A stretch of 64,000 nt of DNA from Heptranchias perlo (taxonomy: Eukaryota). The position numbers and the translations under genes were made by a program. Positions 1-64,000 of the stretch are shown here, one piece after another (the stretch's first letter is position 1; the number at the start of each line of letters is the position of its first letter). The DNA lies in contig NC_090327.1 of assembly GCF_035084215.1 (NCBI RefSeq), positions 40,300,001 through 40,364,000 on the forward strand, read 5' to 3'. The notes below the pieces were generated by a model. The model was given only the letters and a program-made list of their open reading frames with translations. It did no database searches and had not been told where the DNA came from.

Positions 1-819
1 CTTTGTGTGTAGTCTAGTGCTACTGTATAACAAACCTAATAGTTGTTGTGCAATTGATACATATAAACAGAAATCGTCCAAATAATCTGCACCAAAATTC
101 CCATCCAATTAATGAAATATTTTGAGGAGGTTTCCAATACCAGTTCAAGCTTTTCATTCGGATACCCACTGAAGTCATACGAGCATACTGAAAATATTCA
201 AAACTGAATTTGAATGCTTCTAAGTGATAAAAAAAAAATTGAAGAGCGCGTAAAGTAACACTGCACCGTGCTACATTTTCCTTTTCTGTAGGCCTTTTTG
301 GATTTGCTCTTTATTTAGCCATCATCTTTAGTACAGCTTCATTGATGGTGACGGAGGGTGGGGGCGGAAATCGCTATGCTTTCGCAATTTTATTAAAAAT
401 TAAATATTTTCTGGCCGCTAAGTGGGCTGTGTGACTGAATTTCCTGCCCTAGGTGGACCTTTCCAAGTTAAGCAGTGGACAGCAGGGAGAGCAACATGTC
501 AGTTGTCTCTCTTTTGGGAACACTTCCCCATTGCTAGTGCTGCAAATAAAAGTATGCCAAAACAAAAAATCTAGCCTTGCAGTCCATTTCAAAACAAAAT
601 GACTCTCAACCCACCTACTGTAAAATGTACTGAATGCGGCTGTGTTTTGTACTGGCTGGTGTACTGTTACGCAAGCCCACTCATCGACGAGTAACAAAAA
701 TTAAAATGTGAATTTTCAACTGCTGCACCACCTTCCTCTGGGAAGTGGAGGGAAAAGAGAGCAGTGTCCTAAATTACTCAAAACAAGCTGCCAGTCACAG
801 CACAGGCGCAAATTTGGAT

Positions 820-1200
820 TTCCATTTTCACTTCTTCCCACCACCCGTCCCAATTTTCTTCCTTCTCCCGAAGAAGCCATCTCATGCCAGGTTTATAGTT
901 CCACAAATGCCACCCTAGGGTACCTTGCCTACGTGGCCATTCTTCATTCTTGAACCTCTATGGTGAGTCAATATGCTGTTCAACTGGGATTGAGAGTGGG
1001 AGTCGCAAAGCCATCAGAGCAGTGCTTGATGTATACGTGTGCATCTTCCGGCATGGGCCACTGAACAGCAATCAGAAGTTGGAACCATGGATTGCCCCTT
1101 TCTCTAGCCAAGAGGTACTGAGGCCAAAATGTAGCATCCCCACTCTTGCCAGAGCCAAGAATAGCTAATTCAGCACAGATCAGGGATTGAATTTCATAAG
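820..1200 (-). mobile_element. Old degenerate SINE, probably the same family as 14290-14880
   Basis: Reverse-complement motif ATGAAGAATGGCCAC resembles ATGAACAATTGCCAC in the 14.8 kb copy; non-coding and highly diverged. Confidence 0.4.
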
Positions 1201-4200
1201 TTTCAACTATTACTGTACTAGAAGACATTAATGTCACTATCTAACAAAATGTTCCAGTTCAAGTACACATGTGCTATTAAATCCCACCTTAACTTGCAGC
1301 ATGGAAGTTACAATGCACATAAAATGCATTCCTAGCCTCATCATGGCAAGTAGCAAATGTAATGCACAAAAAATGTGAGCACAACAAAACTGGCTTATTA
1401 AGACCGATCAGTTTTCACATCATCAGACCTTTGTTAGGGAACTTTTAAGTCCCAAACTATCACAATGGAATTTCAATTATCTGACAGAATTTTCACCGGA
1501 CAAAGCCTTGGATGAGAGACCACTTCACTGCACAGCCCAAGATCACTAATCTCTTCCTGTAGCGAGCTGAAAAAGATTCATTTAAATTGTTATTTGTATT
1601 GTATCTATCTTCATTACCAAAGCTAGGGCATAGTTGAGCCACAATTTAGACAGTTTTGATTATTGCCAATTTTCACTATTCACCATGGGAACCCCTCAAT
1701 TGTGGCAGATAATGGAGGCTCCAATGTAATTTGAATGCAGTTTTCTGGCAAAAGAGAAAAGGAAGCAGAAAAGAAAGTGAAAAACATTCTTGTTTGGGTG
1801 TGATGAGGTCTTTTTTTTAAGTCTCAATCTTTTCTTGGTTTGGAGATGATAAAGCATACACAGTTGCAATCAGTGTTGGGCCAGGAGATATAGTTTCCAC
1901 CATAATAGTTTGTGAAAAAGAACAGTGTGTGGAGAGATGAAGCCTTTAAGATTAAGATTGAATAAAAGCTTTTCAAGGAGGTACTGATTAGAATATCACC
2001 CTTGCCTCCCCTCCCAAAAGAAGAAAAAACAAACACAGAATTCAGAGATTTTTTTTTAAATCACTAATACGAAGAAAAAGTTTGGCATGCAAAATTTTGG
2101 AACATTCGCATCAAAAACACAAAAATCCCAAGTCAATTTGCAGGCAGGGAAGAGATGAGGTAAGATTCAATAGCAGTTAGGTACTGTGGCATTAAATTCA
2201 ATCCCTAATGCAAACAGTATAAAACATGCAGTTAAACTCTGATTCATTCCTATTTCTAGGGATTATCAATTGAGGCACATTATTTACTTGAAAGTCTTCC
2301 TAGCAGTCTGAGAGAAACAAAACTGGTTGCCTGCAGTTACTGAAGTGGCAGTGACCAAATAGGCCACATAATAAATATCCTTACAATGTACACAGATACC
2401 AACATTAAAAAGGGATGGGGAACACTCAAATACTGTAATATATGTTTACTTCTCCAAACCATTTTGAATAATACCATTGCTCCCGAGATCAAAGATCCAA
2501 GGGTCACACTGGTCAGTTTTCCAAATGCAAAGCCTGAATTCATGTACATCAGTAGTATTGTACTACAGGCTAGATTTTTCATCCATTCATAGTTGATCTA
2601 GTATCTAGTATTTTAGAACTGGCTACGCCTGGATTGTTTTTATACAGTTTTATCAAGAGAGGAAGCAATCAGGAAATCTTTGTTCCTTAATTGCCTCTAC
2701 ACATTTGGCACTGAAACTCAGATATGAGGTCACATAAGCCAGTGCTCTTCAATGCATGTGGCTGTGCTAATATCGTAAACCCAGATCAGAAACAAAAAAT
2801 AGTTTCTATAAAAAGCAGCAGATATGGACAAAGAAAAAAAATATCACCTGTAATTCCTAAAAATGTTCTGTATTAAAAAACATCCTGAACAACTAAATTT
2901 GTAAAAGATTAAACTTCCATCTAAATCAGGAGCATAGTAAATAAACAAACTAGTCCAGCGCATTACATTCGTTGAACACTTAAAAAAAAATTGTCCTGAA
3001 CAGCAACATGAAGTTTTTTTTTAAAAAAAAATACGCCCCTCCCTGATCACAGATCCCCCCTGGGAAGTAGAGTAGCAAATTCAATTTTCCAAATGGCATG
3101 CCATCACTTAATTAAGGAGTATGTGTCAGTCTGATCAGTGAGAAGTAGGAACTCTTTTGTGCTAAATCCAAGAAGAATAATGTCCTGAAAAAAATCAATG
3201 GCAGACCAAATCCAGAACCAAACAGGGAAAAAAAGGGAGACTTGGAAGCTGGATTCACAAGGAACAACAAAATTAGTACCCAATTTAAACAAAGTTTAAC
3301 CACACTGCAGAAAGCACCAAGCATTTATAATTTTATTATTGATTACTCGTGAAACTGCACACACGAAATTCGGCCCTGTATTATGTTGAAACGTTGCACC
3401 GCTGTTTTCCTAAAAAAGTGTGAGATCATAACTGCTTAAAGCTATTAAAAGGGCACAAAAGATGAAAAATTAACAAGAGCAGAACTATTATTACTGAATG
3501 TGTTACTGTTTTTGTACGATGTTATACAATCTCAGAAATCAACCCAGACAAAACTAACACCAACTACTCAAGTTACCGATGAACATTTCATAACTGCTTT
3601 TGCTGATGTGGATATGCTGTAATCAGCTACATTTGTCCCAATAATACCAGAACATACTATTGCAAACCATAAAATAATCTTTAGATACAGCTTTAATTAA
3701 AAATGAGGGAACAGCAATAAAAATAAGTATTTAAAATGTTCTGATTAGCAGCACCACTCACGAATTACAATAAATAACTATCATTGCCCCTGGTGGGAAC
3801 ACACACTAAACCCAAAGAGGAATACAAAAGCTGAATCAAAAAGGATCAAGAAACTCCCCTTTTACTGCTAGTGCATGCACAAGAAAGTCCAAAATCGCAT
3901 ATGCAGACAATATTTAAAACACTTTTTTTTGTTACTGGCAACTGTTAGAACTCATACGCAAAAAGGCTAGCAATTCACATGTGCGCACAATGGTGAAAAT
4001 TAAAACGGTTATATTGAGGGAACATGCACATGCACAGAAAGGCTGGAAATCTGCACATACGCACAAAGGAGCTGCCAGAAATTATTTTTTTTTTAAAATC
4101 CCTAATACAAAGAAAAAGTTTGGCATGCAAAATTTTATTTTCTCCATCAAGCACAGCAAGTTGGGTGCAAGAACATGGATAGAATTAATTTCATATGGAA

Positions 4201-4835
4201 TACTGGCAACAGACCAACAGCAAATTATTTATTTTTCATATCAAAATTCCCAAAAAGCACAAAAAATTACATTAGCATACTCTAAATTTATCTCGAATAG
4301 TTCCTCAGGAGTGCAGGATGTTGACGGGGGCAATGCATCCAAAGGCTCCCCACGTGCACATTTGCACCGTTTCTCAGCTTCCACTTGGGTCATATTATCA
4401 CCAGTCTCTGCCGCCCCAGCTCTTGCTCAATTAAGGGTACACCAATGTTTTTGCTCGAGGTCAGTGCCTGGAAGGAGTTGTTCTGAAGGAAGCAAGTTCT
4501 CCAAGATCATTGGCATTTTCTGCCATTTTATTACTCTGCAGCCTTCCACATTTTGGGGTATGGCATTTTCAGAGGCAAAGCTCTTTCTAGACTTCAGCTT
4601 TTTGGATGGTGGAATGTGTCCATGCAGTGGGTATCTAGGATCATACACCTGTTTTTGTCTCTGTTTTCTATTGAAGGTATCCCACCTCACTGATGAGTGG
4701 TGCAATCCCCACGAGGCAGTATGGCGAGTGTGGGAGCCGCTTTCAAAGCCCTGTGATGATCCCATAGGATTGATTGAGTTCAATATCAATTTAGTGTACA
4801 TGGCTTCAGCGTTACCACACTGGGACACAGAACTA

Positions 4836-6275
4836 AGAACATAAGAAATAGGAACAGGGGTAGGCCATATGGCTTCTTGAGCCTGCTCTGCCATTCAGTA
4901 AGATCATGGCTGATCTTCAACCTCAACTCCACTTTCCCGCCCGATCCCCATATCCCTTGATTCCCCTCGAGTCCAAAAATCTATCTGTCTCAGCCTTGAA
5001 TGTACTCAATGACTCAGCATCCACAGCTCGATGGAGTAGAGAATTCCAAAGATTCACAACCCTCAGTGAAGAAATTCCTCATCTCAGTCCTAAATGGCCA
5101 ACCCCCTATCCTGAGACTGTGCCCCTAGTTCGAGACTCTCCAGCCAGGGGAAACAGCCTCTCAGCATCTATCCTGTCAAGCCCCCTCAGAATCTAATATG
5201 TTTCAATGAAATCACCTCTCATTCTTCTAAACTCCAGAGAGTATAGGCCCATTCTACTCAACCTCTCTTCATAGGACAACCCTCTCATCCCAGGAATCAG
5301 TCTAGTGAACCTTCATTGCAACCCCCCTCTAGGGCAAGTATATCCTTCCTGTAAGCAGTACTCTAGGTGAGGTCTCACCAAAACCCTGTACAATTGTAGT
5401 AAGACGTCCTTACTCTTGTACTCCAACCCTCTTGCAATAAAGGCCAACATGCCATTTGCCTTCCTAATTGCTTGCTATACCCACATGCTAAGTTTGAGTT
5501 TTGTGTACAAGCACACCCAAACCTCTCTGAATACCAACATTTAATAGTTTCTCACCATTTAAAAAATATTCTGTTTTTCTATTCTTCCTAGCAAAGTGAA
5601 TAACCTCACATTACACTCCATCTGCCACCTTCTTGCCCACTCACTTAACCTGTCTATATCCTTTTGCACACTCTTTGCGTCCTCCTCACAGCTTACTTTC
5701 CCACCTAGCTTTGTATCATCAGCAAACTTGGACACATTACACTCGGTCCCTTCATCTAAGTCATTAATATAGATTGTGAATAACTGAGGCCTAAGCACTG
5801 ATCCTTGCGGCACCCCATTAGTTACAGCCTGCCAACCTGAAAATAACCCGTTTATCCCTACTCTCTGTTTTCTGTCCGTTAACCAATCCTCTATCCATGC
5901 TAATATATTAACCCCAACCTCATGAGCCCTTATTTTGTGTAACAACCTTTTATGTGGCATTTAATCGAATGCCTTTTGAAAATCCAAATATACTACATCC
6001 ACTGGTTCCCCTTTATCTACCCTGCTAGTTACATCCTCAAAAAAATAATACATTTGTCAAACACGATTTCCCTTTCATAAAACCATATTGACTCTGCCTA
6101 ATCATATGATTTTCTAAGTGCCCTGTTACCACTTCCTTAATAATGGATTCCAGCATTTTCCCAACAACTGATGTCAGGCTAACTGGTCTGTACTTTCCTG
6201 TTTTCTCTCTCCCTCCTTTCTTGAATAGTGGGGTTACATTTGCTACCTTCCAATCTGCTGGGACCATTCTAGAAT
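4836..6275 (-). mobile_element. CR1 LINE, 5'-truncated (RT to 3' tail)
   Basis: ORFs VPADWKVANVTPLFKKGG..YRPVSLTS and GVPQGSVL..SKFADDTK; TTCTTATGTTCT-type tail at 4836. Confidence 0.93.
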
Positions 6276-6501
6276 CTTGGAAATTCTACCAATGAGTTAA
6301 AACAGGACAAGACTAGTTGCTCGGAATGTTGGGGTCAGCTCCCCATTTTGTGTTGGCCAGTTGCTGGAGTACACAGTTCCTGGAGTTGATTTTCTTTTTC
6401 AGTTTCTTGACGTGCTCTTTAAATATCAACGTGGGTCTAATATGACCGCAAGGTACACCGGATACTCAATGCTTGAGGATTGTGGCATCCCAACGTTATC
6501 T

Positions 6502-7592
6502 GGATTGAAAATTGGTTAACAGACAAGAAACAGAGAGTAGGAATTAACGGGTCTTTTGAGGTAGCAGGCGGTGACTAGTGGGGTACTGCAGGGATCACTG
6601 CTTGGGCCCCAGCTATTCACAATATATATCAATGATTTGGATGAGAGAACCAAATGTAATATTTCCAAGTTTGCTGACGACACAAAACTAGGTGGGATTG
6701 AGAGTTGTGGGGAGGGTGCAAAGAGGCTCCAAGGCGATTTAGACAAGTTGAGTGAGTGGGCAAATACGGGGCAGATGCAGTATAACGTGGATAAATGTGA
6801 AGTTATCCACTTCGGAAGGAAAAACAGAAAGGTAGAGTATCATTTAAATGGTGATAGATTTGGAAATGTTGATGGACAAAAGGGACCTGGGTGTCCTTGT
6901 ACACCAGTCATTGAAAGCAAACATGCAGCTGCAGCAAGCAGTTAGGAAGGCAAATGATATGTTGGTCTTCATTGCAAGAGGATTTGAGTACAGGAGCAAG
7001 GATATCTTACTGCAGTTATACAGGGCCTTGGTAAGACCACACCTGGAGTATTGTGTACAGTTTTGGTCTCCTTACCTAAGAAAGGATATACTTGCAATAG
7101 AGGCAGTGCAGCAAAGGTTCACCAGACTGATTCCTGGGATGGCAGGACTGTCGTACGAGAAGAGATTGGGTCGACTAGGCCTGTATTCACTCGAGTTTAG
7201 GAGAATGAGAGGGGATCTCATTGAAACGTATAAAATTCTGACAGGGCGAGACAGACTGGATGCAGGGAGGATGTTTCCCCTGGCTGGAGGGTCTAGAACG
7301 AGGGGTCACAGTCTCAGGATACGGGGTAGGACATTTAGGACTGAGATGAGGAGAAATTTCTTCACTCAGAGGATGGTGAACCTGTAGAATTCTCTACCAC
7401 GGAAGGCTGCGAAGGCCAAGTCGCTGAATATATTTAAGAGATAGATAGATTTCTAGACACTAAAGGTATCAAGGGGTATGGGGAGAGAAAGGGAATATGG
7501 TATTGAGATAGAGGATCAGCCATGATCATACTGAATGGCGAAGCAGGCTCGAAGGGCCTACCCCTGCTCCTATTTTCTGTTTCTAAGTTTTC
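6502..7592 (+). mobile_element. CR1 LINE, 5'-truncated
   Basis: [32 protein letters not shown]; 3' UTR hairpin and TTCT tail. Confidence 0.93.
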
Positions 7593-9734
7593 TTGGCCTA
7601 ATGGTGTTTCAAGTGGAAGGCGCACATTTGTGTCTCGCAAGGGTCAGCATTCGGGGAAGCATATCTGATCGTATTCTCCAGACAATGGTTAATGTATTTG
7701 CATTACATTTTTGTGTGCCAACCTGATACAATTGTTAACCCCTACATTAAAAATACTGCAGAGAAAATTAAAACTGTCAGTAAAAGATGAGCCTTCCCAG
7801 TAATCCATCACAGACTCAACTTCTGCACGGACATACTGGCTGGGGTTTCCACTTGTGCCAACCGCTGATTTGCCCCATTTATTTTAATGGGCAGGAAAAT
7901 CGGGGCTGGCGAGTGCACAGCGGAAACCACGGCCAGAAAGAATCAGTCATACTGCCACTGGGACACCAGAATGGAGTGTCTTCTTTCCATTCAAGTTACT
8001 ATAACAGAAATAGTGTTGTGTACTCCTAGGCTGCTTGAAAAGAGCTTCCCCCTCACCCCCACAAAAGACATTAAAACAAACAAGCTGAAATATGGCACGA
8101 GGAAGGGATAAGTGGCCAGCAAAAAAATGCATACTTTGTTGAGAACCAGGGGATTTCATTGTTATCACTACAAATTCTTAGTTGTTTTTACAATTTTTAA
8201 AAAAACTCAATCTGAACTATACACAGTACATCTAGCTTACACACATTATATATAAATACAGACCAGAATATTCCTACATAGAATTGGAAAGACACCTCGA
8301 TCAAAAAAAAATCTCCAAATTATGTATGCAGCAGACCTAGCAAAACTCTGCAAGGAGAGCCAAAAAAATATGGAATGTTATAACAGCAAACATTCAACAT
8401 CTGAGCACACTGTGCTATTGATGTCTTATACGCTTCATTTAATTTGAAGCAATGCCTCATTTAGATCTCGTTCATATATTCAGTTCGTAGAAGATTATGA
8501 AAAATGGTCCTTCACTCAGCAAGAAAGTGTGCTATTTATATAGTTCTTTGATAATCATAAGTGTTAATGTTTGGGCTTACCAGAACCTCAACATTTAAAA
8601 ATATTACAAAAAAAGGGGAAAAGAAAGCAGCACTACATCTGATGCCACTTTGCATTGTTGCAGAAATCTGGGTTTGTCTAATGCCAGAGGGACTATTTAA
8701 CCTAGTGTCTGCCTGAAGGCTTGTTAAATCACAGATTGTAAAATAGTCCCAAATATTTCACTAGATTTGTGCCAGGGAGTCATAGTGGTTTTGAGAATCT
8801 ACTACTGTGGCACTGTTAATGCACAAGGTTTTTTTTTTAAAAATTAGGTTTTCAATACAATTTGGAGTAGTTGAGTCCATGATGTATAATTGGAAAGATT
8901 ACTCTTTTATATACATGTTTCACAACTGTTAAAGAAACACACAGCTAGTTAGTCACTCTCCTTAGAGAAAAAAAAAAGGAGTAACCTTCATCTAAAGAAA
9001 CTAGTTATGAATATAATGTACAGCTCTGGATTTTTGTTTCCCCTATAGAATTCAATGTCAATTCCAGTGACATGTAAAACAGCAAGTAGAAGTATTAAAG
9101 GATAATGAGCTAAAAGGTTCTTGTATCAATTGAGTGAGTCTCTTCAGCAGTACTATCCTACTTAACAGAGTACACGTCGTAAAGTTAAAAACCCATTTTG
9201 TACATGTCTCACCAGATCTCAACACATGCATACTTCAATTTATCATGGTCAGTTCTTAACATCCTGACACCCCTCCCTTTTCCCATCTGGACTCTTATTT
9301 TTGTTGCCACTTTAAGACATGATGCTGGAAAAACTTCCCACAATGTTCTACAATTTTTCCATCCAGCCAGAGTGTCTGGAAGTGTTCCACTCAATTACAC
9401 TAAAACAAATAGCACATGTTATCACAAGTGGCGTTGAAAGTTCCCAGACTAAATGTCTTTTTCATAGTGCAATGCTTCAAAAGGGGACATTTTAGGAGTC
9501 ACTACTTAAGAATCTGGAAAACCACCCAAAGAGATCAAATTATATTTGAGAATGTCTGCTAGAAAAAAAAACTTAGTGTCATTTTTTGGGTTGCTTTCAA
9601 GTAATGTGATTTAAAAACTGGTGCCTTCTGCTTGACTGGTCTGCCTGCAGGTATCTCCTGATCATAGTCAGGGAAGGAGGGGGAGGTTTGAAGCCAACAC
9701 AATGACATTCTCATACAATTGCCCAAGAGTAGCT

Positions 9735-10048
9735 ATGTTTCCACTTGTGGGGGAGCTCAAAACTAGAGGTCATAAGTATAAAATAATTACTAATAAGTCC
9801 AATAGGGAATTCAGGAGAAACTTCTTTACCAAAAAGTGGCGAGAATCTGGAACTCGCTACCATAAGGAGTAGTTGAGGCAAATAGCATAGATGCATTTAA
9901 AGGGAAACTAGATAAGCACACGAGAGAGAAAGGAATAGGAAGGTATGCTGAGATGAAGTAGGGAGGGACGAGGCTCGTGTGGAGCATAAACACCGGCATA
10001 CACCAGTTGGGCTGAATGGCCTGATTCTGTGCTGTAGAGTCGATGTAA
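9735..10048 (+). mobile_element. CR1 3' fragment
   Basis: ORF2 C-terminal remnant plus 3' UTR ending GTGCTGTAGAGTCGATGTAA, same subfamily as 18200, 43975 and 49095. Confidence 0.85.
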
Positions 10049-10169
10049 GGAGATTTTTCTTCATCAGATTGAGCTGGATTCCAAACAAAAGCCTCAGATG
10101 TGTAGGGACAATATACTACCAGTTCTCTTAACTTGGCAATCCAAGTAAACAGATGCTTTAAAAAAAACA

Positions 10170-10290
10170 AAATGCTACAATTCTGGAAGTCTGAAACAAA
10201 AAAAGAAACTGCTGGTTGATCAGCAATGGTGGAGAGATTGCTCCACAGATGCTGAATGACCTCGTGTCTCTCCAGCTTTTTATGTTTTTG
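10170..10290. mobile_element. Degraded, internally deleted Penelope-type inverted terminal repeat
   Basis: Arms CTGGAAGTCTGAAACAAAAAAAGAAACTGCTGG..GGAGAGA and CTCCACAGATGCTG..TCCAGCTTTTTATGTTTTT are imperfect inverted copies; family assignment is from recall. Confidence 0.45.
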
Positions 10291-11957
10291 AACAGATGCA
10301 TTTGTAGATTTAAATTCATATAATTCTCCATTCTAATTCTGAATGCAACTTATTAGTAGTCAAAACAGGTTTCCAAAAACTGCCGTAGCGTTTGAATGGA
10401 TCATGTACAAGCACCAAAATGGTAGTCTTGCTTTAAAAAGCTAAATCCATCCTCTCAAGTTATAAAATATCCACACTGAAAACACTATCCAGACCAAGGC
10501 CCAGGGCAAATTAGTCCATTGGTTCAACAACTGCTCTCTCTCAACTTCAGCATAAAGTAACTGAGTTCTCATCCCTTGAAGGTTTGTTCTGAAGAAGTCA
10601 CTGATCATCTCTTTTTTTTTAGGAGGAGCAAAGATAGCCACATTGTAATCTAAACTTAAAGTGACAGCATGAAAAACAGACACCCAGCTTCAGGCAACAG
10701 CAACAGGTGAGGATGGGTGGGAGGGAGGGAAGAAGGGGAAAAAAAAGGAGACGGTCTCGCATTACAGAATTAGTCTTCTGTGTAAAACATTTCACGTTAT
10801 TGCCTCGAGCTTAAAACATTCCACAAAAAGGGATTCTCTTACTTAAAAGGATATTTAACAAAAACCCCTTGTAGTATCTGACAATGGAATAATTTCATTC
10901 AAAAAGAGAGAAACAGAGAACAAAATTACCAACGAAACCCACTTATCTTTGCATTTGCTGAATGTTCAAAGCACTGGGCCCAAAAATCTTTTACTGCCAG
11001 CTTTCCAATCACATTTCTAGCTGGTTAGCATACATATGCATGTTTTATATTTATCACCCACAGTAGTAATTTAGTTCACTAAAAATACAGCCTATGATCC
11101 ACTTTGGATTAGATACTGTTTTCTTTATACATTCAATTTGATAGTCTTGTAATCAAAACAGGCAACATTTTTGGTCCATTTTAAGTTAAGCAAAAGAGTT
11201 TGCCTCCATTACAAATGGCATCAATTTGTCTTCAAAGAAAGGTTTACTGCAAATGCTGAGTCTAAGCTCTTTTAGATCTGACACACGGTGATCAATCAAC
11301 AAACCTTAAAAGAATGTGCTTGCAGGAAGCCATTTGCATTCCCATGCTACATTTTACTGCTGTTCTTAGGTGTCTTATTAGTATCCTTTGAAAAGCTTGT
11401 TCCTTTACAGATTCCGACACACAGCAGGTTTATTTTTAAATAATCTAATGGCTGGTCATTAAGCAGCACATTTTTAAGCATTCCACACAGAAATATATCA
11501 AGCAACCAGTAATGACAGTTTAATCCACAAGGAAACTCGATGCAAAGCCAAAGGGGCTTTACTTTTAAATCCACCTTAGCATTACAATAAGTTGCTTTTT
11601 AAAACCATAAAGCCACTTACGGTTCAAATTAGCCAGAGTTTGGTGGCGGTGGGGGGCGCGGGGGGTGCAGGAGGGACGATGTCGTGGATAAAATCTCTTT
11701 AGGATTACACTATAGGGGAAAAGACTGGGACAGTTATTTACCAACACTTACTTACTAATCTACTGTTGGCAACATAGCTACTTTATTGAAGCACTGTGTA
11801 ACTAGGATGTTAATAACCCAAAAGATTTGTGGGGGTTCCGCGGGTCTCGTATTGTAATACTGCCTTTTAGGGAATTTCCAACATGCCTCGTAAGGGGCAG
11901 AACCTTCACCCAGCCCTTACAGGGCAAATGTCATGGGGCGGAGGTAGGGAGGGGAAG

Positions 11958-12735
11958 TTTTTTTTTTATTCGTTCATGGGATATGGGCGTCGCTGGCAAG
12001 ACCAGCATATATTGCCCATCCCTAACTGCCCTCGAGAAGGTGGTGGTGAGCCGCCTTCTTGAACCGCTGCAGCCATGGGGGTGAAGGTTCTCCCACAGTG
12101 CTGTTAGGAAGGGAGTTCCAGGATTTTGACCCAGCGACGATGAAGGAACGGCGATATATTTCCAAGTCGGGATGGTGTGCGACTTGGAGGGGAACGTGCA
12201 GGTGGTGTTGTTCCCATATGCCTGCTGCCCTTGTCCTCCTAGGTGGTAGAGGTCGCGGGTTTGGGAGGTGCTGTCGAAGAAGCCTTGGTGAGTTGCTGCA
12301 GTGCATCCAGATGGTACACACTGCAGCCACTGTGCGCCGGTGGTGGAAGGAGTGAATGTTTAGGGTGGTGGATGGGGTGCCAATCAAGCGGGCTGCTTTG
12401 TCCTGGATGGTGTCGAGCTTCATTAGTTTTGTTGGAGTTGCACTCATCCAGGCAAGTGGAGAGTATTCCATCACACTCCTGACCTGTGCGTTGTAGATGG
12501 TGGAAAGGCTTTGGGGAGTCAGGAGGTGAGTCACTCGCCGCAGAATACCCAGACTCTGACCTGCTCTTGTAGCCACAGTATGTGTGTGGCTGGTCCAGTT
12601 AAGTTTCTGGTCAATAGTGACCCACAGGATGTTGATGTTGGGGGATTCGCAATGGTAATGCCGTTGAATATCAAGGGGAGGTGGTTAGATTCTCTCTTGT
12701 TGGAGATGGTCATTGCCTGGCACTTGTTTGGCACG
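11958..12735 (-). mobile_element. HER1-like CR1-clade LINE 3' fragment
   Basis: ORF ATRAGQSLGILRRV..QVRSVMEYSPLAW; tail GGGATGGGCAATA..CCCATGAACGAATAAAAA on the minus strand. Confidence 0.9.
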
Positions 12736-12963
12736 AAACTAGGGGATGCCAGGAGTCCCCACTTCCCCAGCTCTTTTGGGACCTGGAGTATCTCTGGAGG
12801 CCAGAATGCTGAGTGAGTTGAAGCACGCTGATCTCCAGGTGGACGGAAGTGGGCCCCACTGATGGGGGAAGAGACCAGGGAAGTAGTCTGGCCTCCAACC
12901 ACCCCCCACCACCACCACCAAGATGGCATTTTTACACGCGAGGCTGAAGGGGACATGGCAAGG

Positions 12964-13342
12964 ACAGTGGCTGCAGTGTGTACCATCCACAGGATACACT
13001 GCAGCAACTTGCCGAGGCTTCTTCGACAGCACCTCCCAAACATACGACCTCTACCACCTAGAAGGACAAGAGCAGCAGGCACATGGGAACAACAACACCT
13101 GCACGTTCCCCTCCAAGTCACACACCATCCCGACTTGGAAATATATCGCCGTTCCTTCATAGTCGCTGGGTCAAAATCCTGGAACTCCCTTCCTAACAGC
13201 ACTGTGGGAGAACAGTCACCACATGGACTGCAGTGGTTCAAGAAGGCGGCTCACCACCAACTTCTCAAGGGCAATTAGGGATGGGCAATAAATGCCGGCC
13301 TCGCCAGCGACGCCCACATCCCATGAACGAATAAAAAAAAAA
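12964..13342 (+). mobile_element. HER1-like LINE 3' fragment
   Basis: Same 3' end as 11958-12735; possible TSD GGCAAGG/GGTAAGG (1 mismatch). Confidence 0.9.
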
Positions 13343-14289
13343 GGGTAAGGTGAACCTCTGCAATTACTGGCTGTGGGATTTTCCAGCCCCATGGGGCAGG
13401 TGGACACATGAAATGCGCCTATAGTGACACTTGCACCCGCCTGCCCCATGCAAATTAAGTGCCCTCCCACTGCAGCAGGGTCTGTGCTGGGGAGCCGCAG
13501 CAGGCACAATCACGTTCTGGGGAATTTCGGGGCTAACATCTTTAACAACTCCAATTCAAAAACACTGTCAAAACAATTGTTAACAATGATGCTGTCATGC
13601 CGACTATACCTGATTTATAGTAGTGTAGTGTATATTCAAGTATTCACTCCCTTGACCCGACCTGCTGTTCTATCTGCAGGAGGTTGAGTGGCCAACCAAA
13701 ACACAGCAGCATGAGTAGTTTGAGCATTGACCAAAGTTTTAGGCATCCCTGCTAATATCTCCTTCTTTGACTTAGTATATACTTTTGTCTGATTATGCCA
13801 ATGAGGCACTCTGGGATGTTTTCCTGTGCTCCCATTCCACTGCAGATCTACTTCCACAGTACTATTTGATCACAAATGCAAAATCTGGAGGAGAAAGGAG
13901 CAGGGAGACTTTTATCTGAAGTCACGTATAGTGCAATTAGAAAATGTTTTTTTTCTTCTGTCTCCAATCATACAAACTTCTCACAGCAATGCAAGCTGTT
14001 TCAGTACTGGTCCACTAATGTGCATTTTGGAAGCCCAGAGTCTGTGAGCCACATCCCCATATTTACGCTGTTAAATTTGTTTTCCATAACCTGATGGCAG
14101 ACTCTTGGAATCAGTTTTACTGGCGTCTGCAAGTCTGCTGTTGGACTACGGAAAATGGATGTAACAGCATAAACATGGAGAGCCGGCTCACGGATGCCTG
14201 GCTCGCAGAATCTGAATGAAAAGATCAGTATAAAAGCTGTTGCAGACTGACCCACAATGGGGTCAAAGTAAAACTGTCACACTACCTGG

Positions 14290-14880
14290 TGTAGCACTAA
14301 GCCATACAGGCTAGAGGGTACTGGGTTCAATTTCTAATCAATACCAAGCTAATTGATCCCAGCTGAAGCAGCAACTACTTGCATTTATATAGCGCCTTTA
14401 ACATAGTAAAAATGTCCCAAGGCAATTCATGGGAATGTTATCAGACATAATTTGACACAGAGTAATATAAAGAGATATTAGGACAGGTGACCAAAAGCTT
14501 AGTCTAACAGGCAGATTTTAAGGAGCGACTTTAAAGGAGGAGAGGTAGAGAGGCGGAGAGGTTAGACAATACAACTGGCCTTAGTGTGGCAGGCATGGGG
14601 CAGGGTGGAGAAAGGCAGCATTTGGTACAGACTGGGAATGGGGGGGGGGGGCGTGGTTGGTCATCATTTCCACTTCTGCTCACTATCCACTGACTGATTC
14701 CTCTGGGAAAATGCAGATGTGAGGTGATGACAGGATCAGGCTTGACTGCAATGTCCTCCATGGTTTAAAAACCTAGGCTCACACATGAACAATTGCCACT
14801 TGGACAAGGAACAAAAGAGCTGTTGGTGCCCATGTAACTGCATCTCAATGGGAAACAGTGGCTTCAGGAGCAGAGGGGAC
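14290..14880 (+). mobile_element. Old tRNA-derived SINE with an L2 3' fragment (minus, about 14372-14570) inserted
   Basis: B-box-like GGGTTCAATTTC near 14326; inserted CTTGCATTTATATAGCGCCTT matches the reverse complement of the L2 tail at 22.1 kb. Confidence 0.55.
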
Positions 14881-15432
14881 AGTCAAGCCATTGTATAGCA
14901 AATTGGAGTGGTCTTCATTTCACTTCTGTTTACTGACAAACTTTGACCATTTGACATCCAACTTTGAGGTTTGTGTAGTTATAAATCAACTGCACAGTAA
15001 TTAGATTAACAAATTATTATGGTATGGGAAAAAGAGAAGGCAGGGGAACTGTTTCTAAGATTAGATCATCAAAAAATAATTGTTGCAAAAATAAACTTAC
15101 TCCCCGTTCGTCAGTACCATTCTCCAAACAAAAACTAATTACTCCAGTTTTAATTCTTGTCAGTTTAAATATTAACAAAATTATCCCAGCTGTATATAAT
15201 TTCAAAGGTTTGTAAAGTAATTTAATATTCTGACTTTTGAAATACTGTAGGATGTCTGTTTTTCCAACCAGTTTCTGGGATCTTGAACCAGCTAACAGGA
15301 GGCAGATGACAACAGTATGGTTTACCTCTCCTATTCTGCAGGGAAGCACATTGCTTCTACATAGTTACTTCTCAGGCAGTCTTGGTAAAATTATTTGTTT
15401 GGGAGGAGAGAGTCAAAGTTAAAAATGAGGGC

Positions 15433-15454
15433 GAGAGAGAGAGAGAGAGAGAGA
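15433..15454. repeat. (GA)n microsatellite
   Basis: Direct reading. Confidence 0.9.
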
Positions 15455-15799
15455 TGGAATTAAACTTTAGCTACGATGCAATTAGAAGAATTTGCTATGG
15501 GCCTAGAAAGCTTACCATTTTTAGGAGAACATTATGATCCTTTATATAAAAACACAAATTTTGAGTAGGTCCTTGACTTTAAAAAAAAAGTCAAATGAAG
15601 GAATCAGTACCGGGGTTGGTGTGAGCTTCGCAACCAGATTACCTTAATTTTTCTTCAGAATTATGCCTGAGTTTTTAAATATTTTGCATCAAGCCAAATT
15701 CTTAGTTCAGTATGCAATGGCCCAGTAACATTCTTTTAATCCTGCACAGCATAACGGCATAAATTAGACATGCACAAAATATATATTACAAACAAACGA

Positions 15800-16236
15800 G
15801 AAAAGAAAGAACTTGCATTCTATAGAACCTCTCTCATCTTCAGAATACTTCATCATTAATTAATTATTTTTGATGCATAGTTACTGTTGTAATGTAGGGA
15901 AATGCAGTAGCCAATTTTCACACAGCAAGGTTCCACAAAGAGCAATGTGATAATGACCAGATAATCTTTTTCTTAAAAAAGTGATATTGGTTGAGGGATA
16001 AATATTGGCCATGACACCGAGGAGAACTCCCCTGCCCTTCTTCCAAATAGTGCCATGGGATCTTTTACATCCATCTGAGGGGGCAGTTTAACGTCATCCA
16101 AACAGACAGAACCTCTAACAGCGCAGCACTCCCTCAGTACTAGTTGTCAGCCAAGATCTTGCGCTCAAGTCACAGGAGTGGGGCTTAAACCCATGACCTT
16201 CTGATTCAGAGGCAAGTGCTAACACTCTGTCAAGGC
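15800..16236 (-). mobile_element. Deu-domain SINE (SacSINE1/AmnSINE1-related) with L2-like tail
   Basis: GTGCCATGGGATCTTTTACATCC..TTTAACGTC..GCAGCACTCCCTCAGTACT matches the Deu core in reverse; tRNA-like head near 16180-16236; AAAGAAAGAACTTGCATT tail. Confidence 0.75.
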
Positions 16237-16639
16237 ACAGCAACACAGTTTTACACCCTCTATTGAATCATACAAAGATTTATTCTGCTTTGTAAAACCA
16301 ACAAATAGCTGTTACATGCATTTATGAATGCTGTGGAGTGGCATGGGCTCTAACACAGAACACTGCTCTCGCAGCACTCCACCTTAGCAACAACAGTGCA
16401 CTTACAATAATGAGTTTCTCATTTGTTTTGTCCTTCTCTCCCGTACTCCCTGCAAATCACAATGACCCATCAGCTCTGTGGATGAAGTTAAAGGCTGACT
16501 GCAGAATGGAGGTTCCAGGAACATTCATAAACTGTGAGCTGGGTCTTTGTACGTACCATTTATCTCTGTTTAGTTCCAATTTTGTGAACTCCCTTTCCAT
16601 TATTTTAGACACCCCACCTAAAGTTTTTGCTATATTTGT

Positions 16640-16828
16640 ATCATAGTAGGTACAGAACAGGAGGTGGCCATTCGGCCCATTGTGCCTGCGCCAGTTCTTT
16701 GAAAGAGCTATCCAATTGGTCCCATTCCCCTGCTTTTTCCCCCATAGCCCTGTAATTTTTTTCCCTTCAAGTATTTATCTAATTCCCTTCTGAAAGTTAC
16801 TATTGAACCTGCTTCCACCACCCTTTGG
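16640..16828 (-). mobile_element. CR1 3' UTR fragment
   Basis: GGCCATTCGGCCCA hairpin and ORF2 C-terminal remnant. Confidence 0.75.
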
Positions 16829-17391
16829 ATAGATTTTTTTTTTTATTTTCCTGAAATTTTCTCTGCTCCCGTCCAGCCTGACATCTCAAGTTCAGAGTGT
16901 GATGATGTGGCTTTTTCCCAAGCCACTGTCCTGTAGAAGCAATTGAGAAATAGCATCAAACGCCATCAGGCTTAATCTCTCCCATTAGAATTAGATGCAA
17001 TTTCATTGCCACACATAGAGTATGCTAGAGTTTACATGCACAGGAGAGTTCCTAGCTTACTGATACTAATGCTTACATAAACACACACACACTTCAGAAA
17101 TTACTGTGTCCCTTTCTGTGGAAGCGCCATTTCTGGTGTCATGCAGAACAAACACAGACAAGGGATAATCAGTAGAGTAAGCTCACATGGGAGTCCTTAT
17201 TTTGTGCCAAGAACGCAAGCTAAGTTCAACTTTTCATCTTTGCTGCCAGAAAAAAAAGTCATCTCTCTCTGCAAACAAATGACGTGGAATTTTTACTCTT
17301 CCAACTCTTTTCAGCTCGCTTGGCCCTATCTTCTGCTTAAATGCCTCTGCCTCACTTTCTTTCTCTGTTTTTAACCATTTTCTGAAAACTT

Positions 17392-18195
17392 ACATAAGAA
17401 ATAGGAGCAGGTGTAGGCCATACGGACCCTCGAGCCTGCTCCACCATTCAATGAGATCATGGCTGATCTTCGACCTCAACTCCACTTTCCTGCCCGATCT
17501 CCGTACCCTTGATTACCTTAGTGCCCAAACATCTATTGATCTCAGCCTTGAATATACTCAATATGAGCATCCACAGCCCTCTGGGGTAGAGAATTCCAAA
17601 GACTCACAACCCTCTGAGTGAAGAAATTTTTCCTCATCTCAGTCTTAAATGGCCGATCCCTTATCTTGAGACGACGACTCCTAGTTCTAGACGCTCCAGC
17701 CAGGGGAAACAGCCTCCCAGCTCCTACACTGTCAAGCCCTCTAAGAATGTTATACGTTTCAATGAAATCATCTCTCATTCTTCTAAACTCCAGAGAGCAT
17801 AGACCCATTCTACTCAATCTCTCCTAACAGAACAACCCTCTCATCCCAGGAATCAACCTAGTGAACCTTTGTTGCACCTCCTCTAAGGCAAGTATATCCT
17901 TCCTTAGGTAAGGAGACCAAAACTGTACACAGTATTCCAGGTGTGGTCTCACCAGAGCCTATATAACTGCAGCCAGACCTCTTTACTCTTATACTCCAAC
18001 CCCCTTGCAATAAAGGCTAACATACTATTTGCCTTCCTAATTGCTTGCTGTACCTACATGTTAACTTTCTGTGATTGGTGTACAAGAGCACCCAAATCCC
18101 TCTGATTACCAACATTTCTTAGTCTCTCACCTTTTTAAAAAATATTCTGCTTTTCTATTCTTCCTACCAAAGTGGATAATTTCACAATTCCCCAT
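17392..18195 (-). mobile_element. CR1 3' fragment
   Basis: SLEFRRMR..FFTQRVVSLWNSLPQRAV; tail at 17392. Confidence 0.9.
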
Positions 18196-18199
18196 ATAC

Positions 18200-18880
18200 C
18201 TTACATCGAGTCTACAGCACAGAAACAGGCCATTCGGTCCAACAGATCTATGCCGGCATTTATCCCCCACACGAGCCTCCTCCCACCCCTCTTCATCTAG
18301 CCCTATTAGCATACCTTCTATTCTTTTCTTCATGATGTGCTTATCTAGCTTCCTCTTAAATGCATCTACGCTATTTACCTCAACTACTCCTTGTGGGAGT
18401 GTTCCACATTTTTACCACTCTTTGGGTAAAGAAGTTTCTCCTGAATTCCCTATTGGACTTATTAATTGACTATCTTGTATTTATGACCTTTAGTTTTCGA
18501 CTTCCCCACAAGTGGAAACATTTTCTCTACATCTGCCCTATTAAACCCTTTCAAAATCTTAAAGACTCTCTATCAGGTCACCCTTCAGCCTTCTATTTTC
18601 TGGAGAAAAGAGCCCCATAGCCTGTTCAGCCTTTCCTGATAAGTATATCCTTTCAGTTCTGGTATCATCCTAGTGAATCTTTTTTGCACCTTCTCCAATG
18701 CTTCTATATCTTTTTTATAATATGGAGACCAGAACTGTGCACAGTACTCCAAGTGTGGTCTAACTAAAACGTCTCTGCTTTTCAATTCTAACCCTCCAGA
18801 AATGAACCCCAGTGCCTGTTTTTTTAAAAAATGGTCTTATTAACCGGCGTCGCTACTTTTAGTGATGTGTATCTGTACTA
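18200..18880 (-). mobile_element. CR1 3' fragment (second subfamily)
   Basis: RPHLEYCAQFWSPYYKKDIEALEKVQKRFTRM; TTACATCGAGTCTACAGCAC end. Confidence 0.9.
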
Positions 18881-20092
18881 CTATGACTATGGTCACATCT
18901 CCTAAACCCCCATTTTCAGTCGGTTTTGCTCTTCTGTGAAGCACCTTGGAATATGTTTGTATGCTAAAGATGCTATACAAAAACAAGTTTGCGTTTTATA
19001 GCTCAAAATGAGTCTGTACACACTTTTAATGGTGTGATATGAATGGGTGACATTCAACCTAACTCACTCTCTCTTATTTGTTCCTCATTCAACCCACTCT
19101 AACTCACTTTCCCTGGACTCTAGGTTATCCATTCCTGTTCCTATCTACTGGTCTTTAAAACCCAAACTTGGTATCACTTGATCACTACTTCATTAATTAT
19201 GTCATCTTCAACCTCAGTGGTGTTCTGCACTGTAGGTCTTGGCCCATCACCTTGGTATCTCCATTTAAAAGGAAAAATGAATCTCCAATAGTAAGGAAGG
19301 ACACTACAGGAGTTTTCAATATTCACAAGGAAGCGTAGAGATCAGGAACTGAGCTACACTCTAAAAGTACTTCATTGGTCATAAAGTGCTTTGGGATGTC
19401 CAGAGGTCATAAAAGGTGCTATATAAATGCAAGTTTGTTCTTTTTTTGAGCTGATTTGAACTGAACAAATACAGTAAATAGGCAAATCTCTTTTCATGAA
19501 TAGAGGCTTCCAAATTCAGCTGGAGTTGGAGATAAGGTAGACACTCCTTCTGCAGTCATCACGATCTCACTAATATGGTCATGCCTCGTGACAGCAGAGC
19601 ATTCCACCTTATGAGAAAACCAGCAGGACTCTTAAGAATAGGCTTCCTGTTTGTTTTGGCACTACTGCTCCTTGAGAAGCCCATTCTGAATCTTCCACAT
19701 CAAAATGGTCCTGTTATTCAATGCACTTTTTGCAGCACAACAGAGAATGAAAAGAAAAAAAATGAAGCGAGCTAATATAAGATCACTTGCACATCTGTAA
19801 GCTATTTTCTACAGGCACTGATCAACACTAAATAGGAATTGTGTAACTCCATCTGTGCAGTTTTCCCACAATTATTCTAGGCCACAAAAGACCACTTTTT
19901 AAAAATACATTTTCCAATCCCAGAAAAGGTCACTAATTGAGTATAGTCAAGGAACTGACAAAATATTTAAGGATTTCCAAGCATTTCCTTCTGTTGGAGG
20001 CTGGGGGAGGGGGATAAAGGAGAAAGCACAGAATAAAGATTTTATTCTCAACAGCAAGTCCATGAACAAAGATTGACTTCAATATGTAAAAT

Positions 20093-20562
20093 TGGATGAG
20101 TGCAGCTCCAACAACACTCAAGAAGCTCAACACCATCCATGAGAAAGCAGCCCATTTGATTGGCACCCCATCCACCACCCTAAACATTCACTCCCTCAAC
20201 CACCAGCGCACAGTGGCTGCAGTGTGTACCATCTACAAGATGCACTGCAGCAACTTGCCATGGCTTCTTCGACAGCACCTCCCAAACCCGTGACCTCTAC
20301 TACCTAGAAGGACAAGGGCAGCGGGAACATGGGAACAACACCACCTGCACGTTCCCCTCCAAGTCACACACCATCCTGACTTGGAAATATATCACCGTTC
20401 CTTCATCGTCGCTGGGTCAAAATCCTGGAACTCCCTACCTAACAGCACTGTGGGAGAACCATCACCACACGGACTGCAGTGGCAGCTCACCACCACCTTC
20501 TCAAGGGCAATAAATGCTGGCCTTGCCAGCGACGCCCACATCCCATGAATGAATATAAAAAA
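20093..20562 (+). mobile_element. HER1-like LINE 3' fragment
   Basis: MSAAPTTLKKLNTI..; tail CCCACATCCCATGAATGAATATAAAA. Confidence 0.9.
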
Positions 20563-21169
20563 GACTAGTCAGAGAATACATGTCACAGTTCAGGTGTGCC
20601 CTTTTCCTCACCCAAGCACTTACGTCCCAAATAAACTAGTTTCCATAAGCAGACTTAACTCTTTTGAACTGAAATCCAGGATTACAAAGAAGTGCTAACA
20701 GGCATTGATTATGTAGACATCGGCCACATTTACACTGCACCCAGTTTGGGATCCAGCCAGGTGGTAAATACTGTTTTCCCACGGTTCAGCTCTTGCCTGA
20801 CTGGAAATCATCTTGTCCTGTCCAGTAGACAACTCTGCTCATTTATGAATACATACATGTACAGAGATCTCTCACAACAGTTAAAAATGTAAATGCTTGG
20901 AAAGTATGGAGGGGTCCTTGGGCTCTATACATTTAGATTAAGGTCAGGTAGGTCTAACACCATGCTGGCTACTTCACATCAAACCAGGGTTGACATCTCA
21001 TAGGATTTCCACTCTTTGCGATGTCAAAGCCAAGGCGATATGAAACTCTTTCCTCGAAGGAGTCTCATGCCACTTTGATCGGAATTAGGTTGGACTGCAA
21101 ATTTAGTGTGGTTGCAGTCGAAATCAATTCACGCAGAAACTAAACATATGGCATAAATGCACACTTAAT

Positions 21170-22183
21170 CCTTGGCCCCCTCCAATTTCTCATTTACATG
21201 CAGCCCCTCGGCGACATCATCGGAAAACATGTCAGGTTCCACACGTACGCTAAGACACCCAGCTCTACCTCACCACCACCTCTCGACCCCTCCACTGTTT
21301 CTCATTTGTTACACTGCCTGTCCGACATTCAGTACTGGATGAGTAAAAATGTCCTCCAACTAAATATTCGGAAGACCGAAGCCATTGCCTTCGGTCCCTG
21401 CCACAAACTCCATTCCCTAGCCATGACTCCATCCCTCTCCCTGGCTACAGTCTGAGGCTGAACCAGATCGTTGGTGTCCTATTTGACCCAGAGATGAGCT
21501 TCCGACCACATATCCGCTCCATCACCAGGACCGCCTACCTCCACCTCTGTAACATGGCCCATCTCCACCCCTGCCTCAGCACATCTGCATCTGAAACCCT
21601 CATTCGTGCCGTTGTTACTTCTAGACTTGACTATTCCAATGCTCTCCTGGCTGGCCTCCCATCTTCCACCTCCATAAACTTGAGCTCATCCAAAACTCTG
21701 CTGCCCATATCCTAACCGTTCACCCATCACCCCTGTGCTCGCTGAACTACATTGGCTCCCAGTCCAGGAACACAGATTTTAAAATTCTCATCCTGACTTT
21801 CAAATCCCTCCATGGCCTCACCCCTCCCTATCTCTGTGACCTCCTCCAGCCCTACAACTATCAGAGATCTCTGCACTCCTCCAATTCTTGCCTCTTGCTC
21901 ATCCCCAATTTTAATCGCTCCACCACTGGCAGCCATGCCTTCAGCTGCCTAGGCCCTAAGCTCTGGATTTCCCTTCCCTAAACCTCTCCGCCTCTCTCTC
22001 TCCTCCTTTAAAACGCTCCTTAAAAACCTACCTCAGACCAAGCTTTTGGTCACCTGTCCTAATATCTCCTTATGTGGCTCGGTGTCAAATTTTGTTTGAT
22101 AACGCTCCTGTGAAGCACCTTGGGACGTTTTACTATATTAAAAGCGCTATATAAATGCAAGTTGTTGTTGTTGTTGTTGTTGT
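21170..22183 (+). mobile_element. L2 LINE 3' fragment
   Basis: PLGDIIGKH, CLSDIQYWMSKN, VTSRLDYSNALLAGLP; tail GCGCTATATAAATGCAAG(TTG)n. Confidence 0.9.
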
Positions 22184-22429
22184 TTAAACAGACGATTGAA
22201 TTTGGATTGTGAATACAGAACCCCCAAAAACACAGTAGTGGACTTCTAGAACAGACTTTATAGAAAAAGTAGTAAATGATGTACTTATTAACTCTCCTAA
22301 ACTTAGATAATTATATCTGGTTAAATTTCTAGGAATTAATTAAGTAAAGATAATGATGACTAAATATTCCATGTAATATAGGGGTAAATACTCATCTTCA
22401 ATTAATGGACCAAAGATCATCATGGTGGC

Positions 22430-22451
22430 AGGGGGGGGGGGGGGGGGGGGG
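22430..22451. repeat. Poly-G run (about 21 nt); similar runs at about 14640, 34848 and 45284
   Basis: Direct reading. Confidence 0.85.
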
Positions 22452-23103
22452 AGAAATTTGTCCAAATTACTAAAATGCATTCCTCGCATGTGAAGCTATA
22501 CATTGAAGATATATATTATCCCCATAATGATTACTATACTGCTGAGACCACTGAAATATGTGGAAAACTACTGGCCAAGGCTGAATAGATATTCTGGGGT
22601 TACACAGCCTTTGACATCAAGGAACAATTATACAGAACTTTCCCCTCAGAAGGTTAAATTGGTGAGATATTATCCATGATAGGTTAGATGATACTTGGTC
22701 TGTGGAAGAGACAGGGGTTGATTGTGGGGTTTTTTATACATGCTTTATTTTCAACATATCAGTCTTCTGTACACCCGAAAGGTATGATGGTATCAATCCC
22801 ATAAATTGATTAATTATAGTTCTTGTTTAATCATTGATCACCAAGATATGACTTAGTAATACTTAGTAAACAAGCTGAACTAGAGATAAAACAATGATAA
22901 AGATTTGGAGTAACAAAAATGCTCAAGAGGTTGACCTTCATCTTAATAAATAGTTTTACAAGACAGAAAAATTACATGCAAATGAGTTACCTCACATTCA
23001 CCTACACTTAATTTAGGCTTAACACTGCCCATAGTAATTGAAAGTGGGAGGCAGATCAGAGATGGGTTGTTGTGACCTGCGTGCTCGAGTTTCCTCTGAT
23101 AAA

Positions 23104-23528
23104 CAGTAGTGTAGTGGTTATGTTACTGAACTAGTAATCCAGAGGCCTGGATAATAATCCACAGAATGTGAGTTCAAATTCCACCAGGACAATGAGAGTT
23201 TGAATCAAGTTTTTTTTTTAAAAAATCTAGAAATAAGAAAAGGTAATCAGTAAAAGTGACCAGGAAACTGCCAGATTTTTGTAAAAACCTAATTGGTTCT
23301 TAATGCCCTTTAGGGAAGGAAACCGGCTGTCCTTACCTGGTCTGGCCTATATATGACTCCAGTCTCACACCAAGTGGTTGACTCTGAAGTGGGCTGGTAT
23401 GTCACTCAGTTGCATCAACAACTTCAAGGGTTCAAGTAGAAAACCTACCAGCACCTTCTCGGGGCAACTAGGGATGGGCAATAAATGCTGGCCTTGCCAG
23501 CAACGTCCATATCCCGAGAATAAAAAAC
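23104..23528 (+). mobile_element. HE1-like SINE (tRNA-derived head, HER1-derived tail)
   Basis: A-box TAGTGTAGTGG, B-box GAGTTCAAATTCC; tail GGCAACTAGGGATGGGCAATAAATGCTGGCCTTGCCAGC shared with the HER1-like LINEs in this window. Confidence 0.8.
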
Positions 23529-23819
23529 ATAAACAAACGTAGCACAGCTAAAACGAATTTCAGTTATTAAAAATAAAACCAAATGAATTAATTTTCCTCC
23601 ACCACTTCAAATTTAATGTTGCAAAGCAAAACAGAAAACTCTTTTATAATAAAACAGAAAACATTTCTGCCTTATGGCCTCTCAGCTCAACTGATGTGGT
23701 CACGGAGACCAAATTAACAGATTTCTATATTGTATTTTTATATGACTTTAGATAGGCAGTGCAAATGCTACTTAAAAATGGCTTCAGTCAGCAGTATCTG
23801 TGAAGGAGGCTCATGGATT

Positions 23820-26800
23820 ACATAGGAACAGGAGTAGGCCACTTAGCTCCTTGAGCCAGTTCCACCATTCAACGAGATCAAGGCTGATGTGTGACCTAAC
23901 TCCATATATGCGCCTTAGCCCCATATCCCGTAATACCTTTGGTCAACAAAAAACTATCAATTTCAGATTTTCAAGGTATTCAGTCACTATCCTTAAATTG
24001 TAGACCCTGCTAATTTCCTGAAAACAGAAGTTAGGCTAACATCTGGGGACTTGTGACAAAATTGAGAGAGCTGTCCCACAGACTAGTCAAGCAATAGCCT
24101 GACATAGCCACACTCATGGAAACATACCTTTCAGCCAAAGTCCCAGATTCTTCAGTCACCATCCCTGGGTATGTCCTGTCCCACCGGCAGGACAGACCAA
24201 CCAAAAGTGGCGGTACAGTGATATACAGTCAGGAGGGAGTGGCCCTGGGAGTCCTCAACATCGACTCCGGACCCCATGAAATCTCATAGCATCAGATCAA
24301 ACATGGGCAAGGAAACCTCCTGCTGATTACCACCTACCGCTCTCCCTCAGCTGATGAATCAGTCCTCCTCCATGTTGAGAAGCACTGAGGGTACAAGGGC
24401 ACAGAATGTACTCTGGGTGGGGAACTTCAATGTCCATCACCAAGAGTGGCTCGGCAGCACCACTACTGACCGAGCTGGTCGAGTCTTGAAGGACACAGCT
24501 GCCAGACTGGGCCTGCGGCAGGTGGTGAGCGAACCAACATGAGGAAAAAACCTACTCGACCTCGTCCTCACCAAACTACCTGTCGCAGATGCACCTGTCC
24601 ATGACGGTATTGGTAGGAGTGACCACCGCACTGTCCTTATGGAGACGAAGTCCCGTCTTCACACTGAGGACACCATCCAACATGTTGTGTGGCACTACCA
24701 CCGTGCTAAATGGGATAGATTCAGAACAGATCTAGCAGCCCAAAACTGGGCATCCATGAGGCGCTGTGGGCCATCAGCAGCAGCTGGAATTGTATTCCAG
24801 CACAATCTGTAACCTCATTGCCCGGCATATTCCTCACTCCACCATTACCAACAAGCCAGGGGATCAACCCTGCTTCAATGAGGAGTGTAGATGAGCATGC
24901 CAGAAGCAGCACTAGGCATATGTAAAAATGAGGTGCCAACCTGGTGAAGCTACAATACAGCACTACATGCATGCTAAACAGCGAAAGCAACATGCTATAG
25001 ACAGAGCTAAGCGATTCCACAACCAATGGATCAGATCAAAGCTCTGCAGTCCTGCCACATCCCAGTCGTGAATGGTGGTGGACAATTAAACAACTAACGG
25101 GAAGAGGAAGCTCTGTGAACATCCCCATCCTCAATGATGGCAGAGTCCAGCATGTGAATGCAAAAGACAAGGCTGAAGAGCTGGCAACCATCTTTAGCCA
25201 GAAGTGCCAAGTGGATGATCCATCTCGGCCTCCTCCCGATATCCCCACCATCACAGAAGCCAGTCTTCAGCCAATTCGATTCACTCCACGTGATATCAAG
25301 AAACGGCTGAGCGCACTGGATACAGCAAAGGCTATGGGCCCCGACAACATCCCGGCTGTAGTGCTGAAGACTTGTGCTCCAGAATTAGCCGCGCTCTCGC
25401 CAAACTGTTCCAGTACAGCTGCAACACTGGCATCTACCCGACAATGTGGAAAATTGCCCAGGTATGTCCTGTCCACAAAAAGCAGGACACATCCAATCCG
25501 ACCAATTACTGCCCCATCAGTCTACTCTCAATCATCAAAGTGATGGAAGGTGTCGTCGACAGTGCTATCAAGCAGCACTTACTCACCAATAACCTGCTCA
25601 CCGATGCTCAGTTTGGGTTCCACCAGGACCACTCGGCCCCAGACCTCATTACAGCCTTGGTCCAAACATGGACAAAAGAGCTGAATTCCAGAGGTGAGGC
25701 GAGAGTGACTGCCCTTGACATCAAGGCAGCATTTGAACAAGTGTGGCACCAAGGAGCCCTAATAAAATTGAAGTCAATGGGAATCAGGGGGAAATCTCTC
25801 CAGTGGCTGGACTCATACCTAGCACAAAGGAAGATGGTAGTGGTTGTTGGAGGCCAATCAGCTCAGCCCTAGGACAGTGCTGCAGGAGTTCCTCAGGGCA
25901 GTGTCCCACGCCCAACCATCTTCAGCTGCTTCATCAATGACCTTCCCTCCATCATAAGGTCAGGAATGGGGATATTCGCTCACGATTGCACAGTTTTCAG
26001 TTCCATTCGCAACCCCTCAGATAATGAAGCAGTCCATGCCCACATCCAACAAGACCTGGACAACATCCAGGATTGGGCTGATAAATGGCAAGTAACATTT
26101 GCGCCAGACAAGTGCCAGGCAATGACCATCTCCAACAAGAAAATCTAACCACCTCCCCTTGACATTCGACGGCATTACCATTGCCGAATCTCCCACCATC
26201 AATATCCTGGGGGTCACCATTGACCAGAAAATTAACTGGACCAGCCACATAAATACTGTGGCTACAAGAGCAGGTCAGAGGCTGGGTATTCTGCAGCGAG
26301 TGACTCACCTCCTGACTCCCCAAAGCTTTTCCACCATCTACAAGGCACAAGTCAGGAGTGTGATGGAATACTCTCCACTTGCCTGGATGAGTGCAGCTCC
26401 AACAACACTCAAGAAGCTCAACACCATCCAGGACAAAGCAGCCCGTTTGATTGGCACCCCATCCGCCACCCTAAACATTCACTCCCTTCACCACCGGCGC
26501 ACCGTGGCTGCAGTGTGTATCATCCACAGGATGCACTGCAGCAACTCGCCATGACCTCTTCGACTGCATCTCCCAAACCCGCGTCTTCTACCACCTAGAA
26601 GGACAAGGGCAAAAGGCACATGGAACAACACCACCTGCACATTCCCCTCCAAGTCACACACCATCCCGACTTGGAAATATATCGCCGTTCCTTCATCGTC
26701 GCTGGGTCAAAATCCTGGAACTCCCTTCCTAACAGCACTGTGGGAGAACCTTCACCACACGGACTGCAGCGGTTCAAGAAGGTGGCTCACCACCACCTTC

Positions 26801-27395
26801 TCAAGGGCAATTAGGGATGGGCAATAAATGCTGGCCTTGCCAGCGACGCCCCCATGAACGAATAAAAAACTGATCTACAATTCCCTGGTTTCCCTCTCTC
26901 ACCTTTCTTAAATGGCAGAGTGACATGTGCAATTTTCCAATCTAAAAGGAACGGTTCCTGAATCGGGAGAATGTTGGAAGATTATAGTTCGGGCATCTGC
27001 AATAGTCTCACCTACTTCCTTTAAAACCCTTGGATGGAAACCATCTGGTCCATCTTGTCATTCTTCAGTGCCGTTATTTTCTTCATTACTGTTAATTTGC
27101 TTACGTTAATTATGGTGAGTCCCTGTCCCTGATTCAAAATTAGTTTCCTTGGGGCGACCGGCATGCTATCTTCTTCCTCTACTGTAAATACTAACGGAAA
27201 CTAATTATTTAACATGTCCACCATTTCCTTAACAATATCACCATTATCAGTTTTTAAGGGGCCCCACATTGCTCTTGACCACCCTCTTTTTTCCTAATAT
27301 AATTGTAAAAATTTTGTGTGTTGATTTTGATATCCCTTACAAGCTTCTTTTCATACTCCTTTTTGTAGCTTTTACTATCTGCTTTGTCACCCACT
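23820..27395 (-). mobile_element. Old CR1 (23820-24040 and 26870-27395) interrupted by a HER1-like LINE
   Basis: GAAGTTAGGCTAAC at 24028-24040 resumes as TGATCTACAATTCC at about 26871 (reverse of a NxRxVSLTS-type motif); CR1 3' hairpin at 23820. Confidence 0.7.
24035..26869 (+). mobile_element. HER1-like LINE, nearly complete but frameshifted ORF2 (EN and RT) with 3' tail
   Basis: VGNFNVHH (EN), AMGPDNIP, QFGFHQDHS, ALDIKAAF, FAHD (degenerate FADD), complete 3' tail. Confidence 0.92.
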
Positions 27396-27997
27396 GTTTC
27401 TGCAGCAAAGGTGACCAATTAAACACAGCCAACTGCACAATCAGACCGTGCCAATTGGAACGGTTGGTCTTGGATGGATACTCTTCATTGTGAATACCTC
27501 TATACAGAAACAAGTAAAAAGTAGCTTTGTGTCTATTTTGAAATGTTAATATGTTTGGATTAAGGGACCATGGGGATAGTCAAATTTAATTACTCTGATG
27601 GTTGAACCAAAGGGAGATGGTTGCACGAAGACAGTAGTAGCCTGACTGTAATACCTTTCCCCACAAGGTGCGAGATCAATTGTACTCTCAGATTGCCTTT
27701 GAAATCCACAGGCATAGTGTTAACATCAAAGGTTCCCATGGCATAAAACAACAGGTCTGGTTACTTAACTTTAGTTGTATTTGGAGATCTGAACTCTGAA
27801 TTGGAAATTCACGTCATGCACGTACAACTGCATTATGAATGTCAATGAAAGACTTCATCCAAGAGTCTGGTCACTTATCCAGCTATTCGCAGAAGGGCAT
27901 TGTAATCCTTCAATCTTTTTTGTTTTAAACACTGAACAATTAGTATCTTGCTGTGTATTAATTCCATTAGCAAATAAATCTATTACTTTTACTCTAT

Positions 27998-30017
27998 GGG
28001 CTCGATTTTAGCGTCGGGTTTCCTGCGGGTTTCCAGCAGGGGGGCCCCAAAAATCCCGATATCCAGTCACGTGACCGGATCGCGCCGAGATCCCGGCCAC
28101 TTCCGGGTGCCGCGCTGACGTGCGGGGCTGCGTGCGCAGGCCCCGCTGGTGGGAATCCCGCAGGCAATTAAAGCCAGCGGGGTTCCACTTGAGTGTACTT
28201 ACCTTGCTTGTTGAGGTCATTAAATGAGCTGAAGCAGCTGTCAAAACAGGAAGTGTGGGATTTTAGCTTCAAGGCAGTGAGTTTCACACACTGGGGGAAA
28301 CAGTCTCCCTTCAACCGGTCGTGTTCCAGCCAGCAGCCTGTGGCAGCTGCCAAGGTGCACTCCACAGCGGGTGGGAGAGCCCTCACCCACGCAGGAGGCC
28401 ACCGCGTCACGTAGGGCAACCCCTGCCCTCCACCACCCCCCGCCAAGCCAGAGGACAGACCGACGTGAAACCGCAGCCCCAGTGCGAGGAACCACCCAAC
28501 TACCCTGCACAACCCCTCAGACCAACACCTGCCAGATGGGTGGTGCGTTGACATCCTCGGAGGACGAACAGCATGACCAGCCCCAGCAGCCTCGCAGTCC
28601 ACCTCTGACACGTGGAGCTCCACAACAGAGTGCTGTGACACATCCACCTGTACAGCAGGAGGGAGGGCTACCGCAGAGAGAGACGCGTCGCAGAGGGCAC
28701 TCCCCTCCGCACAGGGTCCACAGACCGAGGCGCAGCTCCCCGGACCTCTCTGAGCAGCAGTGCACACGGAGGCGCAGATTCACTCGACATGTAGTCGTGG
28801 AGATCTGCAGGCTCTTTCATGCCGAGCTGCTCCTGGCTGGCCCCAGCACCATCTGCTTACCTGTCGCTGCCAGTCACCACTGCCCTCCACAACTTCTCCT
28901 CCGCATCCTTCCAGGGTGCAGCCGGGTACACCGCCGATGTCTCTCAGTCGTCTGCGCGGAAGAGCCCTGCAAATACACCTGCACCTACTCTGCAGTAACA
29001 CAATGGGTGGCATCAGTGGTGGGTCCTCATAGTGATACCCAGGAGCGGGCATTATTGGACACAACAGACAGGATTCACGGAGACATGGCAGTGGTGGTGC
29101 CAATATAATGTGTGATGTTTGTTGCTCTGAAATTCAATATAGGTAACACCCATGGCAAACCCTCAGACATCCTTGTGCATCCCCTTCATGCTCACGACAC
29201 GTTTGCCGTACGCTGCCTACTGCACATATGCGATGCAGCACAGGTGGTGGCAGGTTGAGTGAGGCTGGCCGTGAGAGAGATGCACGAGAGGGTGAGTATG
29301 GGATAGAGCCATGAGATTGTATGAGGATTGGGTTGCGTGTTAGTGGCGGGTGAGTACTGGCGAGGTGAGTAGGTGCAGGTAAGATGAGGATGGGGTTTGA
29401 GTGGGTATGAGGGGTGATGTGACAGAGTAGTGCTGGCGGTGCCGAAGGAGATGTGGGGTGGGGGCAGTGTTGTGGCAGACGGAGTGTAGGGGAAAGACTA
29501 CGTGTTCTCATTGTGGCTGACCTACTGCAGTCATTGGAGCGCCTCCTGCAATGTATGCAGGTGGGAGATATGTTGGTGGTGCAGGTGACCCCCTCTGCCA
29601 CCTCGAGCCAGGCCTTCTTGGTGGCAGAGGCAGGCCGCTTCCTCCCGCCCGCCGGGTGGAAGATCTCTGTCCTCCTCACCCCATCTGATGATACCTGGGG
29701 TGAGGCATCATTAAACTGGGAGCAGCCTTCCCCCTGGGCTGCTCCATGCTGTAATTTGTTCCATTGGTTGCAGCATCTGTCAGTGGAGGACTGCCCCTTT
29801 AAGTAGAGAACCTCCAGCTGACAGATCGTACTGCGCATGCGCAGCCCGCCCGACGCGCAGACCAGCAGCGCGGAGCCCGGAGGAGCAGGTAAGTGAATCC
29901 TATTAGTGTGTTGCCTGCTACGATCGCGCGGGCAACCCACTAATTTCACCGGGCGCGGAGGCCACGCACCCGAAACCCAACCCGCCGGAAACCCGCAGGC
30001 CTGCTAAAATCAGGCCC
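27998..30017. mobile_element. Internally deleted PIF/Harbinger DNA transposon with convergent transposase (+) and Myb/SANT (-) remnants
   Basis: TIRs GGGCTCGATTTTAGC (27998-28012) and GCTAAAATCAGGCCC (30003-30017), 13/15 match; 3-bp TSD TAT; plus-strand RVHRPR..DLSEQQCTRRRRFTRHVVVEICRL (HARBI1-like N-terminus); minus-strand FNDAS..TKKAWLEVAEGV..CRRRSND (Myb/SANT). Confidence 0.88.
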
Positions 30018-31229
30018 TATATGTTTTGATCTGACAGTGTGATGGTCTCAACCTTTCAAAGGGAATAAAGAGAAAATGGTGAGCATATTCCATGGCCTCC
30101 AGTAGCTGATATTCCAATAAAAGGATAACTGTTAATCCTTGACACGCTAGCTCAGACACAGCATATATAAGGGTGCAAGTTTTGGTCCATAAGAGACTGT
30201 CTGCTTACGAAAACCACCATTATGCAGTCAATGTAATGAAACAAGTGTTGGGAGAAAGCCCAAACTCGAATAATCTCTGCCTCCAACTGCAGTAACCTAT
30301 ATACATGCACGTGAGCTTGTTGAGAGGATTCAAAACATCAAGCAAATACTTCAGACCCCTTTGTTAAGGGAAAGTCATGTCTGACTAACTTGATTGAATT
30401 TTTTGAGGAGGCAACAAGGAGATTCGATGAGGGTAGCACATTTCATGTAGTCTACATGGATTTAAGCAAGGCTTCTGACAAGGTCCCACATAGCAAACTG
30501 GTCAGAAGAGTAAAAGCCCATGGGATCCAAGGGAAAGTGGCAAGTTGGATCCAAAATTGGCTCAGTGGCAGGAAGCAAAGGGTGATGGTCGACAGATGTT
30601 TTTGTGACTGGAAAGCTGTTTCAGTGGGGTTCCACAGGGCTCAGTACTAGGTCCCTTGCTTTTTGTGGTATATTAATGATTAAGACTTAAATGTAAGGGG
30701 CATGATTAAGGAGTTTGCAGATGATATGAAAATTGGCCATGTGGTTGATAGTGAGGAGGAAAGCTGTAGGCTGCAGGATCAATGGACTGGTCAGGTGGGC
30801 AGAAAAGTGGCAAATGGAATTCAATCTGGAGAAGTGTGAGGTAATGTATTTGGGGATGGCAAACAAGGCAAGGCAATACACAATAAATGGGAGGATACTG
30901 AGAGGTGTAGAGGAACAGAGGGACCTTAGAGTGCATGTCCACAGATCCCTGAAGGTAGCAGGACAGGTAGATAAGGTGGTTAAAAAGGCACATGGGATAC
31001 TTTTCTTTATTAGCCAAGACATAGAATATAAGAGGAGGGGGGTTATGCTAGAACTGTATAAAACACTAGTTAGGCCACAGCTTGAGTACTGTGTACAGTT
31101 CTGGTCACCACATTACAGGAAAGATGTGATTGCACTAGAGAGGGTACAGAGGAGATTTACGAGGATGTTGCCAGGGCTGGAGAATTTTAGCTATGAGGAA
31201 AGATTGGATAGGCTGAGGTTGTTTTCATT

Positions 31230-31322
31230 TGTAAACAATTTTACAACACCAAGTTATAGTCCAGCAATTTTATTTTAAAACTCACAAGCTTTCGCAGGCT
31301 TCCTCCTTCGTCAGGTGAACGA
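31230..31322 (-). mobile_element. 93-bp Penelope-type terminal-repeat insertion
   Basis: 10-bp TSD TGTTTTCATT at 31220-31229 and 31323-31332; homologous to 36386-36475. Confidence 0.8.
31282..31318 (-). ncRNA. Minimal type I hammerhead ribozyme motif with intact core
   Basis: Minus strand UCAC-CUGACGA-A-GGAGG aag CCUGC-GAA-AGCU-U-GUGA: stem I UCAC/GUGA, CUGANGA and GAAA core, palindromic AAGCUU in place of stem III. Confidence 0.7.
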
Positions 31323-32755
31323 TGTTTTCATTGGAACAGAGGTGGCTGAAGGGTCATTTAATTGACATGTATAAAATTGTGAGGGGCCTAGATAGAGTGG
31401 ATAGGAAGGACCTATTTCCATTGGCAGAGGGGTCAGTGACCAGGGGGCATAGATTTAAAGTAATTGGCAGAAGGATTAGAGGGGAGCGAGGGTGGTGGGG
31501 GTCTGGAACTCACTGCCTGAAAGAGTGGTAGAGGCAGAAACCCTCAACTCATTTAAAAAGTACTAGGATGTACACAAGGTGCCGTAACCTACAGGGCTAC
31601 GGACCAAGTGCTGCAAAGTGGGATTAAGCTAGATAGCTCTTTTGCGGCCGGCACGGACACGGTGGGCTAAATGGCCTCCTCATTGGCAGAAGGGTCTAGA
31701 ACTAGAGGACATCGATTTAAGGCGATTGGCAAAAGAACCTAAGGTGACATGAGGAAATTTTTTTTTAAAAAACAGTGAATGGTTAGGATCTGGAATGCAC
31801 TGCCAGGGGGTGGTAGAGGCAGATTCAATCATGGCCTTCAAAAGGGAATTGGATAAGTGCTTGAAAGGAAAAAAATTGCAGGGCTATGGGGAAAGGGCAG
31901 GGGAGTGGGACTAGCTGGATTGCTCTTGCTTCCATGCTATAACCTTTCTATGAGTCTATGCCGTAAACTTTCTATGATTCTATGAAGACTTGCTCATAAT
32001 GTTGCAGAAGAACATTTGCTGTACCAGAAATACAGCTTGCAAGAAAGAGAAACATAGAATCAGAAGCACATGAATTTGCTTTCAGTTAGTACTGGCTCTC
32101 CAGCAATGATGCTGTTGGGATTGTAATTTAGCCTCAGTATCTACTCAACTAAATTTGGATTTCTGCTGTCCAAATATTATCTCTTCCCCCTAAGGGTCCA
32201 CAAAAGCTCCCTAAGGATCTTTCTAGGATCTTACTTTGATCTTATGTTGAGGTTGGATCTTAATCTCTTTCAATTGCTTTTATCTGTACAGCACTGTACC
32301 CTTTGTGATTTATTATTGCTATGTGCTTTTTCCTAATTTTGAGCAAGCCAGAAACACACTAAAAAGACGTCTGTGAACTGTGTGGTTCCTAATTACAGTA
32401 AGGTTATTTAACAGCTCTGCAAACAAATACTACATCCCTTTATCATCTTAACTCTCAAATTCCATTCTTAAGTATGTAACTTTCGAACAGAGCTGGACAG
32501 ATTGGTGATCAAAAAGGTGGAAGGCTATTTCACATATCCATTATTTTATAGGGGGTGGGGAAAAAATCCCTAACCTCACCAGTCAATTTTCTATTTATGT
32601 ATTCCAGCTCTGAAGTCTAATTAAGCTAAAATGATTAATTTAAATGATATGCATGCTCTTCAAAATAAATCATTCCCCATTTCTAATATATCTATTATAT
32701 TTTAATTTGGTACATGGGCATGTGTTTCATTAAAAGCTCATTATAAGTATCTGTT

Positions 32756-32774
32756 CCTCCCGTAGGTGGCGCTG
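32756..32774 (+). promoter_or_regulatory. CTCF-like site
   Basis: CCCGTAGGTGGCGCTG fits the CTCF core CCxxYAGRKGGCRC, in unique sequence. Confidence 0.4.
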
Positions 32775-34364
32775 TGATAGGTAATAGCAGCAGTGTGACA
32801 GAAAACAGCTGCTATTTCAGTTACAGGACCTTTCAAAGCAAAACGTACCCTCCAAACCAAGACGGGGAAAAAAGTGCAGAGCACCTTTCAAAAAGATCAA
32901 ATCCCTTAACTTCAATAAGTCAGAGTCAGTTAAATAGCAAGATGAAAGGCACCCGCAAACTGGAGCTGACTATAACAGAACTTGGTAAGTAAAATTTTCG
33001 TTACACACAAAGTCAAAAATCGGGAAGTAATAATAGACCAGACAAGCATGTGCACATGAAAGAGGAAAAGAAGCAGCCATTCAATCCTCATCCACTCCTT
33101 CATATACATCTAAGTCCCAGATCCACAATTGATAGGAACAGAAGAATCAAAGATAATCTAACTTCATTGGCCAAAAAAATTATGTCTGCAACCCACTAAT
33201 CTCAAGTTCACAAAACCTCTCCACAATAACCTCCCACGATGAATGAAATAACATCAAATAGCAACCTCCCTCTCCCGACTGCAAAAGACACTTCCGCCCC
33301 CGCTTCCCCCCACCTCAAATGAAAGAGGTGTTGACTTCATCTCTTCCTCTACCCTGTCACCTTCCCTTCCCCTCCCCTCCCTTTGTCTCTTCTCCCTCCT
33401 TTTGTTCTCCCCCTCTCATACTACTTCTTTACCATGTACAACATCACAAGAGATCAACTAGTGTTAATAAAAATCTTGTTGATCTGTCCTCGTAACTTCA
33501 GTTTAAAATCCTAGAATCATCCACGTTGATCTTCTCTGAATTCTCTAATGTACGAGTATTTTGTTCTGAAGGTAGGGCATCCAAAACAGCTCAGTATATT
33601 CCAATTATAGTGAAGCTAACCACTTACAAACCCAGGCCAAAATGTACAAAACACTGATCCATGTATTTATCCCACGGCAATTTTGCTACTTCAAACAGGA
33701 CACAATGGGAGGAGGCACAATCTTTCATAAGCTTGTTGCTTCATAGATAATCAAAAAGCTCCAATTTGCTTTATAAATACATCTTCCATGAACTCATGAA
33801 TGATAATAAGGATATCCCAAACTTCTTTGTGACCAACTAAATTAGTCAGATCTCTTTTTCAACCCGAGACCTGGCTTAATTGAAAACACATGGCCAAAAT
33901 ATTTTTGATTTGTAAAATCTCTATTTGATCAGGGTCACATTCCCACAAGTTTAAGTTCAGCTACAGTCTTTGAAAAGTCCCAAAAATGGTTGATATTCTT
34001 ACTAAATGGTATCAGTCAGAGAACACAGCCAATGTTTGCTTAGTTTCAAATCCCATTCATCTTTCCCGGGTGGGCGAGAGGGAAAAAGGAAGACATCGTC
34101 TGGGCCCCACCAGTGCCACTGTTGATGGGAATAAGTTCAAAGTTGATTCCGTTCTGGCCTTCCCTCCAAGAATAAACACCTTTATTCTCCCTGGTGCCTT
34201 CCCAGAGCATTCTCACTGAAATCAGGAACTCCATGCTCAAATGGAAGTTCTGCTACCCAGACCATTTACAGTGGTGTTTTTTTGTGGATGCCCATCAAGG
34301 ACAGAGCCATGGAAAAAACAAACTTAGCATATTGACTTTTAAAGGTTAAATACTTTGTCTTTAT

Positions 34365-34400
34365 ACATACCTGTAAATAAAAGTGAGATTTACCAGTTAT
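34365..34400 (-). other. Candidate recursive splice site (AG|GT)
   Basis: Minus strand AATCTCACTTTTATTTACAG|GTATGT: pyrimidine tract, acceptor and immediately regenerated donor. Confidence 0.35.
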
Positions 34401-36346
34401 TAATTGATCATTTATCTGCATATACAAAATGTTAAGACATAAATCAGTTGCTCAGACAAGTAGGCAATAGTTAAAACAGAGAGGCCCTGAAGAGTCAACT
34501 GAAAACAAAGCAAGGTATTTTAGAAACACAAAATTCTACAAATTAAGGCACACGTGTCATATGTAACAATTAAAAATGTTGCTAAAAATGCAATTACCCA
34601 ATAAATTTCTGCAATCTAGAGAAAGGGTATCTTAACAGTTTTAAAAAATGCTTTAAATATTGTGTAAAAATAATAAAACCACATGACTGTAATGTAATTA
34701 ACATTACAAAAGAAAACAGCTTCCCCTAATGATTTGGTGGATTTATCTGACAAGTAGCAAAGCCATATAGACCAGGGAAGTCCCAGGTTCAGTGCTGTGT
34801 TATTCTAAATTAATCCATTTAATCAAAATTCTGGGGTGGGGTAGGGCCGGGGGGGGGGGGGGGGGATGTTCCTCTACAGCTGATGAAGGAAATTACTTGA
34901 ACAATTTTTCATGGTAAAAATTTCGGACAGCAATCTTCTAACTGATCACAAACTTAAGGTGAAAAAATGCACAGGTCAAACACATTATAAGTATACTGTT
35001 CTGGGACAATTCAGTTAATACAATCAGAAGACAAGAAATGCTCATAGTTATCAAGTTTCCTTTCAAATTATGCTACCTATGTATTAGCTGTCAGCTCATC
35101 CTCTTGACTCTTTTTCCATTAATTCAGGTGGTCCCCAGAGGTCCGCTCTCTCCCCAACTCATTTCTTCTCAATTATCTCTTTCGTTCAGCATGCAATCCT
35201 ACCTATTTTGCTGATTATTTACATTCATCAACATCCTTTAGATCACCCTCCCTGAAAGAACGTAACTTCTAGTCCTCTAAGTGCCATGGTTGCACCACCA
35301 CATCTTGATCTTTTCCATGTTCTTCAATGAGATACTGAAAATCAATTCTTCAAGGCAATGTGTCTTCATCTCTCTCATAAGTCTGAGCAACAGTCTTTCC
35401 TAATTGATTCAGCCATCAGTCTTTACACACCCAAGTTTGATGTCAACTAATCAATATTTCTCATCTACCTAGTCTGGAGTATTCAACATTCTGCAAAACT
35501 CACCAAAAAAAGATGCTATATTCCACTGTACAGAGGTAGCAGAACACCTGGCAACAACTAGAGATTACAGGTGAGAGTAGCTGCCCTCGACATCATGGCA
35601 GCATTCAACAGAGTATGGTAACAAGGAGCTCTAGCAAAATTGACGCCAGTGGGAATACGCTCCAGTGGTTGGAGTCATATCTGACACAAAGAAAGATGGC
35701 TGTGTTGGAGGTCAGTCATTGCAGCCCCAGGACAGCACTGCAGGAGTTCCTCAGGGAAGCTGCTTGGCCCCAAATCTTCAGCTGCTACAGTGATCTTCCC
35801 TCAGTCATAAGGTGGAGCAGGGCTGTTAAAATGATGATTCCAGTATGCAGTTCTATCCAGAATTCCTCCGATAATGAAGCTGACAGTGTCAGAGCATTGC
35901 AGGACCTGGATAGAATCCAGGCTTGGGCTGACAGCTGGTAGTTAACATTTATGCCACATAATTGCCAGGTGATGACCATCATGAACAAGAAAAAGCCCAG
36001 CCAGCTCCGTATGGCCTTCAATGGCACCACTGTCACTATCAACATTTTGCACGTAACTACTGTCCAGAAGTTGAACTGGACCAGTCATAGCAACACCATG
36101 GCTACAAAAGCAAGGCAGAGGCTGGGTACTCTGATACTACAAGTGGTTCACTTTCTGTTCTCTCAAAGCCCCTCTACAAGGCTCGAATAAGTAATGGAAT
36201 GGAATGCTCACCACTTCTCTGGCTTGGCGGGTGGGTGGGTGGCTGTAACAGCAACACTCAAGAAGTTCGACAACATCTAGGACAGAGGAGTTTGCTTGAT
36301 TGGCACCTGTCACCAGGCTCAATATCTACCCCCTCACTGACTTACT

Positions 36347-36603
36347 GTGATGTGGAGATGCCGGTGATGGACTGGGGTGGACAAATGTAAGGAATCTTAC
36401 AACACCAGGTTATAGTCCAACAGTTTTATTTGAAAATCACAAGCTTTCGGAGCTTACCTCCTTTGTCAGGTGAGTGAGTGAAAGGTTCTAAAATCGCATA
36501 GCATATATTAGGCTGGGAGGCGGTCACAGCAATCAAAGGTGTCGTTGGTGTTCAGACAAATAAAACTGTTGGACTATAACCTGGTGTTGTAAGATTCCTT
36601 ACA
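36347..36603 (-). mobile_element. Penelope-like mini-insertion with an inverted partial pseudo-LTR
   Basis: 11-bp TSD ACTGACTTACT (36336-36346 and 36604-36614); perfect 47-bp inverted repeat 36386-36432 / 36557-36603; 39-nt extension on one arm only. Confidence 0.85.
36437..36473 (-). ncRNA. Minimal hammerhead ribozyme motif with a core G8-to-A change
   Basis: Minus strand UCAC-CUGACAA-A-GGAG guaag CUCC-GAA-AGCU-U-GUGA. Confidence 0.6.
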
Positions 36604-36725
36604 ACTGACTTACTTTGGCTGCAATATGTACAACCTACAGAATGCATTGCAGCAACTTGCTGAGCTAATTTCGACAGCACCTCTCTAATGCTACCACTAT
36701 CACCAAGGACAAGAGCAGCAATGCC

Positions 36726-39542
36726 GTGGGAACTAGATTAAACTGCATTTATTTCAATGCAAGAAGTCTGATGGGCAAGGCAGATGAACTCAGGGCATGG
36801 ATGGGTACATGGGACTGGGATGTTATAGCTATTACTGAAACATGGCTAAGGGAGGGGCAGGACTGGCAGCTCAATGTTCCAGGGTACAGATGCTATAGGA
36901 AAGATAGAGCAGGAGGTAAGAGAGGAGGGGGAGTTGCGTTCTTGATTAGGGAGAACATCACGGCAGTAGTGAGAGGGGATATATCCGAGGGTTCGCCCAC
37001 TGAGTCCATATGGGTAGAACTGAAAAATAAGAAGGGAGAGATCACTTTGATAGGATTGTACTACAGACCCCCAAATAGCCAACGGGAAATTGAGGAGCAA
37101 ATATGTAAGGAGATTACAGACAGCTGCAAGAAAAATAGGGTGGTAATAGTAGGGGACTTTAACTTTCCCAACATTGACTGGGACAGCCATAGCATTAGGG
37201 GCTTGGATGGAGAGAAATTTGTTGAGTGTATTCAGGAGAAATTTCTCATTCAGTATGTGGATGGCCCGACTAGAGAGGGGGCAAAACTTGACCTCCTCTT
37301 GGGAAATAAGGAAGGGCAGGTGACAGAAGTGTTAGTGAGGGATCACTTTGGGACCAGTGATCATAATTCCATTAGTTTTAAGATAGCTATGGAGAAGGAT
37401 AGGTCTGGCCCAAAAGTTAAAATTCTAAATTGGGGAAAGGCCAATTTTGATGGTATTAGACAGGAACTTTCAGAAGTTGATTGGGAGAGTCTGTTGGCAG
37501 GCAAAGGGACGTCTGGTAAGTGGGAGGCTTTCAAAAATGTGTTAACCAGGGTTCAGGGTAAGCACATTCCTTATAAAGTGAAGGGCAAGGCTGGTAGAAG
37601 TCGGGAACCTTGGATGACTCGGGAGATTGAGGCACTAGTCAAAAATAAGAAGGAGGCATATGACATGCATAGGCAGCTGGGATCAAGTGGATCCCTTGAA
37701 GAGTATAGAGATTGCCGGAGTAGAGTTAAGAGAGAAATCAGGAGGGCAAAAAGGGGATATGAGATTGCTTTGGCAGATCAGGCAAAGGTGAATCCAAAGA
37801 GCTTCTACAAATACATAAAGGGCAAAAGGGTAACTAGGGAGAGAGTAGGGCCTCTTAAGGATCAACAAGGTCATCTAAGTGCGGAACCACAAGAGATGGG
37901 TGAGATCCTGAATGAATATTTCACATCGGTATTTACGGTTGAGAAAGGCATGAATGTTAGGGAACTTGGGGAAATAAATAGTGATGTCTTGAGGAGTGTA
38001 CATATTACAGAGAGGGAGGTGCTGGAAGTCTTAACGCGCATCAAGGTAGATAAATCTCCGGGACCTGATGAAATGTATCCCAGGACGTTATGGGAGGTTA
38101 GGGAGGAAATTGCGGGTCCCCTAGCAGAGATATTTGAATCATCCACCGCGACAGGTGAGGTGCCTGAAGATTGGAGGGTAGCAAATGTTGTGCCTTTGTT
38201 TAAGAAGGGCGGCAGGGAAAAGCCTGGGAACTACAGACCAGTGAGCCTGACATCTGTAGTGGGTAAGTTGTTAGAGGGTATTCTGAGGGACAGGATCTAC
38301 AGGCATTTGGAGAGGCAGGGACTAATTAGGAACAGTCAGCATGGTTTTGTGAGAGGAAAATCATGTCTCACGAATTTGATTGAGTTTTTTGAAGGGGTAA
38401 CCAAGAAGATAGATGAGGGCTGTGCAGTAGACGTGGTCTACATGGACTTCAGCAAAGCATTTGACAAGGTACCGCATGGTAGGTTGTTACATAAGGTTAA
38501 ATCTCATGGGATCCAAGGTGAGGTAGCCAATTGGATACAAAATTGGCTTGACGACAGAAGACAGAGGGTGGTTGTCGAGGGTTGTTTTTCAAACTGGATG
38601 CCTGTGTCCAGCGGTGTGCCTCAGGGATCGGTGCTGGGTCCGCTGTTATTTGTTATTTATATTAATGATTTGGATGAGAATTTAGGAGGCATGGTTAGTA
38701 AGTTTGCAGACGACACCAAGATTGGTGGCATTGTGGACAGTGAAGAAGGTTATCTAGGATTGCAACGGGATCTTGATAAATTGGGCCAGTGGGCCGATAA
38801 ATGGCAGATGGAGTTTAATTTAGATAAATGTGAGGTGATGCATTTTGGTAGATCGAATCGGGCCAGGACCTACTCCGTTAATGGTAAGGCGTTGGGGAGA
38901 GTTATAGAACAAAGAGATCTAGGAGTACACATTCATAGCTCCTTGAAAGTGGAGTCACAGGTGGATAGGGTGGTGAAGAAGGCATTCAGCATGCTTGGTT
39001 TCATTGGTCAGAACATTGAATGCAGGAGTTGGGATGTCTTGTTGAAGTTGTACAGGGCATTGGTGAGGCCACACTTGGAGTACTGTGTACAGTTCTGGTC
39101 ACCCTATTATAGAAAGGATATTATTAAACTAGAAAGAGTGCAGAAAAGATTTACTAGGATGCTACCGGGACTTGATGGTTTGACTTACAGGGAGAGGTTA
39201 GACAGACTGGGACTTTATTCCCTGGAGAGTAGGAGGTTAAGGGGTGATCTTAAAGAAGTCTATAAAATAATGAGGGGCATAGATAAGGTCGATAGTCAAA
39301 ATCTTTTCCCAAAGGTAGGGGAGTCTATAACGAGGGGGCACAGATTTAAGGTGAGAGGGGAGAGATACAAAAGGGTCCAGAGGGGCAATTGTTTCACTCA
39401 AAGGGTGGTGAGTGTCTGGAACGAGCTGCCAGAGGCAGTAATAGAGGCGGGTACAATTTTGTCTTTTAAAAAGCATTTGGACAGTTACATGGGGAAGATG
39501 GGTATCGAGGGATATGGGCCAAGTGCAGGCAATTGGGACTAG
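36726..39542 (+). CDS. CR1 ORF2: APE endonuclease and reverse transcriptase (938 aa as called; first codons come from the flank)
   Basis: EN motifs YFNARS, ITETW, YYRPP, GDFN, SDH; RT motifs YRPVSLTS, DFSKAFD, GVPQGSVLGP, FADD; no stops or frameshifts. Confidence 0.93.
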   Translation: MGTRLNCIYFNARSLMGKADELRAWMGTWDWDVIAITETWLREGQDWQLNVPGYRCYRKDRAGGKRGGGVAFLIRENITAVVRGDISEGSPTESIWVELKNKKGEITLIGLYYRPPNSQREIEEQICKEITDSCKKNRVVIVGDFNFPNIDWDSHSIRGLDGEKFVECIQEKFLIQYVDGPTREGAKLDLLLGNKEGQVTEVLVRDHFGTSDHNSISFKIAMEKDRSGPKVKILNWGKANFDGIRQELSEVDWESLLAGKGTSGKWEAFKNVLTRVQGKHIPYKVKGKAGRSREPWMTREIEALVKNKKEAYDMHRQLGSSGSLEEYRDCRSRVKREIRRAKRGYEIALADQAKVNPKSFYKYIKGKRVTRERVGPLKDQQGHLSAEPQEMGEILNEYFTSVFTVEKGMNVRELGEINSDVLRSVHITEREVLEVLTRIKVDKSPGPDEMYPRTLWEVREEIAGPLAEIFESSTATGEVPEDWRVANVVPLFKKGGREKPGNYRPVSLTSVVGKLLEGILRDRIYRHLERQGLIRNSQHGFVRGKSCLTNLIEFFEGVTKKIDEGCAVDVVYMDFSKAFDKVPHGRLLHKVKSHGIQGEVANWIQNWLDDRRQRVVVEGCFSNWMPVSSGVPQGSVLGPLLFVIYINDLDENLGGMVSKFADDTKIGGIVDSEEGYLGLQRDLDKLGQWADKWQMEFNLDKCEVMHFGRSNRARTYSVNGKALGRVIEQRDLGVHIHSSLKVESQVDRVVKKAFSMLGFIGQNIECRSWDVLLKLYRALVRPHLEYCVQFWSPYYRKDIIKLERVQKRFTRMLPGLDGLTYRERLDRLGLYSLESRRLRGDLKEVYKIMRGIDKVDSQNLFPKVGESITRGHRFKVRGERYKRVQRGNCFTQRVVSVWNELPEAVIEAGTILSFKKHLDSYMGKMGIEGYGPSAGNWD

Positions 39543-39626
39543 CTTAGTGGTATAAACTGGGCGACATGGACATGTTGGGCCGAAGGGCCTGTTTCCATGT
39601 TGTAACTTCTATGATTCTATGATTCT
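36735..39626 (+). mobile_element. Young CR1 LINE, truncated at the very start of ORF2
   Basis: Probable 4-bp TSD AACT (36731-36734 and 39627-39630); (TTCTATGA)n tail; uninterrupted ORF2. Confidence 0.95.
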
Positions 39627-40344
39627 AACTCCATCACCTCCAAGTTTCCTCCAAGTCAGACACGTATTGCCATTCCTTCATAGTCGCTCAGTCAATATCC
39701 AGGAATTTCCTACCCAACACCATACTGGAAGCACCTTCAGTGCAAGGACTGCAGTGGTTTAAGGAGTAGGCCCATCAGCATTTTCTCAGAACAACTAGAG
39801 ATGGGCAATAAATGCAGCCTTACCAGCACTGCCCACATGCCAAAAACAAATAAAAACCAATTTGTTTTCTACATCTCTTCAGGTCTTCCTGTGTATGTTT
39901 TACTTGCAGTTATCCTTACACTTAAATTCAAAATTCTGCTGAACTGAAGATCTGAATCTACAGTAAGATCAGTTTCTACTCGAGTTGTCTAACTGTTGTA
40001 AAATAAAATCAACTGTGGCTATAACACCAAGTATTGTTATTTAATGTTGTTGAAACATGTTGCAAATTACAGCAAAGATAATCAGTACTTGGTCAAATTC
40101 TAAGAAAGGAGTAGAAGCAGAATTTGTAAGAATGCACATCAGTGGATAATCAACATAATTACATGTAAATTTACCCAATGTAAATCAGGCATGTAACAGT
40201 CTACTGGTTTGTCATTTCATGTGTCAGAGGCACTGATCAGTTGCTTCATTTATTGAAATATATGCTTTTGTCATTAAGTGTTGTTTTTTTTCCCAGAAAA
40301 TTAATCTCTGCATATCGTTTGGTGTCCACAAATAGCTTTGTTTC

Positions 40345-42512
40345 ATTGTGGAGGTATCAGAGGTGGGTGTGGAATTATTGGCGGATGTTATCATTCAAAT
40401 AGAATATAGAATAGCACAAAAGAATTTACTCAAACTTAGGGAAGACAATTCACAGGGACCTGAGGTTGACATCCAAAAGATGTTGAAAGTAGTTAAGGAA
40501 GGCAGTGGTGGCTCAGACTATAACCTGTGAGAAGGAAATTTGTCTCGGAGAACCAAAGGGTGGCAAATTTGACACTCCTCTACAAAAAACGTAGCTTTAA
40601 ACCGGGAAATCATACGCAAGTTAGTCTTACCTCAGTAGTTGCTAAACTACCAGATGACGTTACTAACCACTTGGAGAAACACGAGTTATTCAGAACTAGT
40701 CAGCACAGATTTTCAAAGAGCAGATCATGCTTGACTAACTTTTAAAAATGTTTGAGTAACACAGAGGACAGATAAAGGGAACTCAATGCATGTGGTTTAT
40801 ATGGATTCTCAAAAAGCATTTGATCGTGTTCCAAATAAGAGACTAATGGTTAAGATAACAGTACATGGAATTAAGGGGAATGTGACCACATGGAGAAGGT
40901 GGTTGGAGGGCAGACAGCAAATGGTTGAGTTAAAGGAAATTTCTCAGACTGGAAAGACTTGGCAAGTGGTGTTCCAAAAGGGTCTGCATTGAGGCCACTC
41001 TTACTTACTATAAACACAATTAATCTACACTTAGAAACTGAAGGAACGGTACTGAAATTAACTAAGTCGCCAAATGGGGTGCAAGGCAAATTGTGATAAG
41101 GACTGTGAAAGCCTGCAGTAACACATTTTGGGGCTATTTTAAAATGGAACTGGAGGCAGAGCAAATACATAAGGCCATAAAAAAGGCAAACAGAATCCTT
41201 GTACCTAATGACATAAAATACAAAATCAAGGATAATGCTGAACTTGTACAGAACCTAGCTTGGGCTGCAGCTGGAAGCATTATGTACCGTTTTGAGCATA
41301 CCATCACAGGAAGGATATTGGAACAGGAGTAGGCCATTCAACCCCTCAAGCCTTTTCTACCATTCAGTTAGATTATGGCTGAACTGTACCTTTTGTTCCA
41401 TATCCCTTAATACCCTGACCCAACAAAAATCTCAGTCGTGAAAATTTTAATTGATCCAGCATTGACAGCTTTATGATGGAGCAAGATCCTGAGTTCCACT
41501 ACCCTTTGTGTGAAAAAGTGCTTCTTGATTTCACTCCTAAATGGCCTAACTCTAATTTTATTATGCACTCTTGTTCTGGATTTCCCTAACAGAGGAAATA
41601 ATTTCTCAGTATCTATCCTTTCAAATCCCTTTATAATTTTAAACACCTTGATTAGATCACTCTTCAGCCATCTAAATTTAAGCCAAGTTTATACAATCTG
41701 TCCTCATAATTTAACCTTTTAAATCCAGGTATCATTTGTTGAATCTGTGCTGTACCCCTTCCAAGGCCAATAAATTAATCCTCGGGTTCAGTGCCCAAAA
41801 CTAAACGCAGTACTCCAGATGGGGTCTGACCAGGCTTCTGAACACTTCATCGCTTTTGAATTCCAACCCCCTGGAGATAAAGACCAACATTTCATTAGCC
41901 TTTTTGATTACTTTTTGTACCTGTATACTACCTTTCAGTGATAAAAGCAATGGAAAAAGATGTAGTGTTTATTCACTAGGATGTTATCAGGGACGAGGGG
42001 TTACGGTTATAAAAAGGGACATGAGAAGTTAGGGTGCTTTTCACTGGAACTGCTACAGTTGAGCGGTGGCCTGAGAGTTCCCATTTGTTGGCAAGACGAT
42101 AACGAGGGGGGTACAAATTTAAAATACTCACCAAAAGAATTAGAGGGGTTAGAAATTTCTTTGCAAAGAGGGGTCAGAATGTGGAATGCTCTGACACAAA
42201 CTCTGTTGAAGCAGAGTTCATGAGAACATTTTAAAAAAGGGAATTAGATAAGCTACAAGTAGAGAAAATTTATTTCCGCTGGTAGTAAATCAGTAACAAA
42301 AGAGCATAAATTTATCAAAGGAATGAAGGGAGAAATTAGGAGATTTTAATTATGTAGAAGTTTGTTGGAACAGAAAGAATCCATAATAGGTTTTAAATGG
42401 GAAGTGAAGAAAAGGGTACGAGGAAAGGGTCTAAATGGATAGCTCTTTCAGAAAACCAACACAGACATGATGGGCTAAATGATTTCCTTGTGTGCTGTAA
42501 AATTCTATGATT
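40345..42512 (+). mobile_element. Highly decayed CR1 with a minus-strand CR1 3' fragment (about 41320-41945) inserted
   Basis: QVSLTSVV, YMDSQKAFDRVPNKRL; insert encodes FFTQRVV; ATTCTATGATTCT tail near 42505. Confidence 0.8.
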
Positions 42513-43399
42513 CTGGTTGCTTGAAAAAGAGGGATAAAAGGTGGCTGATGTGCAGGCCCGTTTCTGTACTGTAACATTCTATGATTCTTGGTCACTTATC
42601 AACTCTGCTGGTGTCCTGCATTATGGGTCTTCACCCCGTAACTTTGCTTTCTCAATAAAACAAAAATGCAGACAGATAACCACATGTGGGGAGAAACGCC
42701 AAAATGAAGCAGAGAAAAGGAGGAGTGGAAGGGAACGTGAAAAAAGCAGTTTTAACTGCTACATATACAATATGATATTCTGAACAAGCATGAACACACA
42801 GTGTAATTATAAAAAAAAAATGCAGGTTCCTTAACCTTTATTTCATGAGTAAATTTATGAACTGCTCCAATAAGTTCATCAAAATGATCAGTGGATCTTT
42901 TGAGAATTCAGGACATCACTTTCAAACATCTGTTATCAAGATATTTGTAATTTACCCCCCCTCCCGCTCCCGAAAGAAGCAGATCATCATCTTATACAAA
43001 ATTCCCAAGAAACATTTGTTGAATTTGTTGTACGTGCATATATTTTGGGCAGTCAGGTATCTGACATACACATAAACCCATCACCACGTTTTCAGACTCT
43101 CCAAATCAAGCTGCCGAGAAATCTACACTCACTGTAGAGTTTCTATTTGCTCAATACCTCCCTGAAGGAAGACATCCCACTCACCCAAGTCCAGAAAGCC
43201 TTGACGCAGGTTGACAGAGCCGAGTCTTAGGGACTCAGTACTGCTGAGGTTAATTAGCTAAAACTGTTCAGCTTACTAGAGATGATCTCTACTGTTTGTC
43301 CAGTTAGGTCTACCATAGGACATTAGCTTGCATGGTTAACTGGATCCAAGTGGGAAGAGTCCTGCTCCCCAGTACACTGTTCCAGCTTCCATTAGTGAG

Positions 43400-43970
43400 T
43401 CAGGCTGATTGATCAATCATTAGCAGTGCCTCAGGTTACTGAAGATCTGCTTAGCTCAGGTATAAGACTACCAAGTCTGCCACAAAGGGTTGACTTGATT
43501 CCAAGCTCCCATTGCCAGGCGTGTCACCTTGGAGCCATCTAGACCCTAAGGACCTCACTTACCTTTCACTTTCAGATAATCACTAGTTGGCTAGTTGCAG
43601 ATTTGAGCCTTCGCTATGTGACAGTGGGCATCAAGAGCTCTTCACAAGTTGCATATGAGCAACAAAAGATACATGTGTCTGTTGGCACCATCCTCCTGAC
43701 CCCAGCATTGACACACATCGCATCCCATCAAAAGGTGGATCCACCGGATGTACGTGCAGAGCTTCAGCAGCAAGCGCTTGCCTCTTTCCAACCCAATGAT
43801 GGTAGGCATCAAGCCCTGGATATGAGTACTGTTCTCATATCTGGTCTTCAGGTGACGTATTCCAGCAGCTGCATTCTCAAGTCTCAGTATTTCCTCATCA
43901 GCTACATGCCGGACATCTGCTTTCAGTGTGGTGGAAAGACCAACGCAGCTTGCATCGTGTTAGTCACCTT
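43400..43970 (+). mobile_element. Possible degenerate DIRS-type RT/RNase H relic
   Basis: ELQQQALASFQPNDGRHQALDMSTV loosely resembles the DIRS RNase H pattern ELxAVxxALxxFxPxxxGRHVxxxxDNxT; GC higher than flanks. Confidence 0.25.
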
Positions 43971-43974
43971 GATA

Positions 43975-44905
43975 TTACATAGACTATACAGCACAGAAAC
44001 AGGCCATACGGTCCAACAAGTCTATGCCGGTGCTTACACTCCAAACGGGCCTCCTCCCTCCCTACTTCATCTAACCCAATCAGCATACCCTTCTATTCCT
44101 TTCTCCATGTGATGTATCTAGCTTCCCCATAAAATGCATCTATGCTAGTCGCCTCAAATACTCCTTGTGGTAGCGAGTTCCACATTCTTCCCAGTCTCCA
44201 GGTAAAGAAGTATCTCCTGAATTCCCTATTGGATTTGTTAGTTATTATCTTATATTTATGGCCCCTAGTTCTGGTCTCCCCCACAAGCAGGAACATCTTC
44301 TCCACGTCTACCCTATCAAACCCTTTCATAATCTTAAAGACCTCTATCAGGTCACCCCTCAGTTTTTTTTTCCTCTAGAAAAAAAGGAGTCCCAGCCTGC
44401 AAACTTCTTCCCAGATAGGTATAACCTCTCAGTTCTGTTATCAACCTAGTAAATCTTTTTTGCACCTTCTCCAGTGCCTCTATATCCTTTTTATAATATG
44501 GAGACCAGAACTGTTCACAGTACTCCAAATGTGGCCTAATCTCGTTTTTATACAAGTTTAACATAACTTCTCTGCTTTTCAATTCTATCCCTCTAGAAAT
44601 GAACCCGAGTGCTTGGTTTGCTTTTTCATGGCCTTATTAACCTGTGTCACTACTTTTAGTGATTTGTTATCTGTAGCCCCAGTTCCCTCTGTCCTCTACC
44701 CCATTAAGGTACTTATTTTCCAAGCAGTATGTGGCCCCTTATTCTTACATTTTGGTAGGAATACCTCATTTCTTATATTGAAATTCATTTGCCAGTTACA
44801 TACCGATTCTGCAAGTTTATTAATGTCTTCCTGTATTTTGTCAGAGTCCTCCTTCTATACCCCTAATTTGGTGTTGTCCACGAAATTTGAAATTGTACTT
44901 CCAAT
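43975..44905 (-). mobile_element. CR1 3' fragment
   Basis: RPHLEYCEQFWSPYYKKDIE; TTACATAGACTATACAGCAC end. Confidence 0.9.
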
Positions 44906-45069
44906 TCTGGATGTCCAACTCCAATGCCCTGAACCAGACTGACTCATCACTAACTGCTTAATCCAGATCTTCAAGGTGAGGGACTTTGAAAAAGAGGTGT
45001 GTCTGCTGTGAGACTGACTCCCCCCTCCATGTTGTAAGTATACAAACTTCGTTCTTCTTTAGAAACCAA

Positions 45070-48000
45070 ATTGGCAAAGGCATAGGCAGATCAGAAAGAT
45101 GAATGCGTGGCTGAAAGAGTGGTCTGGGAAGGAGGGGTTCCATTTCATGGGACACTGGCATCAGTACTGGGACAGGAAGGAGCTGTACCACTACGATGGG
45201 GTCCACCTGAACCGGAATGGAACCAGTGTCCAAGTGGAAAAGATAAATAGCACAGTTGATAGGATTTTAAATTAGTAAGAAGTGGGGGGGGGGGGGGGGG
45301 GGAGAAAAGAGATCTGGTGAAAATAAAATAAGTCTGGAAATAGGAGATGAGAGTAAAGGTCAGACCAAGGTAAGGAACATGGGTAACAAACGGTCAGGGA
45401 ACAAATACAATTATAGAAGATAAGTACAAAATGACTGAGGGGAACAATTATTAAAAACAAATTAAAATGCCTGCACTGTGCACAGCATCCGGAAAAAAAC
45501 GTGGGATCTGGAGGCAATAATTCATAGTGAGGAGCCAGATGTAGTAGGGATGACTGATACATGGCTACATAAAGAACAGGACTGGCAGCTAAATAGAATC
45601 ATAGAAAGGTTACAGCAAGGAAGGAGGCCATTTGGCCCATCGAGTCCATGCCAGCTCTATGCAAGAGCAATCCAGCTAGTCCCAGTCCCCCACCCTATCC
45701 CCGTAGCCCTGCAATTTTTTTTCCTTTCAAGTACTTCTCCAGTTCCTTTTGAAAGCCACTATTGAATCTTCCTCCACCAACCGCACCCCCACCCCCCTAT
45801 CACCGGCAATGCATTCCAGATCCTAACCACACACTGCGTAAAAAAGTTTTTCTTCATGTATTGCAGGATATAACATATTTAGAAAGGATAGGGAAGGAAG
45901 AGGGGGTAGGGTAGCTGTACTAATTAGAACAACATAATGGCAATAGAAAAAAGGGACATAAGTAATATTAAGATAGAAACAGAATCCATATGGATTAAGA
46001 CAAAGGATAAGAAGGAATTGATCAAGTTAATAGGCATATTCTACAGATCACCTAATAATAGAAGGAAAGTGGAGGAAGAAATATGTAGCCAAATCTATGA
46101 AATGAGTAAAAAAAAAATCAAATAATAATCAAAGGAGATTTCAACTACTCCCAAATAAATTGGCAAGAGGTAGAGAAAGGGGAAATAAGTTTTTATAGTG
46201 TGTACATGACTCCTTTCTCAGTGAGAAGCCCAACAAGAGAGGAATCACTGCTGGATCTGGTAATTGGCAATAAACCAGAGTAGATAAGACAAGTAAGTGT
46301 AGGAGAACATCTAGTCAAGAGTGATCATAAGATAATAAAAGGTTTAAAATAATGATTGAGAAACACACAAGATAGAACAAAGAAATAGATTGGAAAAAAG
46401 CTAATTTTGTGGGGATGAGAATGGAACTTGGGAAGGTAAACTGGAAAAGAATTTTGACAAAGAGATACAACAGAAGTGGGAAACATTTAAAACGGTGATC
46501 AAGAGAGGTCAGGAGAAATATATTCCGCTAAAAAGCAAGAACAAACTAGCCAATAATGAAACACCATGGATGAATAAAGAGATATGGGTAAAATTAAAAC
46601 TAAAGAAAAACGGTATACTCTAAGGACATAGACAATAAAGGAAAGGATGACAAAAGGGAATACGAAGAGATTAGGAAAGAAGTCAAAAAAAGTTAGGAAA
46701 GCAATGAGGAACTACGAAATTAAATTATCATGGAATATATGGTCACTGACACATAAATAACAAAAGAAAAATCAGGATAGGGATAGGGCCACAAAGGGAT
46801 GCACAAGATAAACTCACAGGTAATGACAGCGAAATGGTAGAAATATTAGTTACTTTGCCTCAGTACTTACCAGGAAGACTAACAAGGTGGGCATTGCATT
46901 AGAAGAGATCAAAAAAGATATTAAAACATTTAAGATAGAAGGTGGGGGGGGGAGGGGGGTGAAGATAATTGATAAACTAATCAAACTTAAAGAGTATAAA
47001 ACCACTGGTCCAGATGGATTGCATCCGCGAATATTAAAAGAAGTTAGGGATGAGAGAGCAGAGGCACTATTACATATATATAAAAATTCATTAGAAAAAG
47101 GGAATAGTGCCAGAGGACTGACGGACAGCTAATGTTGTTCTATCTCCCTTTTTAAATATAGGAATAAGTCCAGAAAACCATAGACCAGTTAGCTTAACAT
47201 TGGTGGTAGGAAAGATAATGGACTCTTTACTCAAAGATGTAATAGAAAAACATCCAGAGAACAAAAATATAATAAAGAATAGTCAGATCAGATTTCAGAA
47301 GGGGAAGTCATGCTTGACCAACCTTACTGAATTATTTGAAGAAGTAACAGAAAGGGTAGACAAGGGTGATGCAGTAGATGTAAAATATTTGGATTTTCAA
47401 AAACCCTTCCGTAAGGCACCACATTGTATACTCATGACTAAGGTCAAAGCATGTGGAGTCAGGGGACAGGTAGCAGAACGGATACCAAGCTGGCTACAAA
47501 ACAGAAAGCAGAGAATAGGGGTTAAGGGTGGTTACTCAGACTGGCAAAAGGTGGGAGGTGGTGTTCCACAGGGATCAGTGCTAGGACCACTGTTGTTCAC
47601 AATTTACATTAACGATTTGGACTCGGGAATCGTTAGTACAATTTCAAAATTTGCGGATAACTCCAAATTGAGGGGTGTAGATAATACAAAGGAAGAATGT
47701 GTCAAAATGCAAGAGGACATTAATAAACTTGCAGAATTGGCGTGTAATTGGGTCTGGAATTTCTATATAGATAAGTGTGAGGTACTGCATTTTGGATAGA
47801 AGAAAAAGGAGGCCACACATTGCTTGGATAATAAGTCTAAATGGAGTAGAGGAGCAAAGGGATCTCAGGGTACAGATACACATATCACTAAAAGTAGCGA
47901 TGCAGGTTAATAAGGCCGTAATAAAGGCAAACCAAGCACTGGGGTTCATTTCTAGAGGGATAGAATTGAAAAGCAGAGAAGTTATGTTAAACTTGTACAG

Positions 48001-49163
48001 AACTTTGGTTAGACCACACTTGGAGTACTGTGCACAGTTCCGGTCTTCATATTATAAAAAGAATACAGAGGCATTGGAGAAGGTGCAAAAAAGATTCACA
48101 AGGATGATACCAGAACTGAGGGGATATCCTTATCAGGAAAGGCTGAACAGGCTTGGAGTTCTTTTCTCTAGAAAAGGCTGAGGGCTGACCTGATAAAGGT
48201 CTTTAAAATAATGAAAGAGTTTGACTGGGTAGAACTGGAGAAAATGTTTCCACTTGTGGGAGAGTCCAAAACTAGAGGTCATCAATGTAAGATAGTCACT
48301 AATGAATCCAATTGGGAATTCTGGAGAAACCTCTTTACCCAAAGAGTGGTAAGAATGTGGAACATGTTACCACAGGAAGTAGTTGAGACAAAAATCATAG
48401 ATGCATTTAAGGGGAAGCTAGATAAGCACACGAAGGAGAAAGGAATAGAAGCATATGCTGATAGGGTTAGATGTAGTAGGGAGGGAGGAGGCTCATGAGA
48501 GCAGGGAGGTTATGCTAGAACCGCATAAAACACTAGTTAGACCATAGCATCAGTACTGCGTACAGTTCTGGTCACCACATTACAGGAAAGATGTGATTGC
48601 ACTCGACAGGGTACAGAGGAGATTTACGAGGATGTTGCCAGGGCTGGAGAATTTTAGCTATGAGGAAAGATTGGATAGGCTGGGGTTGTTTTCATTGGAA
48701 CAGAGGAGACTGAAGGGTGATTTAATTGAGGTGTATAAAATTATGAAGGGCCTAGATGTGGATAAGAAGGACCTATTTCCCTTAGCAGAGGGGTCAATAA
48801 CCAGGGGTCATAGATTTAAAATAATTGGTAAAAGGATTAGAGGGGAGTGGAGGGGAAGTTTTTTCACCCAGAGGGTGGTGGGGGTCTGGAACTCACTGCC
48901 TGAAAGGGTGGTAGAGACAGAAACCCTCATCGCATTTAAAAAGTACTTGGACGTGCACTTGAAGTGCCATAACCTACAGTGCTATAGACCAAGTGCTGGA
49001 AAGTGGGATTAGGCTGGATAGCTCTTTTTTGGCCAGCACAGACACGATGGGCTGAATGGCCTCCTTCTGTGCTGTAAATTTCTATGATTCTATGAGGAGC
49101 ATAAATGCTGGCATAGACCATTTGTGCCGAATGGCCTGCTCCTGTGCTGTAGACTTGATGTAA
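45070..49163 (+). mobile_element. Long decayed CR1 (ORF1 esterase C-terminus, ORF2, 3' UTR) with nested CR1 pieces at about 45594-45858 (-) and 48500-49094 (+)
   Basis: QIRKMNAWLKEW..WHQYWDRKELYHYDGVHLNRNG (SGNH-type ORF1), then MTDTW, FYRSP, GPDGLHP, GVPQGSVLGP; 3' UTR resumes at 49095. Confidence 0.88.
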
Positions 49164-51249
49164 ATTGGATTACTGACTCAGCCTAAGTACTAATGACTTA
49201 TGTAAACTTTTTTCCACCAAAATTGCCACAGCAATGCACAACCGTACACACACATGATGCAAAAAAGGAGCCACAACCAAATTTTACTTCAATTCTATTA
49301 AGATTCTGCCCACCCTCAAAAAAAGTGCAACAGAAACATTCTAGTAATATTAAATTCTGGAATATAGAGTGCTAACAGTATCCAAGACAGGCTCTGCCTG
49401 ACCTTGTTACCAGAACTAATTTAACAGAAAAAAATTACTCCTGTAATTTGAACAGAATTCCCAGTGGTCACTGATTTTTATTAGAATTTCATTTACAATT
49501 TGAATTTTCTTCTGACTTTACTGCTTTATATTAAACCTACTGTTGAATACATTTACAAGTCATAACATAAATATACTTAGTCCATATGAAATTAAGAGAA
49601 GCAAGTGTAGCTTTAAACTATTTTTATACTTTTCAATTTCCTCAGAATGTTTACCTTAAAAATACCATTTATCAAATGAGCCAAGTAAATTTCCTGGGAA
49701 GGAAAGTGTAAATAAAAATACTTCTTCAATTCCCTACAAAGAAAATTACTTTCAAAAGCATGACTATATATTCAAAAAGTATTTGTTTGCAAACATGGGT
49801 TAGTCTTTTACACTGTACTCTGTTATCATATTTGATCTTTCTGACATATTCAAGAAATGTGCAGGAATTTTGCTGCAAGCCATATGTTGTAAAAATTGGT
49901 TATCTAGTTTTCAGAAAAAGGAAATTACAGGGGATACAAATAGCTTAGCTACAGAAAACCATTTGCAATCAAGCACACATTACGTACTCTAGAGGTGTTT
50001 TATATCAGTTATATAAAACTGGATGAATGATAATGCTGCAATAACTAGGTACTGTACCTATTCAGAAGAGGCAACCTACAATATTCTCTTCCCGACTTAT
50101 TTTAATTTACAGATTAAAAACTACTGCACTCAATTTCATTTAACTGAGCGGATTAGGGTGATTTATTAAAAGGTGTACTGGGCTTTTAAGAGGGTTTTTG
50201 GTATATACAGTTCCTGGAACAAATTATATTTAGGAGCTGCCAGATTGGCTGTTAGATATTCACACTGCGACAGATCTACTCCCCGGCAATAGATTTTTTT
50301 TTAAAAATCAGAGACAAAAAAGTTATGTAACTAAATTGTGTGTATGCAAATACTTTTCCCCCCAGTGTGGATGATACTCCTTCCAGAACAGAAAAGCTTT
50401 CAGAGTTTAATTTCAATCTGCATTCATTGCATTTATTCCCGGTTACTTGATCGGTTTTGTAGTGAATTCCTGCAATGACAATTTTCCTTTCAGTGAGCTT
50501 GTAATTATATAAAAAGCCAAACACATAACTGTACAACTGATATCCAATATGCAGAGAACTAGTGACAAAACAACTAGATTGCAGTAAGCTAACATTTATG
50601 GTATTGTACATTACAGTGATCACGTATTTTACATAAAACGCTGAATATGGTAGCACTGGTCGCTGGAAAATCTCAGACGCCATCTAAAGGATTTGCACAG
50701 TTATTTCAACAAAATATTCCACCTGCACTTTCACACGCACAGAAACTTTCTGCAGAACTTGTCCTTTTTCATCTCTCCTTACTTCCGGAGCTTAATATAT
50801 GGCTCCTCTGACAGGTTAGCTTGTGTCTTGATCCTTTCACAGAGCGACAAGAGGAATTAATTTACTGCAATCTCCTTTCTACAGCCTCAGGCGAAACTAC
50901 TATCCCCTCCGTTCTATTGGGGGATTGAAGAATGTAACATTCCCGCATCTGTAAAGTGCATTTCTCAAGAGCGCTTAGTAACACACGCCACGGTATTGGT
51001 ATCGATCCCGTGTTTGGCTCTAATTCACTCAGCCTTGCAAAAATCGGAAACATGATCGAAAAACCTTCTTAATATATTCCTATACAATCTCGGAGAATAA
51101 ACTAGAAATATACCACAATCCAGACCCAGAGGCTACTTAGGTTCAGCTTATATGATTTTTACATAGTAGATGGAAGGTTATTTTCTTTAAAATGACCATT
51201 CATAACTTTAAGCCCTTGCGTGAAAGAATCGAAACATCTGAAAAGAAAC

Positions 51250-52150
51250 ATCGCACTCGAGCTGCACCACAATAAGTCAAAATGCGTAATGCTATAGATT
51301 GCATGCCTCATTTGATCCTACAAATTTCTCCCGATTCACATTTGGAAGCGGACTGAACAGCAAACGACCATCGCCTCACGCTACTACTGCACGGACTTAC
51401 CAGTTCCCCGTTAACAAGTGTGCAGAGCCCTAAAGTGAGGAGTATCCAGACGTTCCCCATCCTGCTGCTGCTGCCGCCGGTCTCCAGATGGCGAGTGTTC
51501 CAGCTCTGCGGAACGTCCCGGGGTTCACAGCGCGTTCGCTTCGCAAAGCCCGGCTTCTCCTCGCAGACCCTCCAACTACAGGCTCCACAACCTCACTCCA
51601 CGCAAACACTACTTTTTCTTCTTCTTTAAAGTATATTCTTCCGCGCACTTTTTCCTCACGCGCCTGTCTTGAATTTCTCTATCCCTGATTAAATGTAATT
51701 CAAATTTTATATAGATATGTAATAAAAAAAATCAACGCAACTGAATGCAAAAAGAGCTCCATTATCACAGCCCTCACCTAAACCTCCCCCCCCCCTGGAA
51801 TAACCTCTATCCCTGGGCTGTATGATTTAAGTGGGGGAGAGAACACTAATAGCGAACCAGAAGCGTGCGCGGCTCTGCTCTAAGGGGTGGAGAGGAGCTC
51901 GTTTTGATTGACGTGACCTGTAGCTAATCGAGATGAAGCACTGCAGCGCCGCCCTGGTACCGGCAGCACTAGAGGTAAAAGCAGATTTAATGGGTTATCC
52001 AACCCATTGCACAATATATGTGTAAAACGGATATGGGGATGACATGAAATGATAGAATAAAATAAACTTCAGCAGGATAAAAGTGAAGCTCAACGGGGCA
52101 ATCCGAGCGGAGATGGTCCCTGGAGCTTCCCGCGCCAATTATTCATCTTT
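51250..52150 (-). promoter_or_regulatory. CpG-rich promoter and 5' UTR region
   Basis: High CpG density outside transposons; TGACGTGA (CRE-like) at 51909-51916; TTCCCGCGCCAA (overlapping E2F-like sites) at 52127-52138. Confidence 0.7.
51401..51460 (-). CDS. First coding exon of an unidentified secreted or membrane protein (signal peptide MGNVWILLTLGLCTLVNGEL)
   Basis: GCAGCAGG-ATG-G Kozak context; hydrophobic core with a V-N-G type cleavage motif; ends at CTG|GTAAGT (donor 51395-51400), phase 0; lies in the main non-repeat CpG-rich region. Confidence 0.8.
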
Positions 52151-52415
52151 CTGTTGCTGTATTTTTTTCTCTGCTAAAGTCATTATTACTTGATTATTTA
52201 TCATTAAATTTTGGCTCATTAAATTGCTGCGTGTGCGATATATTTTTCAGCGTTTAGGTGAAGATTCACTGCCTACAGAAAGAAACAAATCCAAATGTTT
52301 CATGACCCTAGTGAAACGAAAACGGATTTTGTGAATCTGGCAATTCAACTGCACTAAAAGCAGTGGGACGTTTCTTTCTACAAATTACAGCTATCAGCAA
52401 GTATTAGGTAGTGTC

Positions 52416-52465
52416 CCTATTAGAAAAGCTGTGATAATTTCCTATTAGAAAAGACGTGATAATTG
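52416..52465. repeat. 25-bp tandem duplication
   Basis: CCTATTAGAAAAGCTGTGATAATTT / CCTATTAGAAAAGACGTGATAATTG. Confidence 0.85.
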
Positions 52466-53559
52466 AAGTTTTACTTATCCTTGAAAAAAGATCACGCCAG
52501 ACTAGTATTTCGATTTCTGTAAAGACTGTACTTCATGTTTATATAGTTTTTGGAATGTTTTCAAAGGACGCGCATCAAAAATAACAAACTCGATTTTGCG
52601 AAATAGTTATGTATTTGGGCAGCCGATTGCAACAGTGTGTAGACTGAGCTAAAGGTTTTTTTTAGAATGTTTACATTTAGTAAAGTTGCTTCTCTACAAA
52701 TATTGTTCCGTTCCTCTGCAAAGCACACTCCCATGAGTTCAAATTCAGCCTACAACGATGGAATTAACATTTTTGTTAGCTATAATAGGATCCTCCCTGA
52801 AATCACTTTAGATGCCTACTAGTGATCTGGAGGCCATAATGTAAGGTTTACTGGTTTATGGGCTAGTTTTTAGATCATACACACAGCTGAGCAACATTGG
52901 GCAAATCAAACTTGCTTCTCTTAATGTAGTGGCACTGCTCATTAGTGTTCTAGACATTGTGGTAACATGCAACCCTGGCCGACAGCAGTTGTTGTTCCAG
53001 ACAATCTCCCATCAAAATATTAACCAGTTCTCCTTGGCTTGGGAAATCAGATAAGGTGGGGTACACTGATCAGCGTCATTAAATGACTGCAAGATGAACA
53101 AAATAGTACAATAGCAGAACAAAAAAGCAGTAGTTTGCTCCAGGACAATAAAAGTGATTTGGCATTGTGTGATGTTCATAAAGCAAGAAATAAATTCAAA
53201 TCCAACTTACAGTGTGCACATTAGAAATCTGACATTACATAGAGATTGAGCAAGATAGATTTAGGATTTTTTTTCATAGAAGGAAATAAAGGCCTGCTTT
53301 TATATAATGTTTAGTGACACCTCTCAGGAATATCCCAAAGCATTTCACATATGATGAGTTACATAGAAGTGGAGTGACTTATGTACACAACAGAATGTAT
53401 TAGGTGTCAAGATTAATCCAATATCACTTTTTCATCGGATTATTTTTAACCATTCTGAAATACAGCACTTCAACAGTTACCACGCTGCTGCTGTCACTTG
53501 AAAAAAATGCTGTATTCCTCATCTCTTATGTGCATCGACATAAAGTAGACCTTTAATTT

Positions 53560-54345
53560 CTTTTAAAATATCAAAATTACCAATTTTATAAATAAAAGAC
53601 CATACAGATCCTGGTGAAGTACCACGTTTAAACAACTCAGTAACCCCATTTAACATAATGTTCATGTGTTTTGCAATTGGATCCTTCACAAATCTATGCT
53701 AACTCTTTTTGATCAGCTGATACTTGTCCAAGTACTTAGTCACTCTTTCTCTGATGATAGATTCCAGTAGCTTCCTGTTAAACTGGTGGGTCTGTAATCA
53801 CCTGGTTTCTCCCTCCCTTTTAAAGTAATGAAGTGACGTTTGCAATTATCCAATCCAAAGCCATAATTCCCAAATCTAGAGCTTTGCAAAATTATGACTA
53901 CTGCATCTGCAATTTCCTCACCTATTTATTTTAATACTCTATGACAGTGACCATCAGTTCCTGCAAATTTGTCCATCTTAAGTCCCGTTATTTTCTCCAT
54001 TACTATTTTTTAAACTTATATTAAATCCACTAACTTCCTCCCCTTGACTTATTTTTAGGTTCCCTTGTACCGCTGATATTTTGTCCTCTTCCTCCACTAT
54101 GAAAATGGATACAAAGTAATCAGTTAACAAGTCTGTTATTTCCTTTTTGTCCATTATAGTCTTACCTGCATTTGCCATTAATGGGACCACATTCCTCTTA
54201 TCATTCTCTTTCTCTTAACATATTTATATTTATAAAAAAACTTTTGCTGTTAGCTTTGATATCTCTTGCAAGCTTTTTTAATATTCTCTTTTTGCACTTA
54301 TTAGTTTCTTTGTATTCCTTTGTTGCTTTTTATATCTGTCCCATT
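53560..54345 (-). mobile_element. Decayed CR1 ORF2 internal fragment
   Basis: KKEITDLLTDYFVSIF; reverse of PGDYRP motif near 53790. Confidence 0.75.
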
Positions 54346-55149
54346 TGATTTGAAGTTGAATGATTATACATAAAATTAAGGATGTAGAGATGGAGTACAA
54401 CAGAGAGAGAGATGGAAAGAAAGTCTACAAAAATGTGTTGTCATTGAAGAATGTTTTCTCACTTTGTCAACTGTAGAATTATGTTTTGAAGCAAGAAGCA
54501 ACTTGGAATACTTTTCTCTAGTGTGTTCTTTAGGTGACAGTATAAGTTTCCATTTTGTAATGTTATAATTATGGTAGAAGAAGAGAACTTCTTGGTAAGA
54601 CTACTATCTTCCAAACTGTTGTCAAATAATTTCTGGGGAATAAAGAGGTTTTGTGTTAGTGAAACATAGGGACTTACATTAAATCTAAACTGCTCTTAAA
54701 CGTAGTTTGTGTTTATTTAGAACTCCTAGTTGTCATTTAAGTTCATTATTACATACAAATATGCATTATTGAGTCTGACATAATAATGAAAGTAATGCAT
54801 GAGTATATGGTACTTTTTGTAACCAAACAAATTAATATTAAGAACTACATTTTTTAAAAGACAGACCAAAAAAATTAAGGTGATATTTGGAGAGATAAGC
54901 AAAAAGTTAATTATATTTAGCACAAATAATACTAATGCAATACTACAGTCTCCTTAAAAAACATTTTGATCTTGCTCATCTGTAGTGACATTCGCTGCAC
55001 ATTTATATTTATATCTTCAAGCATTGTGCAATTATGTTGAAGGTGCATTGTAGATATTCTGGTTGTGTTTATAGATTAACAACATTTGGGAAGTGAGACA
55101 CAAGGCAATAATTCCATTAAGGGAATTGAATGACTCAGCTGTAAACCAT

Positions 55150-55915
55150 GAGAATCAATTTGAGATATTTAGCAGGATGTCTGAGGAGATCTGTCTTTGG
55201 TGCCTCTGCTTCACCAGAGAAGCAGTCACAGCTATGCCACCTGCTGCACGCTAATCTTCAAACTACCTCAAAGATTGGTATGCTTCTACTTGTAGCTGTG
55301 AAGGTGACAATGGATTCTTCCCAGCAAAGGGAATCAGCTAGTGTGCTGTACAGAGATTCATAACGCAAGAACCAGATGCCAAGTTTGGCAGGGACAGCAT
55401 CATCGTAACTTTCCAAGTGGAAAGAACCCAGCAGCTCAAAGAGTTTCCAACAATGCAGGGTGTTGTAGATAGTATCCATCTGGCCATCAGGGCTGCACAT
55501 TAGAACTCCAAAGTTTCCATGAGCAGAAAGGTGATTAGTATCCACACAAGTATCATATTGCACATCAGTGCCTGCTTCATGGGAGCACCTATGGCTCTTG
55601 CATCCTTCAGCGGTCCACCCTGCCAAAACTATTTGAGGGGTCCCACAGAATGAATGGTTGGCTTTTGGGAGAAGAAGGCTATCAGTTGGTGTCCAGCCTC
55701 ATGACATCCATCTGGAACTCACACACACAGAGGTGATACAGTGAGGTCTATGTCACCACCAGAATAACTATAGAACACCCCATAGGTCTGTTCAAGCAAT
55801 ACTTCCATTGTTTGGAGCAGTCATGAGGAATACTGTGGTGCAGTCCAGCAAAGGTGAGCAAGACCATCACCATGTGCTGTGTGGTTCACAATTCCACAAT
55901 TAGAAAAAGGGATTG
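55150..55915 (+). mobile_element. Decayed Harbinger (HARBI1-like DDE) transposase
   Basis: CHLLHANLQ..VAVKVT, FPTMQGVVDSIHLAIRA, GWLLGEEGYQL, RITIEHPIGLFKQYFHCLEQS, SPAKVSKTITMCCVVHN in the expected order. Confidence 0.8.
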
Positions 55916-55959
55916 AGTATGCAGCAGGCCAGGGAGAACCAAGGAGCTGCAGCTTCGCA

Positions 55960-56378
55960 AGAAAAAAGAAAGAACTTGCATTTATACAACGTCTTTCACT
56001 ATTTCAGGACATCGCAAAGCACTTCACAGCCAATTAAGTACTTTTGAAGTGTAGTCACTGTTGCAATGTAGGGAAATGTAGCAGCCAATGTGTGCAGAGC
56101 AAGATCCCACAATCAGATAAAAGACCAGATAATGGTTTTTTTTGGTGGTGTTAGTAGTTTGTTGGCCACAAGACCGGGAGAACTCCCCTGCTTTTCTTTG
56201 AAATTGCCTTGGGATCTTTTACGCCTACCTGTGAGGGCAGACAGGATCCCGAGTTAACGTTTCATTTGAAAGATGGCATATCTGACAGTGCAGTGCACCC
56301 TCAATACTGCACTGAAGTTCAAACTAGATTATGTGCTCAAGCCCTGGAGTGGGATTTATACGCATGACTCAGAGGTGA
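55960..56378 (-). mobile_element. Deu-domain SINE, second copy
   Basis: GGGATCTTTTACG..GAGGGCAGAC..TTAACGTTTCATTTGAAAGATGGCA..GACAGTGCAG..CCTCAATACTGCACTG; L2-type tail. Confidence 0.8.
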
Positions 56379-57929
56379 GATTTCCATTGCTGTGGTCATG
56401 CTATGAAAGAGCGCACATTATAACCTACATGAAGCTCACATGCATTCTCACCACTCAACCTGAACCACCTTCTTTCTGCTCCTTACAAGCCTTGAACCTC
56501 CGGGGAGCAGAATCATGTGATGTCCCTGCAACAGCTGGTGACATTTCAAACAACGCAATGGCTGCCAGCAACAGTCTACTCTGACACTTCCTCAATTTTT
56601 TGATGAATCTGGCTGGAGGGAGAACTTGTGTGGTCTGCTTGAGAAGAGCCTGCCTCATGGGATCCTTGCTTACCAGTCCCTCATTGTTGGGCCTCTCAGC
56701 TGCATGCCTCGTGATGTGAACAAGAGCAATCTGTACAGTGTTTCAGATGCTCTTTCTAACTGATCACCCAGCCTATTAAATCCTGAAGAGTCAGACTCCT
56801 GTTATTAGGTACCAAAGACCTCAATGCATGAGCCTTAGTGTTCATGCTGTGCTTACTCCATCAGTGCTTTGGGAGCCCTAAAAACGCCACTCTCTACATG
56901 AGTAATTCCTTGCTTCCGGACTGCAGTGACGTCACACATGTCCTGCTCCACATTCTCCACCACCTGCTATAGGCTGTTGGTGGCAAAGGATGCACACCTT
57001 TTACTTTTGCATAAGCTCCCATTTGAAGGCAGACTCAGTATGACACCAATCCCATGCACATACTGTTGTGTTCGTGGCTTTTGTGAATTTTTTTCTTCCT
57101 TACCTGCCATCTTCACTTCTGAGTTGTGCTTCCCTCAGCATCCTTTTCTCAAACTATGTAACTCATTCTCTGGGATGCTAGTATCTGTGCTGGCGCAGGA
57201 GACAGGTTGACACAATATTCAGTGAAGTGCCTGGGGTACTTCTTCCAGCCTCATCAACTTGTGATGAGCCTAAGGAATAGAAAAGGAGGAAGATGTCACC
57301 TAATCAATGGTGTTCAAGACAGATAAGATCTTAGTGCACCATATAACTGATGAAAACCCTGTTGTGATGACTTAGAAAGGGAGTCACAAAATTAAGGCTC
57401 ATAATAAATGATGTCACACAATGGTTTCAAACTGGCCTTCACCAATGCCCCCTATCGATTAACGTCCAAAAAGGGCAAGTTATCTCCTTATAAGGGTGAG
57501 CTACTTGAGTAGGGCAAGCCCATCTCCCATCTTGGTTCTCTTACAGTGGCCGTGGTCAACCATGCCCTGTAAGCAGAGCATTTTAATGATGATGTTAGAA
57601 AATGGTTGAGCAGAAGAAACAAGAAACATCAACTGTGTCCTGTCCACGTCCCTCTCTCGGCCCTCATATGTCCCATTGATTTGCATTGTATTCTCTCCTG
57701 CCATACTCTTTTGCACGTAACCTGTAAAGGGCTCCATGCATGGAACAATAGTCCTGAATGGCAATGTGCCACACAACTTCTGTAGAATAAAGGTGAACAG
57801 CAAAAACCGGACAATACCTTTTGGTACCTTTGCATCTGATCTCCATGAGCATACAATAGATGGACATTTACATTCCTTGTATGAAGAACATGCATGTATG
57901 TGTAAGTGACTACACTTATCTTAGCACTT

Positions 57930-58440
57930 CTTGTGATGCCACAGACCCTCCTTATCATTTGCTCTCATGTATGGTGGACCTGAGAGAATGCATGGACTTG
58001 CTGCTCCGCCTCCATCCAGGGAGTTTGAGCCTGTGTTTTCAGAGGTGGCTGCCTTCTGCCTCAAAGTTGGCCACCTACTTTCACCACACCTCCTGCAGCG
58101 AGATTTCCTAGGCATAAGAATATAAGAAATAGGAACAGGAGTAGGTCATAAGGTCCCTCGAGCCAGCTCTGCCATTCAGTAAGATCTTGGCTGATCTTCT
58201 ACCACAACTCCACTTTCCCACCCTATCCCCATATCCCTTGATCCCCTTAGTGCCCAAAAATCTATTGATCTTAGTCTTGAAAAAACTCAATGACTGAGCA
58301 TCCACAGCCCTCTGGGGTAGAGAATTCCAAAGATTCACAACCCTCTGAGTGAATACCTCATTAGAGAATACCATTTTAGCAGTCTCCGTCACCCCAATTT
58401 GCACTGAGAAGCTGTGCTGTGAACTCTTCTTTATGGGCAA
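57930..58440 (-). mobile_element. Decayed Myb/SANT gene of the old Harbinger, split by a CR1 3' fragment (about 58114-58353, minus)
   Basis: VFSNE|A*EISLQEV resembles the Myb/SANT start FSDEALExLLxEV; convergent with the 55150 transposase, as in the 28-30 kb element. Confidence 0.5.
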
Positions 58441-58814
58441 GCAACAGACCTCAAAGAGCTACTGGTTGGCCAATTTTTTGACTGGCAGCCAACCAACTTT
58501 CAGGCTTCACTCCCTGCACATGTTTTGAACGTTTTCAGCCCCCATTTTCCATTAGGAAATTGGCCTTATAATCCGTTCTGTTGATGTGGTAAATTAGCTA
58601 GTAGCAGTGGGAAGACAAAAGTATTGTGCAAATTGTATGGGTGTAACAGCAATTTATGTAACTTGAGCTGGAGATGAAGAGGAGCATATGATAGAAGCTT
58701 AGAAGTTGGTTCTATAATGGTTGGAATCTCTAACACTCTTCCTCATTGATAGTCAATGCAGGATGATTTCAACCATTGCATTTATCACAAGGTTACTGAG
58801 AAACAATAAAAACA

Positions 58815-58860
58815 TATGTATGTATATATATATATATATATATGTATATGTGTCATATGT
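58815..58860. repeat. (TA)n/(TATG) low-complexity repeat
   Basis: Direct reading. Confidence 0.85.
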
Positions 58861-59852
58861 ATGAATATTAACTGTATGCAACTGTCACAGAGAGTAAATT
58901 CGCTGATCAATAGAAGGCTATATTTTATGAATATTATGCACTTGGTGCAGAGCTTTTCCCACTGGGGTGCAAAATCTGCCTTGAGTGGTGGTACCATAAA
59001 CATTTCTGTTTTAGCCTTGGAAACACAGTGAAGGTGATATACCACAAGGATAGTAACACCCAGATCACTCACAGCAAACTAACTCTGGGACTTTTTTAGT
59101 TTTACTGAGCATTAATTCACATCAATTACTATTCACTCACATATACAGAGAATGTGGAGAGGAAATGTGAGGTGCATTCAACTCCCATGGCTTAAGCTCA
59201 GTAGCTTCTCTCACTTTATACTTGTAGAAAATCATACCCATTATTACATGTTACTGTCACCTTTTTAGATAACATTTCATCATCTTCCAAAGCTAGAAAT
59301 TCAGGTAAGTAGAAGGTAGGTATGAAAAGCTAATTTGTAACAGATGAAATGATACAAGAAACAACTCTGAGAGGTTAGATTTTGCTGAGGTAAAATGCCT
59401 ACACAAGACTGCATGGCCTATTGTTGAGATGAGTTTGACATAACAGTTAATGTTAAGCAGCATGCTGATTCTACACCAATAGCAGGCCAGTGGAGTGCAG
59501 CATATAATGTCAATGGGTGAGTGAAAGAATGCATAAGAAAATACAACATATAGTCAGATTAGAATTGTGCTCTTTTCTGGTTAATTTTATGTTTACACAG
59601 AAGCTTGTATTTAGGATTGTATACAATGTTTCATAAATATTACTCCCATGTAAAATGTCATGATGTAGTTAAAGTATAATATATTAATGTCACTGTTGAA
59701 CCACACTTTTCATTGTATTTTTATTGATTGCACTTTTTTGTGGGGGGAGATTTTTAAAATCATTGTCAGGACTATAGCACCCCCTAAAGGTAGGTCAAAG
59801 AATATCAAAGTAAAACAGTGGACAAGTTTTTAAAAAACCCAGGTAATGTAAT

Positions 59853-60168
59853 ACATAGAATTACATAGAATGTACAGCACAGAAACAGGCCATTTGGCCC
59901 AACAGGTCCATGCTGGTGTTTATGCTCCACATGAGCCTCCTCCCTCCCTACTTTATCTAACCCTATCAGCATATTCTTCCATTCCTTTCTCCCTCGTGTT
60001 TATCTAGATTCTCCTTAAATGCGACAACCCTAGTCGCCTCAACTACTTCTTGTGGTAGTGAGCTCCACATTCTAACCACTTTCTGGGTAAAGAAGTTTCT
60101 CCTGAATTCTCTATTGGATTTATGGCCCCTAGCCTCTGGTCTCTGGTTCCCCCCTGCAAGTGGAAACC
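59853..60168 (-). mobile_element. CR1 3' fragment
   Basis: SNREFRRNFFTQKVVRMWSSLPQEVVE. Confidence 0.85.
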
Positions 60169-60171
60169 CCA

Positions 60172-60585
60172 AGGGCTAAATTGGGCCGCGTAGTGCCCAT
60201 TCTATCGACGCTACGCGGACACCTAAGTCCTGAAAATGGTGTCCGAGACGCACACGCACACATCCGGTGTGATGTGCGCAGGACGCCATCTTAGTAAAGA
60301 TGGCTGCACACACGCACCTAATGAAAGCCGGCAGCATGTAGAGTGGGGAGATTATGTCCTAAATCAGTGTGCAACACTGATTTAAATGGACTGGTGCTAC
60401 TTTGGAGCTCCAGCCAATGCACTGTCTTAACCTCGCACAGCTGAACAGGTCTTAAACAGCATGGAGGACCCCCACCAGTGCTATTTAAAGGGATCATGCA
60501 GGAGTTACAGGTTCATTGCTAGATTATTGCTTCTGGCTGCTGTTGCATTTGTACCTGTTTTTGGAAGACTCCTATACTTGAGTAC
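60172..60585. mobile_element. Probable Harbinger-type terminal fragment
   Basis: Starts GGGCTAAATT, CpG-rich, similar in style to the 27998 left end; no partner TIR found. Confidence 0.3.
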
Positions 60586-60719
60586 TAGGACTAGGGGATA
60601 GAGGTTAACAATTAGAGCTAGGACTTTCAGGAGTGAAGTTAGGAAATACTGCTACACGCAAAGGGTGGAGAAAGACTTGCATTTATATAGCATCTTTCAC
60701 AACCTCAGGACATCCCAAA

Positions 60720-63700
60720 CAAGGATATGGCAGAGGAATTGAACAGATATTTTGTATCTGTCTTCACAGTAGAAGACACTAATAATATACCAATAATAGT
60801 AGAAAATCAAGGGGCAAAGGGGAGAGAGGAACTAAAAACAATCACTATCACTAGAGAAAAAATACTAGGTAAACTAATGGGTCTAAAGGCTGACAAGTCC
60901 CCTGGACCTGAAGGCTTGCATCCGAGGGTCTTAAAGGAAGGGGCTACAGAGATAATGGATGCATTGGTTGTATTCTTCCAGAATTCACTAGATTCTGGAA
61001 AGGTCCCAGCGGATAGGAAAACCGCTAACCCCTATTCAAGAAGGGAGTGAGACAGAAAGCAAATAACTATAGACCAGTTAGCCTAACATCTGTCATTGGG
61101 AAAATGCTAGAATCCATTATTAAGGAAGTAGTAGCAGGACATATGGAGACTCATAATACAATCAAGGAGAGTCAACATGGTTTTATGAAGGGGAAATCGT
61201 GTCTGACAAATTTATTAGAGTTCTTTGAGGAAGTAACGGGCAGGGTGGATAAAGGGGGACCAATGGATGCAGAATATTTGGATTTCCAAAAGGCATTCGA
61301 TAAGGTGCCGCATAAAAGATTACTGCACATGGTGTTGGGGGTAATATACTGGCATGAAGAGAGGATTGGCTAACTAACAGAAAACAACGAGTCGGGATAA
61401 AAGGGTCATTTTCAAATTGGCATTCTGTAACTAGTGGGGTGCCTCAGGGATCAGTGCTGGGGCCTCAACTATTTACAATATATATCAATGACTTGGATGA
61501 TGGAACAGAGTGTCTTGTGGCCAAATTTGCTGATGCTACAAAGATAGGTGGAAAAGCAAGTTGCGATGAGGACACAAAGTGTCTGCAAAGGGATATTGAC
61601 AGGTTAAGCGAATGGGCAAAAATTTGGCAGATGGAATATAATGTGGGAAAATGTGAAGTCATCCACTTTGGGAGGAAAAATAAAAAAGCAAAATATTATT
61701 TGAATGGTGAAATACTACAAAATGCTGCGCTACAGAGGGATCTGAGTGTCCTTGTACATGAAACACAATGAGGGGATGAGGGGGCAGACATTTGAGGAGA
61801 GGTTGAGTAGATTGGGACTCTACTCATTGGAGTTCAGAAGAATGAGAGGCGATCTTATTGAAACATATAAGATTGTGAAGGGGCTTGATCGGGTGGTTGC
61901 GGTAAGGATGTTCCCAAGGATGGGTGAAACTAGAACGAGGGGGCATAATCTTAGAATAAGGGGCTGCTCTTTCAAAACTGAGATGAGGAGAAACTTCTTC
62001 ACTCAGAGGGTAGTAGGTCTGTGGAATTTGCTGCCCCAGGAAGCTGTGGAAGCTACATCATTAAATAAATTTAAAACAGAAATAGACAGTTTCCTAGAAG
62101 TAAAGGGAATAAGGGGTTACGGGGAGCGGGCAGGAAATTGGACATGAATTTAGATTTGAGGTTAGGATCAGATCAGCCATGATCTTATTGAATGGCGGAG
62201 CAGGCTCGAGGGGCCGATTGGCCTACTCCTGCTCCTAATTCTTATGTTCTTATGTTCTAAAAAGTCAACATACAGGTGCAGCAGGTAATCCAGAAGGCAA
62301 ACGGAATATTGGCCTTTATTTCGAAGGGGATGGAGTATAAAAGCAGGGAATTCATGCTACAACTGTACAGGGAGCTGGTGAGACCACACCTGGAGTACTG
62401 CGCACAGTTCTGGTGCCCTTATTTAAGGAAGGACATACTTGCAATGGAGGCAGTTCAGAGAAGGTTCACTAGGTTGATTCCGGGTATGGAAGGGTTGTCT
62501 TATGAGGAAAGATTGAACAGGTTGGATCTATACTCTTTGGAGTTCAGAAGAATGAGAGGAGATCTTATTGAAACATACAAGATTCTGAGGGGACTCGATA
62601 GGATAGATGCTGATGTTAGGTGTTACCCCTCATGGGGGAATCTAAAACTAGGGGGCATAGTCTCAGAATCCTATTTTCTATGTTTCTATCAAGGGATATG
62701 GGGAAAAAGCGGGAACAGGGTACTGAGTTAGATGATCAGCCATGATCATTTTGAATGGTGGAGCAGGCCCAAAGGGCCGAATGGCCGACTCTTGCTCCTA
62801 TTTTCTATGTTTCTATGTTTCAGAATAAGGGATTGCCCGTTTAAGACGGAAATGAGGAGGAATTTCTTCTCCCAGAGGATCGTGAATCTTTGGTAGATGA
62901 AAACATAAAATTACAAAGCGATATTGATAGAGTAGGTGAATGGGCAAAACTGTGGCAAATGGAATTCAATGTAGACAAATGTGAGGTCATCCACTTTGGA
63001 TCAAAAAAGGATAGAACAGGGTACTTTCTAAATGATAAAAAGTTAAAAACAGTGGATGTCCAAAGGGACTTATGGGTTCAGGTACATAGATCATTGAAGT
63101 GTCATGAACAGGTGCAGAAAATAATCAAGAAGGCAAATGGAATGCTGGCCTTTATATCTAGAGGACTAGAGTACAAGGGGGCTGAAGTTATGCTGCAGCT
63201 ATACAAAACCCTGGTTAGATTGCACTCGGAAGGACATATTGGCCTTGGAGGGAGTGCAGTTTAGGTTTACTAGAATGATACCCAGACTTCAAGGGTTAAG
63301 TTACGAGGAGAGATTACACAAATTGGGGTTGTATTCTCTGGAGTTTCGAAGATTAAGGGGTGATCTGATCGAAGTTTATAAGATATTAAGGGGAACGGAT
63401 AGGGTGGATAGAGAGAAACTATTTCTGCTGGCTGGGGATTTTAGGAGGAGGGGGCACAGTCTAAAAATTAGAGCCAGACCTTTCAGGAGCAAGATTAGAA
63501 AACATTTCTACACACAAAGGGTTGTAGAAGTTTGGAACTCTCTTCCGCAAATGGCAATTGATGCTAGCTCAATTGCTAATTTTGAATGTGAGATAGATAG
63601 CTTTTTGGCAACCAAAGGTATTAAGGAATATGGGCCAAAGGCAGGTATATGGAGTTAGATCACAGATCAGCCATGATCTTATCAAATGGCGGAGCAGGCA

Positions 63701-63976
63701 CGAGGGGCTGAATGACCTACTCCTGTTCCTATGTTCCTATTCCTATTCCTATTTGGAATTCTTTACCCCAAAAAGCTGTGGAGGCTGAGTCATTGCATTC
63801 ATTCAAGGCTGAGTCAGACAAATTTTTGATCAGCAAGGGAGTCAAAGGATATGGGGAAAAGGTGGGAAAGTGGAGTTGAGGTAAAAATCAAATCAGTCAT
63901 GATCTCATTGAATGGCGGAGCATGCTCGAGGGGCCAGATGGCCTACTCCTGCTCCTATCTTTTATGGTCTTATGGT
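60720..63976 (+). mobile_element. CR1 host element with three nested same-strand CR1 3' insertions (61769-62258, 62670-62819, 62894-63751)
   Basis: Host ORF2 resumes after each insert; TSDs TCAGAAT (62663-62669 / 62820-62826) and TTTGG (62889-62893 / 63752-63756); each insert has its own microsatellite tail. Confidence 0.9.
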
Positions 63977-64000
63977 AATGTGTGAGGATGAGAAGAAGCA

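What the first reader, a model, noticed from the sequence alone, without database searches (positions are those of the whole stretch)
31220..31332. 93-bp mobile unit that is little more than a hammerhead ribozyme and poly(A) signal
Seen: a CR1 reading frame is interrupted by 93 bp with a perfect 10-bp TSD. On the minus strand the insert reads stem I, CUGACGA, stem II (4 of 5 pairs), GAAA, palindromic AAGCUU, stem I', then AAUAAA about 10 nt downstream. Established: Penelope-like elements carry minimal type I hammerheads with a palindrome replacing stem III. Inference: either an extreme 5'-truncated Penelope or a defined non-autonomous ribozyme mini-element (retrozyme-like) mobilised in trans.
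Basis: partly seen in the sequence, partly recalled or inferred. Interest (0 to 1): 0.7.

Follow-up and report, generated by a model that had tools for sequence, protein, structure and literature searches.

The report
Penelope leader stub with a hammerhead
This 93-base insert is a real, slightly damaged stub of a very abundant Penelope-type jumping gene rather than a mini-element of its own; about half of such stubs begin some 30 bases after the gene's TATA box, so they are likely copies that ran off the start of its RNA, which would make the genome a record of how these elements copy themselves.

Summary
The insert (31230-31322, minus strand), its 10-bp duplication and the minimal hammerhead motif are real; an empty site exists in the window. 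The 93 bases are the leader/terminal repeat of an autonomous Penelope-like element: a 3081-bp tandem unit with an intact 901-aa RT + GIY-YIG frame lies elsewhere, and the genome has 62,115 exact matches to the 3' 32-mer. 3' ends fall at two sites about 37 nt apart, as for the internal RT starts of the anole element PAc. 5' ends are not random: 168 of 336 sampled copies end within 20 nt upstream of the ribozyme core, peaking 30-31 nt after a TATA box in two subfamilies whose TATA-to-ribozyme spacing differs; 2 end at the predicted cut. Short copies have no sequence of their own (111 of 168 identical to a long copy), no TATA box, no poly(A) tail and no tandem arrays. Likely mechanism: RT starts inside the uncut mRNA leader and runs off its start. 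The start site is inferred, not mapped. This copy stops 6-9 nt short of the peak and has a private stem II mismatch (50 vs 72,752 intact cores). The scan noted this pattern before, in this and other genomes.

The parts
31230..31322 (-). Short Penelope-like insertion: the element's leader/pLTR end, from TATA+36..39 to the first (short) 3' end site
   Evidence: 97.8% identical to the end of long RT+GIY-YIG copies L002/L031; edit distance 2 to the nearest long copy
31220..31229 (+). Target-site duplication, left copy (its last base is shared with the element's next base)
   Evidence: empty site at window 48597 onward
31323..31332 (+). Target-site duplication, right copy (31323-31325 also match the element's upstream ACA: 3-nt microhomology)
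31280..31320 (-). Minimal type I hammerhead motif: stem I 31315-31320 with 31280-31285, core CUGACGA 31308-31314, bulged A 31307, stem II 31294-31306, GAAA 31290-31293, palindrome AAGCUU 31286-31291, predicted cut between 31286 and 31285
   Evidence: 96% of cells paired and 4 of 11 pairs with two-sided changes across 21 variants
31295..31295 (-). Private C-to-G change that breaks the second pair of stem II
   Evidence: 50 genomic cores carry it, across several subfamilies, against 72,752 with the intact pair; 0 of 261 in the sample
31269..31274 (-). AAUAAA hexamer, conserved in the family, not at the end of the insert
   Evidence: 298 of 304 copies carry it; 0 of 336 have an A-tail
30730..31229 (+). 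Host LINE fragment (CR1-like by recalled motifs), frame open up to the insert
31333..31490 (+). Host LINE fragment, same frame resuming after the duplication

Best explanation
The insert is a short copy of the leader of an autonomous Penelope-like retroelement, likely made when the element's reverse transcriptase started inside the uncut mRNA leader and ran off the RNA's 5' end. Shown: the sequence is the pLTR/leader of a 3081-bp element with an intact RT + GIY-YIG frame; copies have two fixed 3' end sites, about 38 nt before the ATG and at the ATG; half of the sampled copies have 5' ends in a 21-nt zone with a sharp upstream edge at TATA+30/31; almost none end at the ribozyme cut. Inferred: (1) TATA+30/31 is the transcription start, so the hammerhead is within the first 35-45 nt of the mRNA; (2) the element's endonuclease nicked the AT-rich target and the 3' end primed synthesis at the first internal start site, as shown in vitro for the anole element PAc; (3) synthesis passed the uncleaved hammerhead and stopped at or near the RNA's 5' end; (4) the cDNA end was joined through the 3-nt ACA microhomology, losing 6-9 nt; (5) the copy lacks the TATA box and the downstream ORF sequence, so it is likely dead on arrival, and it later gained two private changes. 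Each stub would be made anew from the autonomous element's RNA, not copied from other stubs.
For: Continuity with long RT+EN copies and an intact tandem array. 62,115 exact 3'-end matches. Bimodal 3' ends, 0-5 and 36-44 nt past the anchor, also in the 93 copies picked only by the shared 32-mer; same pattern as PAc (PMC11167929). 5' ends: 168 of 336 in C3 0..-20, hazard 3.93 per 100 nt against 0.46, 0.16, 0.38, 0.54 and 0.17 in the neighbouring zones; 43 of 93 in the subset picked only by the 32-mer. The peak follows the TATA box, not the ribozyme: subfamily A (spacing mostly 44-47 nt) 18 of 57 survivors end at TATA+30, the A of TCATTT; subfamily B (38-40 nt) 23 of 87 end at +31; medians relative to the core -15 vs -10 (p 3e-7), relative to TATA 32 vs 31 (p 0.014). 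In A the same ATTTC word recurs at +11, +16 and +25 with 0, 1 and 2 ends, so the word alone does not make the peak. In 85 head-to-head pairs the longer arm peaks at +30/31 (31 of 85) and 78 of 85 pair a short with a tailed arm. 111 of 168 short copies are identical to a long copy, 148 within one edit. PAc hammerhead mutants insert normally in vitro and uncut RNA is the main template.
Against: No transcription start was mapped: the only runs found were contigs guessed to be RNA, which cannot show starts. TATA and initiator are motif matches only, and for short copies the TATA position is imputed from the best-matching long copy. D. virilis Penelope has a TATA-less internal promoter (PMC2377424 passages). 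Subfamily B has a weak hairpin (-4.5 to -6.5 kcal/mol) ending near +32, which could stall RT at the same place. The test for a cap-derived extra G was confounded by head-to-head junctions. The peak has a downstream tail (+32 to +45), in which this copy lies, so for this single copy a chance truncation cannot be excluded. 87 of 336 copies run far beyond the start, which needs read-through of tandem units, a circle or a template jump. The sample is mostly from contig C1.
Confidence: 0.75

Rival explanations
1. Same origin, but the 5' peak is a stall or junction artefact: RT pauses or dissociates just past the hammerhead (RNA structure, bound protein), and AT-rich microhomology fixes the ends.
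For: Subfamily B has a hairpin whose base is near +32. Junctions in head-to-head pairs mostly overlap by 1-3 nt (42 of 85) and sub-peaks sit on AT-rich words.
Against: Subfamily A has no comparable hairpin (-1.8 to -4.3 kcal/mol) yet the same TATA-relative edge; the peak moves 5-8 nt relative to the ribozyme between subfamilies; identical ATTTC words further upstream are barely used.
Confidence: 0.15
2. A discrete non-autonomous ribozyme mini-element (retrozyme-like) that is transcribed, self-cleaves as a dimer and is mobilised in trans as its own lineage.
For: Tens of thousands of short copies with clustered ends and different TSDs; hammerhead pairs covary; animal retrozymes are reported to derive from pLTRs (bioRxiv 10.64898/2026.07.22.740005).
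Against: No short-only sequence variant: 111 of 168 identical to long copies, and subfamilies A and B each hold short and long members (86/24 and 62/50). Lengths vary (52-157 nt). No head-to-tail arrays of the short unit: 11 same-strand neighbours under 1 kb among 336 anchors, at 11 different spacings. Ends are not at the cut site (2 of 336). The TATA box lies outside the stub.
Confidence: 0.05
3. Ordinary random 5' truncation of a Penelope-like element, this copy being simply a very short one.
For: 59 of 336 ends fall within or 3' of the ribozyme and 109 lie upstream of the zone; this copy ends 6-9 nt from the peak at a microhomology; 5' truncation is the textbook description (PMC8557442 passages).
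Against: The hazard is 7-25 times higher in the 21-nt zone than on either side, which random truncation does not give.
Confidence: 0.05

Closest known systems
Endonuclease-bearing Penelope-like elements of the Neptune/Nematis type (Craig et al. 2021, PMC8557442; passages read)
   Same: [quoted passage not shown]
   Different: The passages describe frequent 5' truncation but no preferred 5' end; here half of the copies end in a 21-nt zone tied to a TATA box. Clade not tested by an RT tree.
PAc (Poseidon) of Anolis carolinensis (Frangieh et al. 2024, PMC11167929; main text read, supplements not seen)
   Same: Two internal RT start sites bounding the tail, AT-rich targets, both strands used, hammerhead not needed for insertion.
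   Different: In PAc the ORF starts inside the hammerhead and RT starts 111-118 nt into the ORF; here the ATG is 121 nt after the core and RT starts at and 38 nt before it. The main text maps no 5' ends of genomic copies (its Fig. S2, not seen, may bear on this).
[quoted passage not shown]
   Same: Type I core, bulged base before stem II, G10.1-C11.1, palindrome in place of helix III, mostly single motifs ascribed to truncated PLEs.
   Different: Stem II is 5 bp here (7-8 bp in their Schistosoma families); this copy has a private mismatch; cleavage untested.
Non-LTR retrozymes (Li et al. 2026 bioRxiv 10.64898/2026.07.22.740005; parts 1-3 of 5 read)
   Same: Non-coding, hammerhead-bearing, pLTR-related, dispersed monomers exist.
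   Different: Retrozymes are defined by tandem units each with a hammerhead; the short unit here was not found in arrays and has no lineage of its own.
Minus-strand strong-stop DNA of LTR retroelements (recalled, from no call)
   Same: RT starts near the RNA's 5' end and runs off it, giving a short cDNA of defined size.
   Different: Here priming is by nicked target DNA, not tRNA, so the short product is fixed in the genome; a strand transfer is not shown.

Membership tests
EN+ Penelope-like element (parent) | Single ORF with RT and C-terminal GIY-YIG endonuclease, continuous with the insert | tested here: met
   901-aa ORF in L085, RVT_1 E 3e-10; GIY-YIG E 3e-4 on the last 132 aa, 21.6 bits, just under Pfam's cutoff of 22.6; insert continuous with it
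EN+ Penelope-like element (parent) | Tandem or partial-tandem units forming pLTRs, optional 30-40-bp tail, inverted truncated arms | tested here: met
   3081-bp tandem units; bimodal 3' ends; 85 head-to-head pairs
Neptune/Nematis clades | CX2-5CxxC motif in the RT-EN linker plus CCHH cysteines in the GIY-YIG core | tested here: met
   CHGNLCKTC and two cysteines between VVY and YIG in the translation; feature from PMC8557442
Neptune/Nematis clades | Placement in an RT tree | not tested
   No reference PLE proteins were fetched
Minimal type I hammerhead | Core boxes CUGANGA and GAAA, bulged base 9.1, G10.1-C11.1, palindrome in place of helix III | tested here: met
   Invariant in 21 of 21 aligned variants
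Minimal type I hammerhead | Stems I and II kept by compensatory change | tested here: met
   96.1% of 231 cells paired, 4 of 11 pairs with two-sided change, slid controls 22-49%; sequences are related, so counts are not independent events; this copy breaks one pair
Minimal type I hammerhead | Self-cleavage (as dimer or protein-assisted) | not testable with these tools
   Only indirect: 2 of 336 copies end within 2 nt of the predicted cut
Non-LTR retrozyme | Head-to-tail tandem repeats of a short unit, each with a hammerhead | tested here: not met
   11 same-strand neighbours under 1 kb among 336 anchors, all at different spacings; the only regular arrays seen are full 3081-bp units. A sample, not a genome-wide tandem search
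Non-LTR retrozyme | Circular RNA monomers | not testable with these tools
   Only contigs of guessed RNA runs were offered
Discrete non-autonomous mini-element | Own lineage: diagnostic sequence absent from autonomous copies | tested here: not met
   111 of 168 short copies identical to one of 66 distinct long-copy ends, 148 within one edit
Discrete non-autonomous mini-element | One fixed pair of ends (about 93 bp) | tested here: not met
   Two 3' sites; 5' ends peaked but spread over about 20 nt; 7 of 336 match this copy's ends within 3 nt

The most novel reading that the evidence does not exclude
The stubs are target-primed strong-stop DNAs: the pLTR is laid out like U3 (TATA) - R (start, hammerhead, AAUAAA) - U5 (RT start sites), a single promoter-bearing unit can only start RT at its 5' site, and long copies arise when the cDNA jumps from the RNA's capped start to the repeat at its 3' end (or continues round a hammerhead-made circle). 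That would supply the missing mechanism for pLTR regeneration and link Penelope-like elements mechanistically to LTR elements.
Probability: 0.2. Interest if true: 0.8.

Novelty: new member of a known kind. Interest (0 to 1): 0.5.

Why it matters
The insert itself is one of tens of thousands and has no sign of a function. [quoted passage not shown] If the 5' edge is the transcription start, the genome holds a very large natural read-out of the RT products: most events copy only 100-145 nt of uncut leader, the ribozyme cut is not what defines the template, and long copies need a separate route. It also warns that such stubs will be mis-annotated as SINEs or solo retrozymes. I found no statement of the TATA-linked 5' end in the papers returned (six read in part); subscription papers and supplements were not seen.

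Tried and rejected
Rfam scan of 29000-34000 at E<=10: five weak unrelated hits, no hammerhead. Single-strand folding of three cuts of the insert: no better than shuffles; the drawn hammerhead fold scores -5.5 kcal/mol. The 40 BLAST-scored relatives were not used for end statistics because they are selected for covering the whole query and for this copy's private change. Template made by ribozyme cleavage: rejected, 2 of 336 ends at the cut. AAUAAA as the insert's 3'-end signal: rejected. Cap-derived G: among the first 100 listed of 1,238 matches ending at +30, my hand tally was G 53, A 35, T 12, but 28 of 33 inspected were head-to-head junctions where the partner arm supplies the base, and the control position was also G-rich; 5 of 6 simple A copies had a G in front, some within the TSD, and subfamily B showed no such sign: inconclusive. 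A first end-calling run used only 11 references through a landmark error and was redone with 79. Sequencing runs: no RNA holder on record; four contig sets guessed to be RNA cover the leader-ORF junction but cannot show starts. Look-up of earlier findings by sequence gave nothing. A paper search on sharks returned fish-biology papers only.

Full report
Observation. The window has TGTTTTCATT at 31220-31229 and 31323-31332 with 93 bases between. A 97%-identical host repeat at 48597 onward carries the 10-mer once, followed directly by the sequence that follows the second copy here, so this is an insertion with a target-site duplication. The host frame is open to the left and resumes in register on the right; calling it CR1 rests on recalled motifs, Pfam gave nothing useful. 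The descriptor is found once in the window, 0.06 expected. Rfam has no matching hit and the monomer does not fold better than shuffles, as would be expected of a minimal hammerhead without helix III (PMC4209133).

What it belongs to. The best genomic matches continue upstream into a 3' UTR and an RT + GIY-YIG frame. A tandem array at G000:C1:4459400-4468700 (L085) has 3081-bp units with an intact 901-aa ORF. The linker CX4CxxC and two cysteines within the GIY-YIG core fit the Neptune/Nematis type as described in PMC8557442; no tree was made. In the tandem the hammerhead core lies 121 nt before the ATG and 40 nt after a TATAAAT box. The insert is therefore the element's terminal repeat, which is also the leader of its mRNA. 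The 32 nt at its 3' end occur 62,115 times exactly, and intact cores of this and sister subfamilies 72,752 times, in a 3.25-Gb genome.

Sample. To avoid BLAST's bias I collected copies by 3' patterns only: all 100 listed places of the 62,115 (first 5 Mb of C1), 90 of 1,016 short-ended copies and 70 of 1,684 tailed copies, plus any other anchor in those loci. Of 340 anchors, 3 were dropped for short flanks and 1 as a duplicate, leaving 336. 5' ends were called by local alignment to the best of 79 natural long copies.

3' ends. They fall at 0-5 and 36-44 nt past the anchor, also in the 93 copies not selected on their 3' flank. The second site is at the ATG. This is the known optional tail, which for the anole element PAc marks two internal RT start sites (PMC11167929). 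None of 336 copies has an A-tail, though 298 of 304 keep the AAUAAA. The window copy has the short end.

5' ends. 168 of 336 fall in the 21 nt upstream of the core; 30 lie 3' of the cut, 2 at it, 27 in the ribozyme body, 14 at -21..-46, 8 at -47..-99 and 87 beyond. Per 100 nt of survivors the rates are 3.93 in the zone and 0.16-0.54 elsewhere. Subfamilies differ in TATA-to-core spacing (38-47 nt), which separates two readings. In subfamily A 18 of 57 survivors end at TATA+30, the A of TCATTT, and only 10 ends fall in +28..+1; in B 23 of 87 end at +31 and 11 in +29..+1. Relative to the core the medians differ by 5 nt (p 3e-7), relative to TATA by 1 nt (p 0.014). The TATA position of a short copy is imputed from its best long match, and its subfamily from the bases next to the core. 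In 85 head-to-head pairs the longer arm peaks at +30/31 (31 of 85), the shorter is spread downstream, overlaps are mostly 1-3 nt, and 78 pairs join a short-ended with a tailed arm. A sister family seen by chance (19 anchors) has TATA-like boxes at similar spacing in its long copies, and 5 of its 8 short arms begin within about 12 nt upstream of the core, by eye; this is a weak replicate.

Not a lineage of its own. 111 of 168 short copies are identical to the end of a long copy and 148 are within one edit; A and B each contain short and long members. Simple TSD-flanked inserts measure 52-157 nt, mostly 95-105 (short end) or 131-144 (tailed) (29 measured). Only 7 of 336 share this copy's ends within 3 nt, and no array of the short unit was seen. 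The stubs start downstream of the TATA box and stop before the ORF sequence that PAc needs for initiation, so they likely cannot be copied again.

The ribozyme. Across 21 variants the core is invariant, 96% of stem cells pair and 4 of 11 pairs show two-sided changes, so the family keeps the fold. This copy's G.G in stem II is private: 50 cores genome-wide have it, in several subfamilies, against 72,752. Since the insert spans the cut site and almost no copies end there, the template was uncut or re-joined RNA, in line with PAc, whose hammerhead mutants insert normally. Cleavage was not tested.

Mechanism. The most likely reading is run-off: transcription starts at TATA+30/31, the element's protein nicks an AT-rich target, RT starts at one of two sites in the leader and copies about 100 or 140 nt to the RNA's 5' end; the end is then joined, often by microhomology and with loss of a few bases. 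This copy ends at TATA+36..39 at an ACA shared with the target. The geometry is shown, the start site and each enzymatic step are inferred. Against it: no mapped start, a weak hairpin near +32 in B, a TATA-less promoter in D. virilis Penelope, and an inconclusive cap-G test. A quarter of copies are long and need read-through of tandem units, a circle (proposed in PMC4209133) or a template jump; my data do not choose among these.

Literature and earlier notes. Read: PMC4209133 parts 1-2 of 4, PMC11167929 parts 1-2 of 4 and passages, bioRxiv 10.64898/2026.07.22.740005 parts 1-3 of 5, passages of PMC8557442, PMC2377424 and PMC3846280 (which notes a putative TATA and initiator in a rotifer pLTR). 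No supplements were read; Fig. S2 of PMC11167929 may show 5' ends. Searches returned no paper whose read parts state a TATA-linked 5' end. I wrote down the run-off reading and measured it before seeing the scan's notes; these report the same pattern for other stubs in this and other genomes. They are unreviewed AI notes and are not counted as support.

Verdict. Real insertion, real motif, ordinary origin: a stub of a known kind of retroelement, not a new mini-element. The non-random 5' edge is the part worth testing. Interest 0.5.

Noticed in passing
window 36348-36607: A second Penelope insertion, of a sister family: a head-to-head pair with a tailed arm that includes the TATA-like box and a short arm that ends 3' of the ribozyme; its core has a G8-to-A change.
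   Followed up: partly
window 48597-48696: Uninterrupted close relative (97%) of the host LINE, serving as the empty site.
   Followed up: yes
L085 (G000:C1:4459400-4468700, minus strand) and L083: Head-to-tail array of 3081-bp Penelope-like units with two identical intact 901-aa ORFs, a candidate source locus for subfamily B.
   Followed up: partly
long copies in L033-L257: Length differences among subfamilies are concentrated between TATA+30 and the core (6-17 nt, one copy with a 17-nt insertion there), which could reflect a loosely constrained loop or imprecise jumps at the RNA start.
   Followed up: no
L031, L032, L011, L020, L027: Long head-to-head insertions with arms of 0.2-2 kb, again pairing two arms at a shared 5' junction.
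   Followed up: no
L067 and L063: Head-to-head pairs whose junction falls on a palindrome of the ribozyme itself (the AAGCTT word in L067, the start of the core in L063).
   Followed up: no
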